IMG/VR virus record: IMGVR_UViG_3300033067_000549
Span: 1 to 51,262 of that record
From: a virus
Taxonomy: Duplodnaviria; Caudoviricetes
Length of the DNA stretch: 51,262 nt
Direction: 5' to 3' (one strand)
The notes under the pieces were generated by a model. The model saw nothing but the letters and a program-made list of their open reading frames with translations. It made no database searches and was not told the origin of the DNA. Made by a program: the position numbers and the translations under genes. This document shows positions 1-51,262 of the stretch, one piece after another (within the stretch, counting starts at the first letter, position 1; each line of letters opens with the position of its first letter).

Positions 1-9
1 CAAGATCCG

Positions 10-64
10 CTCCACCCCCACCCCCGGGCGACGAGCCCGAGCCGCCGGTCAAAACCCGCAAGGG
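10..64. repeat. 55-bp terminal direct repeat, left copy (circular-assembly overlap)
   Basis: CTCCACCCCCACCCCCGGGCGAC...AAAACCCGCAAGGG at 10-64 is identical to 51208-51262; bases 1-9 do not match the sequence preceding the right copy. Confidence 0.95.
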
Positions 65-401
65 CACCCGGCTCCCGGAGGATTTCATCCCGGACAGCAG
101 TTGCGAGGCGACGGCCCGGGAGTTGAAGTTCTCGAACGGGGACTGGAAGCGAGCCCTCCAAGAGTTCCGCGACTATTGGGCAGGGGTCCCGGGCCAGAAG
201 GGCACCAAGCTCGACTGGCAAGCCACGTTCCGTAATTCGCTCCGCCGCTATGCCGAGAGGAAAACCTATGGAAAACCTGCCAACCAAGCAGCAATGGAAG
301 CCGCTTTCGACAACCTCGAAGGAAAGATTAGCCAGCATCGTCACCCGGATGATGGCCCCGAAGGACCTCAACCACCGGACCCCTCTGGTCTCGCCTACTG
401 A
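63..401 (+). CDS. C-terminal half of phage replication initiator (lambda O/DnaT-like C-terminal domain); joins 50853-51262 across the circular junction
   Basis: Frame is continuous across the junction; motif KGTRLPEDFIPD...FRDYW...KGTKLDWQATFRN is typical of phage initiator C-termini. Confidence 0.8.
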   Translation, partial: GTRLPEDFIPDSSCEATARELKFSNGDWKRALQEFRDYWAGVPGQKGTKLDWQATFRNSLRRYAERKTYGKPANQAAMEAAFDNLEGKISQHRHPDDGPEGPQPPDPSGLAY

Positions 402-885
402 GGCGCAAGAGTTGATCGAGGCCATCGAGGCCCGGGGCGACGTGACCACCCACCCCCAGCTTGCGGCCTCCTCGGCGCGGACCCTGATGGGGATGTTCCC
501 GGCCAAGGCCTTCAATGACCCGGAGGTATTCGTCACGGCGCTCACCGCGCTGTTCTCGGCCTATGACCACGAGTTCATCAAGGCGATCTGCAACCCGGTC
601 GATGGCCTGCCGACCCGGCTCAAGTATGCCGTCTCCCTCGCCGACGTGAAGGAGGCCCTCGAAGCCGAGCGCAACAAGCGCCTTGCCCTCCTGTCCCGCG
701 CCCGGTGGACACTCCGGGAACATGCCCGGCGGGAGGAGGAGGAAAAGGACCGGCAGTTCAAGCTCACCCCCGAGGAGGTGGAGCGGCGCAAGCGACACGT
801 TGCCACATTGCTCGGGCCGAAGGACATGGAGCATGGTGAGCCATTGAAGATTGAGACCAAGGAGGAATCCGATGAGCAGACTTGA
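268..885 (+). CDS. putative helicase loader / replication accessory protein (lambda P position)
   Basis: ATG 268 with GAGAGG RBS, overlaps the initiator 3' end; function inferred from position only. Confidence 0.5.
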   Translation: MENLPTKQQWKPLSTTSKERLASIVTRMMAPKDLNHRTPLVSPTEAQELIEAIEARGDVTTHPQLAASSARTLMGMFPAKAFNDPEVFVTALTALFSAYDHEFIKAICNPVDGLPTRLKYAVSLADVKEALEAERNKRLALLSRARWTLREHARREEEEKDRQFKLTPEEVERRKRHVATLLGPKDMEHGEPLKIETKEESDEQT

Positions 886-1306
886 AGCGGCCGAACAGGC
901 GGCAGCGGACAAGGAGTCGCCTGAGACAGAACTCCGGCCCGCGCCGGATCAAACTTTGCCATCGTCGGCAGAGTTGCGGCACGAAATGCGGGAACTTGTC
1001 AAAGCCCAAGCCGATGAGATCACCGCTCTCCGCGCCAAGGTGGAACAGGCGGCCCGCGACGAAGTCGAGTTGCGCCGTGTCTATGAGGCTGAAATTGATT
1101 CCGCTTTCCGGGCCGACGTAATCGGGTGCGGCTGGCTCCCGCCTATCAAGGTCATCCTCACGGTGGCCCACCTCAACCATGACCCCACCGACAACCGGAT
1201 GGAGAACCTCCGGCACTGGTGCCAGAAATGCCACAACAGCTATGACGCCGCCCACCGGGCCGCGAACCGCAAGAGACGGTTGACGGAATCAAAACCCCCG
1301 GGCTAG
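872..1306 (+). CDS. HNH-like protein with coiled-coil N-terminus
   Basis: C-terminal LTVAHLNHDPTDNRMENLRHWCQKCHNSYD is an HNH signature; the usual N-terminal CxxC pair is missing. Confidence 0.6.
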   Translation: MSRLEAAEQAAADKESPETELRPAPDQTLPSSAELRHEMRELVKAQADEITALRAKVEQAARDEVELRRVYEAEIDSAFRADVIGCGWLPPIKVILTVAHLNHDPTDNRMENLRHWCQKCHNSYDAAHRAANRKRRLTESKPPG

Positions 1307-1320
1307 AACCCGGGGGCTTT
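1291..1320. terminator. bidirectional intrinsic terminator
   Basis: AAAACCCCCGGG-CTAGAA-CCCGGGGGCTTT hairpin at the convergence of two operons; pairing and U-tract are better on the minus strand. Confidence 0.75.
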
Positions 1321-1392
1321 GTGATTGCCTCGCAACGCTAGGACCCTCGGCTCCCCCACCCCTCAAGGCGGGAGTTGGGGGTCCAATCATTT

Positions 1393-2080
1393 GGGAATTA
1401 TATACATGACTACCGAAACTGACATGATCGCGGCTTTATATGTGGAAACAAGCGGATGTTATTTCGGGATGCCGGGCGTGGACCCTTGGGATGCAACCCG
1501 AGATGCACGCTCTTATCACGGTCCACATCCCGTTGTTGCTCACCCGCCCTGTCAGCGTTGGGGCAAGATGTGGGCGGGAAGCCCAAGTGTTATCGCAAAG
1601 ACTGGTATTCGCAAGGTCAAAGGCGACGATGGCGGATGCTTCAAGGCCGCAATAGCGGCTGTGAGGCGATGGGGCGGTGTTCTGGAGCATCCTTTTGGTA
1701 GCGCCGCATGGAAGCACTTTAACATCCCCGTTCCGCCCCGGAACGGTGGCTGGATACCAACCGGCGACGGCGGTTGGACGTGCTGCGTCGAACAGGGACG
1801 TTATGGTCATTACGCCCGCAAGCCAACATTGCTGGTGGCCTATTATTGCGACCTTCCCGAACTGGATTGGGGAATTGGTGAACCTCGTATTCCGCAATGG
1901 GCAATCGACAAATACGGACTGGAGCGCGCCAAGCGCAACGGTGAACTGTCATTCAAGGGCGGGGGCACTGACAGCAGCCCGCGCATCGCGACGCCTACGG
2001 CATTTCGTGACCTTCTTATAGACATGGCGCGCACGGCGAAGAAGATCAGAGAATGACAGGTAGTCATGTATATAAGTCCC
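1393..2080. mobile_element. non-autonomous IS1595-family (ISNwi1-group-like) insertion cassette carrying one passenger gene
   Basis: 22-bp TIRs at 1393-1414 (GGGAATTATATACATGACTACC) and 2059-2080 (21/22 match); 8-bp direct repeat AATCATTT at 1385-1392 and 2081-2088; no transposase inside; more A/T-ending codons than the flanks. Confidence 0.85.
1406..2056 (+). CDS. putative DNA cytosine methyltransferase-like protein (cassette passenger)
   Basis: IAALYV...DPWDATRDARSYHGPHPVVAHPPCQRWG (catalytic PC motif), VLEHP, GHYARKPT; start ATG lies inside the left TIR. Confidence 0.65.
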   Translation: MTTETDMIAALYVETSGCYFGMPGVDPWDATRDARSYHGPHPVVAHPPCQRWGKMWAGSPSVIAKTGIRKVKGDDGGCFKAAIAAVRRWGGVLEHPFGSAAWKHFNIPVPPRNGGWIPTGDGGWTCCVEQGRYGHYARKPTLLVAYYCDLPELDWGIGEPRIPQWAIDKYGLERAKRNGELSFKGGGTDSSPRIATPTAFRDLLIDMARTAKKIRE

Positions 2081-2082
2081 AA

Positions 2083-2391
2083 TCATTTCCAGCGGCCGCA
2101 CACTCCGGCGGAGTTCCGGGTCCTGCCCCGCTTGCACCGCTCCCGCTTCACCGGCTTTGCCGCCACCACCTGCACCGGGGCGGAGGCCTTCTCCAGTTCC
2201 GCCCGGAGCCGGACAATCTCCAAGGATTGCGCCTCGACCACCTGCCGGAGGGTGGTGGTTTGGGCGAAGCACAGTTCCCGGGCGCTCAGGGGCCTCTTGT
2301 AGAGCGTTGTGCAGTTCCCGGTGCATACCCCTTGCCCGAGGGCGGGAAGGCTGTAGGCGGCCACCAGAGCCACGGCAATCAGGGTTCGCAT
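2083..2391 (-). CDS. hypothetical exported protein
   Basis: Signal peptide MRTLIAVALVAAYSLPALG; GGAGGAG RBS; its stop codon lies in the right TSD. Confidence 0.7.
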   Translation of the reverse strand: MRTLIAVALVAAYSLPALGQGVCTGNCTTLYKRPLSARELCFAQTTTLRQVVEAQSLEIVRLRAELEKASAPVQVVAAKPVKRERCKRGRTRNSAGVCGRWK

Positions 2392-2393
2392 GG

Positions 2394-2732
2394 CTACTCC
2401 TCCTCCCCGGCATGTTCCTCGTGGTGTTCGATCATCTCGTAAACGTCCTCGAACCCATCCCCATCGGGAACAAATCCCTCGGGCGGGTTACCGTTCTCGG
2501 CGCTCTGGAGAGTGAGGAATCCGTGGCACGTCTTGGACTTCTCGCCGTGGACATAGCCTCCCCTGCCGTAGTCGTCCTCCTCCTGATAGTCGGCCGTCTT
2601 GTGACAGGGGAAATCATTGTAGCGGTTCTGTGCCATGTACGCGAAATCGGCCGCCCGGCTCGGAGAAAGCCACAGGGTCTTGCTCCGGGAGAACGGGCAG
2701 AGGGCGCAGGTCTTTTTCATGAAGTCGCTCAT
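2394..2732 (-). CDS. Cys-rich hypothetical phage protein
   Basis: CALCPF...FPCHKT...CHG putative metal-binding pattern; ATGA overlap with the upstream gene. Confidence 0.75.
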   Translation of the reverse strand: MSDFMKKTCALCPFSRSKTLWLSPSRAADFAYMAQNRYNDFPCHKTADYQEEDDYGRGGYVHGEKSKTCHGFLTLQSAENGNPPEGFVPDGDGFEDVYEMIEHHEEHAGEEE

Positions 2733-2971
2733 GCCCCTCCCTTGCTCCTCTCTGCCAGCATGGCATCGGCCATCTGGTAGGCAAACTCGGCGACCCCCTT
2801 GGGCTTGGGGGACACGTCGGTTGCGAAACTTGCCAGCCATCCGGCGAGGGCTTGAGCCGCGAAGTAATCCCGGAGGGTCATGCCGGGGTCGGCGTAGCTC
2901 GCCACCCGGGCATTGTCATAGCCCTTCCAGTTTCGAGGAAACGCGGACTCCCTCCTGATGATGTCAGACAT
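2729..2971 (-). CDS. conserved small phage protein (GMTLRDYFAAQA family)
   Basis: AFP...GMTLRDYFAAQAL...AYQMADAMLAER motif. Confidence 0.8.
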   Translation of the reverse strand: MSDIIRRESAFPRNWKGYDNARVASYADPGMTLRDYFAAQALAGWLASFATDVSPKPKGVAEFAYQMADAMLAERSKGGA

Positions 2972-3215
2972 TGGCCTTCTCCTTGAGTTGCTTCTTGAGT
3001 TCATAGATTCGCTGGGTCGCCCGGCGGATGAGGTCCGGGCCAAAACCAATCTTGCCGTTGAGGTCGGGCACCTTGAGCTTGGCGATCTGCTCCTCGGTGA
3101 ACGCCATCTCCTTGAGCCCTTGGTCATAGCCCCGGGCGAGGTAGCGGTTGGCGAGGCGCATCTGGGACCGGTTGCGCTCGTAGCCCTTGATCTTCTCGCG
3201 GATGGTGGCGGTCAT
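2964..3215 (-). CDS. small protein paralogous to the middle of the DUF3560 protein
   Basis: Aligns by eye to the LREKLEK...IAHLER segment of 3400-4200; GGAGGAG RBS. Confidence 0.7.
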   Translation of the reverse strand: MTATIREKIKGYERNRSQMRLANRYLARGYDQGLKEMAFTEEQIAKLKVPDLNGKIGFGPDLIRRATQRIYELKKQLKEKANV

Positions 3216-3403
3216 TCTCCTCCCTCCATGATGTAGTCGGCCCAATCTTGGGCATCTATCGGACTGTAGAAGGTGGCCGATGATTGCCCCTTGCGGGTCC
3301 ACACATTTGCCCGGAACATCCCGTCGGCCATCGCCGTGACGGTAGCGCGGGCGGCCGGAGCCGCCCTCACCAGTCTGCCGAGCGCGTTGAATGCCCATTT
3401 CAC
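3212..3403 (-). CDS. hypothetical protein
   Basis: GTG start with AAGGAGG RBS; translationally coupled on both sides. Confidence 0.65.
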   Translation of the reverse strand: MKWAFNALGRLVRAAPAARATVTAMADGMFRANVWTRKGQSSATFYSPIDAQDWADYIMEGGE

Positions 3404-4200
3404 GAGGTCACCTCCTTGCTACGCAATTCCTTGAGTATGGACTCGGCGGCCCAGATTGCCGAGTTGCCGAGGTGGCGCTGCCATGCGCCCGAGGTCGGAG
3501 ACCACCGGAACCCGGAGGCCTTGAGCTTGCCGCGGACCTCGGCGTCCGGCTTGCCCGGAAAGATGATCTGGAGCCGGTTCTCCTCGACGTTCTGCACCAA
3601 CTTGATGCCGGTGTTTCCGATGTCCACCTCCTTGTGTTCGCGGGTCGCGGCACGTTCGAGGTGGGCAATGCGGTCCTTCACGCGCTTGATGTTGGCGTTG
3701 TTGTTGCTGAGAGCGTAGGGCGGGAAGCCGATGGGGCCGCGGCCGTTGCCCCACTGAGGGACCTTGAGTTCCGCGATCATCTTCTCGGAGAACCCGAGAG
3801 CCTTGAGCGCGGCATCGTCGCCCTTGCGGAGCGCGGCGTTGGCCGCCTTCATGCGGGCTTGTGCAGCCTCCAGCTTCTCCAGCTTCTCGCGGAGCTTGTC
3901 CGGTGCATCCGGGTCATCCGACGAGATACCGGCGGAGCCCACCGATTCCGCGGCCGAGCGAGCCCGGGCGGCGGCCTTGTCTGCCTCGATGGCCTTCCGC
4001 ATGTGGCTGTCATGCTTGGCGAGGGCGGCGCGGTGGCGGCGCTCGCTGTGATGACCGACGAGGATGGGCTGTCCGAACGGGATGCCCGCAACCTCGGCGC
4101 TCGCGGCCTTGAACCGGGCGGCTGAAATCCTATCCAGCTTCTCCGCCCGGGCGAGGAGGCGCTCGCGGCGGGCCTCCTGCTTTGCTTCATAGTGGTTCAT
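3400..4200 (-). CDS. DUF3560 domain protein
   Basis: IPFGQPILVGHHSERRHR signature, ISSDDPDA, LSNNNANIKR, C-terminal LKASGFRWSP..GAWQR. Confidence 0.85.
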   Translation of the reverse strand: MNHYEAKQEARRERLLARAEKLDRISAARFKAASAEVAGIPFGQPILVGHHSERRHRAALAKHDSHMRKAIEADKAAARARSAAESVGSAGISSDDPDAPDKLREKLEKLEAAQARMKAANAALRKGDDAALKALGFSEKMIAELKVPQWGNGRGPIGFPPYALSNNNANIKRVKDRIAHLERAATREHKEVDIGNTGIKLVQNVEENRLQIIFPGKPDAEVRGKLKASGFRWSPTSGAWQRHLGNSAIWAAESILKELRSKEVTS

Positions 4201-4209
4201 GGTGTCCTC

Positions 4210-4536
4210 CTATTCAATCCGGTCATGGATGGGGAGCGCCCCAAGGAAGGGGGCTCCGGTGATCTTCTCGACTGCCCGAACAAAGCGCCCGTCCGAGCAT
4301 CCGGCATAACTGCCGCCGAACATCACCCACTTGCCCCCGGCATCAGCCGGAATGAGCTTGGCGCAACCGGGCAGGTTGCCCTTGACCAGCTTCAAGACGG
4401 GGAGGCCCTTGGCCTCAAAAATCTCGGGGATGTCGTCGCCCACCACGAGAGCCTCGTTATGGGTCTCGGAAAGCCCCCCGTTCGCGCATTTGCGGAACAG
4501 GGGATTCGAGAAAATGTAAACTGAAAGTCCCTTCAT
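4210..4536 (-). CDS. conserved hypothetical phage protein
   Basis: CANGGLS...MFGGSY..SDGRF...LPIHDRIE pattern; AAGGAG RBS. Confidence 0.75.
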   Translation of the reverse strand: MKGLSVYIFSNPLFRKCANGGLSETHNEALVVGDDIPEIFEAKGLPVLKLVKGNLPGCAKLIPADAGGKWVMFGGSYAGCSDGRFVRAVEKITGAPFLGALPIHDRIE

Positions 4537-4544
4537 TTCGTGTC

Positions 4545-4604
4545 TCCTTTCGTCTCACTATGTAAACGAAAATCGGTGACCCGGTAATGTGGCGGGATGT
4601 CGCA
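4545..4604 (-). promoter_or_regulatory. leftward promoter/operator module, copy 1
   Basis: 44/60 ungapped identity to 6901-6960; both copies sit directly upstream of a leftward gene and include its RBS. Confidence 0.7.
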
Positions 4605-4605
4605 C

Positions 4606-4977
4606 TCAGTTGGGAGGCTTGATTGTAACCGTCGTGCCGGTCACGAGGGTCTCGGGGGCCGCATTGTTGAGGCATTGCGTGACCGCCATGATGACTTGGG
4701 CGCGGATGTACTGGACCGTTCTGTCGGCCGCCTCCTTGTCGATGTAGTCGATGGCGTTAGCGTGGATGTTGTAGATGATGGAGGAAAGGGCATGGGCCAC
4801 CCCCTCGGCAACCTGTGAGTGCTTGATGGTCACGCCGCGCTCAATCTCGGCGGCCATGGCGTAGTTCATCCCGGACTGAATGAGGATGGAGATGCGCTTC
4901 CACGGCTCCATCTCGTCGCGGGGGGTGGGGTCACCGGCGAAAGCCTCGGCGGCAACCTTGTCATAGGTGGACTTCAT
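4606..4977 (-). CDS. hypothetical protein
   Basis: GAGGAG RBS, coupled ORF in the leftward operon. Confidence 0.7.
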   Translation of the reverse strand: MKSTYDKVAAEAFAGDPTPRDEMEPWKRISILIQSGMNYAMAAEIERGVTIKHSQVAEGVAHALSSIIYNIHANAIDYIDKEAADRTVQYIRAQVIMAVTQCLNNAAPETLVTGTTVTIKPPN

Positions 4978-5159
4978 TGGTCATTCTCCTCTGTTGAATC
5001 TTCGGGCTCATACCCATCCCCACCACAGCGGGGACAGGTCTCGGTGTTGGTGGGGTCATAGCCCTCGGCCTCGCTCCAGCGCCACCGGACAGGCCGCTCC
5101 TCGTCGCGCCGGACAAAGCCGTCGCCGCAACACTCCCGGCAGGTCTTGGGGCAGGTCAT
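4974..5159 (-). CDS. DnaJ-type zinc-finger small protein
   Basis: CRECCGDG and CPRCGGDG (CxxCxGxG twice). Confidence 0.7.
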   Translation of the reverse strand: MTCPKTCRECCGDGFVRRDEERPVRWRWSEAEGYDPTNTETCPRCGGDGYEPEDSTEENDQ

Positions 5160-5470
5160 GCCCGGCCCTCCGCCTTGGCGATGAGCGTCCGGGTGTTTTC
5201 CATGGCCTCGCGGATGGCACCGTACTCGACGCAATCGCTGCAAGGTGGAGAGATGTGGCACGAGCAATTCCTCTCGGGAACGTCGGTGATTTCCTCCAGC
5301 CACTTGAGCATGGAGAGCATAGCCGGCGCCGCGGTGATGAGGGCAAGCCGTTCGAGGGCCTTATTGTCCGCCATGATGGGAACGGTGGCGACCAGGTTGC
5401 CGGCTTCATCAACAACGCGGTAGCTGGGGAACCGGGCGGGCTCCGGCTGCTGTGATTTCCATACGGTCAT
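5156..5470 (-). CDS. hypothetical phage protein with Cys motif
   Basis: LITAAPAML motif and NCSCHISPPCSDC. Confidence 0.7.
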   Translation of the reverse strand: MTVWKSQQPEPARFPSYRVVDEAGNLVATVPIMADNKALERLALITAAPAMLSMLKWLEEITDVPERNCSCHISPPCSDCVEYGAIREAMENTRTLIAKAEGRA

Positions 5471-5613
5471 GCTTGTGCTTCCTTCTCCTTGATCTGTTCG
5501 GCGAGCCGGGCGGCTGCCGCTTGACAGCGAGCCCTCTGCACCGGGTCATGTGTGGACCTGGCAACATGCTCCTGCCAGTAGAGAGATTGTCGCAGGGCGG
5601 CGAGGCTGGTCAT
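5467..5613 (-). CDS. 48-aa hypothetical protein (not in ORF track)
   Basis: MTSLAALRQSLYWQEHVARS... exactly fills the gap with ATGA overlaps at both ends. Confidence 0.55.
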   Translation of the reverse strand: MTSLAALRQSLYWQEHVARSTHDPVQRARCQAAAARLAEQIKEKEAQA

Positions 5614-5807
5614 GCGTCACCATCGGCGCCGCAATGGATGCAGTAGCACCGGCCCTCGCCGTGGTAGCTGTCCTCGTCTCCGCCATAGGCCGAGCCGGTG
5701 TAGGCCCACTCGTGGCCGGGGCAAGGGCAGGTCTGCCCGGGGTCATAGCTCTCCGGGTCCTGTTCATAGTCCTGCAAGGTCAAGATGCTTTGAAACACGT
5801 CAGGCAT
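5610..5807 (-). CDS. small Cys/His-rich protein
   Basis: CPGHEW...CYCIHCGADGDA; GAGGAG RBS. Confidence 0.7.
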   Translation of the reverse strand: MPDVFQSILTLQDYEQDPESYDPGQTCPCPGHEWAYTGSAYGGDEDSYHGEGRCYCIHCGADGDA

Positions 5808-5862
5808 TTGCTTCTCCTCTGGGTCTGGTCGGGCGGCCCGATGCCGGGCCGTCCTGCCAGTC

Positions 5863-6138
5863 TCAGGCGATCACCACCTTTGCCAGCGCCTCGCGCTCGT
5901 AGAGGTCCGGGTCTGCCCCGGGAACCTCCCAGCCGAACATGGAGCCGACGAGCATGGCCTCGACTTGGTAGCGGGTGATGCCGCGTTCCTTGTTGTAGGC
6001 ATCGACATCAAAGTTCGGGTTGCGGCCATAGTAGCCCATCTCCCCGCGCTTGATGAGGATGGGCTCGCCGGTGCCCGGCATCTTGGCCGCACACATCGGC
6101 GGCAGCTTCTTGAGAACTTCGAGAACGTCGTGGGTCAT
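5863..6138 (-). CDS. conserved hypothetical protein
   Basis: IKRGEMGYY...AMLVGSMFGWEVPGADP motif. Confidence 0.75.
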   Translation of the reverse strand: MTHDVLEVLKKLPPMCAAKMPGTGEPILIKRGEMGYYGRNPNFDVDAYNKERGITRYQVEAMLVGSMFGWEVPGADPDLYEREALAKVVIA

Positions 6139-6371
6139 TGACCGAACCCTCCGTTGATGATGGCGGCCTGGAGCGCGAACTTGTCGCGCTTGGCCTTCTT
6201 GACGTTGATGGTGTTGCGCTCGTCGGCCATGCCGGGGATGCCGTGGGCGCCGCCGAGGTTCAAGACCCAGGCCCCGACCTTGCGGTTGAACATCACGGCG
6301 CGACCGGTGCGCTCCTGCCCCTGAGGGGTGCGGATGGTCACCCGGTCGCCGACTTGGATGGTGTCAAACAT
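6135..6371 (-). CDS. hypothetical protein (SH3-like beta pattern)
   Basis: IQVGDRVTI... pattern; coupled ORF. Confidence 0.65.
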   Translation of the reverse strand: MFDTIQVGDRVTIRTPQGQERTGRAVMFNRKVGAWVLNLGGAHGIPGMADERNTINVKKAKRDKFALQAAIINGGFGQ

Positions 6372-6894
6372 TGGCGCTTTCCTTTCTGCCGGCAGCCTTG
6401 GGCTTGCCGGCCTTGGTTAAACTGGCCTGATAGGCGAGTGCCTTCTCCAGGGCGGCGGCCTTTTGTGCCGCGGTCGCCCCGAACCGGACAAGGCTGGAGG
6501 ATGGGGCGAGGATGCCGCAAGCCCCGTACTTTTCGCTGCGGCAGCAGACCTCGATGCCGAGGACCGGGATGTCGCACTTGCCGGTTTCCTTGTTCATGGA
6601 GTGGGCGTACACCCGCTCCGGCTTCACCTCGATCACCGGGGCAAAGAACCGGGCCGACATTCCGCTCGGCGCCATAATCTCGCACCGCATGAAGTCTCCC
6701 ACCTTGAACTCGCTGAGGGGCTTTTGGAACTGTGCCTCGTAGAACTCAGCGGCGGCCTGCCCCCGCTTGGTGTAGGTCACCTTGGCCCCGCCGCACTTGA
6801 AGCACCGCGAGCCGTCGATCTGGTTGTAGCTGAAATGACCGGAACCTCCGCACCGCGAGCAGGTCTCAATCTCGAACCCCAACTTGCTTTCCAT
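6364..6894 (-). CDS. zinc-finger protein, first gene of the leftward early operon
   Basis: CSRCGGSG...CFKCGG; AAAGGA RBS. Confidence 0.75.
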   Translation of the reverse strand: MESKLGFEIETCSRCGGSGHFSYNQIDGSRCFKCGGAKVTYTKRGQAAAEFYEAQFQKPLSEFKVGDFMRCEIMAPSGMSARFFAPVIEVKPERVYAHSMNKETGKCDIPVLGIEVCCRSEKYGACGILAPSSSLVRFGATAAQKAAALEKALAYQASLTKAGKPKAAGRKESANV

Positions 6895-6900
6895 CTCGTT

Positions 6901-6960
6901 TCCTTTCGACCTACGAGATAAACGAAATTCGCGCACATGATAATGTGGCAGGTTGTCACA
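6901..6960 (-). promoter_or_regulatory. leftward promoter/operator module, copy 2
   Basis: Homologous to 4545-4604; contains imperfect palindrome TGTGGCA-N3-TGTCACA. Confidence 0.7.
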
Positions 6961-6972
6961 TGCCAAGGCCAG

Positions 6973-7000
6973 TTGACAAAGCGAGGCTTTCAACTATTTT
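6973..7000 (+). promoter_or_regulatory. sigma70-like promoter for the XRE-def operon
   Basis: TTGACA-N16-TATTTT in the divergent intergenic region. Confidence 0.55.
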
Positions 7001-7018
7001 CATTTACGGGAGTATCGC

Positions 7019-7249
7019 ATGACAAAAAGCCCGTTCATTCCATCGGCCCGGCAGCTTCGCGCATTACGCGGCTGGCTCGGTCTCAGCCAGCAGGAGTTCG
7101 CAGATGGTGCGAGCGTCTCCGTCTCGGCCCTCATCGACTACGAGAGGCAGCGCCGCGAATCGAGCCCGGATGTGCTGGAGGCCATCGGTCTCCACGTCGC
7201 CCGCCTCGGCGTGACCGTCAAGGGCAAGTCCCTCGTGCTGGGAGAGTAG
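7019..7249 (+). CDS. XRE-family HTH transcriptional regulator
   Basis: QLRALRGWLGLSQQEFA...VSVSALIDYE. Confidence 0.9.
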   Translation: MTKSPFIPSARQLRALRGWLGLSQQEFADGASVSVSALIDYERQRRESSPDVLEAIGLHVARLGVTVKGKSLVLGE

Positions 7250-7250
7250 C

Positions 7251-7709
7251 GTGGCGATCAAGCCCATCCTGAAATACAACGCGCCGGAACTCCGGCAGGT
7301 CTGCCCGCCCTTCGACTGGAACAACCCGGAGCATGTGGCCGGGCTACAGGACCTCCACGACACCCTCGCCGACGCGCAAGGCGGCCGGGCTCTCGGCCTC
7401 GCCGCCAACCAGATCGGCCTCATGGCCCGGGCTTTTGCCTTCCGCATGGGGGGGCAGATCGAGATTGCCGTGAACCCAAAGGTGTACGGCACCGACCCCA
7501 CCATGGTCACCGAGGAGGAGAGTTGCCTGTCCTTCCCGAACCTCAAGGCCAAGGTGCAGCGCCCGGCCTCGGGCCGCGTGATCTACGAGACCGGCCCAAT
7601 CGAGGACAGGTTCGTCTCCCTCACTGGCTGGGAGTTCCGGTGCTTCCAGCACGAGATGGACCATCTCCAAGGCATCACCCTCGACATCCTCAGAAGGAAG
7701 GGCAAATGA
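7251..7709 (+). CDS. def: peptide deformylase
   Basis: All three PDF motifs present: LGLAANQIG, EESCLS (canonical EGCLS) and QHEMDHL. Confidence 0.92.
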   Translation: MAIKPILKYNAPELRQVCPPFDWNNPEHVAGLQDLHDTLADAQGGRALGLAANQIGLMARAFAFRMGGQIEIAVNPKVYGTDPTMVTEEESCLSFPNLKAKVQRPASGRVIYETGPIEDRFVSLTGWEFRCFQHEMDHLQGITLDILRRKGK

Positions 7710-7924
7710 CCGTCGAACACCTCCCGGGCGCGAAGATCAACCCGCTCGCCCTCCTCGCCCGGGCCATGGAGCATGAGCCCAACAAGGTCATCATCATCTC
7801 GTGTCACGAGGGCAACGAGTGGAGGGTGGCATGGTCTGCGATGCAGATGCAGGAACTTGTCTATGGCGCGGCCGTCGGCGATGTCACCGTCCGGCAGGCG
7901 CTTTCGGGCCTCATCAAGGCATAG
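7706..7924 (+). CDS. hypothetical protein
   Basis: ATGA-coupled to def. Confidence 0.65.
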   Translation: MTVEHLPGAKINPLALLARAMEHEPNKVIIISCHEGNEWRVAWSAMQMQELVYGAAVGDVTVRQALSGLIKA

Positions 7925-7933
7925 GAGAACACC

Positions 7934-8134
7934 GTGACCGACCTCATCCTCCCCCGCCGCAAGTTCCTCGCCGGTGCCGCCGCCTTCCTCGCCGCTCCGG
8001 CCATCGTTCGGGTGGCGAGCCTCATGCCGGTCAAGGCCGAGCGCCCCGCCCTCCAGCCGGTGACCTATTTCATCGAGCACAACCCGAGCCGAGCCGAAGT
8101 TTATCTCGTAATTCGTGAGCTGCTGAACACTTGA
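7934..8134 (+). CDS. small protein with twin-arginine (Tat)-like signal
   Basis: PRRKFLAGAAAFLAAPAIVR; AGGAG RBS. Confidence 0.7.
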   Translation: MTDLILPRRKFLAGAAAFLAAPAIVRVASLMPVKAERPALQPVTYFIEHNPSRAEVYLVIRELLNT

Positions 8135-8198
8135 ACTGAACCCCACCGCCCCGGGCCGATAGCCAGAAACGCCGGGGCGGAACTTTTTGAGGCCCTCC

Positions 8199-8471
8199 AT
8201 GAACGTCTTTCGCGTCACCTCCGAGCGCCGCAACGCGCAAGGGCAACCGGTGTGGTTCTTGTTCGAGTGTACCCAGCCGGACCTCGAAACCCTCACCAGC
8301 ATCCTCAACGATAGCAAGCTGGTGATCGGCAAGATGCTCTGGACCAAGCGCGGCAAAGACGAGGAAGGCCTCTATTTTGAAATCACCGGCGACAAGACCA
8401 TCGCCCTCGGCAAGGGGGGCGTGGCCGTGATCGAGACCGTCGCCGACCGGTGCATCCGATTTGTGGATTAA
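8199..8471 (+). CDS. hypothetical protein
   Basis: GAGG RBS, typical codon usage. Confidence 0.65.
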   Translation: MNVFRVTSERRNAQGQPVWFLFECTQPDLETLTSILNDSKLVIGKMLWTKRGKDEEGLYFEITGDKTIALGKGGVAVIETVADRCIRFVD

Positions 8472-8487
8472 CCCCAAGGAGAATCAC

Positions 8488-8790
8488 ATGACCGAGGAAC
8501 AGAAAAAGCAGGCCGCCACTGACAGGTGGCACAAGGCCGCTCACGCCATGCAATCCGGCGTGGTGATGGAGATGCACGAAAAGCCCGGGCCGACCCAGCC
8601 CAAGCATCTCCGGGTCGGCGTCAACACAGCCCTTGCAGATCGCGGCTCGCTCGTGCGCCTGCTTATCTCCAAGGGGGTGTTCACCGAATTGGAATATCTC
8701 GACGCCATCGCCGCCGGGATGGAGATAGAGGTGGCGGGCTATGAGGCTCGCCTCTCCGAGACCTACGGCACCAAGGTCACCCTTGCGTGA
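8488..8790 (+). CDS. conserved hypothetical phage protein
   Basis: HAMQSGV...PKHLRVGVN motif; AAGGAG RBS. Confidence 0.75.
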   Translation: MTEEQKKQAATDRWHKAAHAMQSGVVMEMHEKPGPTQPKHLRVGVNTALADRGSLVRLLISKGVFTELEYLDAIAAGMEIEVAGYEARLSETYGTKVTLA

Positions 8791-8897
8791 ACCGGCAGAC
8801 CGAAATCATGGGGATTCGCGTGATTGAGAGCAACGCGCTTCCCCCGGGCTGCATCGCCGCTCTTGTACCCAGCAACCCAATGGAGACTGTATTTCTC

Positions 8898-9239
8898 ATG
8901 GACACACCATCCCTCACCCTCGAACAGGCGCAAGCCGTGGTGGCGAGTAAGACCGCCCCCAAGATCACAAAGGAAAGCATCGAGGCCCGCATCGCCTCGA
9001 CCTCGTACAGCATCATCGACCACATGACTGTGTGCGTCCTCCAGATGGTCAACGGCTTCATGGTCACCGGCACCGCCGCACCGGCAAGCCCGGACAACTT
9101 CGACCCCGAGGTAGGCAAGCGCTACGCCTACGAGGACGCTTTCAAGCAACTCTGGAAGCTGGAGGGCTACCTCCTCCGAGAAAAGTTGTGGGAGGAGAGC
9201 AAGCCCAAGGTTGACGCCACCCCGGCCCCCGGGCCATAG
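8898..9239 (+). CDS. N4 Gp49 / Sf6 Gp66 family protein
   Basis: TVCVLQMVNGFMVTG..A..SPDNFDPEVGKRYA....LWKLEGYLL; in-frame upstream start at 8787 also possible. Confidence 0.85.
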   Translation: MDTPSLTLEQAQAVVASKTAPKITKESIEARIASTSYSIIDHMTVCVLQMVNGFMVTGTAAPASPDNFDPEVGKRYAYEDAFKQLWKLEGYLLREKLWEESKPKVDATPAPGP

Positions 9240-9282
9240 TCGCCTCGTTCCCCAAAGAACACCCCATGGACGTATCAACTGG

Positions 9283-9312
9283 AGCCGCCCCTCAAAAGGC
9301 GGCTTTCTTTTT
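9283..9312 (+). terminator. intrinsic terminator
   Basis: GAGCCGCC-CCTCAAAA-GGCGGCTT followed by a T-run. Confidence 0.75.
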
Positions 9313-9354
9313 CCCGGCCTCCGCGATATTCATTGAACCCCACGAGGAGAGCCC

Positions 9355-9576
9355 ATGGTCCCGGAACCAAAGCGCATAGTTCACCTGTCACAGGAGGAGT
9401 TCAACTCCATGCCGACCGGCTCGCTTGAGGCCGGGGTGACCTACCGGATAATTCTTAGTTGTCCGATGCTGTACGGCCTCGAACCCATCCGCCCCATCCG
9501 CAAGCCATGGGAGAAGTGGAAGCAACACCCCAAGGGACCGCGCAAGGGCATGACACAGGCTCGCCGCCAACCATGA
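9355..9576 (+). CDS. hypothetical protein
   Basis: GAGGAG RBS; coupled to terS. Confidence 0.55.
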   Translation: MVPEPKRIVHLSQEEFNSMPTGSLEAGVTYRIILSCPMLYGLEPIRPIRKPWEKWKQHPKGPRKGMTQARRQP

Positions 9577-10130
9577 CCAAGAAGCCCACCAAGAAACCCA
9601 AGGCCGCCGCCCGGCAGGAAACCCCCAAGCGCAAGGGACCCGGCAGACCGACCGACTGGAAGCCCGAGATTGTCCCCCAGAGCCAGAAACTCGCCGCCCG
9701 TGGCTGGACCCGGGAGGAGATTGCAGATTTCCTCGGCATCACATCCCGCACCTTCCGCCGGTGGTGCATCTCTCACCCGGAACTGGACGCGGCCCTCGCC
9801 ATCCCAGAGGACAAGGCCAACGCCCGGGTTATCCATTCCCTCTACAAACAGGCCACCGGCTACGAGCGGGAGGAGGAGGACATCCGCATCGTCAATGGGG
9901 AAATTGTCCGCATTAAAATCAAGAAGTTCTATCCGCCCTCCACCTCGGCCGCCATCTTCTGGGCCAAGGCCAAGGCCGGGCTCCGGGATGACATGCCCAT
10001 CGACCCATCGGGACCCCTCGACCCCAACCCGGGAGACGAGGCCCCAACCGAACAGGAACCGCCAAAGCAGGTCGCCCGGCGCATTCTGTATCTCATCAAC
10101 AAGGGTGACCAAGAGGAGAACGCAGCATGA
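9573..10130 (+). CDS. terS: terminase small subunit
   Basis: GRPT...EIADFLGITSRTFRRW HTH, SLYKQATGY, YPPSTSAAIFW; upstream of terL. Confidence 0.85.
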   Translation: MTKKPTKKPKAAARQETPKRKGPGRPTDWKPEIVPQSQKLAARGWTREEIADFLGITSRTFRRWCISHPELDAALAIPEDKANARVIHSLYKQATGYEREEEDIRIVNGEIVRIKIKKFYPPSTSAAIFWAKAKAGLRDDMPIDPSGPLDPNPGDEAPTEQEPPKQVARRILYLINKGDQEENAA

Positions 10131-10519
10131 GCTATGCACTGGTGATGTGGGGAGAGCAAGGCACCCGCCCGAATCACAAGGTCGAGGACCTTGACGAGAG
10201 CAAGGGCTTTGTCCGCCTCCCGGCGACTGATGGCTCTTACAAGGTCACGGTCATCGGGCTCAATTCCGATGGGGTCCGGGCCTATCGCAAGGCCGAGAAC
10301 AACGGTGATGACCCGCTCGACGCCGCCCTCGATCATCTCAACGCCGAACACAAGGCGCGAGACGAGGCCGCCGCCAAGGAAGCCGAGAACGCCAAGGCCA
10401 TCGGCAGCGCCGTGCAGGGTGAGCGCGAGCCCGCCCCGGCAGCGCCCGAACCTCGGGACCAGCCCGACATTGACCCGCCGCCCGAAAAGATGGGCGGAGA
10501 CCCCGCGGGACAGGCCTGA
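10127..10519 (+). CDS. hypothetical protein
   Basis: Coupled ORF with GAGGAG RBS. Confidence 0.65.
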   Translation: MSYALVMWGEQGTRPNHKVEDLDESKGFVRLPATDGSYKVTVIGLNSDGVRAYRKAENNGDDPLDAALDHLNAEHKARDEAAAKEAENAKAIGSAVQGEREPAPAAPEPRDQPDIDPPPEKMGGDPAGQA

Positions 10520-10537
10520 GACCATCTGGTAAACACA

Positions 10538-10564
10538 GGCGGCTCCCTTCGGGGGGCCGCTTTC
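10538..10564 (+). terminator. intrinsic terminator / UUCG hairpin
   Basis: GCGGCTCCC-TTCG-GGGGGCCGC-TTT. Confidence 0.6.
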
Positions 10565-10578
10565 ACAAGGGGGACACC

Positions 10579-10698
10579 ATGAACGACCCGCAACACCAGA
10601 CCTTGCTCATTGCCCTCATCCTCCTGATCTATCTCGCCATGGCGTCCGGGCTCTATCTCCTGTTCGCCACGGTGTTGTGTGGAGCGGCCACATGCTGA
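10579..10698 (+). CDS. 39-aa membrane peptide (not in ORF track)
   Basis: MNDPQHQTLLIALILLIYLAMASGLYLLFATVLCGAATC; AAGGGGG RBS. Confidence 0.5.
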   Translation: MNDPQHQTLLIALILLIYLAMASGLYLLFATVLCGAATC

Positions 10699-10964
10699 GA
10701 CCCGCGCCGATTCCTCCGCCGGTCTGCTTCAAGTGTGGCGAGCCCGCCGCATGGCAACAGCGCATGGCAATCCCGGAGAAAGGCACCAAGGAAATCCCCA
10801 TCTATCTGTTCACCGGGGACCATGCTTGCCATAAGTGCAGGACCGAGGGGGTCCGGCCCGGCGCTCTCCTCACCGCAACGGCGATGGACGTGGCCCGGGC
10901 GGCAATGCACGGTAAGGAGCCCGACTTCCCGCGGGCCTTTCTTGAGTGGATGAAGATACCATGA
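10692..10964 (+). CDS. zinc-finger hypothetical protein
   Basis: CFKCG...ACHKC; coupled to terL. Confidence 0.6.
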   Translation: MLRPAPIPPPVCFKCGEPAAWQQRMAIPEKGTKEIPIYLFTGDHACHKCRTEGVRPGALLTATAMDVARAAMHGKEPDFPRAFLEWMKIP

Positions 10965-12523
10965 CCGACCTCTCAACTGTGGCCCGGGAGATTGAAGCCC
11001 TCCCACCAGAGCAGCGGCGCAAGATCGAGGCGGAACTCAAGGCCGCCACCAACGGGCTCAAGTGGCTCCCCAACCCCGGCCCCCAGACCGACGCCTATTT
11101 CAGCCCGGCCGACGAGGTGTTCTATGGGGGAGAGGCCGGAGGCGGCAAGACTGACCTCCTCCTCGGCACGGCCTTGAACAACCACCGCCGCGCCCGAATC
11201 ATGCGCCGCCTCAATGGCGAGGTGCAGGGCCTCATTCAGCGCATGGAGGAGATTGTCGGGCAGGCTGGGCTCAAGCGGAATGCCCCGGCCATGTACCGGA
11301 CCAAGAGCCAGATTATCAATTTCTCCGGCTGCCAGTTTGAGAAGGACTGGAAAAAGTACCAAGGCTCGGCGCAGGATTTCTTTGGCTTTGACGAGATCAC
11401 CAACTTCACCCGGCAGCTTTACACAACCCTCATCGCATGGAACCGCTCGGCCTTCCCCAAGCAGCGCTCCCGCGTCATCTGCACCGGCAACCCGCCGACC
11501 ACCCCGGAGGGGATGTGGGTTATCGAGTATTGGGCTCCATGGCTGGACCCGGAACACCCCAACCCGGCCTTGCCCGGCGAGTTGCGGTGGTTCACCACAA
11601 TCAACGGCAAGGACACCGAGGTCGATGGCCCCGGGCCGGTGACGATTGACGGCGTGGTCCTGAAAGACGAGCGCGGCGAGACGATTCTGCCCAAGTCCCG
11701 CACCTTCATCCCGGCAGAACTCAAGGACAACCCGGACCTCGCCGAGACGGACTACGCCGCCCGCCTGTCCGGTCTGCCCGAGGAGTTGCGCAGGTCCCTC
11801 AAGCTGGGTGAGTTCCGGGCTCAAATGGAGGACGCGCAATTCCAGTGCTTCCCCTCCGAGTGGGTGGACCTCGCCATGAATCGCTGGAACCCGAGCGGAC
11901 GGGACGGCCCCATGAATGCCGTGGGTGTGGACGTTGCCCAAGGGGGCGAGGACAAGGCGGCCATTTGCCCTCGACATGGCAACTGGTTTGACCTCATCCA
12001 GACCTACCCCGGGCGAGAGGTGCCGGATGGCCCGACGCTGGCCTCCAAGGTCATTGCCATCCGCCGAGACCCGGCCTCGGTTTCCATCGACATGGGGGGA
12101 GGCTACGGCATCTCGACCCGCGACCACCTCAAGAGCCTTGTGCCGGTCGAGGAGTTCAATGGCTCGGCCTCGGCAGAGGCGAGGGTGGACAAGAGTGGGA
12201 TGCTCAAGTTCCTGAATATCCGGGCCGCCGCCCATTGGCACCTCCGGGAGTTGCTGGACCCGAGTGGCGGCCACAACATCGCCCTCCCCCCGGACCCTGA
12301 CCTCCGACAGGAACTCCTCACCGTGCGCTACATCCCGGGGCAGAAGATCAAGATTGAACCCAAGGAGGATGTCATCGACCGGCTGGGCCGCTCGCCGGAC
12401 AAGCTGGACGCCCTCATCATGGCAGCCTTTGCCCGGGGGGAGACAAAGGCCGGGAGATTTGGTAACACCGGCGCGTTGCAACAAACCGCCACCACATCCG
12501 GGCGGAACCCAAGAAGGAGATGA
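10961..12523 (+). CDS. terL: terminase large subunit
   Basis: Walker A FYGGEAGGGKT, Walker B FGFDE, TGNPP, nuclease VGVDVA and RSPDKLDA. Confidence 0.95.
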   Translation: MTDLSTVAREIEALPPEQRRKIEAELKAATNGLKWLPNPGPQTDAYFSPADEVFYGGEAGGGKTDLLLGTALNNHRRARIMRRLNGEVQGLIQRMEEIVGQAGLKRNAPAMYRTKSQIINFSGCQFEKDWKKYQGSAQDFFGFDEITNFTRQLYTTLIAWNRSAFPKQRSRVICTGNPPTTPEGMWVIEYWAPWLDPEHPNPALPGELRWFTTINGKDTEVDGPGPVTIDGVVLKDERGETILPKSRTFIPAELKDNPDLAETDYAARLSGLPEELRRSLKLGEFRAQMEDAQFQCFPSEWVDLAMNRWNPSGRDGPMNAVGVDVAQGGEDKAAICPRHGNWFDLIQTYPGREVPDGPTLASKVIAIRRDPASVSIDMGGGYGISTRDHLKSLVPVEEFNGSASAEARVDKSGMLKFLNIRAAAHWHLRELLDPSGGHNIALPPDPDLRQELLTVRYIPGQKIKIEPKEDVIDRLGRSPDKLDALIMAAFARGETKAGRFGNTGALQQTATTSGRNPRRR

Positions 12524-12525
12524 CC

Positions 12526-12744
12526 ATGGCAAAAGTGATGAAAGCCATCACGGGACTTATCGGCAAAATCCTGCCCAAGGCCCCCAAGATTGACATTCCC
12601 GTCATGCCGGACCCCGGCTCGACCGCTTCCAAGCTGGCGATGAGCCGCAAGATGAACGAGCGCAAGGGACGCGGGCGGGAAGGAACCATCTACTCCGGGG
12701 CAGGTGGCGCTTATGGCGGCCTGAACCTCGGCGGCACCTCGTAA
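12526..12744 (+). CDS. small pre-portal virion protein
   Basis: Position between terL and portal; basic RKGRGREGTI segment; AGGAG RBS. Confidence 0.7.
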   Translation: MAKVMKAITGLIGKILPKAPKIDIPVMPDPGSTASKLAMSRKMNERKGRGREGTIYSGAGGAYGGLNLGGTS

Positions 12745-12766
12745 CTCGAACCAAGGGGGGGCGACC

Positions 12767-14401
12767 ATGGCGCTCGACACTCGTGACCAAGGCGTCCTCC
12801 TTACAATGGGGGAGGCCTTCTCTCGCAAGGGAAACCTTGACCGCTTCTGGCAGACCGTGGCGGATAACCACTACCCAGAGCGAGCCTCATTCACCCGCCC
12901 CCTCGACCTCGGGGAGGAGGCAACCTCCCAACTCTACTCATCCGAGCCGGTCCTGTTTCGCCGGGAGTTCGGCAACTTCTTGAACTCTGCCCTCCGGCCT
13001 CGTGGCCGTGACTGGTTTTCGATGGCCCCGGCCAACGTGAAACTCCGCAAGCGCCCCAAGGTCCTCGCCTATCTGGACGAAAAGCGCGATATGCTCCGGG
13101 CTCTCCTCTACAACCGGGGCTCGGGCTACACCCGGGCCATGGTAGAGGCGGACCACGACTTCGCCACCTTCGGCAATGCGGTTGGCACGGTCGAGGAGCG
13201 GCCTGACCGCTCCGGCCTCCTGTTCCGCACATGGCACCTCCGGGATTGCGCATGGCTCCAGAACTACGAGGGCGAGGTGGACACCGTGTTCCGCAAGTTC
13301 CGCCCCACCATTCGGGAACTCATGGCGCAGGAGAAGCGCCGGGGCTGGAAGATTGACCCGAAACTTGCCGAGGTGGCGACCAAGGAACCACTGCGCAAGG
13401 TCAACTGTGTCCATGTGCAGATGCCCCTCCTCAGTTACCAGCCGGAGAAAAAGGCCAAGCTGGAGTGGGTCTCGCTGTACTACGACATCGACCACCAATG
13501 TCTTATGAGCCGCAAGCTGGTCCCCGAGTTCAACTACTTCGTTGACCGCTGGTCTCTCTTGAACGAATCGCCCTACGCCATCTCGCCTTGCGTCATCTGT
13601 TCCCTGCCGGACTCCCGCACCTTGCAGGTTATGACGTGGAGCGTCATTGAGGCAGGCGAGAAGGCGGTCGAGCCCCCGATGGTGGCAACCCATGGCGCGG
13701 TGGTGGGAGGTGTGAACATCGCCGCCGCACAAGTGACGTGGGTGGACAAGAACTATGACGAGCGCACCGGCGACGCCATCCGCGCTCTCGAACTCGGCAC
13801 CTCTCCCCAATTCGGCGAGGTCCTGCGGGAAGGCATCCGCAACAACCTCAATGCAGCGTGGTACTTGAACAAGCTGCTTATGCCCCAGACCTATGACAAG
13901 ACGGCATACGAGGCCAACCGGCTTCACGAGGAGTTCCTCCGGGCGGTCCAGCCCATCATGGAGCCCGCCGAGGCCGAGCGGAACGGCAACCACCTCGACC
14001 TCGCCTTTGCCATCTCCCAGCGTCTCGGCCTCTGGGGCGACCCCAAGGCCATGCCCGAGGAACTGGCCGGGCAGGACATCGACTTTACCTACGACAACCC
14101 CTACGAGGACGCCCGCAAGCAGGCCCTCTCGCTGGCCTACAAGGCGACTGCCGAGGTCAACCAGATTGCAGCGGCCACCGACCCGACCGTCATGGCGCAA
14201 TTCAACGGCAAGAAGGCATACCGGGACGCCATCTCCGGCGTTGCCCCGCCCTCGTGGTTGCTTGACGAGGATGAAGCCGAGGAGGCCATGGCAAAGGCCG
14301 AGGAGGAGCAGACCTTGGCAGGCGCGGCACAGGAGGTTGCAGGTGCAGCCGAGATTGAGGCCAAGATGCAGCCGAAAGGACAGATGCAGACCGCCGCATG
14401 A
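12767..14401 (+). CDS. portal (T7-like head-tail connector)
   Basis: 544 aa; W..VAD..YPER, P.GRDWF, DFATFGNA, RW......YAISP, KTAYE motifs; synteny. Confidence 0.9.
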   Translation: MALDTRDQGVLLTMGEAFSRKGNLDRFWQTVADNHYPERASFTRPLDLGEEATSQLYSSEPVLFRREFGNFLNSALRPRGRDWFSMAPANVKLRKRPKVLAYLDEKRDMLRALLYNRGSGYTRAMVEADHDFATFGNAVGTVEERPDRSGLLFRTWHLRDCAWLQNYEGEVDTVFRKFRPTIRELMAQEKRRGWKIDPKLAEVATKEPLRKVNCVHVQMPLLSYQPEKKAKLEWVSLYYDIDHQCLMSRKLVPEFNYFVDRWSLLNESPYAISPCVICSLPDSRTLQVMTWSVIEAGEKAVEPPMVATHGAVVGGVNIAAAQVTWVDKNYDERTGDAIRALELGTSPQFGEVLREGIRNNLNAAWYLNKLLMPQTYDKTAYEANRLHEEFLRAVQPIMEPAEAERNGNHLDLAFAISQRLGLWGDPKAMPEELAGQDIDFTYDNPYEDARKQALSLAYKATAEVNQIAAATDPTVMAQFNGKKAYRDAISGVAPPSWLLDEDEAEEAMAKAEEEQTLAGAAQEVAGAAEIEAKMQPKGQMQTAA

Positions 14402-14796
14402 GCAACCGCTACAAGCCCCCATTCCACCCATGGGAGCCGCCGGAGATCACCGACGCCGAGGTCATGGCTCTCAAGAACCTCGCTGCCGGGAATGCCAATG
14501 GCTCCCAGCAACAGATGGCGCTCACCACCATCATTCAGAAATTCTCGGGCACGTATGACCTGAGTTTCCGCCCCGGCGGCCAAGATGCAGATAGAGCCAC
14601 AACCTTTGCAGAGGGCAAGAGGTTCGTGGGGCAACGCATCTTGGAGGCCATGACCCGCCCTCTCAAGCCCCAGCCACAAGGAGAAACCGATGGCAGCCGA
14701 CGAACAAGCGACAAACCAGAACCTCCAGCCGCCCGCATCCGGCGGAACCCAAAGCCCGCCGAAAGATCAAAGCCAGCAAAGCCAGAAGCCGGATGA
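14398..14796 (+). CDS. Bbp19-like post-portal protein
   Basis: SF.PG..D..TTFAEGKRFVGQRI motif. Confidence 0.75.
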   Translation: MSNRYKPPFHPWEPPEITDAEVMALKNLAAGNANGSQQQMALTTIIQKFSGTYDLSFRPGGQDADRATTFAEGKRFVGQRILEAMTRPLKPQPQGETDGSRRTSDKPEPPAARIRRNPKPAERSKPAKPEAG

Positions 14797-15658
14797 CGGC
14801 AGCAAGCCTGCCGGGTCCATCTACAAGGATGTCGGCCTGCCAGACCCGGGCGAGAAGGGCTCCTCCTCGTGGCCCGAGAATTGGCGGCTCGATATGGCCG
14901 GGGGTGATGAGAAGCTGGCAAAGCAGCTTGAGCGTTATCAGAACCCGGGCGAGGTCTCCAAGGCATTGCTCGCGGCACAGCAACGCATCCGCTCCGGCGA
15001 ATATCGCAGAGTGACCCCGCCCCCGGACACCAAGGACGAGGCCGCCTTGGCGGCATGGCGAGAGGAGCAAGGCCTCCCCAAGACGGCAGCGGAATATACC
15101 TTTGACGTGGTGGAGGGCTTCGACTTTGCCAAGGCGGACCCCCAGACCAAGGCCGCGCTCGGGGAGTTCCAGCAGACGTTTCACAGCGCCAACCTGTCCA
15201 AGCAGCAAGCCGATGCCGTGGTGAAGGGAATCACTGCCGTCTCCCAGAAGCAGATGGAGGAGCAGGCCAAGGCTGATGCCGAGTATGGCGACCGGGCCGA
15301 GGACACCCTCCGGGCGGATTGGGGGGCGGACTACCGGACCAACATTCAGGCCAACTGGAATTTCCTGACCCAGAAACTCGGGAGCGCCGAGGAGGCGACC
15401 GCCTTTGTCGAGGCCCGGATGCCCAACGGGCGGAAGCTGGGGGACAACCCGGCTATCAGCAAGTTGATTAACGAGATGGCCCGGATGGAAGGAAGCGACA
15501 TCATCTACAACGGTGGCGGGGATGCAAAGGGTGTGGACGCCCGCATCGCCGAGATTGAGAAGATGATTTCCAACCAGAGCGCCGACTACACGAATGCCGT
15601 GGCCGAGGAATACCAAGGCCTTCTTGCCAAGCGTGAGGCCCGGCAATCCCGTCAGTGA
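14690..15658 (+). CDS. capsid scaffolding/assembly protein
   Basis: Acidic and helical, WPENWR, LRADWGADY; lies between portal and capsid. Confidence 0.8.
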   Translation: MAADEQATNQNLQPPASGGTQSPPKDQSQQSQKPDDGSKPAGSIYKDVGLPDPGEKGSSSWPENWRLDMAGGDEKLAKQLERYQNPGEVSKALLAAQQRIRSGEYRRVTPPPDTKDEAALAAWREEQGLPKTAAEYTFDVVEGFDFAKADPQTKAALGEFQQTFHSANLSKQQADAVVKGITAVSQKQMEEQAKADAEYGDRAEDTLRADWGADYRTNIQANWNFLTQKLGSAEEATAFVEARMPNGRKLGDNPAISKLINEMARMEGSDIIYNGGGDAKGVDARIAEIEKMISNQSADYTNAVAEEYQGLLAKREARQSRQ

Positions 15659-16032
15659 ACCGGCACAGGATAGCCCGGCTCAAGGCATACGAGAAACAAG
15701 GGGGGCGCTGCTTTTGGTGTGGCGTCCCCACCCGCCGGGAGACGGCGGACAAGGGGGTCTTTCTCGCCCCCTCGACCGCCGAACACCTCATTCCCAAGAG
15801 CCGGGGCGGCACCAATTCACAGCGCAACATTGTCTCGGCCTGCAAGCAATGCAATTGCTGCCGGGGCAACATGCCCTTGGCGATGTGGCTGATTGTCTTG
15901 AGGGAAACCCTCATAGTCCAGCGGCGGACGCATCATTTCAATGAGGTCTTGTCATCATTGCGAGACCGTGGTATTCACGCGCTCACATTGGTCGGCTACC
16001 CCGGCGACGGCCCCGACCCCGAGACCCGCTGA
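15655..16032 (+). CDS. HNH endonuclease
   Basis: GRCFWCG...TAEHLIPKSRGGTN...NIVSACKQCN. Confidence 0.9.
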   Translation: MNRHRIARLKAYEKQGGRCFWCGVPTRRETADKGVFLAPSTAEHLIPKSRGGTNSQRNIVSACKQCNCCRGNMPLAMWLIVLRETLIVQRRTHHFNEVLSSLRDRGIHALTLVGYPGDGPDPETR

Positions 16033-16120
16033 AAGTCCCGCCCCTCGCTGGACAGTGACCGGCCCCGCAAGGCCCTCCCGGTCCCTCCAGAAGGCCACCC
16101 GAGACGGAAGCATAAACCCT
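15990..16120 (+). ncRNA. putative structured 5' leader RNA of the capsid gene
   Basis: Two GNRA-capped hairpins (15990-16018, 16048-16090) with mirrored asymmetric C-rich internal loops. Confidence 0.45.
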
Positions 16121-16154
16121 TCCCCCATTCTCGTTTGACCAATGGAGCATTCCT

Positions 16155-17027
16155 ATGCCCGGTGCAGCGCCCCAAATCCAATATCGCCAAGAGTTCGTCC
16201 TCGGTTTTGCCAAGCGTCAGTCCCTCCTCAAGGACACGACCACCAAGGAGATGCAGGTCAAGGGCAATCAGGCCACGTTCCTCGTTGCCAACACCTCCGG
16301 CACGGCTTCCACCCGTGGCGTGAACGGCCTCATCCCTGCCTCTGACAACGACAACACGCAGGTCACCGCGACCCTTGCTGAAAAGCATGACCTGCGCCGC
16401 ATGACTGGTTTCAACATCTTCCAGTCACAGGCCGACCAGCGGGCCATCATGCAGATGAACACCATGTCCGTCATCAACAACGACATGGACGCGGCCATCC
16501 TTGCCGAACTCGCCAACGGCACCCTCGACACCGGGGCCACCGCCACCGCCGCCGCCTCCAGCGGCGCGATTGTCTCCAAGGCCATCGCGCAGTTGATCAA
16601 CAACGGTGTGCCGTGGGACGGCAACATCTTCGCCGTGGTCACCGCCGCCTTCATGGAGTACCTGTCCCAGCTTGCCGGTTTCGCCTCGGCTGACTACGTG
16701 AACGTCAAGCCGTTCGTGAACTACCCCGGCCAGAACGCGGGCAACGAGAAGGCCCCCGGCCAAGGCTGGTATGAGTGGAAGGGCGTCAAGTGGATTATGT
16801 CCTCGCAGATCAGCGGCGCGGGCACCAATGCCGAACTCTGCTACATGTACCACCGCTCGGCCATCGGCCATGCCGTCAACTCCGCTGGCATTGATAGCCA
16901 GATTGGCTACGACGGCGAGCAGGACTACTCGTGGGCTCGCTGCTCCCTGTTCCATGGTGCCAAGCTGCTTCAGAACACCGGCGTTGTCCGTATGCTCCAC
17001 GACGGCTCGGCCTTCGTGGCAACCTAA
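16155..17027 (+). CDS. major capsid protein
   Basis: 290 aa after the scaffold; strongly biased codons; QY..EF...F....S.L N-terminus; followed by a terminator. Confidence 0.88.
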   Translation: MPGAAPQIQYRQEFVLGFAKRQSLLKDTTTKEMQVKGNQATFLVANTSGTASTRGVNGLIPASDNDNTQVTATLAEKHDLRRMTGFNIFQSQADQRAIMQMNTMSVINNDMDAAILAELANGTLDTGATATAAASSGAIVSKAIAQLINNGVPWDGNIFAVVTAAFMEYLSQLAGFASADYVNVKPFVNYPGQNAGNEKAPGQGWYEWKGVKWIMSSQISGAGTNAELCYMYHRSAIGHAVNSAGIDSQIGYDGEQDYSWARCSLFHGAKLLQNTGVVRMLHDGSAFVAT

Positions 17028-17034
17028 TCACCGG

Positions 17035-17060
17035 GGGGAGGGTTCGCCCTCCCCTTTCCC
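17035..17060 (+). terminator. intrinsic terminator after the capsid gene
   Basis: GGGGAGGG-TTCG-CCCTCCCC-TTT. Confidence 0.75.
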
Positions 17061-17061
17061 G

Positions 17062-17093
17062 CTTCACCGCTTCACCCCTTCACCCCTTCAAAC
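17062..17093. repeat. 8-bp tandem repeat, four copies
   Basis: CTTCACCG CTTCACCC CTTCACCC CTTCAAAC. Confidence 0.8.
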
Positions 17094-17108
17094 TTTCAGG
17101 AGCCGCCC

Positions 17109-17396
17109 ATGGCTTACTCAACTTCCAACCCTCCTGTCCTCCTCTGCGGTCCCATCCACAGCGGTCAGGCCGGTCGCATCTGGTTTTACTCCTCAGCCGA
17201 CGCACTTTCGGTTGTCCGGGTCTCGGGCTATTTTTCCAACGGCTACGACCTCGGCATGAGGGCAGGCGACATCATTTTCATCGTGGACAACGATGCCTCG
17301 CCCATTGCGCTCTCGGTCTCCGTGGTCAACGCGGCGAGCGCCTCAGCCGTGGACATCGCCGATGGCACGGCACTTGCCTCGACCGACACCGACTAA
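17109..17396 (+). CDS. putative capsid decoration protein
   Basis: Follows the capsid gene; SGYFSNG.DLGMRAGDII motif. Confidence 0.7.
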   Translation: MAYSTSNPPVLLCGPIHSGQAGRIWFYSSADALSVVRVSGYFSNGYDLGMRAGDIIFIVDNDASPIALSVSVVNAASASAVDIADGTALASTDTD

Positions 17397-17432
17397 TTGC
17401 CGCTCGGCGCGGTTTTCTGTTATCGTCCGCAG

Positions 17433-17458
17433 AGGGCGGGGGTCTGCCCCGCCCTTTT
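17433..17458 (+). terminator. intrinsic terminator
   Basis: AGGGCGGGG-GTCTG-CCCCGCCCT-TTT. Confidence 0.6.
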
Positions 17459-17476
17459 GCATAGGAGAACGACACA

Positions 17477-17947
17477 ATGGCGAAAGCCGAAACCAAGCAG
17501 CCGGAAAGCGTCAAGCGCATCACTCACCCCCAGCGGCTCTATTTCCGCGACGGCGAGCGCATCGCCCGGGACGAGGCCATCATCCCCATGGGCCACACCC
17601 ATGATCAGGTCCTCAATGACCCGAACTACTTCACCCACAGCATGAAGCGGATTCGCCCGAACACGATTGTACGCTACATCGCCGAGGACTACTCGTTCGG
17701 TGGCGAGTTGCTCATCCCCCGCGTGATTGACGGCATGGCAAAGGCCATCTCGCTCACGTCATGGGAACGCGCCAACGCCGCCGAGGTGACCGAGATTTCT
17801 GACCTCTACAAGGTGACGACCGGCGCGACCGGCTTCCGCGTGGTCCTCAAGGCTACCGGAGCCGTGGTGAAGGACGGCCTTGCCACCAAGGCCGAGGCCT
17901 ACAACCACATGGCCGAACTCGAAACCAAGGCCCGCAAGGCCGCCTAA
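17477..17947 (+). CDS. hypothetical virion-module protein
   Basis: AGGAG RBS, typical codon usage. Confidence 0.75.
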   Translation: MAKAETKQPESVKRITHPQRLYFRDGERIARDEAIIPMGHTHDQVLNDPNYFTHSMKRIRPNTIVRYIAEDYSFGGELLIPRVIDGMAKAISLTSWERANAAEVTEISDLYKVTTGATGFRVVLKATGAVVKDGLATKAEAYNHMAELETKARKAA

Positions 17948-17965
17948 GACAACCGGGAGGGCCAG

Positions 17966-18613
17966 ATGGCAGTCACCAAACTCGACCTCTACAATCTGGC
18001 CCTCCTCGAATTGAAGGCCTCCCCGCTTGTGTCTTTGACCGAGGCCCGGGAGAGCCGCCGGGTTCTGGATGTCCACTATCCCCGGGTTCTGGCTTACATG
18101 CTGGAGCAAGGCTTCTGGAACTTCGCCATGCGAACGGTGGAGATCACACAGGACGCGACCATCACCCCCGCCTTTGGCTACAGCATGGCATTCAACAAGC
18201 CTACCGATTGGGTGAGGACCTTTGCCATCTCGCTCAATGAGCGGCTGGAGCCAATCCTTTCGCAGTACATCGAGGAGAGCAATCTCTGGTTTGCAGATGC
18301 CGGGCCGCTTTATGTCCGGTATGTCTCGAACTCGGTCTCCGGCTATGGCTATGACCTCACCCGATTCACCGAGCGCTACATCAAGGCATTCTACTTTGAA
18401 CTCGCGGCTCGCTCGTGCAGCAAGGTTGCCGGGTCCTCGGACGGCCTCAAGGATGACTTGGAAAAGAAGGCCAAGGGCTTTCTTGTCGAGGCTCAGCAAT
18501 TCGAGGCGCTCCGGGAGCCTGCCCAGATGCTCCCGCAAGGCCGCTGGAATGCCGGGCGCTTCGCCCGTGGTGGTGACAATGGCCGGTGGTCCGGCCCCTA
18601 CAGGACGCGCTAA
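17966..18613 (+). CDS. tail adaptor (tail tubular protein A-like)
   Basis: K.DLYNLAL..L, WNFA, F.KPTDWVR, F.FELAAR motifs. Confidence 0.85.
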   Translation: MAVTKLDLYNLALLELKASPLVSLTEARESRRVLDVHYPRVLAYMLEQGFWNFAMRTVEITQDATITPAFGYSMAFNKPTDWVRTFAISLNERLEPILSQYIEESNLWFADAGPLYVRYVSNSVSGYGYDLTRFTERYIKAFYFELAARSCSKVAGSSDGLKDDLEKKAKGFLVEAQQFEALREPAQMLPQGRWNAGRFARGGDNGRWSGPYRTR

Positions 18614-21327
18614 TGGCCCGGGAACGCACCTTTCTTTTCGCCTTGAACGGGGGCCTCGTGTCCCCTCTTGCGCTTGCCCGTACAGACCTCCAGCGCATGA
18701 GGCTCACGGCTGAAACATTCCACAACTGTTTCCCCCGGGTGATTGGCCCTCTCCAGTTCCGGCAGGGCCTCGAATATCTGGGCTCCACAAACGGCGATGC
18801 AGCCGCCCGGCAAATCCCTTTCATCTTCTCGGTCGATGACACGGCCATCATCGAACTTGCGGACCTGTCCCTCCGGGTTCTGGTCGATGACGCCGAGGTC
18901 TCCCGGGTGGCCGTGTCCACCACCATCACCAACGGGAACTTCTCCTCCGGCACCGGCTGGACCCTGACCACCACCGGCAGCGGGGTCGCCAACATCAATT
19001 CGACCGTGGCCGGAGCGCTTGTCCTCCAGACCCCGGCCCGGGGCGGCACGGCAAAGTGCGAGCGGTCCTTTTCCGTCTCGGCAGGAGACCAGCCCAAGGA
19101 ACACGCCATCCGCCTCACCGTCTCGGCTGGCACTGTCAGGTTCCGTCTCGGCTCCACGTCCGGGGGGCAGGAAATCCTCGCCGAGGCCGAGTATGCCGAG
19201 GGCGTCCACTCCCTCGCCTTCACCCCAAACACCGGGACCTGCTACATTCAACTTTCAGCCAAGTCCGAGACCATCGTGTCGGTTGACAGTATCGAGATTG
19301 AAGCGGCTGGCACCCTCACCCTCACGACGCCATGGGGTGCCGCTGACCTCCCGGCCATCCGCTACGAGCAATCCGGTGACGTTATCTTTGTGGCAGATGG
19401 CTCAAGCACCCCTTACCGCATTGAGCGGCGCGGCTCCCCGACATCTTGGTCTCTGGTCAAGTACAAATTCCGCAACGGCCCGTGGCGCGGCAAGACTGCC
19501 AACATCACACTCACCCCCTCGGCCCGCCTCGGCAATGGCACCCTCACCGCCTCGGCTCCCTTCTTTGTCCCCGGTCATGTCGGCGCTCTTTTCAAGCTGA
19601 CTCATTCACAGACCACGGCGGATGTCTCTCTCGCCGGTAATGACGTTTACACCGACCCCGTGAGAATCTCGGGGGTGTATCAAGGGACAACGCGGCAATG
19701 CACCATTGCCGTAACAGGTACGTGGGTCGGCACATGGTCGGAACAGGTCTCCTACGATGAAGGGGACACTTGGCAAAACTATGCCACCTACACCGCCAAC
19801 GCTGCGCCATTCGATCGCTACTATGGCGCGGACAACATAACCCTGCTTGCGCGAGTCGGTTTTCAGTCTGGTGACTACACCTCCGGCACCGCAAACATCG
19901 CTCTATCCCAGCCGGGCGGCGGCGGTACTGGCATCGTTCGCATCACCGGCTATTCATCCGCCACCTCGGTCACCTATGAAGTTGTGGAGCGCCTACACTC
20001 GACCGGCGCAACCGAAAATTGGGAGGAGGGCAAGTTCTCGGATTATCGGGGCTGGCCCGACTCAGTAGCCCTGTTTGAGAGCCGCCTTTGGTGGGGCTCC
20101 AGAGACCAAGTTGCCGGGTCCTATGTGGACGATTTCACCAACTACGATGTGGACGAGGAGGGAGACTCCGCGCCCATCATCCGGTCCATTGCCACCGGCC
20201 CGGTGAACAAGGTGCAATGGATGCTCGGCCTCGCCCGGCTGATTATCGGGACCTCCGGCGCGGAAAGCGTGGCCCGCTCCTCCAGCTTCGATGAACCAAT
20301 GAGCCCGACCAACTTCTCCATCAAGGACGCCTCGACCTACGGCTCGGCGGACCTGCAAGCCGTCAAGATTGACCGGGAGGGTTATTTTGTGCAGCGCTCC
20401 AGAAAGCGGGCCTATGTCCTGTCCTACTCGGTCGAGGCCAATGACTACGTGTCTCAGGAAATCAGCCGTTTCAACCCGACTATCCTCAACGCGGGAGTTG
20501 CCATTTGCGCGGTGCAGCGCATCCCGGACACCCGGATTTGGAATGTCATGGATGACGGCTCGGTGGTCTGCCTCACCTACGAAAAGACCGAGGACGTGAT
20601 TGCATGGACCACCTTCGAGACGGACGGCCTTGTCGAGGACGTGATGGTCCTCCCGAACACGGACGGGGATGACGTTTATTTCATCATCAACCGCACCATT
20701 GACGGCGTGACCAAGCGCTACCGGGAGCGCCTCACCTATGACACCGACGCCGTGGGCGGGGTCAACAACTACATGGCCGACTCCTTCAAGCATCAAACGG
20801 TCACGGCCTCGGCAACCGTCACCGGCCTCGACCATCTGGAGGGCAAGGACGTAGTGGTCTGGGCGGCGGGCGAGCCGTTGCTGGACGCAAACCAAGACCC
20901 GGCCACCTTCACCGTGACCAGCGGGGCAATCACCCTGCCGGAAGCGGTGACCGGCACTGTGATTGTGGGGCTGCCGTATGAGGGCCGGTGGAAGTCAACC
21001 AAGCTGGCCTATGCAGCCCAGACCGGGACCGCGATGTCCCAGCGAAAGACTATCGGGATGGTCGCGCCCATCCTCTACGCCACCCACAACAAGGCCGCCC
21101 TGTTCGGCACCTCGTTCACCGACTACATGGACCCTATCAGCCAATCGCTTGAGATGCAGGACCTCGGCGCGGCCATGCTCGACACCGACCGGGACTATGA
21201 TTATGACGCCTTCGCTCTCCCGGGAGAGTGGAGCCCGGACGCCCGGCTTTGCATCAAGTTCCGCGCCCCTCTCCCGGCCACGGTCCTCGGGATTGGTTTG
21301 TCAATCGAGGCCCATGAAAATGCCTAG
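18613..21327 (+). CDS. tail nozzle (tail tubular protein B-like)
   Basis: F.LNGG.VSP....RTD N-terminus, EQSGDVIF, GWP.SVALFESRLW, GLDHLEGKDV, VGLPY. Confidence 0.88.
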   Translation: MARERTFLFALNGGLVSPLALARTDLQRMRLTAETFHNCFPRVIGPLQFRQGLEYLGSTNGDAAARQIPFIFSVDDTAIIELADLSLRVLVDDAEVSRVAVSTTITNGNFSSGTGWTLTTTGSGVANINSTVAGALVLQTPARGGTAKCERSFSVSAGDQPKEHAIRLTVSAGTVRFRLGSTSGGQEILAEAEYAEGVHSLAFTPNTGTCYIQLSAKSETIVSVDSIEIEAAGTLTLTTPWGAADLPAIRYEQSGDVIFVADGSSTPYRIERRGSPTSWSLVKYKFRNGPWRGKTANITLTPSARLGNGTLTASAPFFVPGHVGALFKLTHSQTTADVSLAGNDVYTDPVRISGVYQGTTRQCTIAVTGTWVGTWSEQVSYDEGDTWQNYATYTANAAPFDRYYGADNITLLARVGFQSGDYTSGTANIALSQPGGGGTGIVRITGYSSATSVTYEVVERLHSTGATENWEEGKFSDYRGWPDSVALFESRLWWGSRDQVAGSYVDDFTNYDVDEEGDSAPIIRSIATGPVNKVQWMLGLARLIIGTSGAESVARSSSFDEPMSPTNFSIKDASTYGSADLQAVKIDREGYFVQRSRKRAYVLSYSVEANDYVSQEISRFNPTILNAGVAICAVQRIPDTRIWNVMDDGSVVCLTYEKTEDVIAWTTFETDGLVEDVMVLPNTDGDDVYFIINRTIDGVTKRYRERLTYDTDAVGGVNNYMADSFKHQTVTASATVTGLDHLEGKDVVVWAAGEPLLDANQDPATFTVTSGAITLPEAVTGTVIVGLPYEGRWKSTKLAYAAQTGTAMSQRKTIGMVAPILYATHNKAALFGTSFTDYMDPISQSLEMQDLGAAMLDTDRDYDYDAFALPGEWSPDARLCIKFRAPLPATVLGIGLSIEAHENA

Positions 21328-21685
21328 CCTCCGCCCCATGCGCCGGTCTGATATGGTGAAGGAGAGCCGGTTCATTGTGCCCAAGTTTGTCGGCGTTGTG
21401 ATTGTCCATGAGGGGCGAGACATCGGCTCCGGTTCGATTGTCTGGGGGGATGGGGGCAGGCCCTATCTCAGCATGGGAATCACAGACGAGTTCCGCAAGT
21501 TCCCGGTGTTCATGGTCAAGACCGCCAAGATGCTCATTGAGGCTTCCATGCAGGCCAATGGTGAACTCTACACGGTCGAGGACAAAGAGGAGCCAACGGC
21601 ACCGCGCCTGTTGGCGCACCTCGGGTTTATTGATACAGGGGAAACCATCCAAGGAGAGAGGGTTCTCAAATGGCAGAAGTCCTAG
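21320..21685 (+). CDS. GNAT-like virion assembly protein (T7 gp13 position)
   Basis: LRP......D start and RLLAHLGF end; synteny. Confidence 0.55.
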   Translation: MPSLRPMRRSDMVKESRFIVPKFVGVVIVHEGRDIGSGSIVWGDGGRPYLSMGITDEFRKFPVFMVKTAKMLIEASMQANGELYTVEDKEEPTAPRLLAHLGFIDTGETIQGERVLKWQKS

Positions 21686-22200
21686 CAGTTCTCGGCACCA
21701 TCGGCTCGCAGGTGATGAGTGCCGCCACCACGGCAGGCTCGTACCTCGCCGCAAACGCTGGCACCATCGGCACCGCGCTCTCGGTCGGGTCAACCGTCTA
21801 TGGCGGCCTCTCTGCCTACAAGCAGGGGAAAGACACCTCCAAGGCTTTGAAGGCCAAGGGCGAGCGCGAATTGGCGGTCTCTCAGAGGGAGGCCGAGCGC
21901 AAGCGCCGGGAGACACAGTTGCTCGTGTCCCGGCAGAACGCAATTGCCGGAGCCTCCGGGGCCGGAGCCACGGACCCCAGCGTCCTCGCCGTCATGGGCA
22001 AGACCAAGACGGAAGGCGACAACGCCGCCATGCTCGATATGTACAACGGCATGGTCAACAGGTCTGACCTCTACACCGAGGCCAACACGGTCAGGGGTGA
22101 GGGCAAGAGCAAGTTGTTCGGCACATTCCTCGATGCCGGAAGCACAATCTACAGCAGCCTCGCCCGCAAGAAGCGGACCTCCCTCGAATATAGCTACTAA
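21670..22200 (+). CDS. small internal virion (ejection) protein
   Basis: Gly/Ala-rich hydrophobic termini, Q.A..GASGA motif; synteny. Confidence 0.75.
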   Translation: MAEVLAVLGTIGSQVMSAATTAGSYLAANAGTIGTALSVGSTVYGGLSAYKQGKDTSKALKAKGERELAVSQREAERKRRETQLLVSRQNAIAGASGAGATDPSVLAVMGKTKTEGDNAAMLDMYNGMVNRSDLYTEANTVRGEGKSKLFGTFLDAGSTIYSSLARKKRTSLEYSY

Positions 22201-22211
22201 GGAGCCATCCC

Positions 22212-24674
22212 ATGCCGAGGATGCCGGACTGGACAGACGCCCCGCGCAACAGGGCCACCACCCCCAACGTGCCGCGCACCCCCAAGGATTTTGTGGGGGA
22301 GGCTGCCGGTCGCCTTGGCGAGACCATCGCCCGGGAGGCAGAGGCAAGCGAGGAGTTGAACCTGCGCATTGCCAAGCAACAGCGGAACGAGGGGCAGGCC
22401 CTCGAATATGCTGCCGCCAAGGCGGACTTTGCAAAGCGCCGCATCAACGAGGAGGACGGCTACCGCCCGGAGGTCAACCCACGTCTCGACAAGTGGGAAG
22501 GCCAATACACCAAGAACCTGACCAAGCACAAAGCGGCCTCGGCTGCGCTGATTTCAGACCCCAACCTCCGGCTCCGGTTCGAGTTCGAGGCGGACGAGGA
22601 CATCACGCGGGGCTCGGTCGGCTTGCGCGGCAAGGTCCGGGACTATCGCATGGGAGAGCAGCGAGCCCGGGGCTTGCAGGCCATCGAGGACACCCTCATC
22701 CTTGCAGCCAAGCCCGGCCTCCCTCAAGACGAGGTGAACCGCTTGTTCATCCGCGCCCGGGCTGACATCGACAACCTTGTCATGGCCGGGGTTATGACGC
22801 CCGAGCAGGCGGTCGAGCAGCGCCGCTCATTCTCCAAGAGGTTCGCCACGGCCAAGGTGCAGGAGGACATCCTCGCAGACCCGGGCAATGCCTACCGCAA
22901 CATCAAGGGCGGGGCCGCCGGTGAGGTGTACTACCGGAAACTTTTGGGGAAGGAGAACGCCTCCGGCTCCAACTACGCCCGGCCCAAGAAGCCCAACGGA
23001 GAGGATGCCAGTTCCGCGCTCGGGCGCTACCAGTTCACCACGGGAACATGGGCCGACGTGATGAAGGCCCACCCGGAACTCGGGCTCACGGCAGACGGGC
23101 GGACCAATGCCGACCAGCAGGAGCGGGCAATCCGCGCCTTCACCTCGGACAACGCGGCATTCCTCCAGAGCAAGGGCATTCCGGTCTCGGAGGCGACCCT
23201 CTACATGGCGCATTTCATGGGGGCAAAGGGGGCGGTGGATATGTTCAAGGCCGCGCCCGGGGCCAACGCTTCCGCCTTGTTCCCGGAATCAGCCAAGGCC
23301 AACCCCACAATCTTCTTTGCGGGCAAGGGCGAGAACATGCGCCCCCGGACGGTGGCCGAGGTCATCGCCCTCCAGACCAAGAACTTCTCGACACAGGACG
23401 CCCCGGCCCCAGCCTACTATGAGATGCTGGACCCCGAGGACCGGGTGAGGTTCTCGACCATGGCCGAGGCAGAGTATGCCTCCCGCGCCAAGGCCGAGAG
23501 GGAAGCCGACGCCCTCCAGAAGTACCAGACCAAGAGCCTCTTGGAGGATGACATCTCCCAGATTGCCAACACCGGCAAGCCGAGCGACATTGACCCCTCA
23601 CAGGTGGCCGCCGTCCTCGGGGAGGACGATGCCGTCAAATGGCTGGAGGACCGACAAAGCGCGGCCAACACTTTCGCCGCCGTTTCGGCCATGGACACCA
23701 TGACCAACGACCAGATTGAGGACCACCTCTCCAGTCTGGAGCCACAAGCCGGGGCTGCCAATTTCAAGGACGCCCAGAAAACCTATGACGCTGCCGAGCG
23801 CCGGGCCAAGAGCCTTCTGGACCTGCGCCTCAAGGACCCTGCCAAATCCGTAGAGGAGTCGGCGCTGGTCAACGAGGCCAAGAAGGGACTGGACCCGGCC
23901 CAGCCCCAGACGGTGCAGGCCCTCGCCCGCGCCCGGCTGGCAGCGCAAGAGCAGGTGGGCATCCCCAAAGCCATGCGCCAACCCGTCACCCGAGCCGAGG
24001 CCCGGCAGATCATCGCCCCGATTGAGAGGGTGATCGACATGACGGACGCGCAAATCGTGGCCGCCACCGGCTCCGCTGGGGCAGACAAAGCCGCTCGCAA
24101 GGCCTCAATCCGCGCCATCCACCGGCAGGCCGAGGAGGAAATCCGCAACACGGTTGACCAGATCGAGGCCGCGTATGGTCCCTATGCGGACCAAGTTCTC
24201 GCCTTCGCCATCGCGGAATCGGTGAGGGACAAGGAGATTGGGGACCTCGCCTCCCGGGTGTTCAAGAAGATTGCCTCCGGCCAGAGGGTCACCTCCAGCG
24301 ACACCGAGGGCCTCGACCAAGCCAACGAGGCCGCCACGGCAGACAAGGCCATGGGTGGGGATTTGAGGGGTCCGAGCCGCTCCCCCCCTCCCAAGCCCGC
24401 AGGAAGCCCCCAGACTGGCAACAGCGGTGGCAGGCCCGAACCTGCCGGGCAACCCCAGAAAGCCAGCGCTGCCCCCGGAAACGGGGCCGGGCGGGGCCAA
24501 AACGCCCGGGAGCAACAGGGCAAGCCGGAGCGCAAGCGCCCCACCGCCCGGGATGGGAAGCCTTGGCCTTCCCAAAAGGACGTGACCACCCTTCTCAAAA
24601 ATCCGAGTATGGCGGCTCAATTCGATAGGCTTTATGGACAGGGGGCCGCCGCCGAGTGGCTTCCGCAGGAGTAA
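22212..24674 (+). CDS. internal virion protein with lytic transglycosylase/lysozyme-like domain
   Basis: KENASG...SSALGRYQFTTGTW...LYMAHFMGAKGA...ANP. Confidence 0.85.
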   Translation: MPRMPDWTDAPRNRATTPNVPRTPKDFVGEAAGRLGETIAREAEASEELNLRIAKQQRNEGQALEYAAAKADFAKRRINEEDGYRPEVNPRLDKWEGQYTKNLTKHKAASAALISDPNLRLRFEFEADEDITRGSVGLRGKVRDYRMGEQRARGLQAIEDTLILAAKPGLPQDEVNRLFIRARADIDNLVMAGVMTPEQAVEQRRSFSKRFATAKVQEDILADPGNAYRNIKGGAAGEVYYRKLLGKENASGSNYARPKKPNGEDASSALGRYQFTTGTWADVMKAHPELGLTADGRTNADQQERAIRAFTSDNAAFLQSKGIPVSEATLYMAHFMGAKGAVDMFKAAPGANASALFPESAKANPTIFFAGKGENMRPRTVAEVIALQTKNFSTQDAPAPAYYEMLDPEDRVRFSTMAEAEYASRAKAEREADALQKYQTKSLLEDDISQIANTGKPSDIDPSQVAAVLGEDDAVKWLEDRQSAANTFAAVSAMDTMTNDQIEDHLSSLEPQAGAANFKDAQKTYDAAERRAKSLLDLRLKDPAKSVEESALVNEAKKGLDPAQPQTVQALARARLAAQEQVGIPKAMRQPVTRAEARQIIAPIERVIDMTDAQIVAATGSAGADKAARKASIRAIHRQAEEEIRNTVDQIEAAYGPYADQVLAFAIAESVRDKEIGDLASRVFKKIASGQRVTSSDTEGLDQANEAATADKAMGGDLRGPSRSPPPKPAGSPQTGNSGGRPEPAGQPQKASAAPGNGAGRGQNAREQQGKPERKRPTARDGKPWPSQKDVTTLLKNPSMAAQFDRLYGQGAAAEWLPQE

Positions 24675-24677
24675 GAT

Positions 24678-27600
24678 ATGGCAAAGATGCCGGGTGTGAT
24701 GGTCGAGGGTCCGTGGTCCCCGGAGGATGATGCCGAGGCCGCTCGCAAGGCGCGGGCCTACAAGCCAGAGATGGCGGAGGTCAAGCCGCCGCCCGGCCCC
24801 GTGTTCTCCGGCCCGGATGATAGCGCTCCGGCCACATTCATCGAGCCCAGCAGGCCCTCCCTCTGGGAGCGGACCAAAGAGCATTTCAACTATCAGGTGA
24901 ACCATGGGTTCTTTGCCCTCGGCGACCTGATGGAGATGCGCCTCCAGCGCCTCAATGCCGAGGAAAAGCAGGCCGAACTCGCCAAGATGCAGGCCGAGGG
25001 GCAGGGCGACACCATGGCCGCCAAGCGGACGGAGATGGAAATGTTCCAGTCCGCCGGGGAGTCCGAGATGGCGCGGACGGCCCGGGCCGAGGACACGTTC
25101 CGGTTCGAGAACATGCCCGCTGCCGAGGGGGTGTTGGAGAACGCCGCTGCCGTGGTGGGTGGCTTCGCGGGCTCCATCGACCCCACGGTCATTGTGCCCG
25201 AGGCCAAGATTGGCACGACCGCGTGGCGCATGGGCTCGCCGGTTATCTCCAAGATGCTCGACTATGGCGTCTCCAACGCGGCCATGAACGCGCTTCTCAA
25301 TGCCAGTGTGCAGGCCGGTGAATTGGGGGCCGACATCCGGGACGAGATTGATTGGGATTCGGTCCTCCTTGACGCCGGGGTGGGTGCAGCCATGGGGGTC
25401 CCGTTCGGCTACATCCATGGCCGGGCGGCCCGCGACGAGATGGCGCAATTGGTGCAGGCCCCGGAACCGGGTATGGCACCATGGGCACCGCCTCGCACCG
25501 GCCCGCGTGTCGAGAATGTGCCCAAGCCTGAAAGGGTGCCGGACCAGACCACGGTTGAAAGCATCTCCGAGGCCCATGCCCCGGAGGAGATCACAGCCGC
25601 ACAAGAGACCCTGTTCGGCGAAGTGGTGGGAACGCGCAACCTCACCCCCGAGCAACTCAATCAGGTGGACGACTACATCAACGCGGGCAAGCCATACGGA
25701 GAGGAGTTTCCTCGTGAAACAACCGTTCAAGATATGCCCCCGGTGCGGGAGCCCGCACAATCGGAAGCAGAACCGCTACCTCAAGTGTCAGAGCGGGGAC
25801 AACCGCAAGGCAGCGCGAACCCGGCTCCGGCAGATCAAGGCGCGAGCCCGCGAGCCCAAGAGCCCGCCCCTCTCGGAGCAGACTACCAAGACCTGAAACC
25901 CGAGGACCTCAAGGTCGATGCCAGCCGCTTCCAGTTCAAGGGCGGCGGCGACTCGGAGGGGGTGATCGACACCCTCAAGAAGGTCAAGACATGGGACCGG
26001 AAAAAGGCCGGGGTCATCATGGTCTGGGAGGACCTCGCCGGGAACAAGTTCGTGGTGGACGGTCATCAACGCTATGGCCTCGCCAAGCGGCTCAAGGCCG
26101 AGGGGCAGGACCAGACCCTTCACGCCATGGTGTGGCGGGAGGCGGATGGCATCACGGCCGAGGACGCCAAGGTCCTCGCCGCGGACATCAACATCTCGCA
26201 GGGCTCCGGCACCGCGGTCGATGCCGCAAAAATCCTCCGGGCTCGCCCGGAGATGCTGGACAACCTGCCCAAGAACGCGGTGACAGATCACGGCGTAGGC
26301 CTCGCCAAGCTCTCGGATGACGCCTTTGGCATGGTGGTCAACGGCAAGGTCCCGCCCGAGTACGGAGCAATCGTGGGCAAGCTGGCCCCGAACACCTCGA
26401 CCCATGCCCAGATCATGGATGTCCTCGCCAAGAACGAGCCGGCATCCGCGGCCCAGGCCGAGAGCATGGTGCGCGATGTCCTCGCCGCGCCCGAGGTCGA
26501 GCAGACCATGACCGACATGTTCGGCTCCAGCGAGGTCACGCAAATCCTGTTCAAGGAGCGGGCTCAGGTCCTCTCCTCGGCGGCCACCGCGCTCCGCAAG
26601 GACCGCGCCGCCTTCAACACCCTGGTCAAGGAGGAGGCCCGCCTCACCGGGGCCGGGAACAAACTCGCCACGGCCACCAACCTCGAAAGGGCACAGACCG
26701 ATGCCGAAATCCTCGCAACCCTCCAAGCCACAGCGCGGCGCAAAGGACCCGTTGCCGACGCCCTCGCCGCCGCCGCCAAGTCCCTCCATGACGGAACCCC
26801 TCGACAAGTCGCCGTCCGGGAGTTCCTCGACCGTATCAGGGGAGAGGTTAAAGGTGCTTCGCCGGACGGCAAGGGCATTTCTCCATCGTCACAGTCCATT
26901 GCAGCCTCGCTAGGAGGCTACCGCAACACCGACACCCCGGCCTTTGGTAGGTGGTTCGGCGACTCCAAGGTGGTCGATGAGAATGGCGACCCGCTCGTTG
27001 TCCATCACGGCACCGGCGAAAAGTTCGACGCCTTCTCCAAGGACATGGTGGGGACCTCGTTCAATCAGGACGCTCGCGGGTTCTTTTTTACTGACAGCAG
27101 GCCCGAGGCCGAGGGTTATGCCCGCAACACCTCATACGGTCTGCCCCGCGATACGCCCGGCACGGTGCAAGATGTTTACCTGTCCATCAGGAACCCGCTT
27201 GTCAAAGAAATCGACTTCGACCCCATCGACGCATGGGACAACAACCACAAGGCATTTCAGGAGGAGGCGGCTCGCGGGGGGCATGACGGCATCACCATCA
27301 AGGCCCGCAAGGGCGCAAGCATGTATGTTGCCTTCGAGCCCACCCAGATCAAGAGCATCTACAACCGGGGCACATGGGATGCAGAGGACCCGAGGATTTC
27401 GTTCTCCGCCCCTCGGCAGGCAGGCCCCGGCCTGTTCGATGTCGGTGCAGACAAGAAGCCCCAGGCGGTTCTCCCTGGAGCCGAGCGCATCGGCGACAAG
27501 AGCCTCGCCGAGCGCCGGGCAGCCGCCCCGCTCAAGCCGACCAAGCCCCAGAAGTCCCTCGACTTCGGCTTGTTCGGGGACAGTGGCGACCAGATGGACC

Positions 27601-29021
27601 TCGTGGACCTCGCTCGTCTCCCCAAGATGGTGAAGCAGGACGCCGACTATCTGGATTTTTCCCCCTCTGGGACGGCGAAAAACGCCATCATCGGCAAGGC
27701 ATCCATCACCTATGCGGCCAAGGACGGCGAGGTCGAAATCCTCGCTTTCCGGGTCCCCACCCAATTCCGCCGCCGTGGCGAAGGCCGGGAGGCGCTCCTC
27801 GCTTTCCTCGAAAAGGCGGATGACGAGGGCCTCGCCGTCCGGGCTTACTCCACCCCGCTCGACCGCTCGACCGACCGGGAGGGCATCATCCGGTTCTATG
27901 AGGGCCTCGGCTTCACGGCGACCGGCCGCAAGATCAACGCCGCGGGCGACATCGAGATGCTCCGCTCCGGGCCTCCGCCCGAGGTGGCAGAACTCCGGCA
28001 GCTTGTGGGGCAGGGTCGCCTCATCCCCTTGCGCGACTACACCGAGCCCGCGATGGCACAGCAGGTCTCGCAGGCCTTCTACAACACCCAGCCCTCTCGC
28101 CCGCTCGACGCGCTCTATGAGGGCGGCATCCTCCAGAAGCATCAAGACCGCCTCGGCCGGGTCGGCGACGAGATTGCCCAGATCACCGGGGCCAAGTTCA
28201 AAAACCCGGGCCTCAAGAAAAAGGCCACCGCCCAGCAGAAGATGATTCGCAAGCGGTACAAGGGCACCAACCGGCTCGCCGACCTCGTGCGGGCTGGCTT
28301 CCTCGTGGACACCCCGGACCAAGCGCAAAGGGTGGTCAACCTCCTCGCCGAGAATTTCCGGGTGCTGGATGAAGGATGGGCGGTCCTCGCCGAGGGCTAC
28401 TTCGACCGCAAGGTCATGGTGCAGTTTGCGGATGGCACCATCGGCGAGGTGCAAATCTGGGAGCCGTCACTCCTCAAGGCCAAGATGGAAGGGGGCGGGC
28501 ATGAACTCTATACCGCGGCCCGCGACCTCCCGCCGGGGCCTGAAAAGGCCGCGCTCCAAAAGAAGATGGAGGACCTCTACTACCCGCTCTTGGATGCGCT
28601 CGACCCTTCTTGGGGCGCGACCGTGGGCAGAGAGGGCAAGATGCCGAATGTCCGGGAGAACTCCTCGCGCATGGCATCCTCGGAGGCAAGCAACCTGCCG
28701 GAGTCGCCGACCTCGGCGGAATCGACTTCCTCCCAATCGGCACCGGGCTCCAGCACGGCCCAAGCGAAACCTTTGTCTGAGACCGCGGGGCGGCCTTCCC
28801 AATCTACGAACTTCATGGAGTCCTCCATTTTGGGCGAAGATACGGGGGCAGGCCGGGCCTCGCAAGGGTCCAAACCGTCGCAGGAATGGCGCACCGTCGA
28901 AATCGTGGCCCAGACCGAGACCGGGGAGACCGTAAAACTCCCGGCTGGTGAGGCTGTGGACTATATGTTAAGCCGCATCAAAGCAGCGCGGGAACTTCTG
29001 GATTGTGTAAATGCGGGTTAA
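24678..29021 (+). CDS. large polyvalent virion protein: ParB-like + ADP-ribosyltransferase + GNAT + RelA/SpoT-like domains
   Basis: ParB-like FQFK...VVDGHQR (~25900-26800); ART FGRWFGDSKVVDENGDPLVVHHGT...GFFFTD...YLSIRNP...HDGI...AFEPTQIKS (~26930-27400); GNAT RVPTQFRRRGEG...RFYEGLGF (~27700-27960); RelA/SpoT-like LKK....QKM...DLVRA...GYFD...EVQI...GHELY (~28130-28600). Confidence 0.85.
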   Translation: MAKMPGVMVEGPWSPEDDAEAARKARAYKPEMAEVKPPPGPVFSGPDDSAPATFIEPSRPSLWERTKEHFNYQVNHGFFALGDLMEMRLQRLNAEEKQAELAKMQAEGQGDTMAAKRTEMEMFQSAGESEMARTARAEDTFRFENMPAAEGVLENAAAVVGGFAGSIDPTVIVPEAKIGTTAWRMGSPVISKMLDYGVSNAAMNALLNASVQAGELGADIRDEIDWDSVLLDAGVGAAMGVPFGYIHGRAARDEMAQLVQAPEPGMAPWAPPRTGPRVENVPKPERVPDQTTVESISEAHAPEEITAAQETLFGEVVGTRNLTPEQLNQVDDYINAGKPYGEEFPRETTVQDMPPVREPAQSEAEPLPQVSERGQPQGSANPAPADQGASPRAQEPAPLGADYQDLKPEDLKVDASRFQFKGGGDSEGVIDTLKKVKTWDRKKAGVIMVWEDLAGNKFVVDGHQRYGLAKRLKAEGQDQTLHAMVWREADGITAEDAKVLAADINISQGSGTAVDAAKILRARPEMLDNLPKNAVTDHGVGLAKLSDDAFGMVVNGKVPPEYGAIVGKLAPNTSTHAQIMDVLAKNEPASAAQAESMVRDVLAAPEVEQTMTDMFGSSEVTQILFKERAQVLSSAATALRKDRAAFNTLVKEEARLTGAGNKLATATNLERAQTDAEILATLQATARRKGPVADALAAAAKSLHDGTPRQVAVREFLDRIRGEVKGASPDGKGISPSSQSIAASLGGYRNTDTPAFGRWFGDSKVVDENGDPLVVHHGTGEKFDAFSKDMVGTSFNQDARGFFFTDSRPEAEGYARNTSYGLPRDTPGTVQDVYLSIRNPLVKEIDFDPIDAWDNNHKAFQEEAARGGHDGITIKARKGASMYVAFEPTQIKSIYNRGTWDAEDPRISFSAPRQAGPGLFDVGADKKPQAVLPGAERIGDKSLAERRAAAPLKPTKPQKSLDFGLFGDSGDQMDLVDLARLPKMVKQDADYLDFSPSGTAKNAIIGKASITYAAKDGEVEILAFRVPTQFRRRGEGREALLAFLEKADDEGLAVRAYSTPLDRSTDREGIIRFYEGLGFTATGRKINAAGDIEMLRSGPPPEVAELRQLVGQGRLIPLRDYTEPAMAQQVSQAFYNTQPSRPLDALYEGGILQKHQDRLGRVGDEIAQITGAKFKNPGLKKKATAQQKMIRKRYKGTNRLADLVRAGFLVDTPDQAQRVVNLLAENFRVLDEGWAVLAEGYFDRKVMVQFADGTIGEVQIWEPSLLKAKMEGGGHELYTAARDLPPGPEKAALQKKMEDLYYPLLDALDPSWGATVGREGKMPNVRENSSRMASSEASNLPESPTSAESTSSQSAPGSSTAQAKPLSETAGRPSQSTNFMESSILGEDTGAGRASQGSKPSQEWRTVEIVAQTETGETVKLPAGEAVDYMLSRIKAARELLDCVNAG
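25714..25896 (+). CDS. overprinted (+1 frame) 60-aa basic zinc-ribbon-like ORF inside the polyvalent gene
   Basis: GAGGAG RBS 7 nt before GTG; KICPRCGSPHNRKQNRYLKC; host frame here is a low-complexity linker. Confidence 0.4.
   Translation: MKQPFKICPRCGSPHNRKQNRYLKCQSGDNRKAARTRLRQIKARAREPKSPPLSEQTTKT
28580..28816 (-). CDS. antisense-embedded 78-aa acidic protein, candidate antitoxin of the RelA/SpoT-like domain
   Basis: GGAGG RBS 5 nt before ATG; own promoter; globular-looking MKFVDWEGRPAV...WAVLEPGADWEEVD; host frame becomes Ser-rich over the same span. Confidence 0.7.
   Translation of the reverse strand: MKFVDWEGRPAVSDKGFAWAVLEPGADWEEVDSAEVGDSGRLLASEDAMREEFSRTFGILPSLPTVAPQEGSSASKSG
28837..28865 (-). 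promoter_or_regulatory. sigma70-like antisense promoter inside the polyvalent gene
   Basis: TTGCGA-N17-TATCTT on the minus strand, 20 nt upstream of ATG 28816. Confidence 0.65.
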
Positions 29022-29358
29022 ACGGGCACATTTTCAGGAACGGCTCGGCCCTCCCCAACCGGCGGCGGTGGTGGAGAGGGAGGTCCCCGTTGTTGACCCG
29101 GAGCAGCGGGCAGTCCTCGCCACCATTCAGGGATTGCTCAACACCATCGCCTCGACTCCTCCTCCGCCCCAAGTCCAGCACGTTCCCAGCGATGAAATCC
29201 TTACCCGCCTTGCTCGGCTGGAGCGCATGGTGAACGCCATGACAGACCGGCCCGGAATTGCCTACTCGTTCGACATCGAGCGCGGGGCCGACGGCAAGAT
29301 CACCCGCGTCACAGCCAAACCGAAACCCGAGATGTCGGGCACAATCTACAAGGGGTAA
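29011..29358 (+). CDS. hypothetical protein
   Basis: Coupled ORF ending FDIERGADGKITRV. Confidence 0.65.
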   Translation: MRVKRAHFQERLGPPQPAAVVEREVPVVDPEQRAVLATIQGLLNTIASTPPPPQVQHVPSDEILTRLARLERMVNAMTDRPGIAYSFDIERGADGKITRVTAKPKPEMSGTIYKG

Positions 29359-29361
29359 ACC

Positions 29362-29814
29362 ATGTCAGCCAGCAACGCCTTTGAGAATGATCTGCTTCTC
29401 CTCATTTTCAACAACACCAACATCGCCAACATCGGAGACGCCACCGGCGTCCGCGGCTCGACCGTGGCGGGCAGCCTCTACGTGGCGCTGCACACGGCAG
29501 ACCCGGGCGAGGGAGGCAACCAGTCCACCAACGAAACCAGCTATACCGGCTACGTCCGGCAGGCAGTTGCTCGCTCTGGAGCAGGCTGGACGGTCTCGGG
29601 CTCAACCCCGACACAGGTGGCAAATGCCGCCAACGTGGATTTCCCGGCGTCCTCCTCCGGCACCCCGACCATCACCCACTTTAGCGTAGGGTACGAATCC
29701 GCCGGGGCCACCAAGATCATTGTTTCCGGGGCGCTCACCTCCTCACAGGTCATCAACCTCGGGGCCACCCCCAACCGCTTTGCCGCCGGTTCACTTGTCG
29801 CAACGCTTGATTAA
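29362..29814 (+). CDS. virion structural / fibre-associated protein
   Basis: SNAFEN.LL...LYVALHTADPGE...E.SY.GY.RQ motif common in phage structural modules. Confidence 0.75.
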   Translation: MSASNAFENDLLLLIFNNTNIANIGDATGVRGSTVAGSLYVALHTADPGEGGNQSTNETSYTGYVRQAVARSGAGWTVSGSTPTQVANAANVDFPASSSGTPTITHFSVGYESAGATKIIVSGALTSSQVINLGATPNRFAAGSLVATLD

Positions 29815-29831
29815 CAGAAGGAATTGCAAAA

Positions 29832-30263
29832 ATGGCGATCTACTCTCTAGCACTCAGAACAACGGTCACCACCATCGCGGCGGCCTCGTGGGGGATGATT
29901 TCTCCCGCCTCAAACGAGGCGGCCCTCATGGAGTGGGGCTACTTCAACGGCGCGGCAACGGCCTGCGTTGTCGGCCTCGGCAGGTCGGCCAACACCCCGA
30001 CGTTGACCGGCGGCGTGGCATTTCAGGCGGAAGATGAAGGCCGCCCGGCTGGTGTCACTCAGGCCGCCGTTGCCTTCGGCACAGCGCCGACGGTGCCCAC
30101 TCAGTTCTTTCGCCGGTTCTCGCTGGCTGCCTTGGTTGGTGCCGCGGTGGTTTACACCTTCCCGCGGGGCATCGTTCTCCCGGCTGCCGGTCAAGGCATT
30201 GTCGCATGGAACATCACGGCCAACTCTGCCGTGGTCGATGTTCATGCCGTGGTGGATGAATAA
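29832..30263 (+). CDS. putative structural protein
   Basis: Ala/Thr/Val-rich beta protein in the structural block. Confidence 0.7.
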   Translation: MAIYSLALRTTVTTIAAASWGMISPASNEAALMEWGYFNGAATACVVGLGRSANTPTLTGGVAFQAEDEGRPAGVTQAAVAFGTAPTVPTQFFRRFSLAALVGAAVVYTFPRGIVLPAAGQGIVAWNITANSAVVDVHAVVDE

Positions 30264-30266
30264 GCC

Positions 30267-30548
30267 ATGAAGCGCCTCAGCCTCGACGACATCCACGGCG
30301 CAACTACTGTGTGCCGCATCACCATCGACATGGACCGGATGGGCAACTGCCGGGTGGAGGGCTCGATCACCGACAAGGAGTTCGCCCTCCTCATGATCGA
30401 CACCGCCCGGCAAGCGGTTCTCTCCTACCATAACAAGGGTGGGAAGATCATTGTTCCGGCCAACGACACCGCTCTCGTCGGGACGGAAGCAGAAAAGAAG
30501 CTGCTCGCCGCCCGGCATGAATTGGCAAATGCCATGGATGGAAAATAA
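30267..30548 (+). CDS. hypothetical protein
   Basis: Coupled ORF. Confidence 0.65.
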   Translation: MKRLSLDDIHGATTVCRITIDMDRMGNCRVEGSITDKEFALLMIDTARQAVLSYHNKGGKIIVPANDTALVGTEAEKKLLAARHELANAMDGK

Positions 30549-31093
30549 TGGGCGTTCAACTCAGGTTCGGCACGGCAGGCGCAACGGGCGGCGGGTTCTC
30601 CTGCCAGCCCGGGAGACTGCAACCCTCATATGCCGAGGATTGGCACGAGCCCAAGTGGTCATGGCAGGCACGGTCTCCAAAAACGTGGAAAGACCGCAAT
30701 CTCTGGTATTCGCTTTGGAGTTTCGGGTGTCGTGTCGGCGGCGGTGATCTGGAAGGGTACTCCACCGTCGGCCAGTCCGGCGGCCTTGCCAGCAAAGACT
30801 TGTTTGAGCCCTATTCATGCGATGGGGAAGGAACCTCCGTCTCACGGTTCATCAAGGGCACGGTCGTTGACGCCAATGGAGACCCGGCGGCCAACGCCAT
30901 CGTGCAGGGTTTTGTCACCGCCACCGACGCCTATGTCGGGCAGGATGTCAGCCGACAGGATGGCTCCTACACCCTCGCCACGGACACCCCGGCAGGGACG
31001 CAACACTATCTCGTGGCCTACAAGGCCGGGAGCCCGGATGTCGCGGGCACCACGGTCAACACCCTGACCTCTACAAACGTCGATGGCACATGA
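30548..31093 (+). CDS. protein with carboxypeptidase-regulatory-like beta-sandwich C-terminus
   Basis: IKGTVVDANGDP.ANA.V...S..DGSYTL motif. Confidence 0.65.
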   Translation: MGVQLRFGTAGATGGGFSCQPGRLQPSYAEDWHEPKWSWQARSPKTWKDRNLWYSLWSFGCRVGGGDLEGYSTVGQSGGLASKDLFEPYSCDGEGTSVSRFIKGTVVDANGDPAANAIVQGFVTATDAYVGQDVSRQDGSYTLATDTPAGTQHYLVAYKAGSPDVAGTTVNTLTSTNVDGT

Positions 31094-31102
31094 GGCCGCT
31101 GG

Positions 31103-31768
31103 ATGGCCGACCAAAAGAAAATAACGCTTAGGCCATTTCACGCCAGCCCCAAGACCATCGTCGTCAATGCCTTGCCCGTTGCCACCCCGAGCAGCGGCAC
31201 AACCATTCACCTCTATGAGTTTCACGCGACGGCCAAGACGGTCGTTCTCCGGGACCCAACCGCTACCCCTGTAGTCTCCTCGACCGGGGCGGTGTTCTCT
31301 GGCACCGCGGCAATGGTGTTCGGGCAGAGCGGCAGCCTGTTCGCCCCCTCGGAGTTCGCGGGCTCAACGTCCCTCACCCTCGGGCAGACCGGCGACCTCG
31401 ATGCGCCGACCTCGATGTCCGGCACCGCAACCACGACATTCTCCCAGACTGGCGACCTCTCGGCCCCCAGCGTCCTCGCCGGGTCGGCTCCCCTTACCTT
31501 TGACCAACAGGGCACATTCAACGCCGCCGCCGGTGCAAGCGGAGCCACCTTTGCAGGCACCGCCGCCATGTCCTTCGGGGCGGAGGCCACTTTCTCGGCA
31601 GCCGTCGCCGAGACCCAAGAGGCGAATTTCAACTCGGCCTATGTGGCAAGGATGTTGCGCCGCAAAAAGCAGGGGGTAACGCCCGAGCCGCAAATCGTGC
31701 TAGAGGCGAATGACGACGACGAGGCCATTGCCCTCGTGATCGAGCAATTCTTGAGGGTCGCCGCATGA
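31103..31768 (+). CDS. repetitive Ser/Thr/Gly-rich structural protein
   Basis: ~22-aa repeats of form (F)xGxxxxxFxQxGxL; ends DDDEAIALVI. Confidence 0.7.
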   Translation: MADQKKITLRPFHASPKTIVVNALPVATPSSGTTIHLYEFHATAKTVVLRDPTATPVVSSTGAVFSGTAAMVFGQSGSLFAPSEFAGSTSLTLGQTGDLDAPTSMSGTATTTFSQTGDLSAPSVLAGSAPLTFDQQGTFNAAAGASGATFAGTAAMSFGAEATFSAAVAETQEANFNSAYVARMLRRKKQGVTPEPQIVLEANDDDEAIALVIEQFLRVAA

Positions 31769-34700
31769 GCATCGAAAAGTGCATCCGCACTATCCCCGTA
31801 AACCCCGATGACCTCGTGGAAATTCGCAAGTTTGTCGAGAGCGAGGGCTCCGAGAACAAGGGCATTAAGTCATGGCTCTCCTCGCTAGAGGGCGAATTGG
31901 AGGGGGTCTATAAGCAGATCGAGGCCAAGGGCTTCAACGCCAAGGAGACGCCGGACGCCGGAATCGCCTTTGCCGCCCGCCCTCAGCCCGGCTCGAATAT
32001 GCCGGTCAACCGGTCACAGGCCGGGGTGGTTGCCAACCAGAATGTGCCCGGGGTCGAGCGCCTCTCCAAGGTGACCGAGACCCTCCAGTCCATCACCGGC
32101 GCACCCGTCCGGCAGGGCAGGCTTGCCCGGGCTCCCAAGGGGCAGAAGGTGGCCGGGCAGTATGACCGCAACCAAGGGGTCATCCGCCTCGCCGACGCCA
32201 CCGACTTCGAGACCCAGACCCACGAGACCGCCCACTCGCTGGAGACCGAGTGGGGCCGCACCCTCGACGCCATCAAGAACACCCACCGGGCGGAACTGGA
32301 GACGCTGGCTTACCCCGGGGCAGACCCGCGGCAGACCCTCTCGGAAGGCTTTGCCGAGTGGTTCCGGTTCTATGTGACCACCCCGAACTATGCCCAGCGG
32401 CAGGCCCCGCAATTCACTCAGGCCTTCGAGGATATGATGAAGGCCGCTCCCCAGCAGATGGCCCGCATTCAGGACGTGCAGAAGCGTTACGCCGCATGGA
32501 CCAAAGCCCCCTCGAAAGCGGTGGTGGCGGCGGATGTGGTCTCCTCCCGGAAGGGCAACGCCATCGCCGAAGCGGTGGCCGAGGCCGGTGGCCCGCGGGA
32601 AGCCCTCGGCGAGTTCGCCTCCAAGGCCTACACCGCGGTCATCGACAAGCTCAATCCCATCAACCGGGCGCTCGATGAACTGATGAAGGTGTACGAAAAA
32701 CGCACCGGCAAGGCGCTCGACCTCAAGAGTTCCGAGGACCCCTACCGCCTCGCCCGTCTCACGGCTGACAGCTATGCCGCCGGTCATGTCGATGCCATGC
32801 ACGGCGTTGTGCCCTATCGCGGGGTGGTCTCCGAGGGCGCGAGCCTGTCCGACGCCATCACCACGGCGCTCGGCGCTCAATGGCGCGGCTGGGATGACAC
32901 GGCCATGGCAGACTTCGCAGCCTACCTCATCTCCCGCCGGTCCATCAAAGAGTACTACCGCTTCATGGCGGGCGACATCCCCAACCCGCCGGGCAAGTTC
33001 ACCCGGGGCGACTACGAGGTCACGGTCAAGGAACTGGAGGCCGCTCACCCGAACTATGTGCAGGCCGCCGAGATGGTTTACGAGTGGGGCCGCAACATGC
33101 TCCGCAAGAAATACGAGGCGGGCTTCATCGGGCAGGACCTCTACGAGGAGTTGCTCAAGCGCGAGGATTACGTGCCCCTCATGCGCGACCTCCGGGACCT
33201 CGACAAGGAGGCGGGCGCTGGCACCGGCGGCAACAAGACCCTCCGCAACTCCATCATGAAGGCCTTCAAGGGCTCCAAGCGGTCGGTCATCAACCCGCTC
33301 GAATCCATGCTCGCCGACTCCTACAAGACCAATGCCCTCATCAAGCGGAATGAAGTCTATCGCGCCCTCGCCAATGTGGCCGAACTGGCAGGCCCGGGCG
33401 GCGGTGCCATCATGGAGAAAATCCCCTCCGTCCAACTCAAGGGCTCAAAGGTCGGCGTGACCGAGGTGTTGCGCTCGGCCGCCAAGGAGGTCGGGCTCTC
33501 GCCTGATGACATCGACCAGATCACCACCCTCGCCGACGACCTCCTCGGGGATGAAGCCACCGGCACGGTGTTCCGGGCGGGCGACATCAACGAAAAGGGC
33601 GAGCCCATCATCTACGTGTGGAAGGACGGAAAGAAGCAGGCCTACCGCCTCGCCGACGGGCAATTCGGCCGGGACCTCTATGACTCGATGACTGGCATGA
33701 ACAAGGAAATGCGAAACCTGTTCATCAACATCATGGCGCTCCCCTCGACCATCGTGCGCTATGGCGTGACCACCGCGCCCCATTTCGTTCTCGCCAACTA
33801 CATCCGCGACCAGATCAGCGCATGGGTTCTCACCGGCCGGGGCTACATCCCCTTCATCTCCGGGGCGAAGGGTATGCGTGACGAACTCACCCAGCGGGAG
33901 ATCACCCGCATCTACAACACCTTCGGCGGCATCATGGGCGGCGGCAACGTGGCCTCGCTCGACAAGGGCCGGGCACAGCGCGACATCAATGCCCTCAACA
34001 AGAAGGGCTATAACGTCAAGCGGTTCGCTGGCATCCAAGGGTTCTCCGAGTTCACCGGCATCTCGGAAACCGGCACCCGCCTCGCCATCTTCGACAATGC
34101 CTACAAGAGGGCCAAGCGCGACGGGCTCACCGACTACGAGGCCGCGGTCGAGGCTGCATATCAGGCCCGCGATTACATCGACTTCGGCCGCCACGGCTCC
34201 CAGACCCATGCGGTTCGCCGCCTCGTCACCTTCCTCAACGCCTCGCTGCAAGGTCTCGACAAGACGTTCCGCACCCTCTCGGCCGAGGGCGCATGGAGGA
34301 AGGCTATCGCCCCCTACGTCACCCACCGGGAGGGCCGCCCCCTCTCGGCGCGAGACAGGGCCAACATGAAGCAGAGCGCCGCGGCCTTCGCCAAGATGTC
34401 GGCCATCGGCATGTTCGGCCTCGGCATCTCCTACCTCTACCGCGACGACCCGGAATACGAGGAAATCTCCGACTATCTCAAGGCCACCCACTGGATGGTC
34501 AAGAAGGGGCCGGGGGAATGGTACGCCATCCCCAAGCCCTTCGAGTTGGGCTTTGTCTCGAACCTCATGGAGGCCTCGTTCGAGAGCGTTTACAAGGGCA
34601 ACCCGGTGGCGATGGAGTCGTTCTATGCCGGGCTCTACGAGGTCACGGCCCCGCCCATGGGCATCCCCTTGTTCGAGACCATGTACGAGTTGAAGCACAA

Positions 34701-35598
34701 CCGCGACGGCCTCGGCCGCGACATCGTGGGGCCGGACATCGCAGGCTTCGAGCCGTGGCGGCAGTACACCGCCCAGACCTCCGAGATTGCCAAGGCCCTC
34801 GGGGGAGCGGTCAACGTGTCTCCGGCCAAGATTGACCATGCCTTGCAGGGCTGGGGGGCATCATGGGGCAAGATCATCACCGACGCCTCCAGCGCCCGGG
34901 CTCAAGGCCGGAGCGAGGTCGAGGTCCTCTCCGGGGCCATGACCAACCGCTTTGTGCGAGACGTGACCCGGGGCTCCACCTCCTCCATGCAATTCTGGGG
35001 GCTGGTCTCGGAAAGCACGGGCGAGTTCGCCAAGGCGGCAAAGACCTATCAGGACCTTGCCGAGAACGGCGCACCCGGGGCCGGTGAACAGATGCTCGCC
35101 TCCAAAGACGAGAACACAAAGGCCTTTGCTTTGATGCAGGCGCATTTCAAGCCCGACGTGGAGCGGCTCAATCCGCTCGTGCGGGCCAAGGATAGCATCG
35201 CCGTGATGTCAGCCCTCCGCAAAGAACTGGCGGGCAACAAGGTTGTGTCCTCCGAGGACTCGACCGACGAGGAGCAGGTCACCCTCACCCTCAATCCCAC
35301 CCAGCGCAAGATGGCGCAGGAGTTCCTCGCCCGGCTCCAGATGATCGAGGCCCGCAATTCCCTCGTGGTCATGGGCGTCCCGGGCTGGAAGCAAAAGACC
35401 TTGATGGAGACCGCCTCCCTCTACGAGGACCTCCGCACCACCTCGCCGGAACTTGCCGACGAGATGGAGGCCCGCATGGTCAAGAAAAAGGTATATGACT
35501 TTGAAGCCGTCCGAGAGGCGTGGCCCGACGTAAAGGCCCGTGTTCTGGAGGATGGCAAGGACGCCGACTTTTCAGACATCCTCGCAGGAATGGAGTAA
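31765..35598 (+). CDS. large polyvalent/ejection protein with zincin-like motif and LPD38 domain
   Basis: HETAH...EGFAE; DYVPL; IDFGRHG; YEEI.DY.K.THW...IPKPFELG...SPAKIDH. Confidence 0.85.
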   Translation: MSIEKCIRTIPVNPDDLVEIRKFVESEGSENKGIKSWLSSLEGELEGVYKQIEAKGFNAKETPDAGIAFAARPQPGSNMPVNRSQAGVVANQNVPGVERLSKVTETLQSITGAPVRQGRLARAPKGQKVAGQYDRNQGVIRLADATDFETQTHETAHSLETEWGRTLDAIKNTHRAELETLAYPGADPRQTLSEGFAEWFRFYVTTPNYAQRQAPQFTQAFEDMMKAAPQQMARIQDVQKRYAAWTKAPSKAVVAADVVSSRKGNAIAEAVAEAGGPREALGEFASKAYTAVIDKLNPINRALDELMKVYEKRTGKALDLKSSEDPYRLARLTADSYAAGHVDAMHGVVPYRGVVSEGASLSDAITTALGAQWRGWDDTAMADFAAYLISRRSIKEYYRFMAGDIPNPPGKFTRGDYEVTVKELEAAHPNYVQAAEMVYEWGRNMLRKKYEAGFIGQDLYEELLKREDYVPLMRDLRDLDKEAGAGTGGNKTLRNSIMKAFKGSKRSVINPLESMLADSYKTNALIKRNEVYRALANVAELAGPGGGAIMEKIPSVQLKGSKVGVTEVLRSAAKEVGLSPDDIDQITTLADDLLGDEATGTVFRAGDINEKGEPIIYVWKDGKKQAYRLADGQFGRDLYDSMTGMNKEMRNLFINIMALPSTIVRYGVTTAPHFVLANYIRDQISAWVLTGRGYIPFISGAKGMRDELTQREITRIYNTFGGIMGGGNVASLDKGRAQRDINALNKKGYNVKRFAGIQGFSEFTGISETGTRLAIFDNAYKRAKRDGLTDYEAAVEAAYQARDYIDFGRHGSQTHAVRRLVTFLNASLQGLDKTFRTLSAEGAWRKAIAPYVTHREGRPLSARDRANMKQSAAAFAKMSAIGMFGLGISYLYRDDPEYEEISDYLKATHWMVKKGPGEWYAIPKPFELGFVSNLMEASFESVYKGNPVAMESFYAGLYEVTAPPMGIPLFETMYELKHNRDGLGRDIVGPDIAGFEPWRQYTAQTSEIAKALGGAVNVSPAKIDHALQGWGASWGKIITDASSARAQGRSEVEVLSGAMTNRFVRDVTRGSTSSMQFWGLVSESTGEFAKAAKTYQDLAENGAPGAGEQMLASKDENTKAFALMQAHFKPDVERLNPLVRAKDSIAVMSALRKELAGNKVVSSEDSTDEEQVTLTLNPTQRKMAQEFLARLQMIEARNSLVVMGVPGWKQKTLMETASLYEDLRTTSPELADEMEARMVKKKVYDFEAVREAWPDVKARVLEDGKDADFSDILAGME

Positions 35599-35601
35599 CC
35601 C

Positions 35602-35940
35602 ATGGCTTCAACAATCACCGACCGCGTGACCAATGTGGTGAGCGGCATTGCCGTCACCACCGGCTACGGCATTATCAGCCTGACCAATGTGGCCGGGACC
35701 AACACGGTCACGGCAGACACCGCCCCGGCTATCGACGGCTACGTCACAAACATGTATTTCTCCGGTCGCCCGGCCAACGCCAACACCGGGCCGGTAGATG
35801 TGAACTTCGGCGAGGGCGGGCTGGTCAACCTGCTCAAGCCCAACGGGGACGAGTTGGCGGCTGGTGAGTTTGACCCGAACTTGGAGTATCTCATCAAGTT
35901 CAACGGTACGGAAATGCGAATCGTCACCCCCAGCTTCTAA
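35602..35940 (+). CDS. tail-fibre attachment-type protein, paralog of the fibre N-terminal domain
   Basis: GTNTVT...AP.....ANANTG...G.ELAAGE aligns by eye to GTNDIE...AP...ANTITG...G.TALGSGD of 35949. Confidence 0.7.
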   Translation: MASTITDRVTNVVSGIAVTTGYGIISLTNVAGTNTVTADTAPAIDGYVTNMYFSGRPANANTGPVDVNFGEGGLVNLLKPNGDELAAGEFDPNLEYLIKFNGTEMRIVTPSF

Positions 35941-35948
35941 GGTGGACC

Positions 35949-38759
35949 ATGAAACTCCTGAAATTCATCTCGGCCACACTTTCCGCTGCCATCGTGGCGC
36001 TGGTCTTTTCGGCCATCAATGCCCACTCGGCGGTTGACCGGGTTTGCAATTACACGGTGGGTTCGACCACCACGGCCACGGGCTTTGCCAACTGCACCGA
36101 GGAAATCGGCGACCTTGCCACCAAGGCTTTCGCCATTGCGGCCACGGTCTCCGGGACCAACGACATCGAGGTCACGAGCGCCCCGGTGGTCACCACCCTG
36201 ACAGATGGGCAGATGGTAGTGTTCACCGCTGCCAACACCATCACCGGCGCGGCCACCTTCAAGCTGGACGGCACCACCGCCCGGAGCCTTTACCAACTGG
36301 ACGGCACCACGGCCCTCGGGTCCGGGGACATCGTGGCCGGGGCTCGCTACATCCTCTCCTACAAGGCCTCGAACACCCGCTGGCTGCTTATGGGCACCCC
36401 GGGCACAGGCGCGGCTCCCGCTGCCGTGCCCTATTTGACGGTCGGCACCACGGCATCCCTTGCCCTTGAAAGGGCTATCGCCCCGGACGGCACCACCATC
36501 ACAGGGACGGACGGGGGCGCGAATGGCTCCTATGGTCTCTCGGTCACCACCAACGGCATCGGCAACGCGCAACTCCGGCAGGGGACGGCCACCTCCGTCA
36601 TCGGGCGCTCGGCCAACTCGACCGGCAACGTGGCGGACATCGCCGCCTCGGCAGATGGTCAATTCCTCCAGCGGTCAAGCGCGGCCCTGACTTGGGCAGT
36701 CCCCACGGCCACCCAGATCACCAACACCGGGGCGGGCAACATCGCGGCCTCGACCGTGCAGGCGGCCATCAATGAACTCGACACCGAGAAGCAACCCCTT
36801 GACGCGACCCTCACCGCTTGGGCCGCCTTCAACACCAACGGGCTCCTGACCCAGACCTCGGCGGACACGTTCACAGGCCGGACGCTGACAGGCCCGGCGG
36901 CGGGCATCACGGTCTCCAATGGCAACGGCGTCTCGGGCAACCCGACACTCGCCCTCGCAAATGACCTTGCCGCACTGGAGGGGCTGGCAAGCACTGGCTT
37001 TGCCGTGCGCTCCGGGACCGACACATGGGTCCAGCGGAGCCTCACCGCCCCGGCTGCCGGTCTCACCATCTCGAACAATGATGGCGTCTCCGGCGCTCCC
37101 ACCTTTGCGCTGGCAAATGACCTTGCCGCCTATGAAGGGCTCTCGACCACCGGCATTGTGGTCCGCTCGGCAACCGACACCGCCCTCACCCGGGCCATCA
37201 CCGGCACGGCCAACGAGATCACCGTGGCAAACGGGGATGGCGTGGCAGGAGCCCCAACTCTCTCCCTGCCCACGGCCCTCACCTTCACCGGCAAGACTGT
37301 CACCGGAGGCACCTTTTCCGGCCCCGGTATTACCACCCCGGGCGCTGGTATTACTTTCGCCGGTTCGACCTCCGGCACAACCACCCTTGCAGCCACGGCC
37401 ACGGCAGGCACCACGGCGCTCACGCTCCCGGCGGCCACCGACACCCTCGTCGGCAAGGCCACAACTGACACCCTGACCAACAAGACCTTTGACACGGCTG
37501 GCGCTGGCAACAACTTCTCGATTGCAGGCGTGGCCGTCACAGCCAACACCGGCACCGGCGCGGTGGTGCGGGCCTCCTCGCCAACCCTGACAACCCCGAA
37601 CCTCGGGACCCCCTCGGCCCTCACCCTGACCAATGCCACCGGGCTCCCCATCTCCGGCATCACCGGGCTCGGGACCGGCGTGGACGCATGGCTCGCAACC
37701 CCCTCCAGCGCAAACCTCGCCTCGGCAGTTACCGGCGAGACGGGCTCCGGGGCTCTTGTGTTCGGGACCGCCCCGACATTCACCACCAATTTCACCCTCG
37801 GCTCGGACACGGTTTCAGACCTCACCGGGCTCGGCCTTGCGTTGTCGTCCGGGGCCTTGGGGCTTGATGTATCAGGGGCCACCGATGAATTTTGCCTGAC
37901 ATACGAAAGCACAGGCCCAGCGATTGCGTGGCAGTCTTGCGGCGGCGGCGGTGGCGGCGGCTCCCCGGGCGGCACCAACGGACAAATCCAATGGAACAAC
38001 GCCGGGGCCTTCGATGGCTTTACCGCCTCGGGGGATGCCACCATCGACACCACGACCGGGGCGGTCACCATTGCCGCCAACGCTGTAGCCCTCGGGTCTG
38101 ACACGACCGGCAGCTATGCGGCAGGCGATGCAGAGGCGGGCGCGGCCCTCACCGGCGATAGCGCGACCTCGTTCTTTTCCTCGGGCACCCTTGAGGCCGC
38201 TCGCCTCCCGGCAGCTTCCGAGACAGCGCAGGGGGCGTGTGAACTTGCAACGACTACCGAGGCCGAGACCGGGACAGACACAACCCGGTGCGTTACATCC
38301 GCCGGGGTGGCCGCTGCGATTGCCGCAAACTCCACAGGCCTTGTGTATATTGGGCAAGTCGCTGGCACCACAACCGACGTTGACCTTGCTTTGGGTGGCA
38401 CCTACTCAAAGATCGTTCTAGTCGGATCGGTGTTCAGGAGTGCAGCGGGAAACGCAACCGTTGCTGTCTCTGACGATGGAACGACGTTTGGGACGGCTGT
38501 TTTGCTCAATGCGACAGGCTCCCAATTCTCTATGTCGCTTGGCTCTGTCGAAATTTCCGGGACCGGGCTAGCTGCGACAGACAAGACGATCACACCCAGC
38601 ATGGTGGCGGCCCATGACGTTGATGGCAGCACTGGCAGTTCTTCTCCTTTCAGCTCTGGCGGAACGGAGACTAGCGAAACTGGGGTGACAACTCATCTCA
38701 GGTTTGATTCATCAAACGGCGCCGTTGCTTACCAATGGACAGTTTACGGTGTGCCGTAA
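35949..38759 (+). CDS. tail fibre / receptor-binding protein
   Basis: Thr/Gly/Ala-rich; 52-aa repeats starting at 36879, 37035 and 37191; TDTLTNKT, PGGTNGQIQWNNAGAF and ASETAQGACELAT..E fibre motifs; directly before the lysis genes. Confidence 0.85.
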   Translation: MKLLKFISATLSAAIVALVFSAINAHSAVDRVCNYTVGSTTTATGFANCTEEIGDLATKAFAIAATVSGTNDIEVTSAPVVTTLTDGQMVVFTAANTITGAATFKLDGTTARSLYQLDGTTALGSGDIVAGARYILSYKASNTRWLLMGTPGTGAAPAAVPYLTVGTTASLALERAIAPDGTTITGTDGGANGSYGLSVTTNGIGNAQLRQGTATSVIGRSANSTGNVADIAASADGQFLQRSSAALTWAVPTATQITNTGAGNIAASTVQAAINELDTEKQPLDATLTAWAAFNTNGLLTQTSADTFTGRTLTGPAAGITVSNGNGVSGNPTLALANDLAALEGLASTGFAVRSGTDTWVQRSLTAPAAGLTISNNDGVSGAPTFALANDLAAYEGLSTTGIVVRSATDTALTRAITGTANEITVANGDGVAGAPTLSLPTALTFTGKTVTGGTFSGPGITTPGAGITFAGSTSGTTTLAATATAGTTALTLPAATDTLVGKATTDTLTNKTFDTAGAGNNFSIAGVAVTANTGTGAVVRASSPTLTTPNLGTPSALTLTNATGLPISGITGLGTGVDAWLATPSSANLASAVTGETGSGALVFGTAPTFTTNFTLGSDTVSDLTGLGLALSSGALGLDVSGATDEFCLTYESTGPAIAWQSCGGGGGGGSPGGTNGQIQWNNAGAFDGFTASGDATIDTTTGAVTIAANAVALGSDTTGSYAAGDAEAGAALTGDSATSFFSSGTLEAARLPAASETAQGACELATTTEAETGTDTTRCVTSAGVAAAIAANSTGLVYIGQVAGTTTDVDLALGGTYSKIVLVGSVFRSAAGNATVAVSDDGTTFGTAVLLNATGSQFSMSLGSVEISGTGLAATDKTITPSMVAAHDVDGSTGSSSPFSSGGTETSETGVTTHLRFDSSNGAVAYQWTVYGVP

Positions 38760-38807
38760 TTGCCCACCTTTGCCTTTTCAGCAACCCCACAAAGAGAGGG
38801 GGACAAG

Positions 38808-39140
38808 ATGGCAGTAGATCAACTTAAACAATGGGCGGCGGAAAACGCGGCCATCCTCGTCTCTGCCGTCTCGGGGGCGGCCCTGCAAGTCATGGTCGCG
38901 TGGCAACACCCGCGCATTGCCGTCCGCCATTTCCTCGCTGCGAGCATCGCCGGGTTTCTGTTCGGCCCGGCGGTTTACCGGGCTCTTGAGATTGTGACCC
39001 CATTTACAGGGGAGTCCGTAAAAAGCGGCGTCATCGGAGCGGTGGCTCTCGGAGGTGTGTATGCCGCTGAGGGCGTCCTCTTGTGGTGGCGGCGCTGGAG
39101 TGAGGACCCATCTTTTCCGTTCCCTTGGAGGAAACCATGA
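38808..39140 (+). CDS. putative holin
   Basis: Three hydrophobic segments; first gene after the fibre. Confidence 0.6.
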   Translation: MAVDQLKQWAAENAAILVSAVSGAALQVMVAWQHPRIAVRHFLAASIAGFLFGPAVYRALEIVTPFTGESVKSGVIGAVALGGVYAAEGVLLWWRRWSEDPSFPFPWRKP

Positions 39141-39274
39141 CAACGCGAGTGATGTTGGAGGTTGCCGCTGCCATAGTCGGGATTGCACTTGCGGCGTGGA
39201 GCGGCCCAACTGTGAGGCAGGCCATCGCACCTCAAATCGAAATCATCTGCCCTGTCTGTGGAGGCCCCCGATGA
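39137..39274 (+). CDS. 45-aa membrane peptide (not in ORF track)
   Basis: MTTRVMLEVAAAIVGIALAAWSG...CPVCGGPR; GGAGG RBS; ATGA overlaps at both ends. Confidence 0.55.
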   Translation: MTTRVMLEVAAAIVGIALAAWSGPTVRQAIAPQIEIICPVCGGPR

Positions 39275-39576
39275 AATGGCTCGCCCTCCTCGCCCTGTTC
39301 TCTGCCCCGGCCCTCGCTCAAGATCACGAGAACCACGATTGGCTCCAGTTCAAGATGAACGAGCGCGGGCAATCGTGCTGCTCCGGGGGCAAGTCAGGGG
39401 ACTGCCAGCCGGTCGAGTTCGATGCCTACACCGAGGATAACAAGGGCGGCGTGAACTATGGCCGCTTCTACTTCCCGCCCGGCAGCGTGTTCCCCACGGA
39501 GGACCGGCTCGGGCGGCCCGTCCTCTGCATCTGGAAGGGGCAGCCCCGCTGCGCTTTCGTTCCCCGTGGCTCTTGA
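39271..39576 (+). CDS. secreted Cys-rich protein
   Basis: Signal peptide MKWLALLALFSAPALA; SCC...DC...C...RCAFVP. Confidence 0.75.
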   Translation: MKWLALLALFSAPALAQDHENHDWLQFKMNERGQSCCSGGKSGDCQPVEFDAYTEDNKGGVNYGRFYFPPGSVFPTEDRLGRPVLCIWKGQPRCAFVPRGS

Positions 39577-39586
39577 AAGGACCAAC

Positions 39587-40132
39587 ATGACCCTCCCCAA
39601 GCAATACGCATGGCTCGCCAAAGAGGGCAGCCCTCGCCTCCTCGCCGTGGCGCTCTCGCTGTACGGCACTGCCGAGAAACCCGGCCCGGCAAACAACCCG
39701 TCCATCCTCGCATGGGCCAAGTCCACCGGCCTCGGCAAGATTTACAAGGCTGACAGCACGGCATGGTGCGGCCTGTTCATGGCCTATGCCGCGCTCCAAG
39801 CTGGCTGGGAGCCGCCGGTCAACCCGTTGCTCGCCCGCAACTGGCAGTCCTTCGGCGTCAAAGCCGAGACCCCCATGCTGGGGGATGTGCTGGTTTTCTG
39901 GAGGGGCAAGAATCCCTCGGGCTATCAGGGGCACGTCGGCCTCTATGTGGGGGAGGATGCCACGGCCTACCATGTTCTCGGGGGCAATCAGGCCGACCGG
40001 GTGACCATCAAGCGCATTGCCAAGAGTCGCCTGCTACAGGCTCGCCGGTGCAGGTGGAAAATTGCCATGCCCGGCAACGTCCGAGTGGTCAAGCTGGGGG
40101 CCTCTGGCAGTCTCAGCCAAAATGAGGCATAA
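39587..40132 (+). CDS. endolysin, TIGR02594 (NlpC/P60/CHAP-like) family
   Basis: E.PGPANNP.I..W, D.TAWCGLF, GHVGLY, VLGGNQ. Confidence 0.9.
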   Translation: MTLPKQYAWLAKEGSPRLLAVALSLYGTAEKPGPANNPSILAWAKSTGLGKIYKADSTAWCGLFMAYAALQAGWEPPVNPLLARNWQSFGVKAETPMLGDVLVFWRGKNPSGYQGHVGLYVGEDATAYHVLGGNQADRVTIKRIAKSRLLQARRCRWKIAMPGNVRVVKLGASGSLSQNEA

Positions 40133-40177
40133 GGACCGCGCCCGGCGGCCCCGGGCATAACACAGGGAACCCACCCC

Positions 40178-40495
40178 ATGAACTTCACGAACATCCTCGG
40201 AACAATCACCGCCATCCTCACGACGGTTGCCGCTTTCCTGACCGCCCTCGGGTGTGCCCCGGGTGCGAGCGATTTTGTCGCCACATGCCAAATCGACTTT
40301 CTCCCGGCTGAATGGGTCGCCTACATCGCCATCGCTGCCGGTGGCGTGTTCGGTGCGCTCGCCCTCGTTGGTAAGCTGACCCGGCCCGGCCCCAAGCTGG
40401 CAAGCCTGTTCGGCTCGACCGCCGTTGTGGTCCCGGCTGACAACCCCAAGTCCGTCCCCGGCACCGTGACACCGGAACAGGTGGCCGCGCCGTGA
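40178..40495 (+). CDS. membrane protein of the lysis cassette
   Basis: Two hydrophobic segments. Confidence 0.65.
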   Translation: MNFTNILGTITAILTTVAAFLTALGCAPGASDFVATCQIDFLPAEWVAYIAIAAGGVFGALALVGKLTRPGPKLASLFGSTAVVVPADNPKSVPGTVTPEQVAAP

Positions 40496-40722
40496 AAGAA
40501 GCCGTAGCCCTCCTCCAGCTTGCCCTCCTCGCCATGAGGTTCGTGAATTGGGTGACGGGCTACGTTGACCGAAAGACCTGGGAGGGCATCGGCTACCAGA
40601 AAGCCATGTCCGCCCAGGCCGCCCAACTCCAGCGGTCCCTCGGCCTTGCTGACAAGGCGGTCGAGGAGGCTCACAAAGCCACCCCTGAGGAGCGCCGTAA
40701 ATCGCTGGAGAGTGACCTGTGA
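40492..40722 (+). CDS. putative i-spanin-like protein
   Basis: N-terminal hydrophobic helix plus coiled coil; position after the endolysin. Confidence 0.5.
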   Translation: MKEAVALLQLALLAMRFVNWVTGYVDRKTWEGIGYQKAMSAQAAQLQRSLGLADKAVEEAHKATPEERRKSLESDL

Positions 40723-40970
40723 TTAAGACAGCCTTTGCCCTCGCCTTCCTCGCGGCAACCTCTACAGGGCTCAAGAATTGCGAAGGAAAGGCCCCTCCTG
40801 CCGGGGATGCCTGCCCGGTCATCAAGAGGACCCTCTATCCGGACTGCAAGTTCTCCCTCTCGGGCGCGGAAATCGACGCCTTGAGCGAGGCCAACCAGAT
40901 CAAGCTCGACTCCGTGAAGCGGTATTTCCGGAACTGCCCCGAGGCCAAGGCCTGCATGTCCGGAAAATAA
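40719..40970 (+). CDS. putative o-spanin-like exported/lipoprotein
   Basis: Signal-like N-terminus, Cys followed by Pro-rich linker; lipobox is atypical. Confidence 0.45.
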   Translation: MIKTAFALAFLAATSTGLKNCEGKAPPAGDACPVIKRTLYPDCKFSLSGAEIDALSEANQIKLDSVKRYFRNCPEAKACMSGK

Positions 40971-40974
40971 ATGC

Positions 40975-40997
40975 GGGGAGGTCGATTTAACCTCCCC
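40975..40997. terminator. hairpin at the convergence of the late and leftward operons
   Basis: GGGGAGGT-CGATTTA-ACCTCCCC; no clear U-tract. Confidence 0.45.
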
Positions 40998-41168
40998 CTA
41001 CACCGGCCTTTGCTTTCAACCCCAACTGTTAAAACCGGCATCCGGGGTGCAGGGGAACCGCGGCCCCTGCTCCGCCTACTCGCAACCCAGCCCGGTCGTT
41101 GTTCAGTCTTACGGGACCCATGGCCCCAGCGTTTCCGGGTTCGACTTTGGTTGCTTTCGCTCGGGATG

Positions 41169-41438
41169 CTATCTCACCCAGACACATTGCCCGGCTACCC
41201 CGAGCGCCTTGAGGCGGCAGCGTTCGGTTTCGCAGGCCACGGCGGTCGAGTAGGGGATTTCGAGGGTGCGGTCGCGGAGGGCCATCAGCAGCACCCCCTT
41301 GCCCTTGGGAACGTCCTTGAGGTTGTCGCAGAGGGGGTCAGCCGCCGGAACAGCGGAAGGCGCTGTAGGAGCATCCTGAGCGATTGCAGGGCATGTTGCC
41401 AAAATGGCACACATTGCGGCGATGGGGATGAGTTTCAT
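41169..41438 (-). CDS. exported Cys-containing protein
   Basis: Signal peptide MKLIPIAAMCAILATCPAIA; AGGAG RBS. Confidence 0.7.
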   Translation of the reverse strand: MKLIPIAAMCAILATCPAIAQDAPTAPSAVPAADPLCDNLKDVPKGKGVLLMALRDRTLEIPYSTAVACETERCRLKALGVAGQCVWVR

Positions 41439-41554
41439 GGGGTCTCCTGTTGAGGTGAAGGGGGACCGGGAGGGACCGATGCCACCGAGGTTGACGAGGC
41501 CTCGGCTACGCGCCCTCCCGGCCACCGGGGTTTGGGTGATGAGCCCTCCCCGAT

Positions 41555-41956
41555 TCAGGTGATCAAGCCGGACGGAGGCTTGATAATCTTCGGGGTTATG
41601 GCCTCGACCTGCCTCAAGATCAAGTTGGAGAGCAGGATGCCGGTCTCCGGGCCAAGGGTGAAGGCGAGCCAGCCAAAGCCCGGGTGACGGGCGGCGATGA
41701 AGAACTCCTTCGCCATCACATGCTCCCGATTTACGTGAAACACTGTTTCCCGGGTGACATCCCGGAAGATCGGGGTGGCGTCCACCTTCTTGATGACCGG
41801 CGGCTCCATCTCGGCCCGGACCCGGCCGATCTGGGTGATGACCGTCTCCGCCTCCTCGGCGCTGAGGACAATGGTGGTCTCATTGCCCGGCTCCGAAATG
41901 ATGGTGATAGCCATGTGCTTCTTGTCGTGGGAGATGGCGGTTGCGATGTCAGCCAA
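41555..41956 (-). CDS. hypothetical protein
   Basis: TTG start with AAGGAGG RBS; RHPGFGWLAF motif. Confidence 0.7.
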   Translation of the reverse strand: MADIATAISHDKKHMAITIISEPGNETTIVLSAEEAETVITQIGRVRAEMEPPVIKKVDATPIFRDVTRETVFHVNREHVMAKEFFIAARHPGFGWLAFTLGPETGILLSNLILRQVEAITPKIIKPPSGLIT

Positions 41957-42395
41957 GGCGGCCTCCTTTGTCGGCTCGCCGCGCCCGGTTAAAGTCCGGG
42001 ACCTCGGCAAAGTCTGCCCCCTGCTCCTCGGCGTCCCCCGGCCCAAAGCCTCGGGCATGGTCAATCCAGCCGAGGGCGCGGTTGAGTTGGTCGCGGAAAT
42101 TGTTCCGCTCCTCAAGGATGCCGCCGACCTTCATGTTGAGATGATCGACCGCATCCCGGTAGTTATTCCGCTCGGCCCTGACCTTATTGAGTTCCTCCCG
42201 GTCCTCCTGCCAGTAGCAATGCGTCCTCTTGAGGTCGGCCCCCATCTCCTCCTTCTCGGCGGTCGCCACCTTGAGGCGGCCCTCCAGAGAGGCGACGAGT
42301 TCCCCTGACTTGGCGAGGGCCTCCTGCAAGAGCTTTCGGGCCTCCTCGCTCTTGGTCGGGGATTCGGTGATGCGTGAGAAACGTGACTTAGCCAT
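41949..42395 (-). CDS. coiled-coil protein
   Basis: Heptad pattern; coupled ORF. Confidence 0.7.
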   Translation of the reverse strand: MAKSRFSRITESPTKSEEARKLLQEALAKSGELVASLEGRLKVATAEKEEMGADLKRTHCYWQEDREELNKVRAERNNYRDAVDHLNMKVGGILEERNNFRDQLNRALGWIDHARGFGPGDAEEQGADFAEVPDFNRARRADKGGRLG

Positions 42396-42657
42396 TGGCG
42401 GAGCCCTCCAGCTTGCCGATGATGTCGTCCAGCATCCCGGACATCTCGGCAATCTTGGCGAGGAGGGTGGCATGGTCCTCGTCCAGCTTGGCCTTGACCG
42501 CCTCGTGGACCTCGGTGGCCTCGGCGACCGCCTTAGCCGTCCAGTCCTTGAAGTCCTTGAGGGAGTCCCGGATGGCGCGAGCCTGCGCGTCAATCCGAGC
42601 CGCCTGCCCGCCAAGGTCTTTCGCCTTGGCGGCGAGTTCTGTGGTATCTACGAGCAT
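42388..42657 (-). CDS. coiled-coil hypothetical protein
   Basis: AAGGAG RBS. Confidence 0.7.
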   Translation of the reverse strand: MLVDTTELAAKAKDLGGQAARIDAQARAIRDSLKDFKDWTAKAVAEATEVHEAVKAKLDEDHATLLAKIAEMSGMLDDIIGKLEGSANG

Positions 42658-42658
42658 A

Positions 42659-43969
42659 TCAATTCTCCTTTATGTGCCCATCTTCGATGATGATGCCGGG
42701 GCCGGAGCCGTCGAATGAGACGGTCTCGACCCAGACCTGAAAGTCTTGGTCCTTCGCCATGTCGGCGACGATCTTGAGCGCGTCCTCGTCAAGGAGGGAG
42801 CCCTCCATGATGCGGATGACCCGGACCTTGGGGTTCATCGCCATGGCGAGCGCCACCGAGGTCCTGATCTTCTGGGAGGCGGCGGCCTGATCGAACGGCA
42901 CCCCGTCGATCAGGACGGCCTCGTCACCCAGAGAGAGCCCGGGAACGGGGAACTTGGCCGCGGCGATGGCCGCCCGCTTGTGTTCCTCCCGCGCCTCCAT
43001 GGCCTCGGTGAGGGCCTTGGCCTCGGTCTCGTAGCGTTCGGCGTCCTTGAGGAGGGCATCGCGGCGCTCCTGCTTGTCGGCCTCGGCGTTGATGGCGTTC
43101 GCATTGGCAAGGTCGGCGGCAAGCTGTGCCGTGTCCACCTTCTCGGGCAGGGGCTCGGCGGTCTCCAGCTTCACCTCCAACTCGGTCGCGGCCTTGTCGA
43201 GGCCAAGGTTGTCGGCTCGCAACCTCTTAATGAGGTCCTCCAACTCGATAATCTGGGCTTGGGCTGTTGCAATCTGCGCGTCATGCTTGAGCATGATGTT
43301 GCGGTAGTTGGCCGCCTCGTCACGCGCCTTCTGCCGGTTCGCGGCCCGGCGCTGGATGCCGTCATTCACCTCGGAGGCGCTGGCAATCTTGGCGGTGATG
43401 TCGGCCACGTCCACCCGCCTCACCCGCGGGCCATCCTTCGCCCCCACGGCCGCGGCCGCGGCGGTCGCCTCCTTGGCCTTGCGGTTCACGGCCGTCCGGC
43501 GCTCATAGTCGGCGTCATTCTTGGCCTTGATGTCGGCGAGGTCGAGCCCGGGCACGAGGACCTTGAGTGCATCGAACTGCCCCTTGGGGGTAAGGTTGAT
43601 GAACTCGAACGGGTCGAGAGAGTATTTCCCCACCAACTCGTTGAGCATGGTCTGGGGGCTCTTGACCTTCACGCCGTCGGTGGCCTCGATCACCAGCGAG
43701 GTGTTGAAATCCCCGTCATCCTTGGCGGTGAACTTACGGGTGACAACATACTCGCCGAGGTTCACCTTGATGACGGCCGCCTCCGCTCCCTTGCGGATGG
43801 GCACCTTGGGCAAGGCATCGCCACCGCCGAGGGCGGCCCAAATGGAGTCGAGGACCGAGGATTTCCCCTGCCCGTTCTTGCCGGAGATTTGAACAATCTC
43901 GCCCTCCGGCGTGATGCTCACGGCCTTGAGGCGCTTAAAGTTCGAGGCCTGTAGCTGGATGATCTTCAC
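42659..43969 (-). CDS. SMC/Rad50-like ATPase
   Basis: NFKRLK, Walker A GKNGQGKSS, central coiled coil, degenerate signature AAASQK, Walker B/D-loop IMEGSLLD. Confidence 0.88.
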   Translation of the reverse strand: MKIIQLQASNFKRLKAVSITPEGEIVQISGKNGQGKSSVLDSIWAALGGGDALPKVPIRKGAEAAVIKVNLGEYVVTRKFTAKDDGDFNTSLVIEATDGVKVKSPQTMLNELVGKYSLDPFEFINLTPKGQFDALKVLVPGLDLADIKAKNDADYERRTAVNRKAKEATAAAAAVGAKDGPRVRRVDVADITAKIASASEVNDGIQRRAANRQKARDEAANYRNIMLKHDAQIATAQAQIIELEDLIKRLRADNLGLDKAATELEVKLETAEPLPEKVDTAQLAADLANANAINAEADKQERRDALLKDAERYETEAKALTEAMEAREEHKRAAIAAAKFPVPGLSLGDEAVLIDGVPFDQAAASQKIRTSVALAMAMNPKVRVIRIMEGSLLDEDALKIVADMAKDQDFQVWVETVSFDGSGPGIIIEDGHIKEN

Positions 43970-44175
43970 GAACGGCTCCTGATCTTTTCGATGATGAAGT
44001 TGGCGAGGATGACGGCAACGAGGATGGGCCAGATGCCGACGGCGATGAGATAGGCGGAAGCGCGAAAGGCGCGGCTTATCTCCGGCTCAAAAAGGTCGGC
44101 GGCTCTCATGTCCTCAAAGACAATGATGGCCCCGAGGACGTAGAGGATGCCGCACAAAATCCAAGGGGTCATCAC
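43966..44175 (-). CDS. small membrane protein
   Basis: Two hydrophobic helices, IWP motif. Confidence 0.65.
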   Translation of the reverse strand: MMTPWILCGILYVLGAIIVFEDMRAADLFEPEISRAFRASAYLIAVGIWPILVAVILANFIIEKIRSRS

Positions 44176-44498
44176 TTACCCCCCTTGGAAAAGAGGTCCG
44201 GGTCGAGGTGGCCTTTCCAGTCCGGCCACTTGGAAGTGAGGAAGTCCTCGATCTGGGTGAGGCGCTCCTCGATGCCAGTGGCGGCGGTGGTGGTGGCCTT
44301 CTTGAGGTCGCCAAACATCTCACGGCGCACCCCGGCCACGTTGTTCGCAACGCATTTGAAATGCTCCGCCACGAGACGGTCATTCCAGCCATCCTTGTAG
44401 GTGCATGTGCCGTCCCCGAGGGGGAGGATGACCTCCTTGAGCTTCTCGTGAATTTCGATTCGCGCCTTGAGGGTGAGAGTGCTTTTCAGTGTTCCCAT
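44172..44498 (-). CDS. putative DNA-binding protein
   Basis: YKDGWNDRLVAE...VAGVRREMFG pattern. Confidence 0.65.
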   Translation of the reverse strand: MGTLKSTLTLKARIEIHEKLKEVILPLGDGTCTYKDGWNDRLVAEHFKCVANNVAGVRREMFGDLKKATTTAATGIEERLTQIEDFLTSKWPDWKGHLDPDLFSKGGK

Positions 44499-44610
44499 TG
44501 TGATTGCCTTTCCGATTTAATGCCCGGATTTATGCACGGCTCTATGCCGGGCGGAATGTGTCAGGGTGTCGCGGGCTTCATGATCTTGGTGAGGTAGTCG
44601 TCGGAGATGG

Positions 44611-44877
44611 TCACTTGAGGACCTTCTGGATGTCGGCAATCCGCTGGTTAATGGTCTCCTGCCACCGGTGTTGCCCGTAGCTGTAGGCCTGCGGGCCGAT
44701 GACATCCCGCAACTGCCCAAGGAGGACAGAGGCATTGTTCAACTCCCGGCGGAGGTCTCCAATGATGTCGCTCACGCGGGCGCTCTTTTCGCGCATCGCG
44801 CTCATGGAGTTGAGGAGGTCCTTAAGGCTCTCGGCCTGTCCCTCGGTCGGCTGTTCCATTGCAGGGTTCGACATCAC
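44611..44877 (-). CDS. hypothetical protein
   Basis: AAGGAG RBS; coupled ORF. Confidence 0.65.
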   Translation of the reverse strand: MMSNPAMEQPTEGQAESLKDLLNSMSAMREKSARVSDIIGDLRRELNNASVLLGQLRDVIGPQAYSYGQHRWQETINQRIADIQKVLK

Positions 44878-45287
44878 TTTGCTCCTTTCAGGATGGCGGC
44901 CACTCGGGCCTTGATTTCATGGGAGCCGGGCGAGCGGAACTCGATCACCCGGCGCATCATCACGAGGTTCTTGCCGTGCAGTTCCTTCGCCACGGCGAGC
45001 GGGTCAATGCGGAATTGCGCCCACCATGCCACCTCGTCGGAGTCGTGCTGGCATCCCTTGAGGAGCCGGTGCAGTTCCGGGCAGAGGGGCACGGTCCACT
45101 TGTCCTCCGGCTTGCGGCCCATACCCGTTATCGCCTTCCCATGGGCGGAATCAGCGTAGCGGATATGGGCCGCCTCAGCGGGCCTCCCCGAGAGTAGGCA
45201 CGGCAGTTGCCGGATGAGGTCGAGGTGCGAGGGCTCCTTGCCGCTCGGCTTCATCCTCTTGTGTTTAGGGACCTTGGGCCGGGTCAT
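44874..45287 (-). CDS. DUF968-like putative HNH-type nuclease
   Basis: HL..IRQLPC...AEAAHIR...GMGRKPEDKWTVPLC..LH. Confidence 0.8.
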   Translation of the reverse strand: MTRPKVPKHKRMKPSGKEPSHLDLIRQLPCLLSGRPAEAAHIRYADSAHGKAITGMGRKPEDKWTVPLCPELHRLLKGCQHDSDEVAWWAQFRIDPLAVAKELHGKNLVMMRRVIEFRSPGSHEIKARVAAILKGAK

Positions 45288-45490
45288 CGCTTGTCCTCCG
45301 GGCACTCGTGGTTCGCTTGGTTCATGCAGAGAGCCCACATCATCCTGTAGCCGATGGCGAGGTAGAGGCCACACCGCGCCATCTCGTCTTGCCTCTCGCG
45401 CTCACAGGCAGAAAGAGGTTTAGGCGGGGCGCTCTCCTCGCAAGAGGCCAAGAGGACACCGCACAAGATGACCGCCGCCGCCCGCATCAA
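45284..45490 (-). CDS. small lipoprotein
   Basis: Lipobox LLASC. Confidence 0.7.
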   Translation of the reverse strand: MMRAAAVILCGVLLASCEESAPPKPLSACERERQDEMARCGLYLAIGYRMMWALCMNQANHECPEDKR

Positions 45491-46449
45491 AAATCCAACT
45501 CGTCAAGTTTCAGGTCATAGGCCTCGTTGACCCCCTTGCGGATGGCATCCGGCAGCTTGCCGATGTCGGGACGGTTGAGGCGGCCCCACTCCTCCAACGC
45601 CTTCGCGCTCGTCTCCTGCCCGATATACTTGAGCATGTTGGCCGCTTGGGTCTCGGGCGGCACGATGGTCACCTCGTCGCCGGGCTTGTATTTCCGCTCG
45701 TCATTCTGCCCTTCGGCAGGCGGCAGGACCTCGCCCTCGACGGCCGCCTCCTTGGGCTCCTCCGGCTGGTGTTCCTCGGCGTTCTCGTCATTCAGGAAGT
45801 TGGTCACGCCCTTCTCCGGCGTGATGTCCTTCATCGCCATGACCTCCTCCCGGTCATAGACGCCGAGGAGGATTTCCGGGAAGTGACGCCGAGCCAAGGC
45901 GCGGATGGTGTAGTAGGAAAGCTGCTGCTGGGGGTCCGACTTCCAGAGGGGCGAGTTCTGGGGGGTAATCTCCTTCTTTTTCGGAGAGGTGTATTCGATC
46001 ACCTCGCCGGTCTCGGCGTGATGCACGGTGATGGAGCATTGCAGTTCCCCGCCCTCGCCGGTGAACTTGTAGGGGATGACCTTCTCCTTGATGGGAGCCC
46101 ACCGCTTGATGACGGCGGAGACCAGTTGCGCCTCAAAGGCGAGGATGTCGTTGACGCTGTAGGTCTTGGAGGCCACGGCCCAAGGGTCCATCTCCCAAGC
46201 CATGGACTGCTGCACCACCCGGAGGCAGGCCCCGGGATTGTTGCGGAGATGGGCCGGGATGGATAGGCCACCCTTGCACATCATCTGCGAGAACTCGATC
46301 ACCTCGCCAAAGGTGGCGGGCATGACGCGCCCGGCATAAAGGCTGAGGTGCTGTCCCACCTTCTGCCCGGTTGCCAGCGCGGGCACATTGCCCGGGGCGA
46401 TTTCCGGGGCGGGGTTCATGGTCTGGGGCTTTTCCTTGGTTGCAGCCAT
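45487..46449 (-). CDS. recT: RecT-family single-strand annealing protein
   Basis: IPAHLR.NPG.C, W.MDP..VASKT, FEAQLV, NSPLWKSDPQQQL.Y, ARRHFPE.LLGVY. Confidence 0.88.
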   Translation of the reverse strand: MAATKEKPQTMNPAPEIAPGNVPALATGQKVGQHLSLYAGRVMPATFGEVIEFSQMMCKGGLSIPAHLRNNPGACLRVVQQSMAWEMDPWAVASKTYSVNDILAFEAQLVSAVIKRWAPIKEKVIPYKFTGEGGELQCSITVHHAETGEVIEYTSPKKKEITPQNSPLWKSDPQQQLSYYTIRALARRHFPEILLGVYDREEVMAMKDITPEKGVTNFLNDENAEEHQPEEPKEAAVEGEVLPPAEGQNDERKYKPGDEVTIVPPETQAANMLKYIGQETSAKALEEWGRLNRPDIGKLPDAIRKGVNEAYDLKLDELDF

Positions 46450-46529
46450 ACTAAAATCTCCTCGAAAATTGACTAAAAGATTGACCGGAGGCTCTCAAAG
46501 CCCCCGGCGGTTGTCCATGTGGTCGAGTG

Positions 46530-47519
46530 TCACAGCCACTTGGGGACATCTTCCTCGGCGATCTGGAACGGCTCGTCCATGTTGACCCATGGGTCGGTGC
46601 CGAACTTCTCGAAGTTGTCCCGGTAGTGGGTGATGGCGAGGCCCCGGGCAAACTTGCCGGTCTCGTGGGCCGGGCTCCCGTAGGGGATTTGGTAGCTCTT
46701 GGAGATGGGAGCCCCGTCGGCCTTGTAGAACACGAACACCCAATGCGGCACCGAGGCGAGGGCCTTCTTGAGCCAAGCGTCATCCGGCCGGGCGGCCCCG
46801 TCCACGACGAACACCTTGCCCCCGTCGAACAGCGCCCGGGCAGCTTCCCGGCCCGCGGTGTAGTGGGCCATCTGCATGTCATAGCGATAGTTGAACAGGT
46901 CTTGCAGGATGGTCTCGTCAAGGGTGCGGATGCGCTCCTTGGAGCGGAAGCTCTTGAGGTCCACCGTGGCCGCCATCTTCATGTAGTCGAGGCGGCATTT
47001 GCAGGGGACGCCATCCTCGTGCCAGAAGATCGAGACCTCCGGGAAGCCGCCGATGAAAGCCGAGGCAAGGTTTGGGTTCTTGGTAATCATCTGGGCCGAG
47101 ACCATGATCTTCTCGAACTGCTTCTCGGCCACGAGGGTCACGCCGAATTGCTCCTTCACCATGCGCTCGTTGTCAGCCTTCGACTTGGCGGGCTTGCACC
47201 CTTGCTCGGCAAGCCATGTCTTGAGTTCATCGGCCGAGACCTCGCCCGACTTGGTTCCGCCGGGGATGGGCTGGTAGTGCTTCTTGAAATACTCCTCGCC
47301 GTAGAGAATGCGGTCATGGAGGGCCGCGCCGAACTGGAGGGCGAAACTCTCCTCCTCCGGCTCCCGGAGCGGGTTCATGGGACTATCGAACCAATAGTCC
47401 GGCGGGCTGGAGTAAAGCTGCTTGATGCCGCCGGAGCCAGCATGGGGAGCGGCGTGGTAAACCGCGGCAGGCATACCAAAATAGATGCCGTCCTCGATCT
47501 TGTTGGGGATGGTGGTCAT
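46530..47519 (-). CDS. RecE/exonuclease VIII-like PD-(D/E)XK nuclease (DUF3799)
   Basis: FGAALH..IL, EVSIFW, CKCRLD, VDLKS, YRYDMQ.AHY; adjacent to recT. Confidence 0.88.
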   Translation of the reverse strand: MTTIPNKIEDGIYFGMPAAVYHAAPHAGSGGIKQLYSSPPDYWFDSPMNPLREPEEESFALQFGAALHDRILYGEEYFKKHYQPIPGGTKSGEVSADELKTWLAEQGCKPAKSKADNERMVKEQFGVTLVAEKQFEKIMVSAQMITKNPNLASAFIGGFPEVSIFWHEDGVPCKCRLDYMKMAATVDLKSFRSKERIRTLDETILQDLFNYRYDMQMAHYTAGREAARALFDGGKVFVVDGAARPDDAWLKKALASVPHWVFVFYKADGAPISKSYQIPYGSPAHETGKFARGLAITHYRDNFEKFGTDPWVNMDEPFQIAEEDVPKWL

Positions 47520-47546
47520 GGGTTCTCCTTTCACGAGATGCCCCAG

Positions 47547-47575
47547 AATTTCGGTGACTGCGACATTCATGTCAA
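47547..47575 (-). promoter_or_regulatory. sigma70-like promoter of the recombination operon
   Basis: TTGACA-N17-GAAATT on the minus strand in the divergent intergenic region. Confidence 0.55.
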
Positions 47576-47651
47576 CAAAATTCATTGACGGCCATTTGTC
47601 GCAGGCATACGTTGCGCCGGTTCACACATCACCACAATGGAGGCAAAACCA

Positions 47652-48284
47652 GTGGTACGATCAGCTACTCTCAAGAAACCTCATGTCCACAAAGACCAGA
47701 CCCAGATGCCGACCGGCGGAAACATGCTCACCGGCGACGTGTTCCGCATCCATCTAGGCCGCATCAAGAAGGCACAGGCTGCCGTCGATGCCGTCAAGAA
47801 AACCCTCAAGACGGCCCGGCGCGAGGCACAGGATGCCGGCATCAATCTCCGGGACATGGACGAGATGCTCCGGATGCAGGACCAGGAGCCGGAGACCGTC
47901 AAGGCCACCATCCTCCGCAAGGCCACCTATGCCTCCTGGATGGGGATTTCCCCCGGCGTGGTGCAGGGCGACTTGTTCGCCCATGCCGATGCAGAGGAGA
48001 GCGATGTCCAGAAGGCCGAGCGCGAGGGCTACGAGGACGGCCTCGAAGGCGTCACCGCCAAGGGCGACCGCTACGACACCTCCAACCCCATCGGAAAGGC
48101 CCGGCTCAAGGGCTGGAACAAGGGGCAGGAGGTCCTCCGGCGCCATCTGGAGGAGGCCATGATGGCAAAGAAGCAGAAGGAAAAAGAGGCCAAGGCCAAG
48201 GCGAAAGCCAAGGCCAAGAAGGCCGAGCCCGAGGACGAGGGCGAGGAGGAGAACGAGGACGCCGAGGAGATGGCTGAGGCGTGA
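47652..48284 (+). CDS. GapR-like N-terminal + RMF-like C-terminal protein
   Basis: GGAGG RBS before GTG; ARREAQDAGIN.RDM..MLRM...YASWMG; AEREGYEDGLEG...Y...LKGWNKG. Confidence 0.5.
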   Translation: MVRSATLKKPHVHKDQTQMPTGGNMLTGDVFRIHLGRIKKAQAAVDAVKKTLKTARREAQDAGINLRDMDEMLRMQDQEPETVKATILRKATYASWMGISPGVVQGDLFAHADAEESDVQKAEREGYEDGLEGVTAKGDRYDTSNPIGKARLKGWNKGQEVLRRHLEEAMMAKKQKEKEAKAKAKAKAKKAEPEDEGEEENEDAEEMAEA

Positions 48285-48345
48285 CCTCTACCGAATAGAC
48301 TCAGCGGGCCGGGCATCCCCCGGCCCCCTTCCATAGGAGACGACC

Positions 48346-48657
48346 GTGAACTGGTCTGCCATCTATCAATACAATTTCAGTGACAACACCTATACCCTCG
48401 CAGCCCGCACCGATGAGCCCACGAGGACTCAACATGCCCTTGTTCTCCAACTTGTCGAGCAAGAGCCCATGGCCCTAACTCCCGAAAATACCAACGTGGA
48501 CCGCGGTCTCGTGCAGGCCCTTATGGACGCCTTTTGGAAAGCCGGCGTTCGCCCGAACGGCTACACGACAGAGGAGCAAATCGGTGCCATCAACCGGCAC
48601 CTTGCCGACATGCAGCGCGTGGCCTTCACCCTCCTAGATGACAAGGTGAAGGCGTGA
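48346..48657 (+). CDS. hypothetical protein
   Basis: AGGAG RBS; QALMDAFWKAGVRP...HLADMQR motif. Confidence 0.7.
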   Translation: MNWSAIYQYNFSDNTYTLAARTDEPTRTQHALVLQLVEQEPMALTPENTNVDRGLVQALMDAFWKAGVRPNGYTTEEQIGAINRHLADMQRVAFTLLDDKVKA

Positions 48658-49256
48658 CCTATTCCGTTCTGGGGCTCGATGCGTCCATGACGCAAACAGC
48701 CTGGGCACACTACCGGGAGGGCGAGAGCAAGCCGACCTATGGCTTGTTCCGCCTTCCCCCATGGGGTGACGACGAGGGCATGTACCTCTGGCAATGGTTC
48801 GAGTGGCTGGGAAAGCTCTGCACCGAACTCGCCGTCACCCACCTGTTCATTGAGGACACCCGGTTCAAGCACAAGCACGAGGAGACCTTGACCCAGATGA
48901 TTGCCTCGATCGGACTCATCGGGCAGGCGGCCATCGTGGCCCATCTCCTCACCCGCCGCGGGCAGCCGGTCGAATTCTTTTCCGTTTCCCCGAGAGACTG
49001 GAGAGCGGTGTTCCTGGGCGCCATGCCCAAGCCGGACGGCATCAACCCCGCGGTCTGGAGGAAGATGCTCAAGGACGCGGCCATCGCCCAATGCAATCTC
49101 CGGGGCTGGACGACCGACAACGATAACGAGGCCGACGCCTGCGGCATCATGACCTATGGAGTCTGCACCATCGACCCGGCATTCCAGACGAGGCAAGGCC
49201 CGCTATTCCGGGCTGCCGAAAAGACACATGACGACTTTGTGAGGGAGAACCGATGA
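48654..49256 (+). CDS. RuvC-like Holliday junction resolvase
   Basis: VLGLDAS, FIED, P..WR, DNEADA catalytic pattern. Confidence 0.8.
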   Translation: MTYSVLGLDASMTQTAWAHYREGESKPTYGLFRLPPWGDDEGMYLWQWFEWLGKLCTELAVTHLFIEDTRFKHKHEETLTQMIASIGLIGQAAIVAHLLTRRGQPVEFFSVSPRDWRAVFLGAMPKPDGINPAVWRKMLKDAAIAQCNLRGWTTDNDNEADACGIMTYGVCTIDPAFQTRQGPLFRAAEKTHDDFVRENR

Positions 49257-49477
49257 CCGAAAGTCTGACATGGGCGCAAGAGTATCGCCTAAACTGGATT
49301 GCCGAGATGCTGGACATTTACGGCTACGTGAACCGGCAGCACATCATGCGAAAGTTCCGGCTCTCCACTCCGCAAGCCTCTGCCGACATGAAGCTGTTCG
49401 GAGAGCATTTCCCCAACACCGCGATTTATGACAAGTCTGCCAAGTGTTACCGCCCCGCCGTGGAGCCCAAGCCGTGA
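49253..49477 (+). CDS. stand-alone winged HTH similar to the N-terminus of CapW/BrxR WYL regulators
   Basis: W.QE.RL.WI......G.VNR..I...F.LSTPQAS.D........P....YDKSAK.Y. Confidence 0.7.
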   Translation: MTESLTWAQEYRLNWIAEMLDIYGYVNRQHIMRKFRLSTPQASADMKLFGEHFPNTAIYDKSAKCYRPAVEPKP

Positions 49478-49683
49478 CCACCATCTCCCCCAGAACCCTA
49501 CTCCCGCGGCGCGTCCCGCAACCCCGCACCCCTGACGACGGCGGCAAGGTGGTCACCCCTGTCCGGCTCAAGGCCTCGGTATGGCTCAAGGTCCAGATGA
49601 TGGCCGACGCCAAGCAGGTCTCCGCCTCCCGGCTCATCTCCGAATTGGTCGAGGTCTATCTCAAGGAGCCGGGCAATGCGTGA
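49474..49683 (+). CDS. ribbon-helix-helix regulator
   Basis: VTPVRL...VW.KV..MA.....SASRLI.ELVE.YL. Confidence 0.7.
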   Translation: MTTISPRTLLPRRVPQPRTPDDGGKVVTPVRLKASVWLKVQMMADAKQVSASRLISELVEVYLKEPGNA

Positions 49684-49888
49684 AGGAAACAAGGACACCG
49701 TGGACCTGCAAGTCTTTGTAGGCTTGTGCCCGGACTGCGACAAAATCCACCTCATTCTGGAGGTCGATGGCGAGCAGATATTCTCGCAAGGCCTGCCGGA
49801 TGAACTCTGGAATGCCATGTTCTCGGGCCATGCGCAGTTGGTCCGCAAGCGCAAAGAGCGGGCCGGGGAAAGCCTCAATGCAAACTGA
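49676..49888 (+). CDS. hypothetical protein
   Basis: CPDC..IH; AAGGAG RBS. Confidence 0.6.
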   Translation: MREGNKDTVDLQVFVGLCPDCDKIHLILEVDGEQIFSQGLPDELWNAMFSGHAQLVRKRKERAGESLNAN

Positions 49889-50462
49889 TTGGCCTTTCGG
49901 CCACCTCACCCCGCTCAAGTACGGAGCCATCCTCGCAGACCCACCTTGGTCCTACAAGATGCGCTCCGAGAAGGGCTACGGCAAGAGCCCCGAGGCCCAC
50001 TACCAGACCATGGATGACGAGACCCTCCTGTCCCTGCCGGTCTCACAATTGGCCGGGGGAGACTGCCTCCTCGTCATGTGGGCCATATGGCCCCGGCTCC
50101 CCTTTGCCGTCCGCCTCATGGAAGCATGGGGCTTTAAGCACGTCACCGGCGGCTCGTGGATTAAGCGCACCCCCTACGGGAAAATCAGGTGGGGCACTGG
50201 CTACACCTTGCGCTCGGGGTGCGAGCCGTTCCTCATTGGCCGCATAGGCGAGCCCCAAGGACAGCCCCGGAACATCCTCAACGTCCTCGATGCCGTAGCC
50301 CGGGAACACTCGCGCAAGCCCCCGGAGATGCGCTCCATGGTAGAGGCCTTGACGCCCCGCGCCTTCCGGTGCGAGTTGTTCGCTCGTGAGGCATGGCCGG
50401 GCAACGAGGTGTGGGGCGATGAAAGTGCAAAGTTCGATGGTCCCGAAAGTCCCGAGGTATGA
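49878..50462 (+). CDS. MT-A70 family adenine methyltransferase
   Basis: ILADPPW, HY.TM, WGF, GTGY..R...E, REHSRKP, ELFAR, WGDE. Confidence 0.92.
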   Translation: MQTDWPFGHLTPLKYGAILADPPWSYKMRSEKGYGKSPEAHYQTMDDETLLSLPVSQLAGGDCLLVMWAIWPRLPFAVRLMEAWGFKHVTGGSWIKRTPYGKIRWGTGYTLRSGCEPFLIGRIGEPQGQPRNILNVLDAVAREHSRKPPEMRSMVEALTPRAFRCELFAREAWPGNEVWGDESAKFDGPESPEV

Positions 50463-50466
50463 GCCT

Positions 50467-50733
50467 ATGACCGGTATTACCCAGAGCCCCGACCGTAATA
50501 CCTCGGCCCGCCCTTCCAACGGCATAAGGTCCATGCAGAACGAGGAGGCGGTCATCATGCAGCGCCTCACCGACCAGCAGGTCGAGGCGATGGTCGAGCG
50601 GTACTGGAAAGACTGCACCCCCCCCCCGCACATCGCCGGGCTGATTCGCTCGCGCTATCCACAATCCATGATGTTCATAACCGCCCGTTGGGTCGAGAGT
50701 ATCAAGCGCCGCATTGACAACCGGAAGCGGTGA
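50467..50733 (+). CDS. hypothetical protein (start uncertain)
   Basis: Fills the gap between methylase and initiator; a later start after GAGGAGG at ~50557 is also plausible. Confidence 0.45.
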   Translation: MTGITQSPDRNTSARPSNGIRSMQNEEAVIMQRLTDQQVEAMVERYWKDCTPPPHIAGLIRSRYPQSMMFITARWVESIKRRIDNRKR

Positions 50734-50852
50734 GGCCGAAAAGGAAGGGACCGGCGATGCCTGCAACATCCCGGCCCCATGATCGAACACCTTGAAAGGA
50801 GAACCTGTCCGATGGGCGGGACCATATCACAGACCACCCCGGAGGCAAGACC

Positions 50853-51262
50853 GTGATCGACCTCGCGGCCACGATTGCGGCCATGCGAGCCGCCGGGATG
50901 GATGACACCACCGTCCTCAATGCTCTGGCATGTGTCCGGCTTGTCCGTGCGGACAATGATGCAGTTCCACCGGACAGTCCACCGGACACGGCAGCGGACA
51001 AGCGCCGCGCCTATGACCGGGACCGCAAGGCCAAGATGAGGGCCGAGGCCCGCGCTCGTGCGCTGGCGTCCACCGGAGGGCAAGCGGACGGGCAGGAAGT
51101 TCCGGCGGAAAGTCCACCGGACACCGGGACAACCCCCGCCCCCGCCTCCGCCCCCCTTGTTCCCCCCCTTTCCCCTGCACCCCTATCCCCCCCTATAATC
51201 CCCCCACCTCCACCCCCACCCCCGGGCGACGAGCCCGAGCCGCCGGTCAAAACCCGCAAGGG
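50853..51262 (+). CDS. N-terminal half of phage replication initiator (continues at 65-401)
   Basis: GGAGG RBS, GTG 50853; no stop before the window end; KRRAYDRDRK motif, Pro-rich linker, in-frame join. Confidence 0.8.
   Translation, partial: MIDLAATIAAMRAAGMDDTTVLNALACVRLVRADNDAVPPDSPPDTAADKRRAYDRDRKAKMRAEARARALASTGGQADGQEVPAESPPDTGTTPAPASAPLVPPLSPAPLSPPIIPPPPPPPPGDEPEPPVKTRK
50941..51122. repeat. putative iterons / replication origin inside the initiator gene
   Basis: TCCACCGGA at 50966, 50978, 51069 and 51113; variant TCCGGCGGA at 51101; palindrome TTGTCCG-TG-CGGACAA at 50941. Confidence 0.6.
51208..51262. repeat. 55-bp terminal direct repeat, right copy
   Basis: Identical to 10-64. 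Confidence 0.95.

Follow-up and report, generated by a model that had tools for sequence, protein, structure and literature searches.

What is the single-gene segment that separates two convergent operons in a wastewater phage, how did it arrive there, and what does its gene do? The window, by which we mean the whole 51,262-nucleotide stretch of DNA analyzed, is a metagenome-assembled viral record (IMGVR_UViG_3300033067_000549). A first-pass annotation of its sequence had proposed that a transposase-less cassette of IS1595 type, carrying a methylase-like gene, occupies positions 1393-2080.

The element and its insertion site

A repeat search recovered the element as it had been described: 688 bp lying inside 22-nt terminal inverted repeats (TIRs) that match at 21 of 22 positions, with a perfect 8-bp target duplication. 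The left TIR, GGGAATTATATACATGACTACC, occupies 1393-1414 on the plus strand, and the right TIR, which reads GGGACTTATATACATGACTACC from the end inwards, occupies 2059-2080 on the minus strand. The arms can be extended to 24 nt (1391-1414 and 2059-2082, 96% complementary), and are the best non-palindromic inverted repeat with arms up to 3 kb apart in the whole 51-kb window. At a tolerance of 3 mismatches, the window has two occurrences of the 18-nt end motif against an expectation of 0.01. A direct repeat, CCAATCATTT, has copies at 1383-1392 and 2079-2088. Its last 8 nt, AATCATTT, form the target duplication (left copy 1385-1392, right copy 2081-2088), and the leading CC of its right-hand copy is part of the TIR. 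The resulting 2-nt ambiguity of the boundaries is settled by contigs of sequencing run X2 (see below), in which the sequence departs from that of the window precisely at 1393 and 2080, and by the consensus of the same-ended family, which starts GGG.

The composition of the element also sets it apart. Its GC content is 56.2%, compared to 62.9% for the window, which places it among the lowest 0.2% of 688-nt windows. The third codon positions of the cargo have a GC fraction of 0.57, compared to 0.71-0.85 in eight neighboring ORFs, in agreement with the earlier remark that its codons are more often A/T-ending than those of the phage backbone. The sole ORF within the element is the passenger gene, and the PF12762 transposase domain has no match anywhere in the phage genome, which is 97% complete. 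Since no transposase is encoded within it, the element is a derivative, or cassette, rather than an insertion sequence (IS).

The cassette sits between two convergent phage operons. The rightward operon ends with an HNH endonuclease gene (851-1306, plus strand; phrog_1571, E 5.5e-15), which lies outside the element. The last gene of the leftward operon (2083-2391, minus strand) encodes 102 amino acids and has no PHROG family. The insertion did fall on the stop codon of this gene, as first noted: the stop, TCA on the plus strand at 2083-2085, lies in the right-hand copy of the duplication and was therefore simply retained. A G+C-rich hairpin at 1295-1316, preceded by an A-run and followed by a T-run, was found by a terminator and fold scan and is probably a bidirectional terminator for both operons. 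It is the only terminator-like hairpin nearby and provides a U-run on both strands; the minus-strand fold is followed by UUUUGAUU (z -3.7). The insertion has moved it 688 nt further from the leftward gene. There are no tRNA genes in the window.

The passenger gene and its family

The passenger gene (P0001; 1406-2056, plus strand) encodes 216 amino acids. Its first ATG, at 1406, occupies positions 14-16 of the left TIR, and its TGA stop (2054-2056) ends 2 nt before the right TIR. Both positions relative to the TIRs agree with the first-pass annotation, although the start codon actually used may be another: 56 of the 120 closest homologs have a start equivalent to Met7 (ATG 1424), and this codon, instead of the one within the TIR, may be the start typical of the family. 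In a consensus scan the passenger showed neither a promoter nor a Shine-Dalgarno sequence. The sole promoter-like site (1397-1425, minus strand; -35 ATGTCA, 17-nt spacer, -10 TATAAT inside the left TIR) faces outwards, and with one such site found against 0.5 expected it carries no evidence of function.

The passenger belongs to phrog_12600 (E 4e-71), and its family is very large. At least 7890 of 8000 scored clusters at 90% identity match it, there are 2033 representatives at 50% identity, and members reach even into microviruses of 6 kb. P0001 itself has no match in Pfam (E≤10) or NCBIfam, and searching the PDB by sequence turned up nothing of relevance. PF00145, the domain of the C5-cytosine DNA methyltransferases, was matched by none of 68 family members at E≤1. 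Comparison by hhalign with Dcm, and with an alignment of 15 Dcm sequences, gave a probability of 0.1%; the Dcm alignment is shallow (74-99% identity), which makes this a weak negative. The only segment it aligned was the C-terminal R-x-x-T-P...L, placed without significance on the motif-IX-like RRLTPRE...L of Dcm. A single lead to a PF00145-bearing cluster, at rank 30 with a score of 0.90, came from the Atlas.

No TIRs were found next to the passenger's closest relatives, of which we examined the top 80 from viral records and the top 80 from metagenomes (63-75% identity); a lone match with 4 mismatches near one relative was taken as chance. Conversely, no relatives of the passenger occur in the 243 loci that carry the TIR motif, about a third of which hold only ~300 nt per side. 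With no TIRs around its relatives, the passenger is as a rule a gene that resides in phage genomes. Its relatives sit inside replication-module operons in four named phages.

One relative has been described. Gp8 of the Rhodobacter microvirus Ebor is a putative DNA methylase by HHpred (PMC11980548), and P0001 shares 33.6% identity with it over residues 8-153. Like the passenger, Gp8 is an accessory gene that occurs sporadically in its virus group; unlike the passenger, it has only 163 amino acids and, in the available text of that article, is not reported as cassette-borne (PMC11980548).

Structure and probable function of the passenger protein

The predicted structure of P0001 is confident (pLDDT 94.2), and its best structural matches are M.HhaI, M.HaeIII and DNMT3A/B, all of the PF00145 family. 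All matches listed by Foldseek against the PDB were C5 DNA methyltransferases, the best at E 8e-3 and none at E≤1e-3. The best 12 matches in VIA likewise all belong to the C5-methyltransferase family, with DNMT3A at Z 8.1 over 173 aligned residues and M.HhaI at Z 6.5; by the tool's own guidance, a Z of about 8 may reflect no more than a common arrangement. The C5 matches span residues 1-216, whereas other class-I methyltransferases align only to about residue 150. The named matches in BFVD are cytosine methylases of 210-250 amino acids (best E 1.8e-4).

Five residues, H46, C49, E94, Q130 and P197, are invariant among 68 sequences. In the predicted model H46-P-P-C49 comes after the strand formed by residues 43-45, and strand 91-96 contains E94 (LEHP); the Pro-Cys and Glu appear to occupy the places of motif IV, with its Pro-Cys nucleophile, and motif VI, with its Glu (ENV), in the order of strands. 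The passenger seems to resemble C5 enzymes in having a Pro-Cys after a strand, a Glu ending the next core strand, and a C-terminal T-P...L helix motif. It differs from them in its short length, in the lack of a PF00145 match, and in having no sizeable target-recognition domain. Residues 1-45 of the model form three short strands and no helix, there is no helix before residue 60, and a motif I glycine loop of the FxGxG type is absent (residues 11-21 read LYVETSGCYFG); binding of SAM is therefore not evident.

The first-pass annotation had called the passenger methylase-like. That holds for fold and motifs only, in that a confident model comes nearest to the C5-cytosine DNA methyltransferases; Pfam and hhalign lend it nothing. 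The protein resembles C5-cytosine methyltransferases more than anything else, judging from the predicted fold and from motifs. Some role in the modification of pyrimidines in DNA or nucleotides is probable. Cytosine methylation itself we favor with less assurance, since the usual SAM-loop motif and similarity at the profile level are both wanting.

There is indeed an appreciable chance that the cassette is as described above and that its passenger is no SAM-dependent DNA methyltransferase at all. It might use the half of the active site that holds Cys and Glu for another pyrimidine chemistry or with another cofactor, or it might be a non-catalytic DNA-binding protein. The N-terminal 45 residues, lacking the SAM-binding helices and the glycine-rich loop of class-I methyltransferases, would fit such a protein, as would the lack of profile similarity to PF00145 or Dcm. 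In addition, the structural neighbors include a C5-carboxymethyltransferase with another donor (8yf3, Z 6.2), and the authors of the Gp8 study were unable to decide whether DNA methylation is due to this relative or to enzymes of the host (PMC11980548). What speaks for a methyltransferase is that the invariant Pro-Cys and Glu appear to stand at the motif IV and VI places, that the C-terminal motif falls on its Dcm counterpart, albeit not significantly, and that the best BFVD matches are viral proteins equally short and annotated as cytosine methylases.

Elements with the same ends

The exact 18-nt end motif was found at no fewer than 127 viral loci and 116 genome loci. The genome loci lie in metagenome-assembled genomes (MAGs) from many bacterial phyla and, for one MAG, from an archaeon. 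The earlier suggestion that the ends offer a clue to the host of the phage must therefore be dropped. The consensus of 110 ends is GGGAaTTATATACaTGACTccc, and the elements bounded by the motif range from 100 to 1962 bp. Perfect 8-bp duplications, which are AT-rich (81% A+T), flank 55 of 78 distinct insertions overall, and in the viral set alone they accompany 30 of 40 paired ends. Their sequences differ from one insertion to another, and the cargos comprise dozens of unrelated genes.

Thirteen of the same-ended elements, 1448-1962 bp in length, encode IS1595 transposases with both PF12762 (E 1e-32 to 1e-47) and PF12760; these represent 4 of 37 and 9 of 20 ORFs in two Pfam scans. All five same-ended transposases tested matched NF033547, at 194-209 bits (cut-off 75). 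The assignment of the ends to IS1595 in the first-pass annotation is upheld by these autonomous elements. The ISNwi1 group, a candidate subgroup for the cassette, has the end consensus ggnnatTAT, which the ends of the cassette, GGGAATTAT, fit. IS1595 elements resemble the cassette in their short TIRs and 8-bp target duplication; they differ in that the full-length elements with these ends encode a zinc-ribbon and DDE transposase, and the cassette does not. The transposases are 58-85% identical to one another, with one case of about 37%, yet the end is exact over 18 nt. This clade shares at most 45.5% identity with any transposase in 72,556 plasmid records. The inner TIR variant of the window, ...ACTACC, was seen in no sampled autonomous element; those read ...ACTCCC.

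Among the other same-ended elements some are gene-less, and others have a single gene, often one for DNA modification. The cassettes with other cargo that the first-pass annotation had suggested seeking do exist, and their cargos include N6/N4 DNA methylases, Mom-like proteins and PAPS-reductase-like proteins. In many cassettes the inward ATG of the TIR (positions 14-16) is the first codon of the longest ORF. Gene-less members are 100-214 bp long, and many of these occur in one Oligoflexia MAG. Some autonomous copies have extra ORFs after the transposase; none of eight such ORFs matched a Pfam family.

Long ORFs antisense to the transposase are present in 7 of 9 autonomous elements, in the codon-register frame; five other copies have 2-5 stops there. 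We take these ORFs as a by-product of codon usage (absence of TTA, CTA and TCA codons). Synonymous shuffling, which keeps codon counts, was uninformative on this point.

Empty, filled and second-site alleles

An empty site had been predicted, and it was found in assembled contigs from two other studies, as a joint from 1382 to 2079 that skips 696 nt, with an ambiguity of 10 nt. One contig is 544 nt long (run X3, study P3); the other is 5303 nt long and shows no differences over 2079-4500 (run X12, study P7). The longer contig covers the HNH gene except for a 63-nt gap, so that this gene is present in the empty allele too. The filled site is present in a third study as a 4076-nt contig that crosses both junctions with no differences (run X19, study P11). 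In contigs of run X2, from a fourth study, the same cassette lies at a second site, where the flanks end ...TTTAGAAA on one side and begin TTTAGAAA... on the other. The 8-bp duplication there is thus TTTAGAAA, unlike the AATCATTT of the window. The empty site was read from contigs rather than from raw reads. The evidence on alleles comes from runs X2, X3, X12 and X19; runs X4-X11, X13-X18 and X20, which share only part of their words with the window, were left out of it.

Other searches for the locus gave little. In IMG/VR, an exact 18-nt string of the empty site matched two loci (L135 and L136), whose dissimilar flanks mark the matches as chance. No close phage relatives were found through the 102-aa neighboring protein, and a 266-aa primase-like neighbor led to only two loci, at 41-51% identity and without synteny. 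A blastn search of 50,697 phage records returned short matches only, and the exact 30-nt junction of TIR and cargo was absent from metagenome contigs.

Could the repeats be something other than transposon ends? Illegitimate recombination might have brought the segment in as a "moron", or homing by the HNH gene 87 nt to its left might have done so; the empty allele would in that case be a deletion between the 10-nt direct repeats, which could permit slippage. This we consider very improbable. The same 18-nt ends flank dozens of unrelated cargos, with varied 8-bp duplications, as well as IS1595 transposase genes; the cassette itself recurs elsewhere with a different duplication; and the HNH gene, itself no part of the element, is retained where the element is absent. 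That the insertion is a chimera of assembly, which the metagenome-assembled origin of the record might suggest, can be practically dismissed given the contig from the independent run X19 that spans both junctions without a difference.

IS-type ends, a passenger gene, no transposase, and the movement seen in empty, filled and second-site alleles are together the marks of a mobile insertion cassette. We have hardly any doubt that 1393-2080 is such a cassette of the IS1595 family, made up of two 22-nt ends and one passenger gene, with no transposase.

Discussion

Mobile insertion cassettes are known as a kind, and the element described here is a further member, in a wastewater phage. One example is MIC231 of Bacillus cereus, which is derived from IS231 (De Palmenaer et al. 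2004, cited in PMC3129680). As here, such cassettes have IS ends around one or more passenger genes and lack a transposase, and the cognate IS mobilizes them in trans. The cassette of the window differs from MIC231, as far as the latter is described in the available text, in belonging to another IS family, in residing in a phage genome, and in how tightly its gene fits, with the first ATG in one TIR and the stop 2 nt before the other. The IS1595 family includes "transporter IS" forms that carry passenger genes (Siguier, Gagnevin & Chandler 2009, cited in PMC3129680). MITEs, which are common to prokaryote and viral genomes (PMC11602168), are likewise non-autonomous TIR elements found in viruses and cells; the element of the window differs in holding a full gene. 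The term IS1595 does not occur in the available text of that article. A literature search, with subscription journals outside its coverage, found no paper on IS1595-derived cassettes in phages.

Because the phage encodes no such transposase, the cassette was presumably mobilized in trans. An autonomous element with the same ends, whether carried by the host, by a prophage or by a co-infecting phage, would supply an IS1595-type DDE transposase that binds the 22-nt ends and inserts the cassette into the AT-rich 8-bp target AATCATTT between the convergent operons, duplicating the target. The insertion appears to be recent; it is polymorphic in the phage population, and the second site has received the same cassette. 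If expressed, the minimal passenger, with its C5-cytosine-methyltransferase-like core (Pro-Cys49, Glu94), would most likely modify cytosine in phage DNA, which could protect that DNA from host restriction. Taken as a whole, this account of the cassette, its mobilization in trans and its C5-methyltransferase-like passenger seems to us highly probable.

A broader reading is more speculative. We suggest only tentatively that the cassette belongs, as a single unit, to a gene-shuttling system that is adapted to viruses and relies on IS1595 ends, with a role like that of integron cassettes. On this view the end may double as an adaptor for expression, with its inward ATG at positions 14-16 and its outward, perfect TATAAT, and this role would explain why the end is exact over 18 nt despite diverged transposases and many phyla. 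Single accessory genes, mainly for DNA modification and counter-defense, may then arrive between phage operons in usable form and pass from one phage to another, unrelated one.

Public sequences contain the site both filled and empty, and the cassette at a second site as well, and thereby show a concrete way for phages to acquire accessory genes: through IS-derived cassettes, presumably mobilized in trans, whose targets are AT-rich spots between genes. The very large family of the passenger has no Pfam model, and if the passenger does modify cytosine, it would be a widespread minimal anti-restriction enzyme. Should the shuttling of genes on IS1595 ends prove real, the passenger family would represent a new and very abundant class of minimal cytosine-modifying enzymes.

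The cassette and its insertion site

The 688-bp cassette (1393-2080) is bounded by 22-nt terminal inverted repeats (TIRs) with 21/22 identity and has a perfect direct repeat of 8 bp, AATCATTT, on either side (1385-1392 and 2081-2088). Its arms are the top non-palindromic inverted repeat (span of 3 kb or less) across the entire window, a full IMG/VR virus record of 51,262 bases that is 97% complete (CheckV) and represents a phage seen in wastewater and activated-sludge runs. The 18-nt end motif occurs twice in the window, versus 0.01 occurrences expected by chance. The sole ORF (1406-2056, + strand) encodes a 216-aa passenger protein, P0001; the first ATG falls within the left repeat, at its positions 14-16, and the stop codon comes 2 nt short of the right repeat. 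The cassette is foreign by composition: its GC content is 0.562 versus 0.629 for the window, within the lowest 0.2% of 688-nt windows, and GC3 of the cargo gene is 0.57 versus 0.71-0.85 in eight neighboring ORFs.

The insertion lies between the ends of a rightward and a leftward operon. The former encodes, in order, a replication-initiator fragment, an unknown ORF and an HNH endonuclease, and is followed by a hairpin terminator at 1295-1316. A U-run accompanies this hairpin on each strand, and so it is probably the terminator of both operons; the insertion would have put 688 nt more between it and the leftward operon of small genes. The right copy of the duplication includes the stop codon of the last of these (2083-2391), which was thus simply retained. 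Among the neighboring genes, only that of a 266-aa protein (3400-4200, - strand; phrog_6744 and the primase-like phrog_19458) has relatives in IMG/VR. These are two loci at 41-51% identity, and the phage therefore has no close relative there.

Filled, empty and second-site alleles

Positions 1-4500 of the window were compared with Logan contigs from X2, X3, X12 and X19, four public sequencing runs each from a different study, so that alleles are represented by contigs rather than reads. The empty site predicted by the first-pass annotation is present exactly in that form: 1382 is joined to 2079 in two contigs, one of 544 nt (X3) and one of 5303 nt (X12). Both skip 696 nt, which is the 688-bp element plus one copy of the duplication, with a 10-nt ambiguity arising from the CCAATCATTT repeat. 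The X12 contig shows zero differences from the window over 2079-4500. It also lacks 63 nt of the HNH endonuclease gene (1177-1239; 21 codons, in frame), a further difference besides the missing cassette, which suggests a separate phage lineage that never received the insertion. The filled site is represented by a 4076-nt contig of X19 that crosses both junctions and is identical to the window, which rules out an assembly chimera. In X2 the cassette differs by one base over 1481-2080, and at precisely 1393 and 2080 it gives way to unlike flanks, the left-hand one ending ...ACCTTTAGAAA and the right-hand one starting TTTAGAAATCACGG...; this is therefore the same cassette at another location, with a different 8-bp duplication.

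Elements sharing the cassette ends

Exact copies of the 18-nt end motif are present in at least 127 IMG/VR stretches and in 116 stretches of one-genome-per-species contigs, and elements were defined by scripted pairing of inward-facing ends. The viral set gave 40 paired rows (the window and a few duplicates included) of 183-1878 bp, with a perfect 8-bp duplication in 30/40. Pooling the viral and genome sets gave 78 distinct insertions of 100-1962 bp, 55 of them perfectly duplicated. Duplications in the family are 81% A+T, most strongly at positions 2-7, and the consensus of 110 ends is GGGAaTTATATACaTGACTccc, with no conservation past position 22. Read on the opposite strand, the end has a perfect TATAAT that points outward; at the left end in the window, a consensus scan pairs it, as a pattern match, with ATGTCA at 17-nt spacing.

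Gene-less MITEs with these ends are 100-214 bp long, many of them from one Oligoflexia MAG. That MAG (L141, L155, L161, L190, L200, L227, L244, L150, L183, L184 and other loci) shows a burst of 170-177-bp copies at many sites, each with its own perfect 8-bp duplication. Genome matches to the end also come from Acidobacteriota, Thermodesulfobacteriota, Alpha- and Gammaproteobacteria, Chloroflexota, Spirochaetes, Planctomycetota, Gemmatimonadota, others, and a Methanophagales MAG. With ends spread over so many phyla, the element gives no useful clue to the host, contrary to what had been proposed.

The search for an autonomous IS1595 partner with the same ends yielded 13 transposase ORFs (4/37 and 9/20 ORFs scanned), all in elements of 1448-1962 bp and carrying the IS1595 DDE domain and zinc ribbon. 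The NCBIfam IS1595 transposase model scored 194-209 bits against a cut-off of 75 in 5/5 tested. These transposases are 58-85% identical to each other, one only about 37%, and thus the ends are far better conserved than the enzyme; identity to any transposase in 72,556 plasmid records was at most 45.5%. The window cassette may belong to the ISNwi1 subgroup, whose end consensus its own ends fit. Within the window phage we found neither an IS1595 transposase nor any copy of the ends beyond the cassette's own pair, from which mobilization in trans is naturally inferred. The cassette is a real, recently mobile, transposase-less IS1595-family element; the first-pass annotation had read it so, and except for the host clue that reading is borne out. 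This kind of element is already known: the IS literature describes mobile insertion cassettes, and an IS family with passenger-carrying "transporter IS" forms (PMC3129680), and the window cassette is of the same kind, derived from that family. A search of non-subscription literature found no paper on such cassettes in phages.

Two features of the autonomous copies were also observed. An ORF antisense to the whole transposase gene is open in 7/9 elements (L170, L068, L209, L189, L204, L196, L175), sometimes beginning at the TIR ATG. It lies in the codon-register frame, where being open amounts to an absence of TTA, CTA and TCA codons, and five other copies have 2-5 stops; codon usage probably produces it as a side effect. 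Immediately downstream of the transposase, the stop and start codons overlapping, L170 (1425-1835) and L175 (2170-2577) carry 136-137-aa ORFs that are 95% identical and have no Pfam family; unrelated 176-251-aa ORFs occupy this place in other copies.

Cargo of sister cassettes

Same-ended cassettes with different cargo proved to be numerous and of many types. One-gene cassettes encode N6/N4 DNA methyltransferases (L041, L072), another DNA methyltransferase (L086), Mom-like modification proteins (L033, L081), PAPS-reductase-like proteins (L029, L066), TnpB, an ASCH protein, DUF1643, DUF3307, a nucleotidyltransferase/HEPN protein and several unknowns. In many of them the longest ORF begins either at the TIR ATG (position 14) or at a point 30-45 nt in from the element's end, and its stop falls in the far TIR or only a few bases away from it; the tight fit of gene to element is therefore a family trait.

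TnpB/OrfB_IS605 (HTH, OrfB and Cas12f-like TNB domains) is the only cargo at L185:2001-3262 (equal to L186), L157:733-2018, L193, L010:1501-2710 and L038:91-1432, and one such element has a perfect 8-bp duplication, CTATTCTG. These would represent a guide-RNA nuclease gene as passenger in a DDE cassette. The cassette at L146:2001-3453, with perfect duplication TTCTTTTT, encodes a protein of 323 aa that matches nucleotidyltransferase and, weakly, HEPN domains, resembling a fused toxin-antitoxin-type or defense-type module.

The passenger protein

P0001 matched no family in Pfam or NCBIfam, but does match phrog_12600 (unknown function; E 4e-71). At least 7890 of 8000 scored 90%-identity clusters match its family, which at 50% identity has 2033 representative clusters (E<=1e-3); none of the 120 listed clusters has a Pfam domain. 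Phages of Pseudomonas, Caulobacter, Ralstonia and Xanthomonas and two microviruses carry relatives (13 records), and in four named phages the gene belongs to replication-module operons, where stop and start codons often overlap. No cassette ends were found beside the best 80 viral and best 80 metagenome relatives (63-75% identity), and no relatives in the 243 TIR loci; the gene is therefore a rare capture of an ordinary phage gene. Among the closest homologs, 56/120 start at the equivalent of Met7 (ATG at 1424), whereas the longest-ORF ATG sits in the TIR.

The AlphaFold model is confident (pLDDT 94.2, pTM 0.90). Foldseek against the PDB returned nothing at E<=1e-3, but all matches listed are C5-cytosine DNA methyltransferases (best E 8e-3), and the named BFVD matches (best E 1.8e-4) are cytosine methylases from viruses, several of them 210-250 aa long. 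In a structure search independent of Foldseek, the top twelve were C5-methyltransferase-family entries: DNMT3A scored Z 8.1 (173 residues aligned), DNMT3B 8.0, a prophage enzyme and M.MpeI 6.8, and M.HhaI 6.5. C5-enzyme alignments cover the whole of P0001; those of other class-I methyltransferases stop at about residue 150. A 68-sequence alignment has Y19, H46, C49, D75, G91, E94, P96, A101, Q130, K139, T141, L143 and P197 invariant. The model places H46-P-P-C49 after a strand and E94 in the next core strand; judged by strand order, motifs IV and VI of C5 enzymes occupy these positions, and C49 and E94 may be equivalent to them.

Other results argue against P0001 being a plain methylase. In the model, residues 1-45 contain neither a helix nor a glycine-rich SAM loop, PF00145 matched 0/68 family sequences, and hhalign against Dcm and a shallow Dcm alignment was not significant, aligning only a C-terminal R-x-x-T-P...L with RRLTPRE...L of Dcm. 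Gp8 of microvirus Ebor, a relative, has been published as a putative DNA methylase on the basis of HHpred; its authors were unable to say whether the genome is methylated by Gp8 or by host enzymes (PMC11980548). P0001 is thus best described as a C5-methyltransferase-like protein whose PF00145 membership is not demonstrated, and we lean slightly toward its modifying cytosine.

The window contributes filled, empty and second-site alleles seen directly in public data, together with a cargo gene from a very large, unannotated, C5-methyltransferase-like family.

Follow-up and report, generated by a model that had tools for sequence, protein, structure and literature searches.

A conserved antisense gene nested in a phage polyvalent protein gene is a probable immunity gene for a Tas1/Apk-like synthetase domain

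Can one stretch of phage DNA encode a toxin domain within a virion protein on one strand and, on the other strand of the same gene, the protein that neutralizes it? The window analyzed here, a 51,262-nt stretch of a Caudoviricetes virus (IMGVR_UViG_3300033067_000549), raises this question. A preliminary description made from the sequence had pointed to a minus-strand gene with its own promoter, lying behind a RelA/SpoT-like domain in a virion protein, and had proposed that the two form a portable toxin-antitoxin cassette. Only a small number of fully nested antisense coding genes are on record for bacteria and phages, and they are disputed. We asked first whether the minus-strand ORF is a gene at all and then what its product might do.

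The + strand ORF at 24678..29021 is present as described and encodes a 1447-aa protein of the polyvalent internal-virion type, as judged from the ORF list, Pfam, PHROG and gene order. A Pfam search placed ART-PolyVal at aa 767-896, with a further weak match to GNAT. PHROG matches were to very large virion proteins of unknown function and to the C-terminal part of a portal-protein profile, and the genes that precede it encode a tail protein, an internal virion protein and a transglycosylase protein. No MuF/SPP1 gp7 domain was found among Pfam matches of the whole protein and its N-terminal pieces.

The RelA/SpoT-type synthetase domain lies at 28080..28637 (+), corresponding to residues ~35-220 of a 347-aa query that starts at 27978. 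Although the Pfam RelA_SpoT model had no match (whole protein at E<=0.1, C-terminal pieces at E<=10), a domain profile built from 39 homologues and searched against the PDB matched Tas1 (6ox6) with E 5e-20 over profile positions 106-276, the catalytic core, and SaSAS (8vx3) with E 5.6e-5. The initial RelA/SpoT-like call is thus backed by the Tas1 match. K80, D102, R105, D131, Y141, D143, E157, Q159, K169 and Y178 were invariant in the domain alignment; across the 39 sequences K80, K88, D102, R105, Y141, E157 and Q159 were invariant or nearly so, and the E-V-Q strand of the domain aligned with its Tas1 counterpart. These motifs may correspond to the basic residues for the ATP phosphates, the Asp, the stacking Tyr and the Glu-x-Gln strand. 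The profile match supports placing the domain, by sequence, in the Tas1/Apk-like branch of RelA/SpoT-homologue pyrophosphokinases; its activity might yield (p)ppApp or (p)ppGpp or pyrophosphorylate tRNA. A terminator-like hairpin on the minus strand at 28226-28209 was discarded: such sites were as numerous as expected from shuffled sequence, and this one lies inside a conserved + strand Gly-Leu-Lys-Lys-Lys motif.

The + frame then enters a Ser/Thr/Ala/Pro-rich linker (28583..28830), recognizable by its composition and GC1/GC2 pattern, which is inverted across this span. Reading through it leads to a C-terminal domain of ~60 aa (28839..29018) that has no Pfam family and is conserved in P0001, P0003, P0005 and P0008. 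The linker had been described as a degeneration of the frame into Ser-rich sequence. This holds for composition (19 Ser in 83 residues) but not as decay, as the tract is conserved: of the 150 best homologues, 116 have alignments that extend across it, and in 27 of those 150 the protein stops directly after the synthetase domain. The + frame is open across the overlap in all loci, and it is less constrained in the linker than in the synthetase domain (transversions at + twofold sites, 7/108 versus 6/326).

Opposite this linker, the minus strand holds the 78-aa ORF that had been singled out, running from ATG 28816 to TAG 28582-28580 with the sequence reported for it. The frame has a second possible start further upstream, ATG 28828, from which the product would be 82 aa long, so that the gene spans 28580..28828 (-), and the family HMM alignment begins at the Met of this earlier ATG. 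The encoded protein is acidic (pI 4.25). A GGAGG ribosome-binding site at 28826-28822 (28822..28826, -) sits 5 nt ahead of ATG 28816 and is conserved in relatives. The letters of the promoter-like site TTGCGA-N17-TATCTT are also in place (28837..28865, -; TTGCGA at 28865-28860, TATCTT at 28842-28837), with the -10 hexamer ending 8 nt before ATG 28828, a leaderless-type spacing; this site matches the consensus at only 8 of 12 positions and was absent from a generic promoter scan. Head-on late transcription could interfere with such a weak minus-strand site. Since the window has a GC content of 62.9% and its minus strand holds 87 ATG-initiated ORFs of at least 78 aa, and since the small-gene frame shares its third codon positions with the + frame, ORF length alone is uninformative. 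It is by comparison with homologous loci that the small ORF rises above chance.

Among 59 loci fetched via the synthetase domain, a small-protein HMM matched 58. The small gene was antisense and embedded in 57, with the + frame reading through it and then continuing for a further 190-1531 nt in 30 of the 57 or running off the locus in the other 27. We grouped the sequences into 21 clusters at 60% identity and compared them with synonymous shuffles that keep the + protein, applying one fixed criterion to real and shuffled sequence in 200,000 simulated sets. An earlier version of the test, conditioned on the observed ORF and the best ribosome-binding site, was biased toward a gene and was not used. 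All 21 clusters had a minus ORF that opens with a start codon and extends over 51 codons or more (10.3 expected); it was accompanied by a 4-base Shine-Dalgarno in 16/21 (2.8 expected) and by a 5-base GGAGG or AGGAG in 11/21 (0.7 expected). None of the 200,000 simulated sets attained any of these three counts, which are not fully independent as sequences inside clusters are related. A promoter-like site upstream of the start, with at least 4 of 6 matches in each hexamer, was found in 8/21 clusters against 1.9 expected. An antisense ORF, a ribosome-binding site and a promoter-like site, whose conservation downstream of the domain had been suggested as a check, are thus all conserved well above shuffle expectation.

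Among 44 unique loci, the minus ORF was 58-89 aa long in every one, and GGAGG or AGGAG preceded the start in 29; loci that lack a Shine-Dalgarno have a TAnnnT hexamer 7 nt ahead of the ATG. Stops in the antisense frame or a missing ribosome-binding site in homologues, which would have spoken against a gene, were not the pattern seen: where a stop does fall within the aligned region of a locus, it is at query position 217 or lower and marks the normal terminus of a shorter ORF. The evidence is weaker at two synthetase copies, L045 and G004:C267, where the small-protein match is poor (E 0.077, and 0.002 from a single-locus search); an antisense ORF is similarly placed in both. The G003/L060 copy has an internal TAG within its small-protein match. 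The family occurs in phage and prophage loci titled alpha-, beta- and gammaproteobacterial. Only 19 proteins of near-query length in a 5.8-billion-protein collection matched the family profile, several of them on contigs of ~1 kb or shorter. A tblastn search of GenBank phages returned no match and the Protein Atlas no usable match for P0173. Relatives among public-run contigs, which are probably DNA, share 28167-28885 and then diverge; a 338-letter contig from an RNA-labelled run (28585-28885, depth 4) was not counted as expression. The close relative L001/L003 is identical to the window over 28400-29021 and hence uninformative as a comparison.

Synonymous positions of the + frame allowed the two frames to be separated. 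The + codon that precedes each of two conserved Gln codons has C as its third base in 36/36 and 27/27 unique loci, and where the residue at these positions is Ser the codon is always TCC (24/24), whereas at other Ser columns each of the four codons occurs. The fixed C is synonymous on the + strand but is the G of a minus-strand TGG (Trp) codon. The two Trp codons were thus fixed at + synonymous sites in 30/30 cluster-level cases, with a joint probability of 10^-12.4. We also counted transversions at third positions in 10 independent close pairs, using Fisher tests. Within the overlap, transversions occurred at 35/218 sites that are fourfold degenerate in both frames. They were depleted at sites fourfold in the + frame and twofold in the minus frame (2/121 versus 35/218, Fisher 1.4e-5), and also at sites twofold in the + frame and fourfold in the minus frame (7/108 versus 35/218, p 0.014). 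In the adjacent synthetase domain, which served as a control with a virtual antisense frame, there was no such minus-specific depletion (18/184 versus 37/325, p 0.66), although the + frame was constrained (6/326). Both frames are under purifying selection in the overlap, and the control domain is constrained in the + frame only; the selection that had been predicted for the antisense frame is strong. Column-wise amino-acid conservation cannot separate the frames (0.435 versus 0.426) and was dropped as a test.

Homologues of the small protein also occur outside the overlap. Free-standing copies lie on either strand, and the frame opposite them is interrupted. Tyr, His and Gln make up 5.2% of residues in the free-standing copies and 1.1% in the embedded ones (p 6e-8), a scarcity that is expected if the + frame opposite embedded copies must stay open. 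One locus (L036) has two tandem same-strand copies downstream of a synthetase remnant, and a 706-aa Aminobacter hypothetical protein (L018 and P0170) contains four copies of the small domain.

Could these patterns arise without a minus-strand gene? A shadow ORF might stay open in a GC-rich gene whose Ser/Thr/Ala/Pro-rich linker has no Tyr codons, with its conservation mirroring that of the + protein. The abundance of long minus-strand ORFs in the window fits this view, as do the shared third positions, with about half of the synonymous shuffles remaining open (10.3/21), and the nearly equal column-wise conservation of the two frames. None of this accounts for ribosome-binding sites and promoter-like sites conserved far beyond shuffle expectation, for Trp codons whose third position is fixed in 30/30 cases, for a transversion depletion that is confined to the overlap, or for free-standing relatives on either strand whose opposite frame is interrupted. 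The shuffle test, Trp codons and transversion depletion led us to reject a chance shadow ORF, and we regard this reading as extremely improbable. RNA or DNA elements can fix synonymous positions as well, and the minus promoter-like site could drive a non-coding antisense RNA, so that the constraint might instead act on nucleic acid within the + gene, be it a conserved RNA structure, a regulatory antisense RNA or a DNA element. The constraint, however, tracks the minus-strand genetic code in its twofold and fourfold classes, start codon and Shine-Dalgarno keep a fixed spacing, ORF length stays within 58-89 aa in all 44 unique loci, and the same amino-acid domain is found in free-standing genes of different nucleotide sequence; constraint on nucleic acid is very improbable. 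We conclude that the minus ORF 28828/28816..28580 is almost certainly a real protein-coding gene. The Ser-rich + sequence is the shadow of the minus-strand protein.

Across five genomes, a small gene lay opposite 6 of the 7 synthetase domains and nowhere else; the small gene is strictly linked to the putative toxin domain, with matching copy number. In one locus (G001), a single frame contains a tandem pair of synthetase domains, and an antisense small gene accompanies each of them. Homology among relatives ends just upstream of the small-gene start. These two observations bear out the earlier term "portable cassette", and we propose that the domain and antisense gene behave as one movable unit. 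The shared third positions, together with the need for no more than a linker on the + side, mean that such a cassette could be inserted in frame anywhere, and even duplicated.

The small protein belongs to no Pfam, NCBIfam or PHROG family; sub-threshold matches to Phage_portal (E 0.0066), CBM96 and PEP-CTERM in the family searches were taken as noise. A Tis1 structure is available in the PDB; the search of PDB sequences with the small-protein profile gave nothing significant: LexA was the best match (E 0.05), and no chain named Tis1 was among those listed. In view of these PDB, Pfam and NCBIfam results, the small protein is not detectably a relative of Tis1. Provided that the gene is real, its strict linkage to the synthetase domain and its position opposite the linker nevertheless suggest that it is likely to encode the immunity protein of that domain. 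A translated gene could serve another role, as a chaperone or packaging adaptor, a regulator, or a superinfection-exclusion or anti-defence factor that travels along. All evidence for a real gene applies equally to such a product; in its favor, too, the searches of Pfam, NCBIfam and the PDB showed no likeness to Tis1 or another known family of immunity proteins, and the membrane-anchored four-repeat relative P0170 would be unexpected for a simple cytoplasmic antitoxin. Against this, linkage to the synthetase domain is one-to-one and extends to the duplicated cassette, an orphan tandem copy lies beside the decayed synthetase in L036, the acidic small protein (pI 4.25) faces a basic domain (pI 8.7), and paralogous copies form arrays (P0170). 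Linkage, orphan copies, opposite charge and paralogue arrays are typical of toxin-immunity pairs in polymorphic toxin systems. We therefore consider a non-immunity role possible but unlikely. The available text on Apk2 toxins, the phage MuF-fused (p)ppApp synthetases, likewise argues for an immunity function: they are described there as always followed by an adjacent structural, tis1-like immunity gene (PMC10083569).

Known systems share parts of this arrangement. Tas1 (Apk1)-Tis1, the (p)ppApp synthetase effector and immunity protein of Pseudomonas aeruginosa type VI secretion, also has a small protein encoded beside the toxin domain, but the tis1 gene lies downstream, whereas in the window the putative toxin domain sits within a phage virion protein and the small gene is antisense inside the same ORF. 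The Apk2-BcTis1/Aph1 MuF toxins are, as described, phage-encoded enzymes of the same class on a virion-associated carrier (PMC10083569, PMC12226406, PMC5576092). Their toxin domain is reported to be C-terminal with immunity genes co-directional in an operon (PMC10083569, PMC12226406), whereas in the window the + frame continues through the immunity-like gene; Apk2 carriers also have MuF, in contrast to the protein studied here, in which Pfam detected no such domain. toxSAS modules (FaRel, PhRel, CapRel; PMC7229694, PMC11782079) likewise pair a RelA/SpoT-type toxin with a small neutralizing protein, putative in our case, and some are phage-borne. Their toxins are stand-alone enzymes rather than a domain of a 1447-aa virion protein, and the antitoxin is described either as the product of a neighbouring gene or as a C-terminal domain fused to the toxin, with no antisense-nested case in the parts available of these sources.

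Polyvalent proteins of phages and conjugative elements are, like the protein studied here, multi-domain virion or transfer proteins with ART-PolyVal and RelA/SpoT-type domains; RelA/SpoT domains have been noted in them, with nested immunity genes unmentioned in the available text (PMC5512222). The word "antisense" has no occurrence in the main text of PMC12691689, PMC5512222, PMC12226406 or PMC3482391. Our literature search, which covered abstracts and main-text passages, found no publication on a toxin gene that carries its immunity gene on the opposite strand within it, in agreement with the initial impression that the arrangement was undescribed. Fully nested antisense genes of bacteria and phages, such as those of P. 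aeruginosa and E. coli O157:H7, resemble the present case in their embedded ORFs, own start signals and purifying selection, but the text available on them presents them as mostly young, evolutionarily novel and of unknown function (PMC8850804, PMC9927249, PMC7457138). The small gene differs in belonging to a family with free-standing members, in its wide conservation and in having a clear candidate partner on the opposite strand.

Collectively, we favor, with some reserve, a real nested antisense gene that encodes the cognate immunity protein of a Tas1/Apk-like domain within a movable cassette. Both strands would be read at the overlap: the minus frame would encode a small protein, globular and acidic, from a family not named before, and the + frame would use the same bases as a low-complexity linker leading to the short C-terminal domain. 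By analogy with Tis1 and Tas1, the small protein would neutralize the synthetase domain by direct binding. With a promoter of its own and either a ribosome-binding site or a leaderless start, it could be synthesized without recourse to late + transcription, whether in a lysogen or producer cell or soon after ejection. Insertion or duplication of such a cassette in a giant ejected protein would never part toxin from antidote. More broadly, we lean toward the view that phage and prophage polyvalent proteins carry self-immunized toxin cassettes, each a Tas1/Apk-like synthetase domain followed by an antisense immunity gene within the same frame that has its own promoter and start signals.

This case unites comparative proof of dual coding, including an internal negative control, with free-standing relatives and an obvious partner on the opposite strand, so that the question of whether antisense overlapping genes do anything becomes testable by a simple toxin rescue. 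It suggests how a virion might carry an alarmone-synthetase toxin that spares the producer, or how the enzyme might be switched off after ejection, and that a toxin domain may take its antidote along when it moves from one mosaic polyvalent protein to another. It also points to a class of genes lost in annotation, as gene callers throw them out. If the proposed reading is true, the pair would stand as an antisense overlap with deep conservation and an assigned function, and as a general safety device for mosaic toxins, one that has stayed hidden since standard gene callers reject nested ORFs.

The record of 51,262 bases is a near-complete virus (97% complete, 62.9% GC), and its ORF at 24678..29021 (+) encodes a protein of 1447 aa. 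Genes matching a tail protein, an internal virion protein and a transglycosylase-bearing protein lie upstream, and the protein itself carries Pfam ART-PolyVal at aa 767-896 plus a weak GNAT match. Based on these neighbours and the ART-PolyVal domain, we assigned it as a polyvalent protein encoded among the internal-virion or ejection genes. Its C-terminal ~60 aa (28839-29018, +) are conserved in the homologous proteins P0001, P0003, P0005 and P0008 and had no match to any Pfam family. A second giant protein (31765-35598, +; 1277 aa) contains LPD38, a Pfam domain known from large polyvalent proteins.

Pfam RelA_SpoT did not match the 1447-aa protein or its C-terminal pieces, and a single-sequence PDB search returned nothing. 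The last 347 aa were searched against 1.84 billion representative proteins, of which 746 matched at E<=0.001. A profile built from 39 of these matched Tas1 (PDB 6ox6) with an E of 5e-20, as well as an alarmone synthetase labelled SaSAS (8vx3; E 5.6e-5), and the residues of the domain (28080..28637, +) that are invariant among the 39 include K80, D102, R105, Y141, E157 and Q159 (numbered within the last 347 aa). The Tas1 match upholds the RelA/SpoT-like assignment made in the preliminary description despite the missing Pfam hit, and at the level of sequence profiles the domain is supported as Tas1/Apk-like. According to two reports (PMC10083569; PMC12691689), Tas1, now named Apk1, is a (p)ppApp synthetase toxin, and Apk2 comprises phage MuF-fused relatives of Apk1, after which a tis1-like immunity gene is reported always to come next.

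On the minus strand within the polyvalent gene, an ORF ends at TAG 28582-28580, with possible starts at GTG 28894 (104 aa), ATG 28828 (82 aa) and ATG 28816 (78 aa). GGAGG stands 5 nt before ATG 28816 and a promoter-like TTGCGA-N17-TATCTT at 28865-28837, both read from the sequence; every element behind the earlier proposal of an embedded toxin-antitoxin pair was found where that proposal had placed it. Judged from the window by itself, the antisense ORF is not more than chance. The minus strand of the window holds 87 ATG-initiated ORFs of at least 78 aa. The two frames have their third codon positions in common, which leaves only two routes to a minus stop: a pyrimidine-ending codon followed by a + Tyr codon (or a + stop), and a T-ending codon followed by a + His or Gln codon. 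With no Tyr codon in it, a Ser-rich + linker keeps the antisense frame open for free. In a generic promoter scan the proposed site failed, and 1 site was found in 6.3 kb versus 0.8 expected. The GC1/GC2 pattern of the + frame is inverted over 28608-28830, which is compatible with a Ser/Thr/Pro/Ala linker and with a real minus-strand gene alike. Since the ORF, promoter scan and GC pattern of the window alone cannot decide, comparison of homologues was needed. A terminator-like hairpin with a T run (28209-28226, -), ~355 nt downstream of the small gene's stop, lies within the conserved + Gly-Leu-Lys-Lys-Lys motif, and sites of this kind are just as numerous as shuffling predicts.

Among the best 150 relatives, the + frame aligned to query residue 270 or beyond, across the Ser-rich tract, in 116, and the tract contains a recurrent motif in the best relatives. 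The tract is as Ser-rich as originally described, but it is conserved. The alignment ended at or before residue 235 in 32 of the 150, including 27 proteins whose C-terminus genuinely lies no more than 12 aa past the synthetase domain (P0044, P0049, P0103 and P0145 among them); by their sequences, these 27 are canonical C-terminal-toxin forms. In the homologous protein P0012, an insertion of ~190 aa separates the synthetase domain from the Ser/Thr-rich shadow motif, so extra + sequence can come between the small gene and the domain.

Scans with a seven-sequence alignment yielded 55 homologous viral loci and 5 genome loci, the latter from records titled Pseudovibrio, Bradyrhizobium, Methylophaga, Burkholderiales and Chromatiaceae. 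Read in the antisense frame with common third positions, all 44 unique loci with a + match to residue 270 encode a recognisable small protein of 58-89 aa, marked by a pair of almost invariant Trp residues, a Gly-Arg-Pro-Ala core and a Phe-rich C-terminal stretch. Some loci had stops in this frame inside the aligned span; all of them fell at query position 217 or lower, where they represent earlier ORF ends. An HMM of the small protein matched 58/59 loci (E<=0.01), and the copy was antisense and embedded in 57, the + frame going on for 190-1531 nt past it in 30 and leaving the end of the locus in 27. In many loci, + read-through of the antisense gene reaches only a C-terminal piece near the 60-aa size (about 190-400 nt). 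The sole locus missed by the HMM (L045) and the second synthetase copy of one genome (G004:C267) have a similarly placed antisense ORF with weak similarity only. The family had no match in Pfam, NCBIfam or PDB sequences, and a profile search of 5.8 billion proteins gave 10 longer matches and just 19 close to the query in length, several of which come from contigs no larger than about 1 kb. This scarcity fits the idea that gene callers throw out the nested form, as had been predicted.

We grouped the loci into 21 clusters and applied a fixed criterion both to the real sequences and to synonymously shuffled versions (1000 per locus) in which the + protein and codon usage stayed the same. All 21 clusters had an ORF with a start and a length of 51 codons or more (10.3 expected), accompanied by a 4-base Shine-Dalgarno in 16/21 (2.8 expected) and by GGAGG or AGGAG in 11/21 (0.7 expected); for all three features, none of 200,000 simulated sets reached the observed counts. 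Immediately before two conserved Gln codons, the + codon has C as its last base in 36/36 and 27/27 unique loci. Where that codon is Ser it is TCC (24/24); all four TCN codons occur in the other conserved Ser columns, and saturation is general at third positions. This C is silent in the + frame and forms the third base of a minus-strand TGG (Trp); at cluster level it was found in 30/30 cases, with a joint probability of 10^-12.4 given each locus's own C frequency at fourfold sites.

Substitution classes were compared as third-position transversions per site in 10 independent close pairs, with a companion alignment from the minus-strand proteins. In the overlap (residues 203-282), sites fourfold degenerate in both frames had 35/218 transversions, compared to 2/121 at sites fourfold in + and twofold in minus (p 1.4e-5) and 7/108 at sites twofold in + and fourfold in minus (p 0.014). 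The corresponding counts in the synthetase domain (residues 35-198) were 37/325, 18/184 (p 0.66) and 6/326 (p 4e-7). The minus frame is therefore under strong purifying selection in the overlap only, and the + frame is also constrained there, more weakly than in the domain. When the shuffle was reversed to keep the minus protein, the + frame was open in 21/21 clusters versus 15.7 expected (joint probability 3e-5). Tyr, His and Gln, the residues able to create + stops, are depleted in embedded small proteins compared to free-standing copies (1.1% versus 5.2%, p 6e-8).

GGAGG or AGGAG precedes the chosen start in 29/44 unique loci, and a 4-base core in 7 more. The 8 loci with no Shine-Dalgarno have a TAnnnT hexamer 7 nt before the ATG and a TTG-type hexamer 17-18 nt further upstream, the spacing to the ATG being that expected of leaderless transcripts. 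ATG 28828 of the window is arranged in this way too, with a spacing of 8 nt. Under a stricter rule (at least 4 of 6 positions in each hexamer, spacer 16-18), a promoter-like site occurred in 8/21 clusters versus 1.9 expected (p 5e-6). The promoter proposed earlier is thus weak, but relatives have one at its position.

Locus L058 996-2911, from a record titled Pseudovibrio sp., has two tandem synthetase domains in one 2308-aa frame, each with its own antisense small gene behind it, and by sequence the whole cassette is duplicated. Across five genomes, the small gene was opposite 6/7 synthetase domains, with no copy elsewhere. Protein homology among relatives mostly stops at query residues 270-299, slightly beyond where the small gene starts. 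Public-run contigs of relatives have 28167-28885 in common at 90-99% identity and part ways at 28830 or 28885, immediately upstream of the start and promoter of the small gene, which suggests a recombination boundary of the cassette. The duplication and these end points favour the portable cassette that had been proposed.

Free-standing relatives were also found. At L036 2067-3140 (+), a truncated synthetase remnant is followed by a same-strand, non-overlapping ORF with two tandem small-protein domains, rich in Tyr, His and Gln and with the opposite frame interrupted; this ORF resembles an orphan immunity gene next to a toxin that has decayed. At L018, the polyvalent gene ends at 3617 and a convergent gene ~300 nt later (3929-4750, -) encodes tandem small-protein copies. 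Compared by eye, its product shows no difference from the C-terminal portion of P0170. P0170, a hypothetical protein from Aminobacter aminovorans (706 aa), combines hydrophobic segments at its N-terminus with four small-protein copies and might be a membrane-placed array of immunity domains.

The alternatives to an immunity gene are a real protein with a different role, a nucleic-acid element, or chance. The ORF/RBS, Trp-codon and substitution-class signals cannot be explained by the + protein. Comparison of the homologous loci shows that the polyvalent gene contains, in antisense orientation, a small protein-coding gene that is under selection, has start signals conserved among relatives and is strictly tied to the Tas1/Apk-like domain. 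We infer that the product of this small gene is the immunity protein of that domain. Toxin-immunity pairs of the (p)ppApp-synthetase class are already known, phages included, and antisense overlapping genes are described in PMC8850804, PMC9927249 and PMC7457138 as known, rare and mostly without assigned function. Our literature search, which covered abstracts and main-text passages, turned up no account of an immunity gene lying antisense inside the frame of its own toxin, though supplementary gene maps could show one. The small protein is acidic (pI 4.25) and the synthetase domain basic (pI 8.7), and by analogy the former would bind the latter as Tis1 binds Tas1. Its expression would be driven by a dedicated promoter, either in the lysogen or producer or soon after ejection, and the + sequence opposite the small gene would act as a flexible linker to the conserved ~60-aa C-terminal domain.
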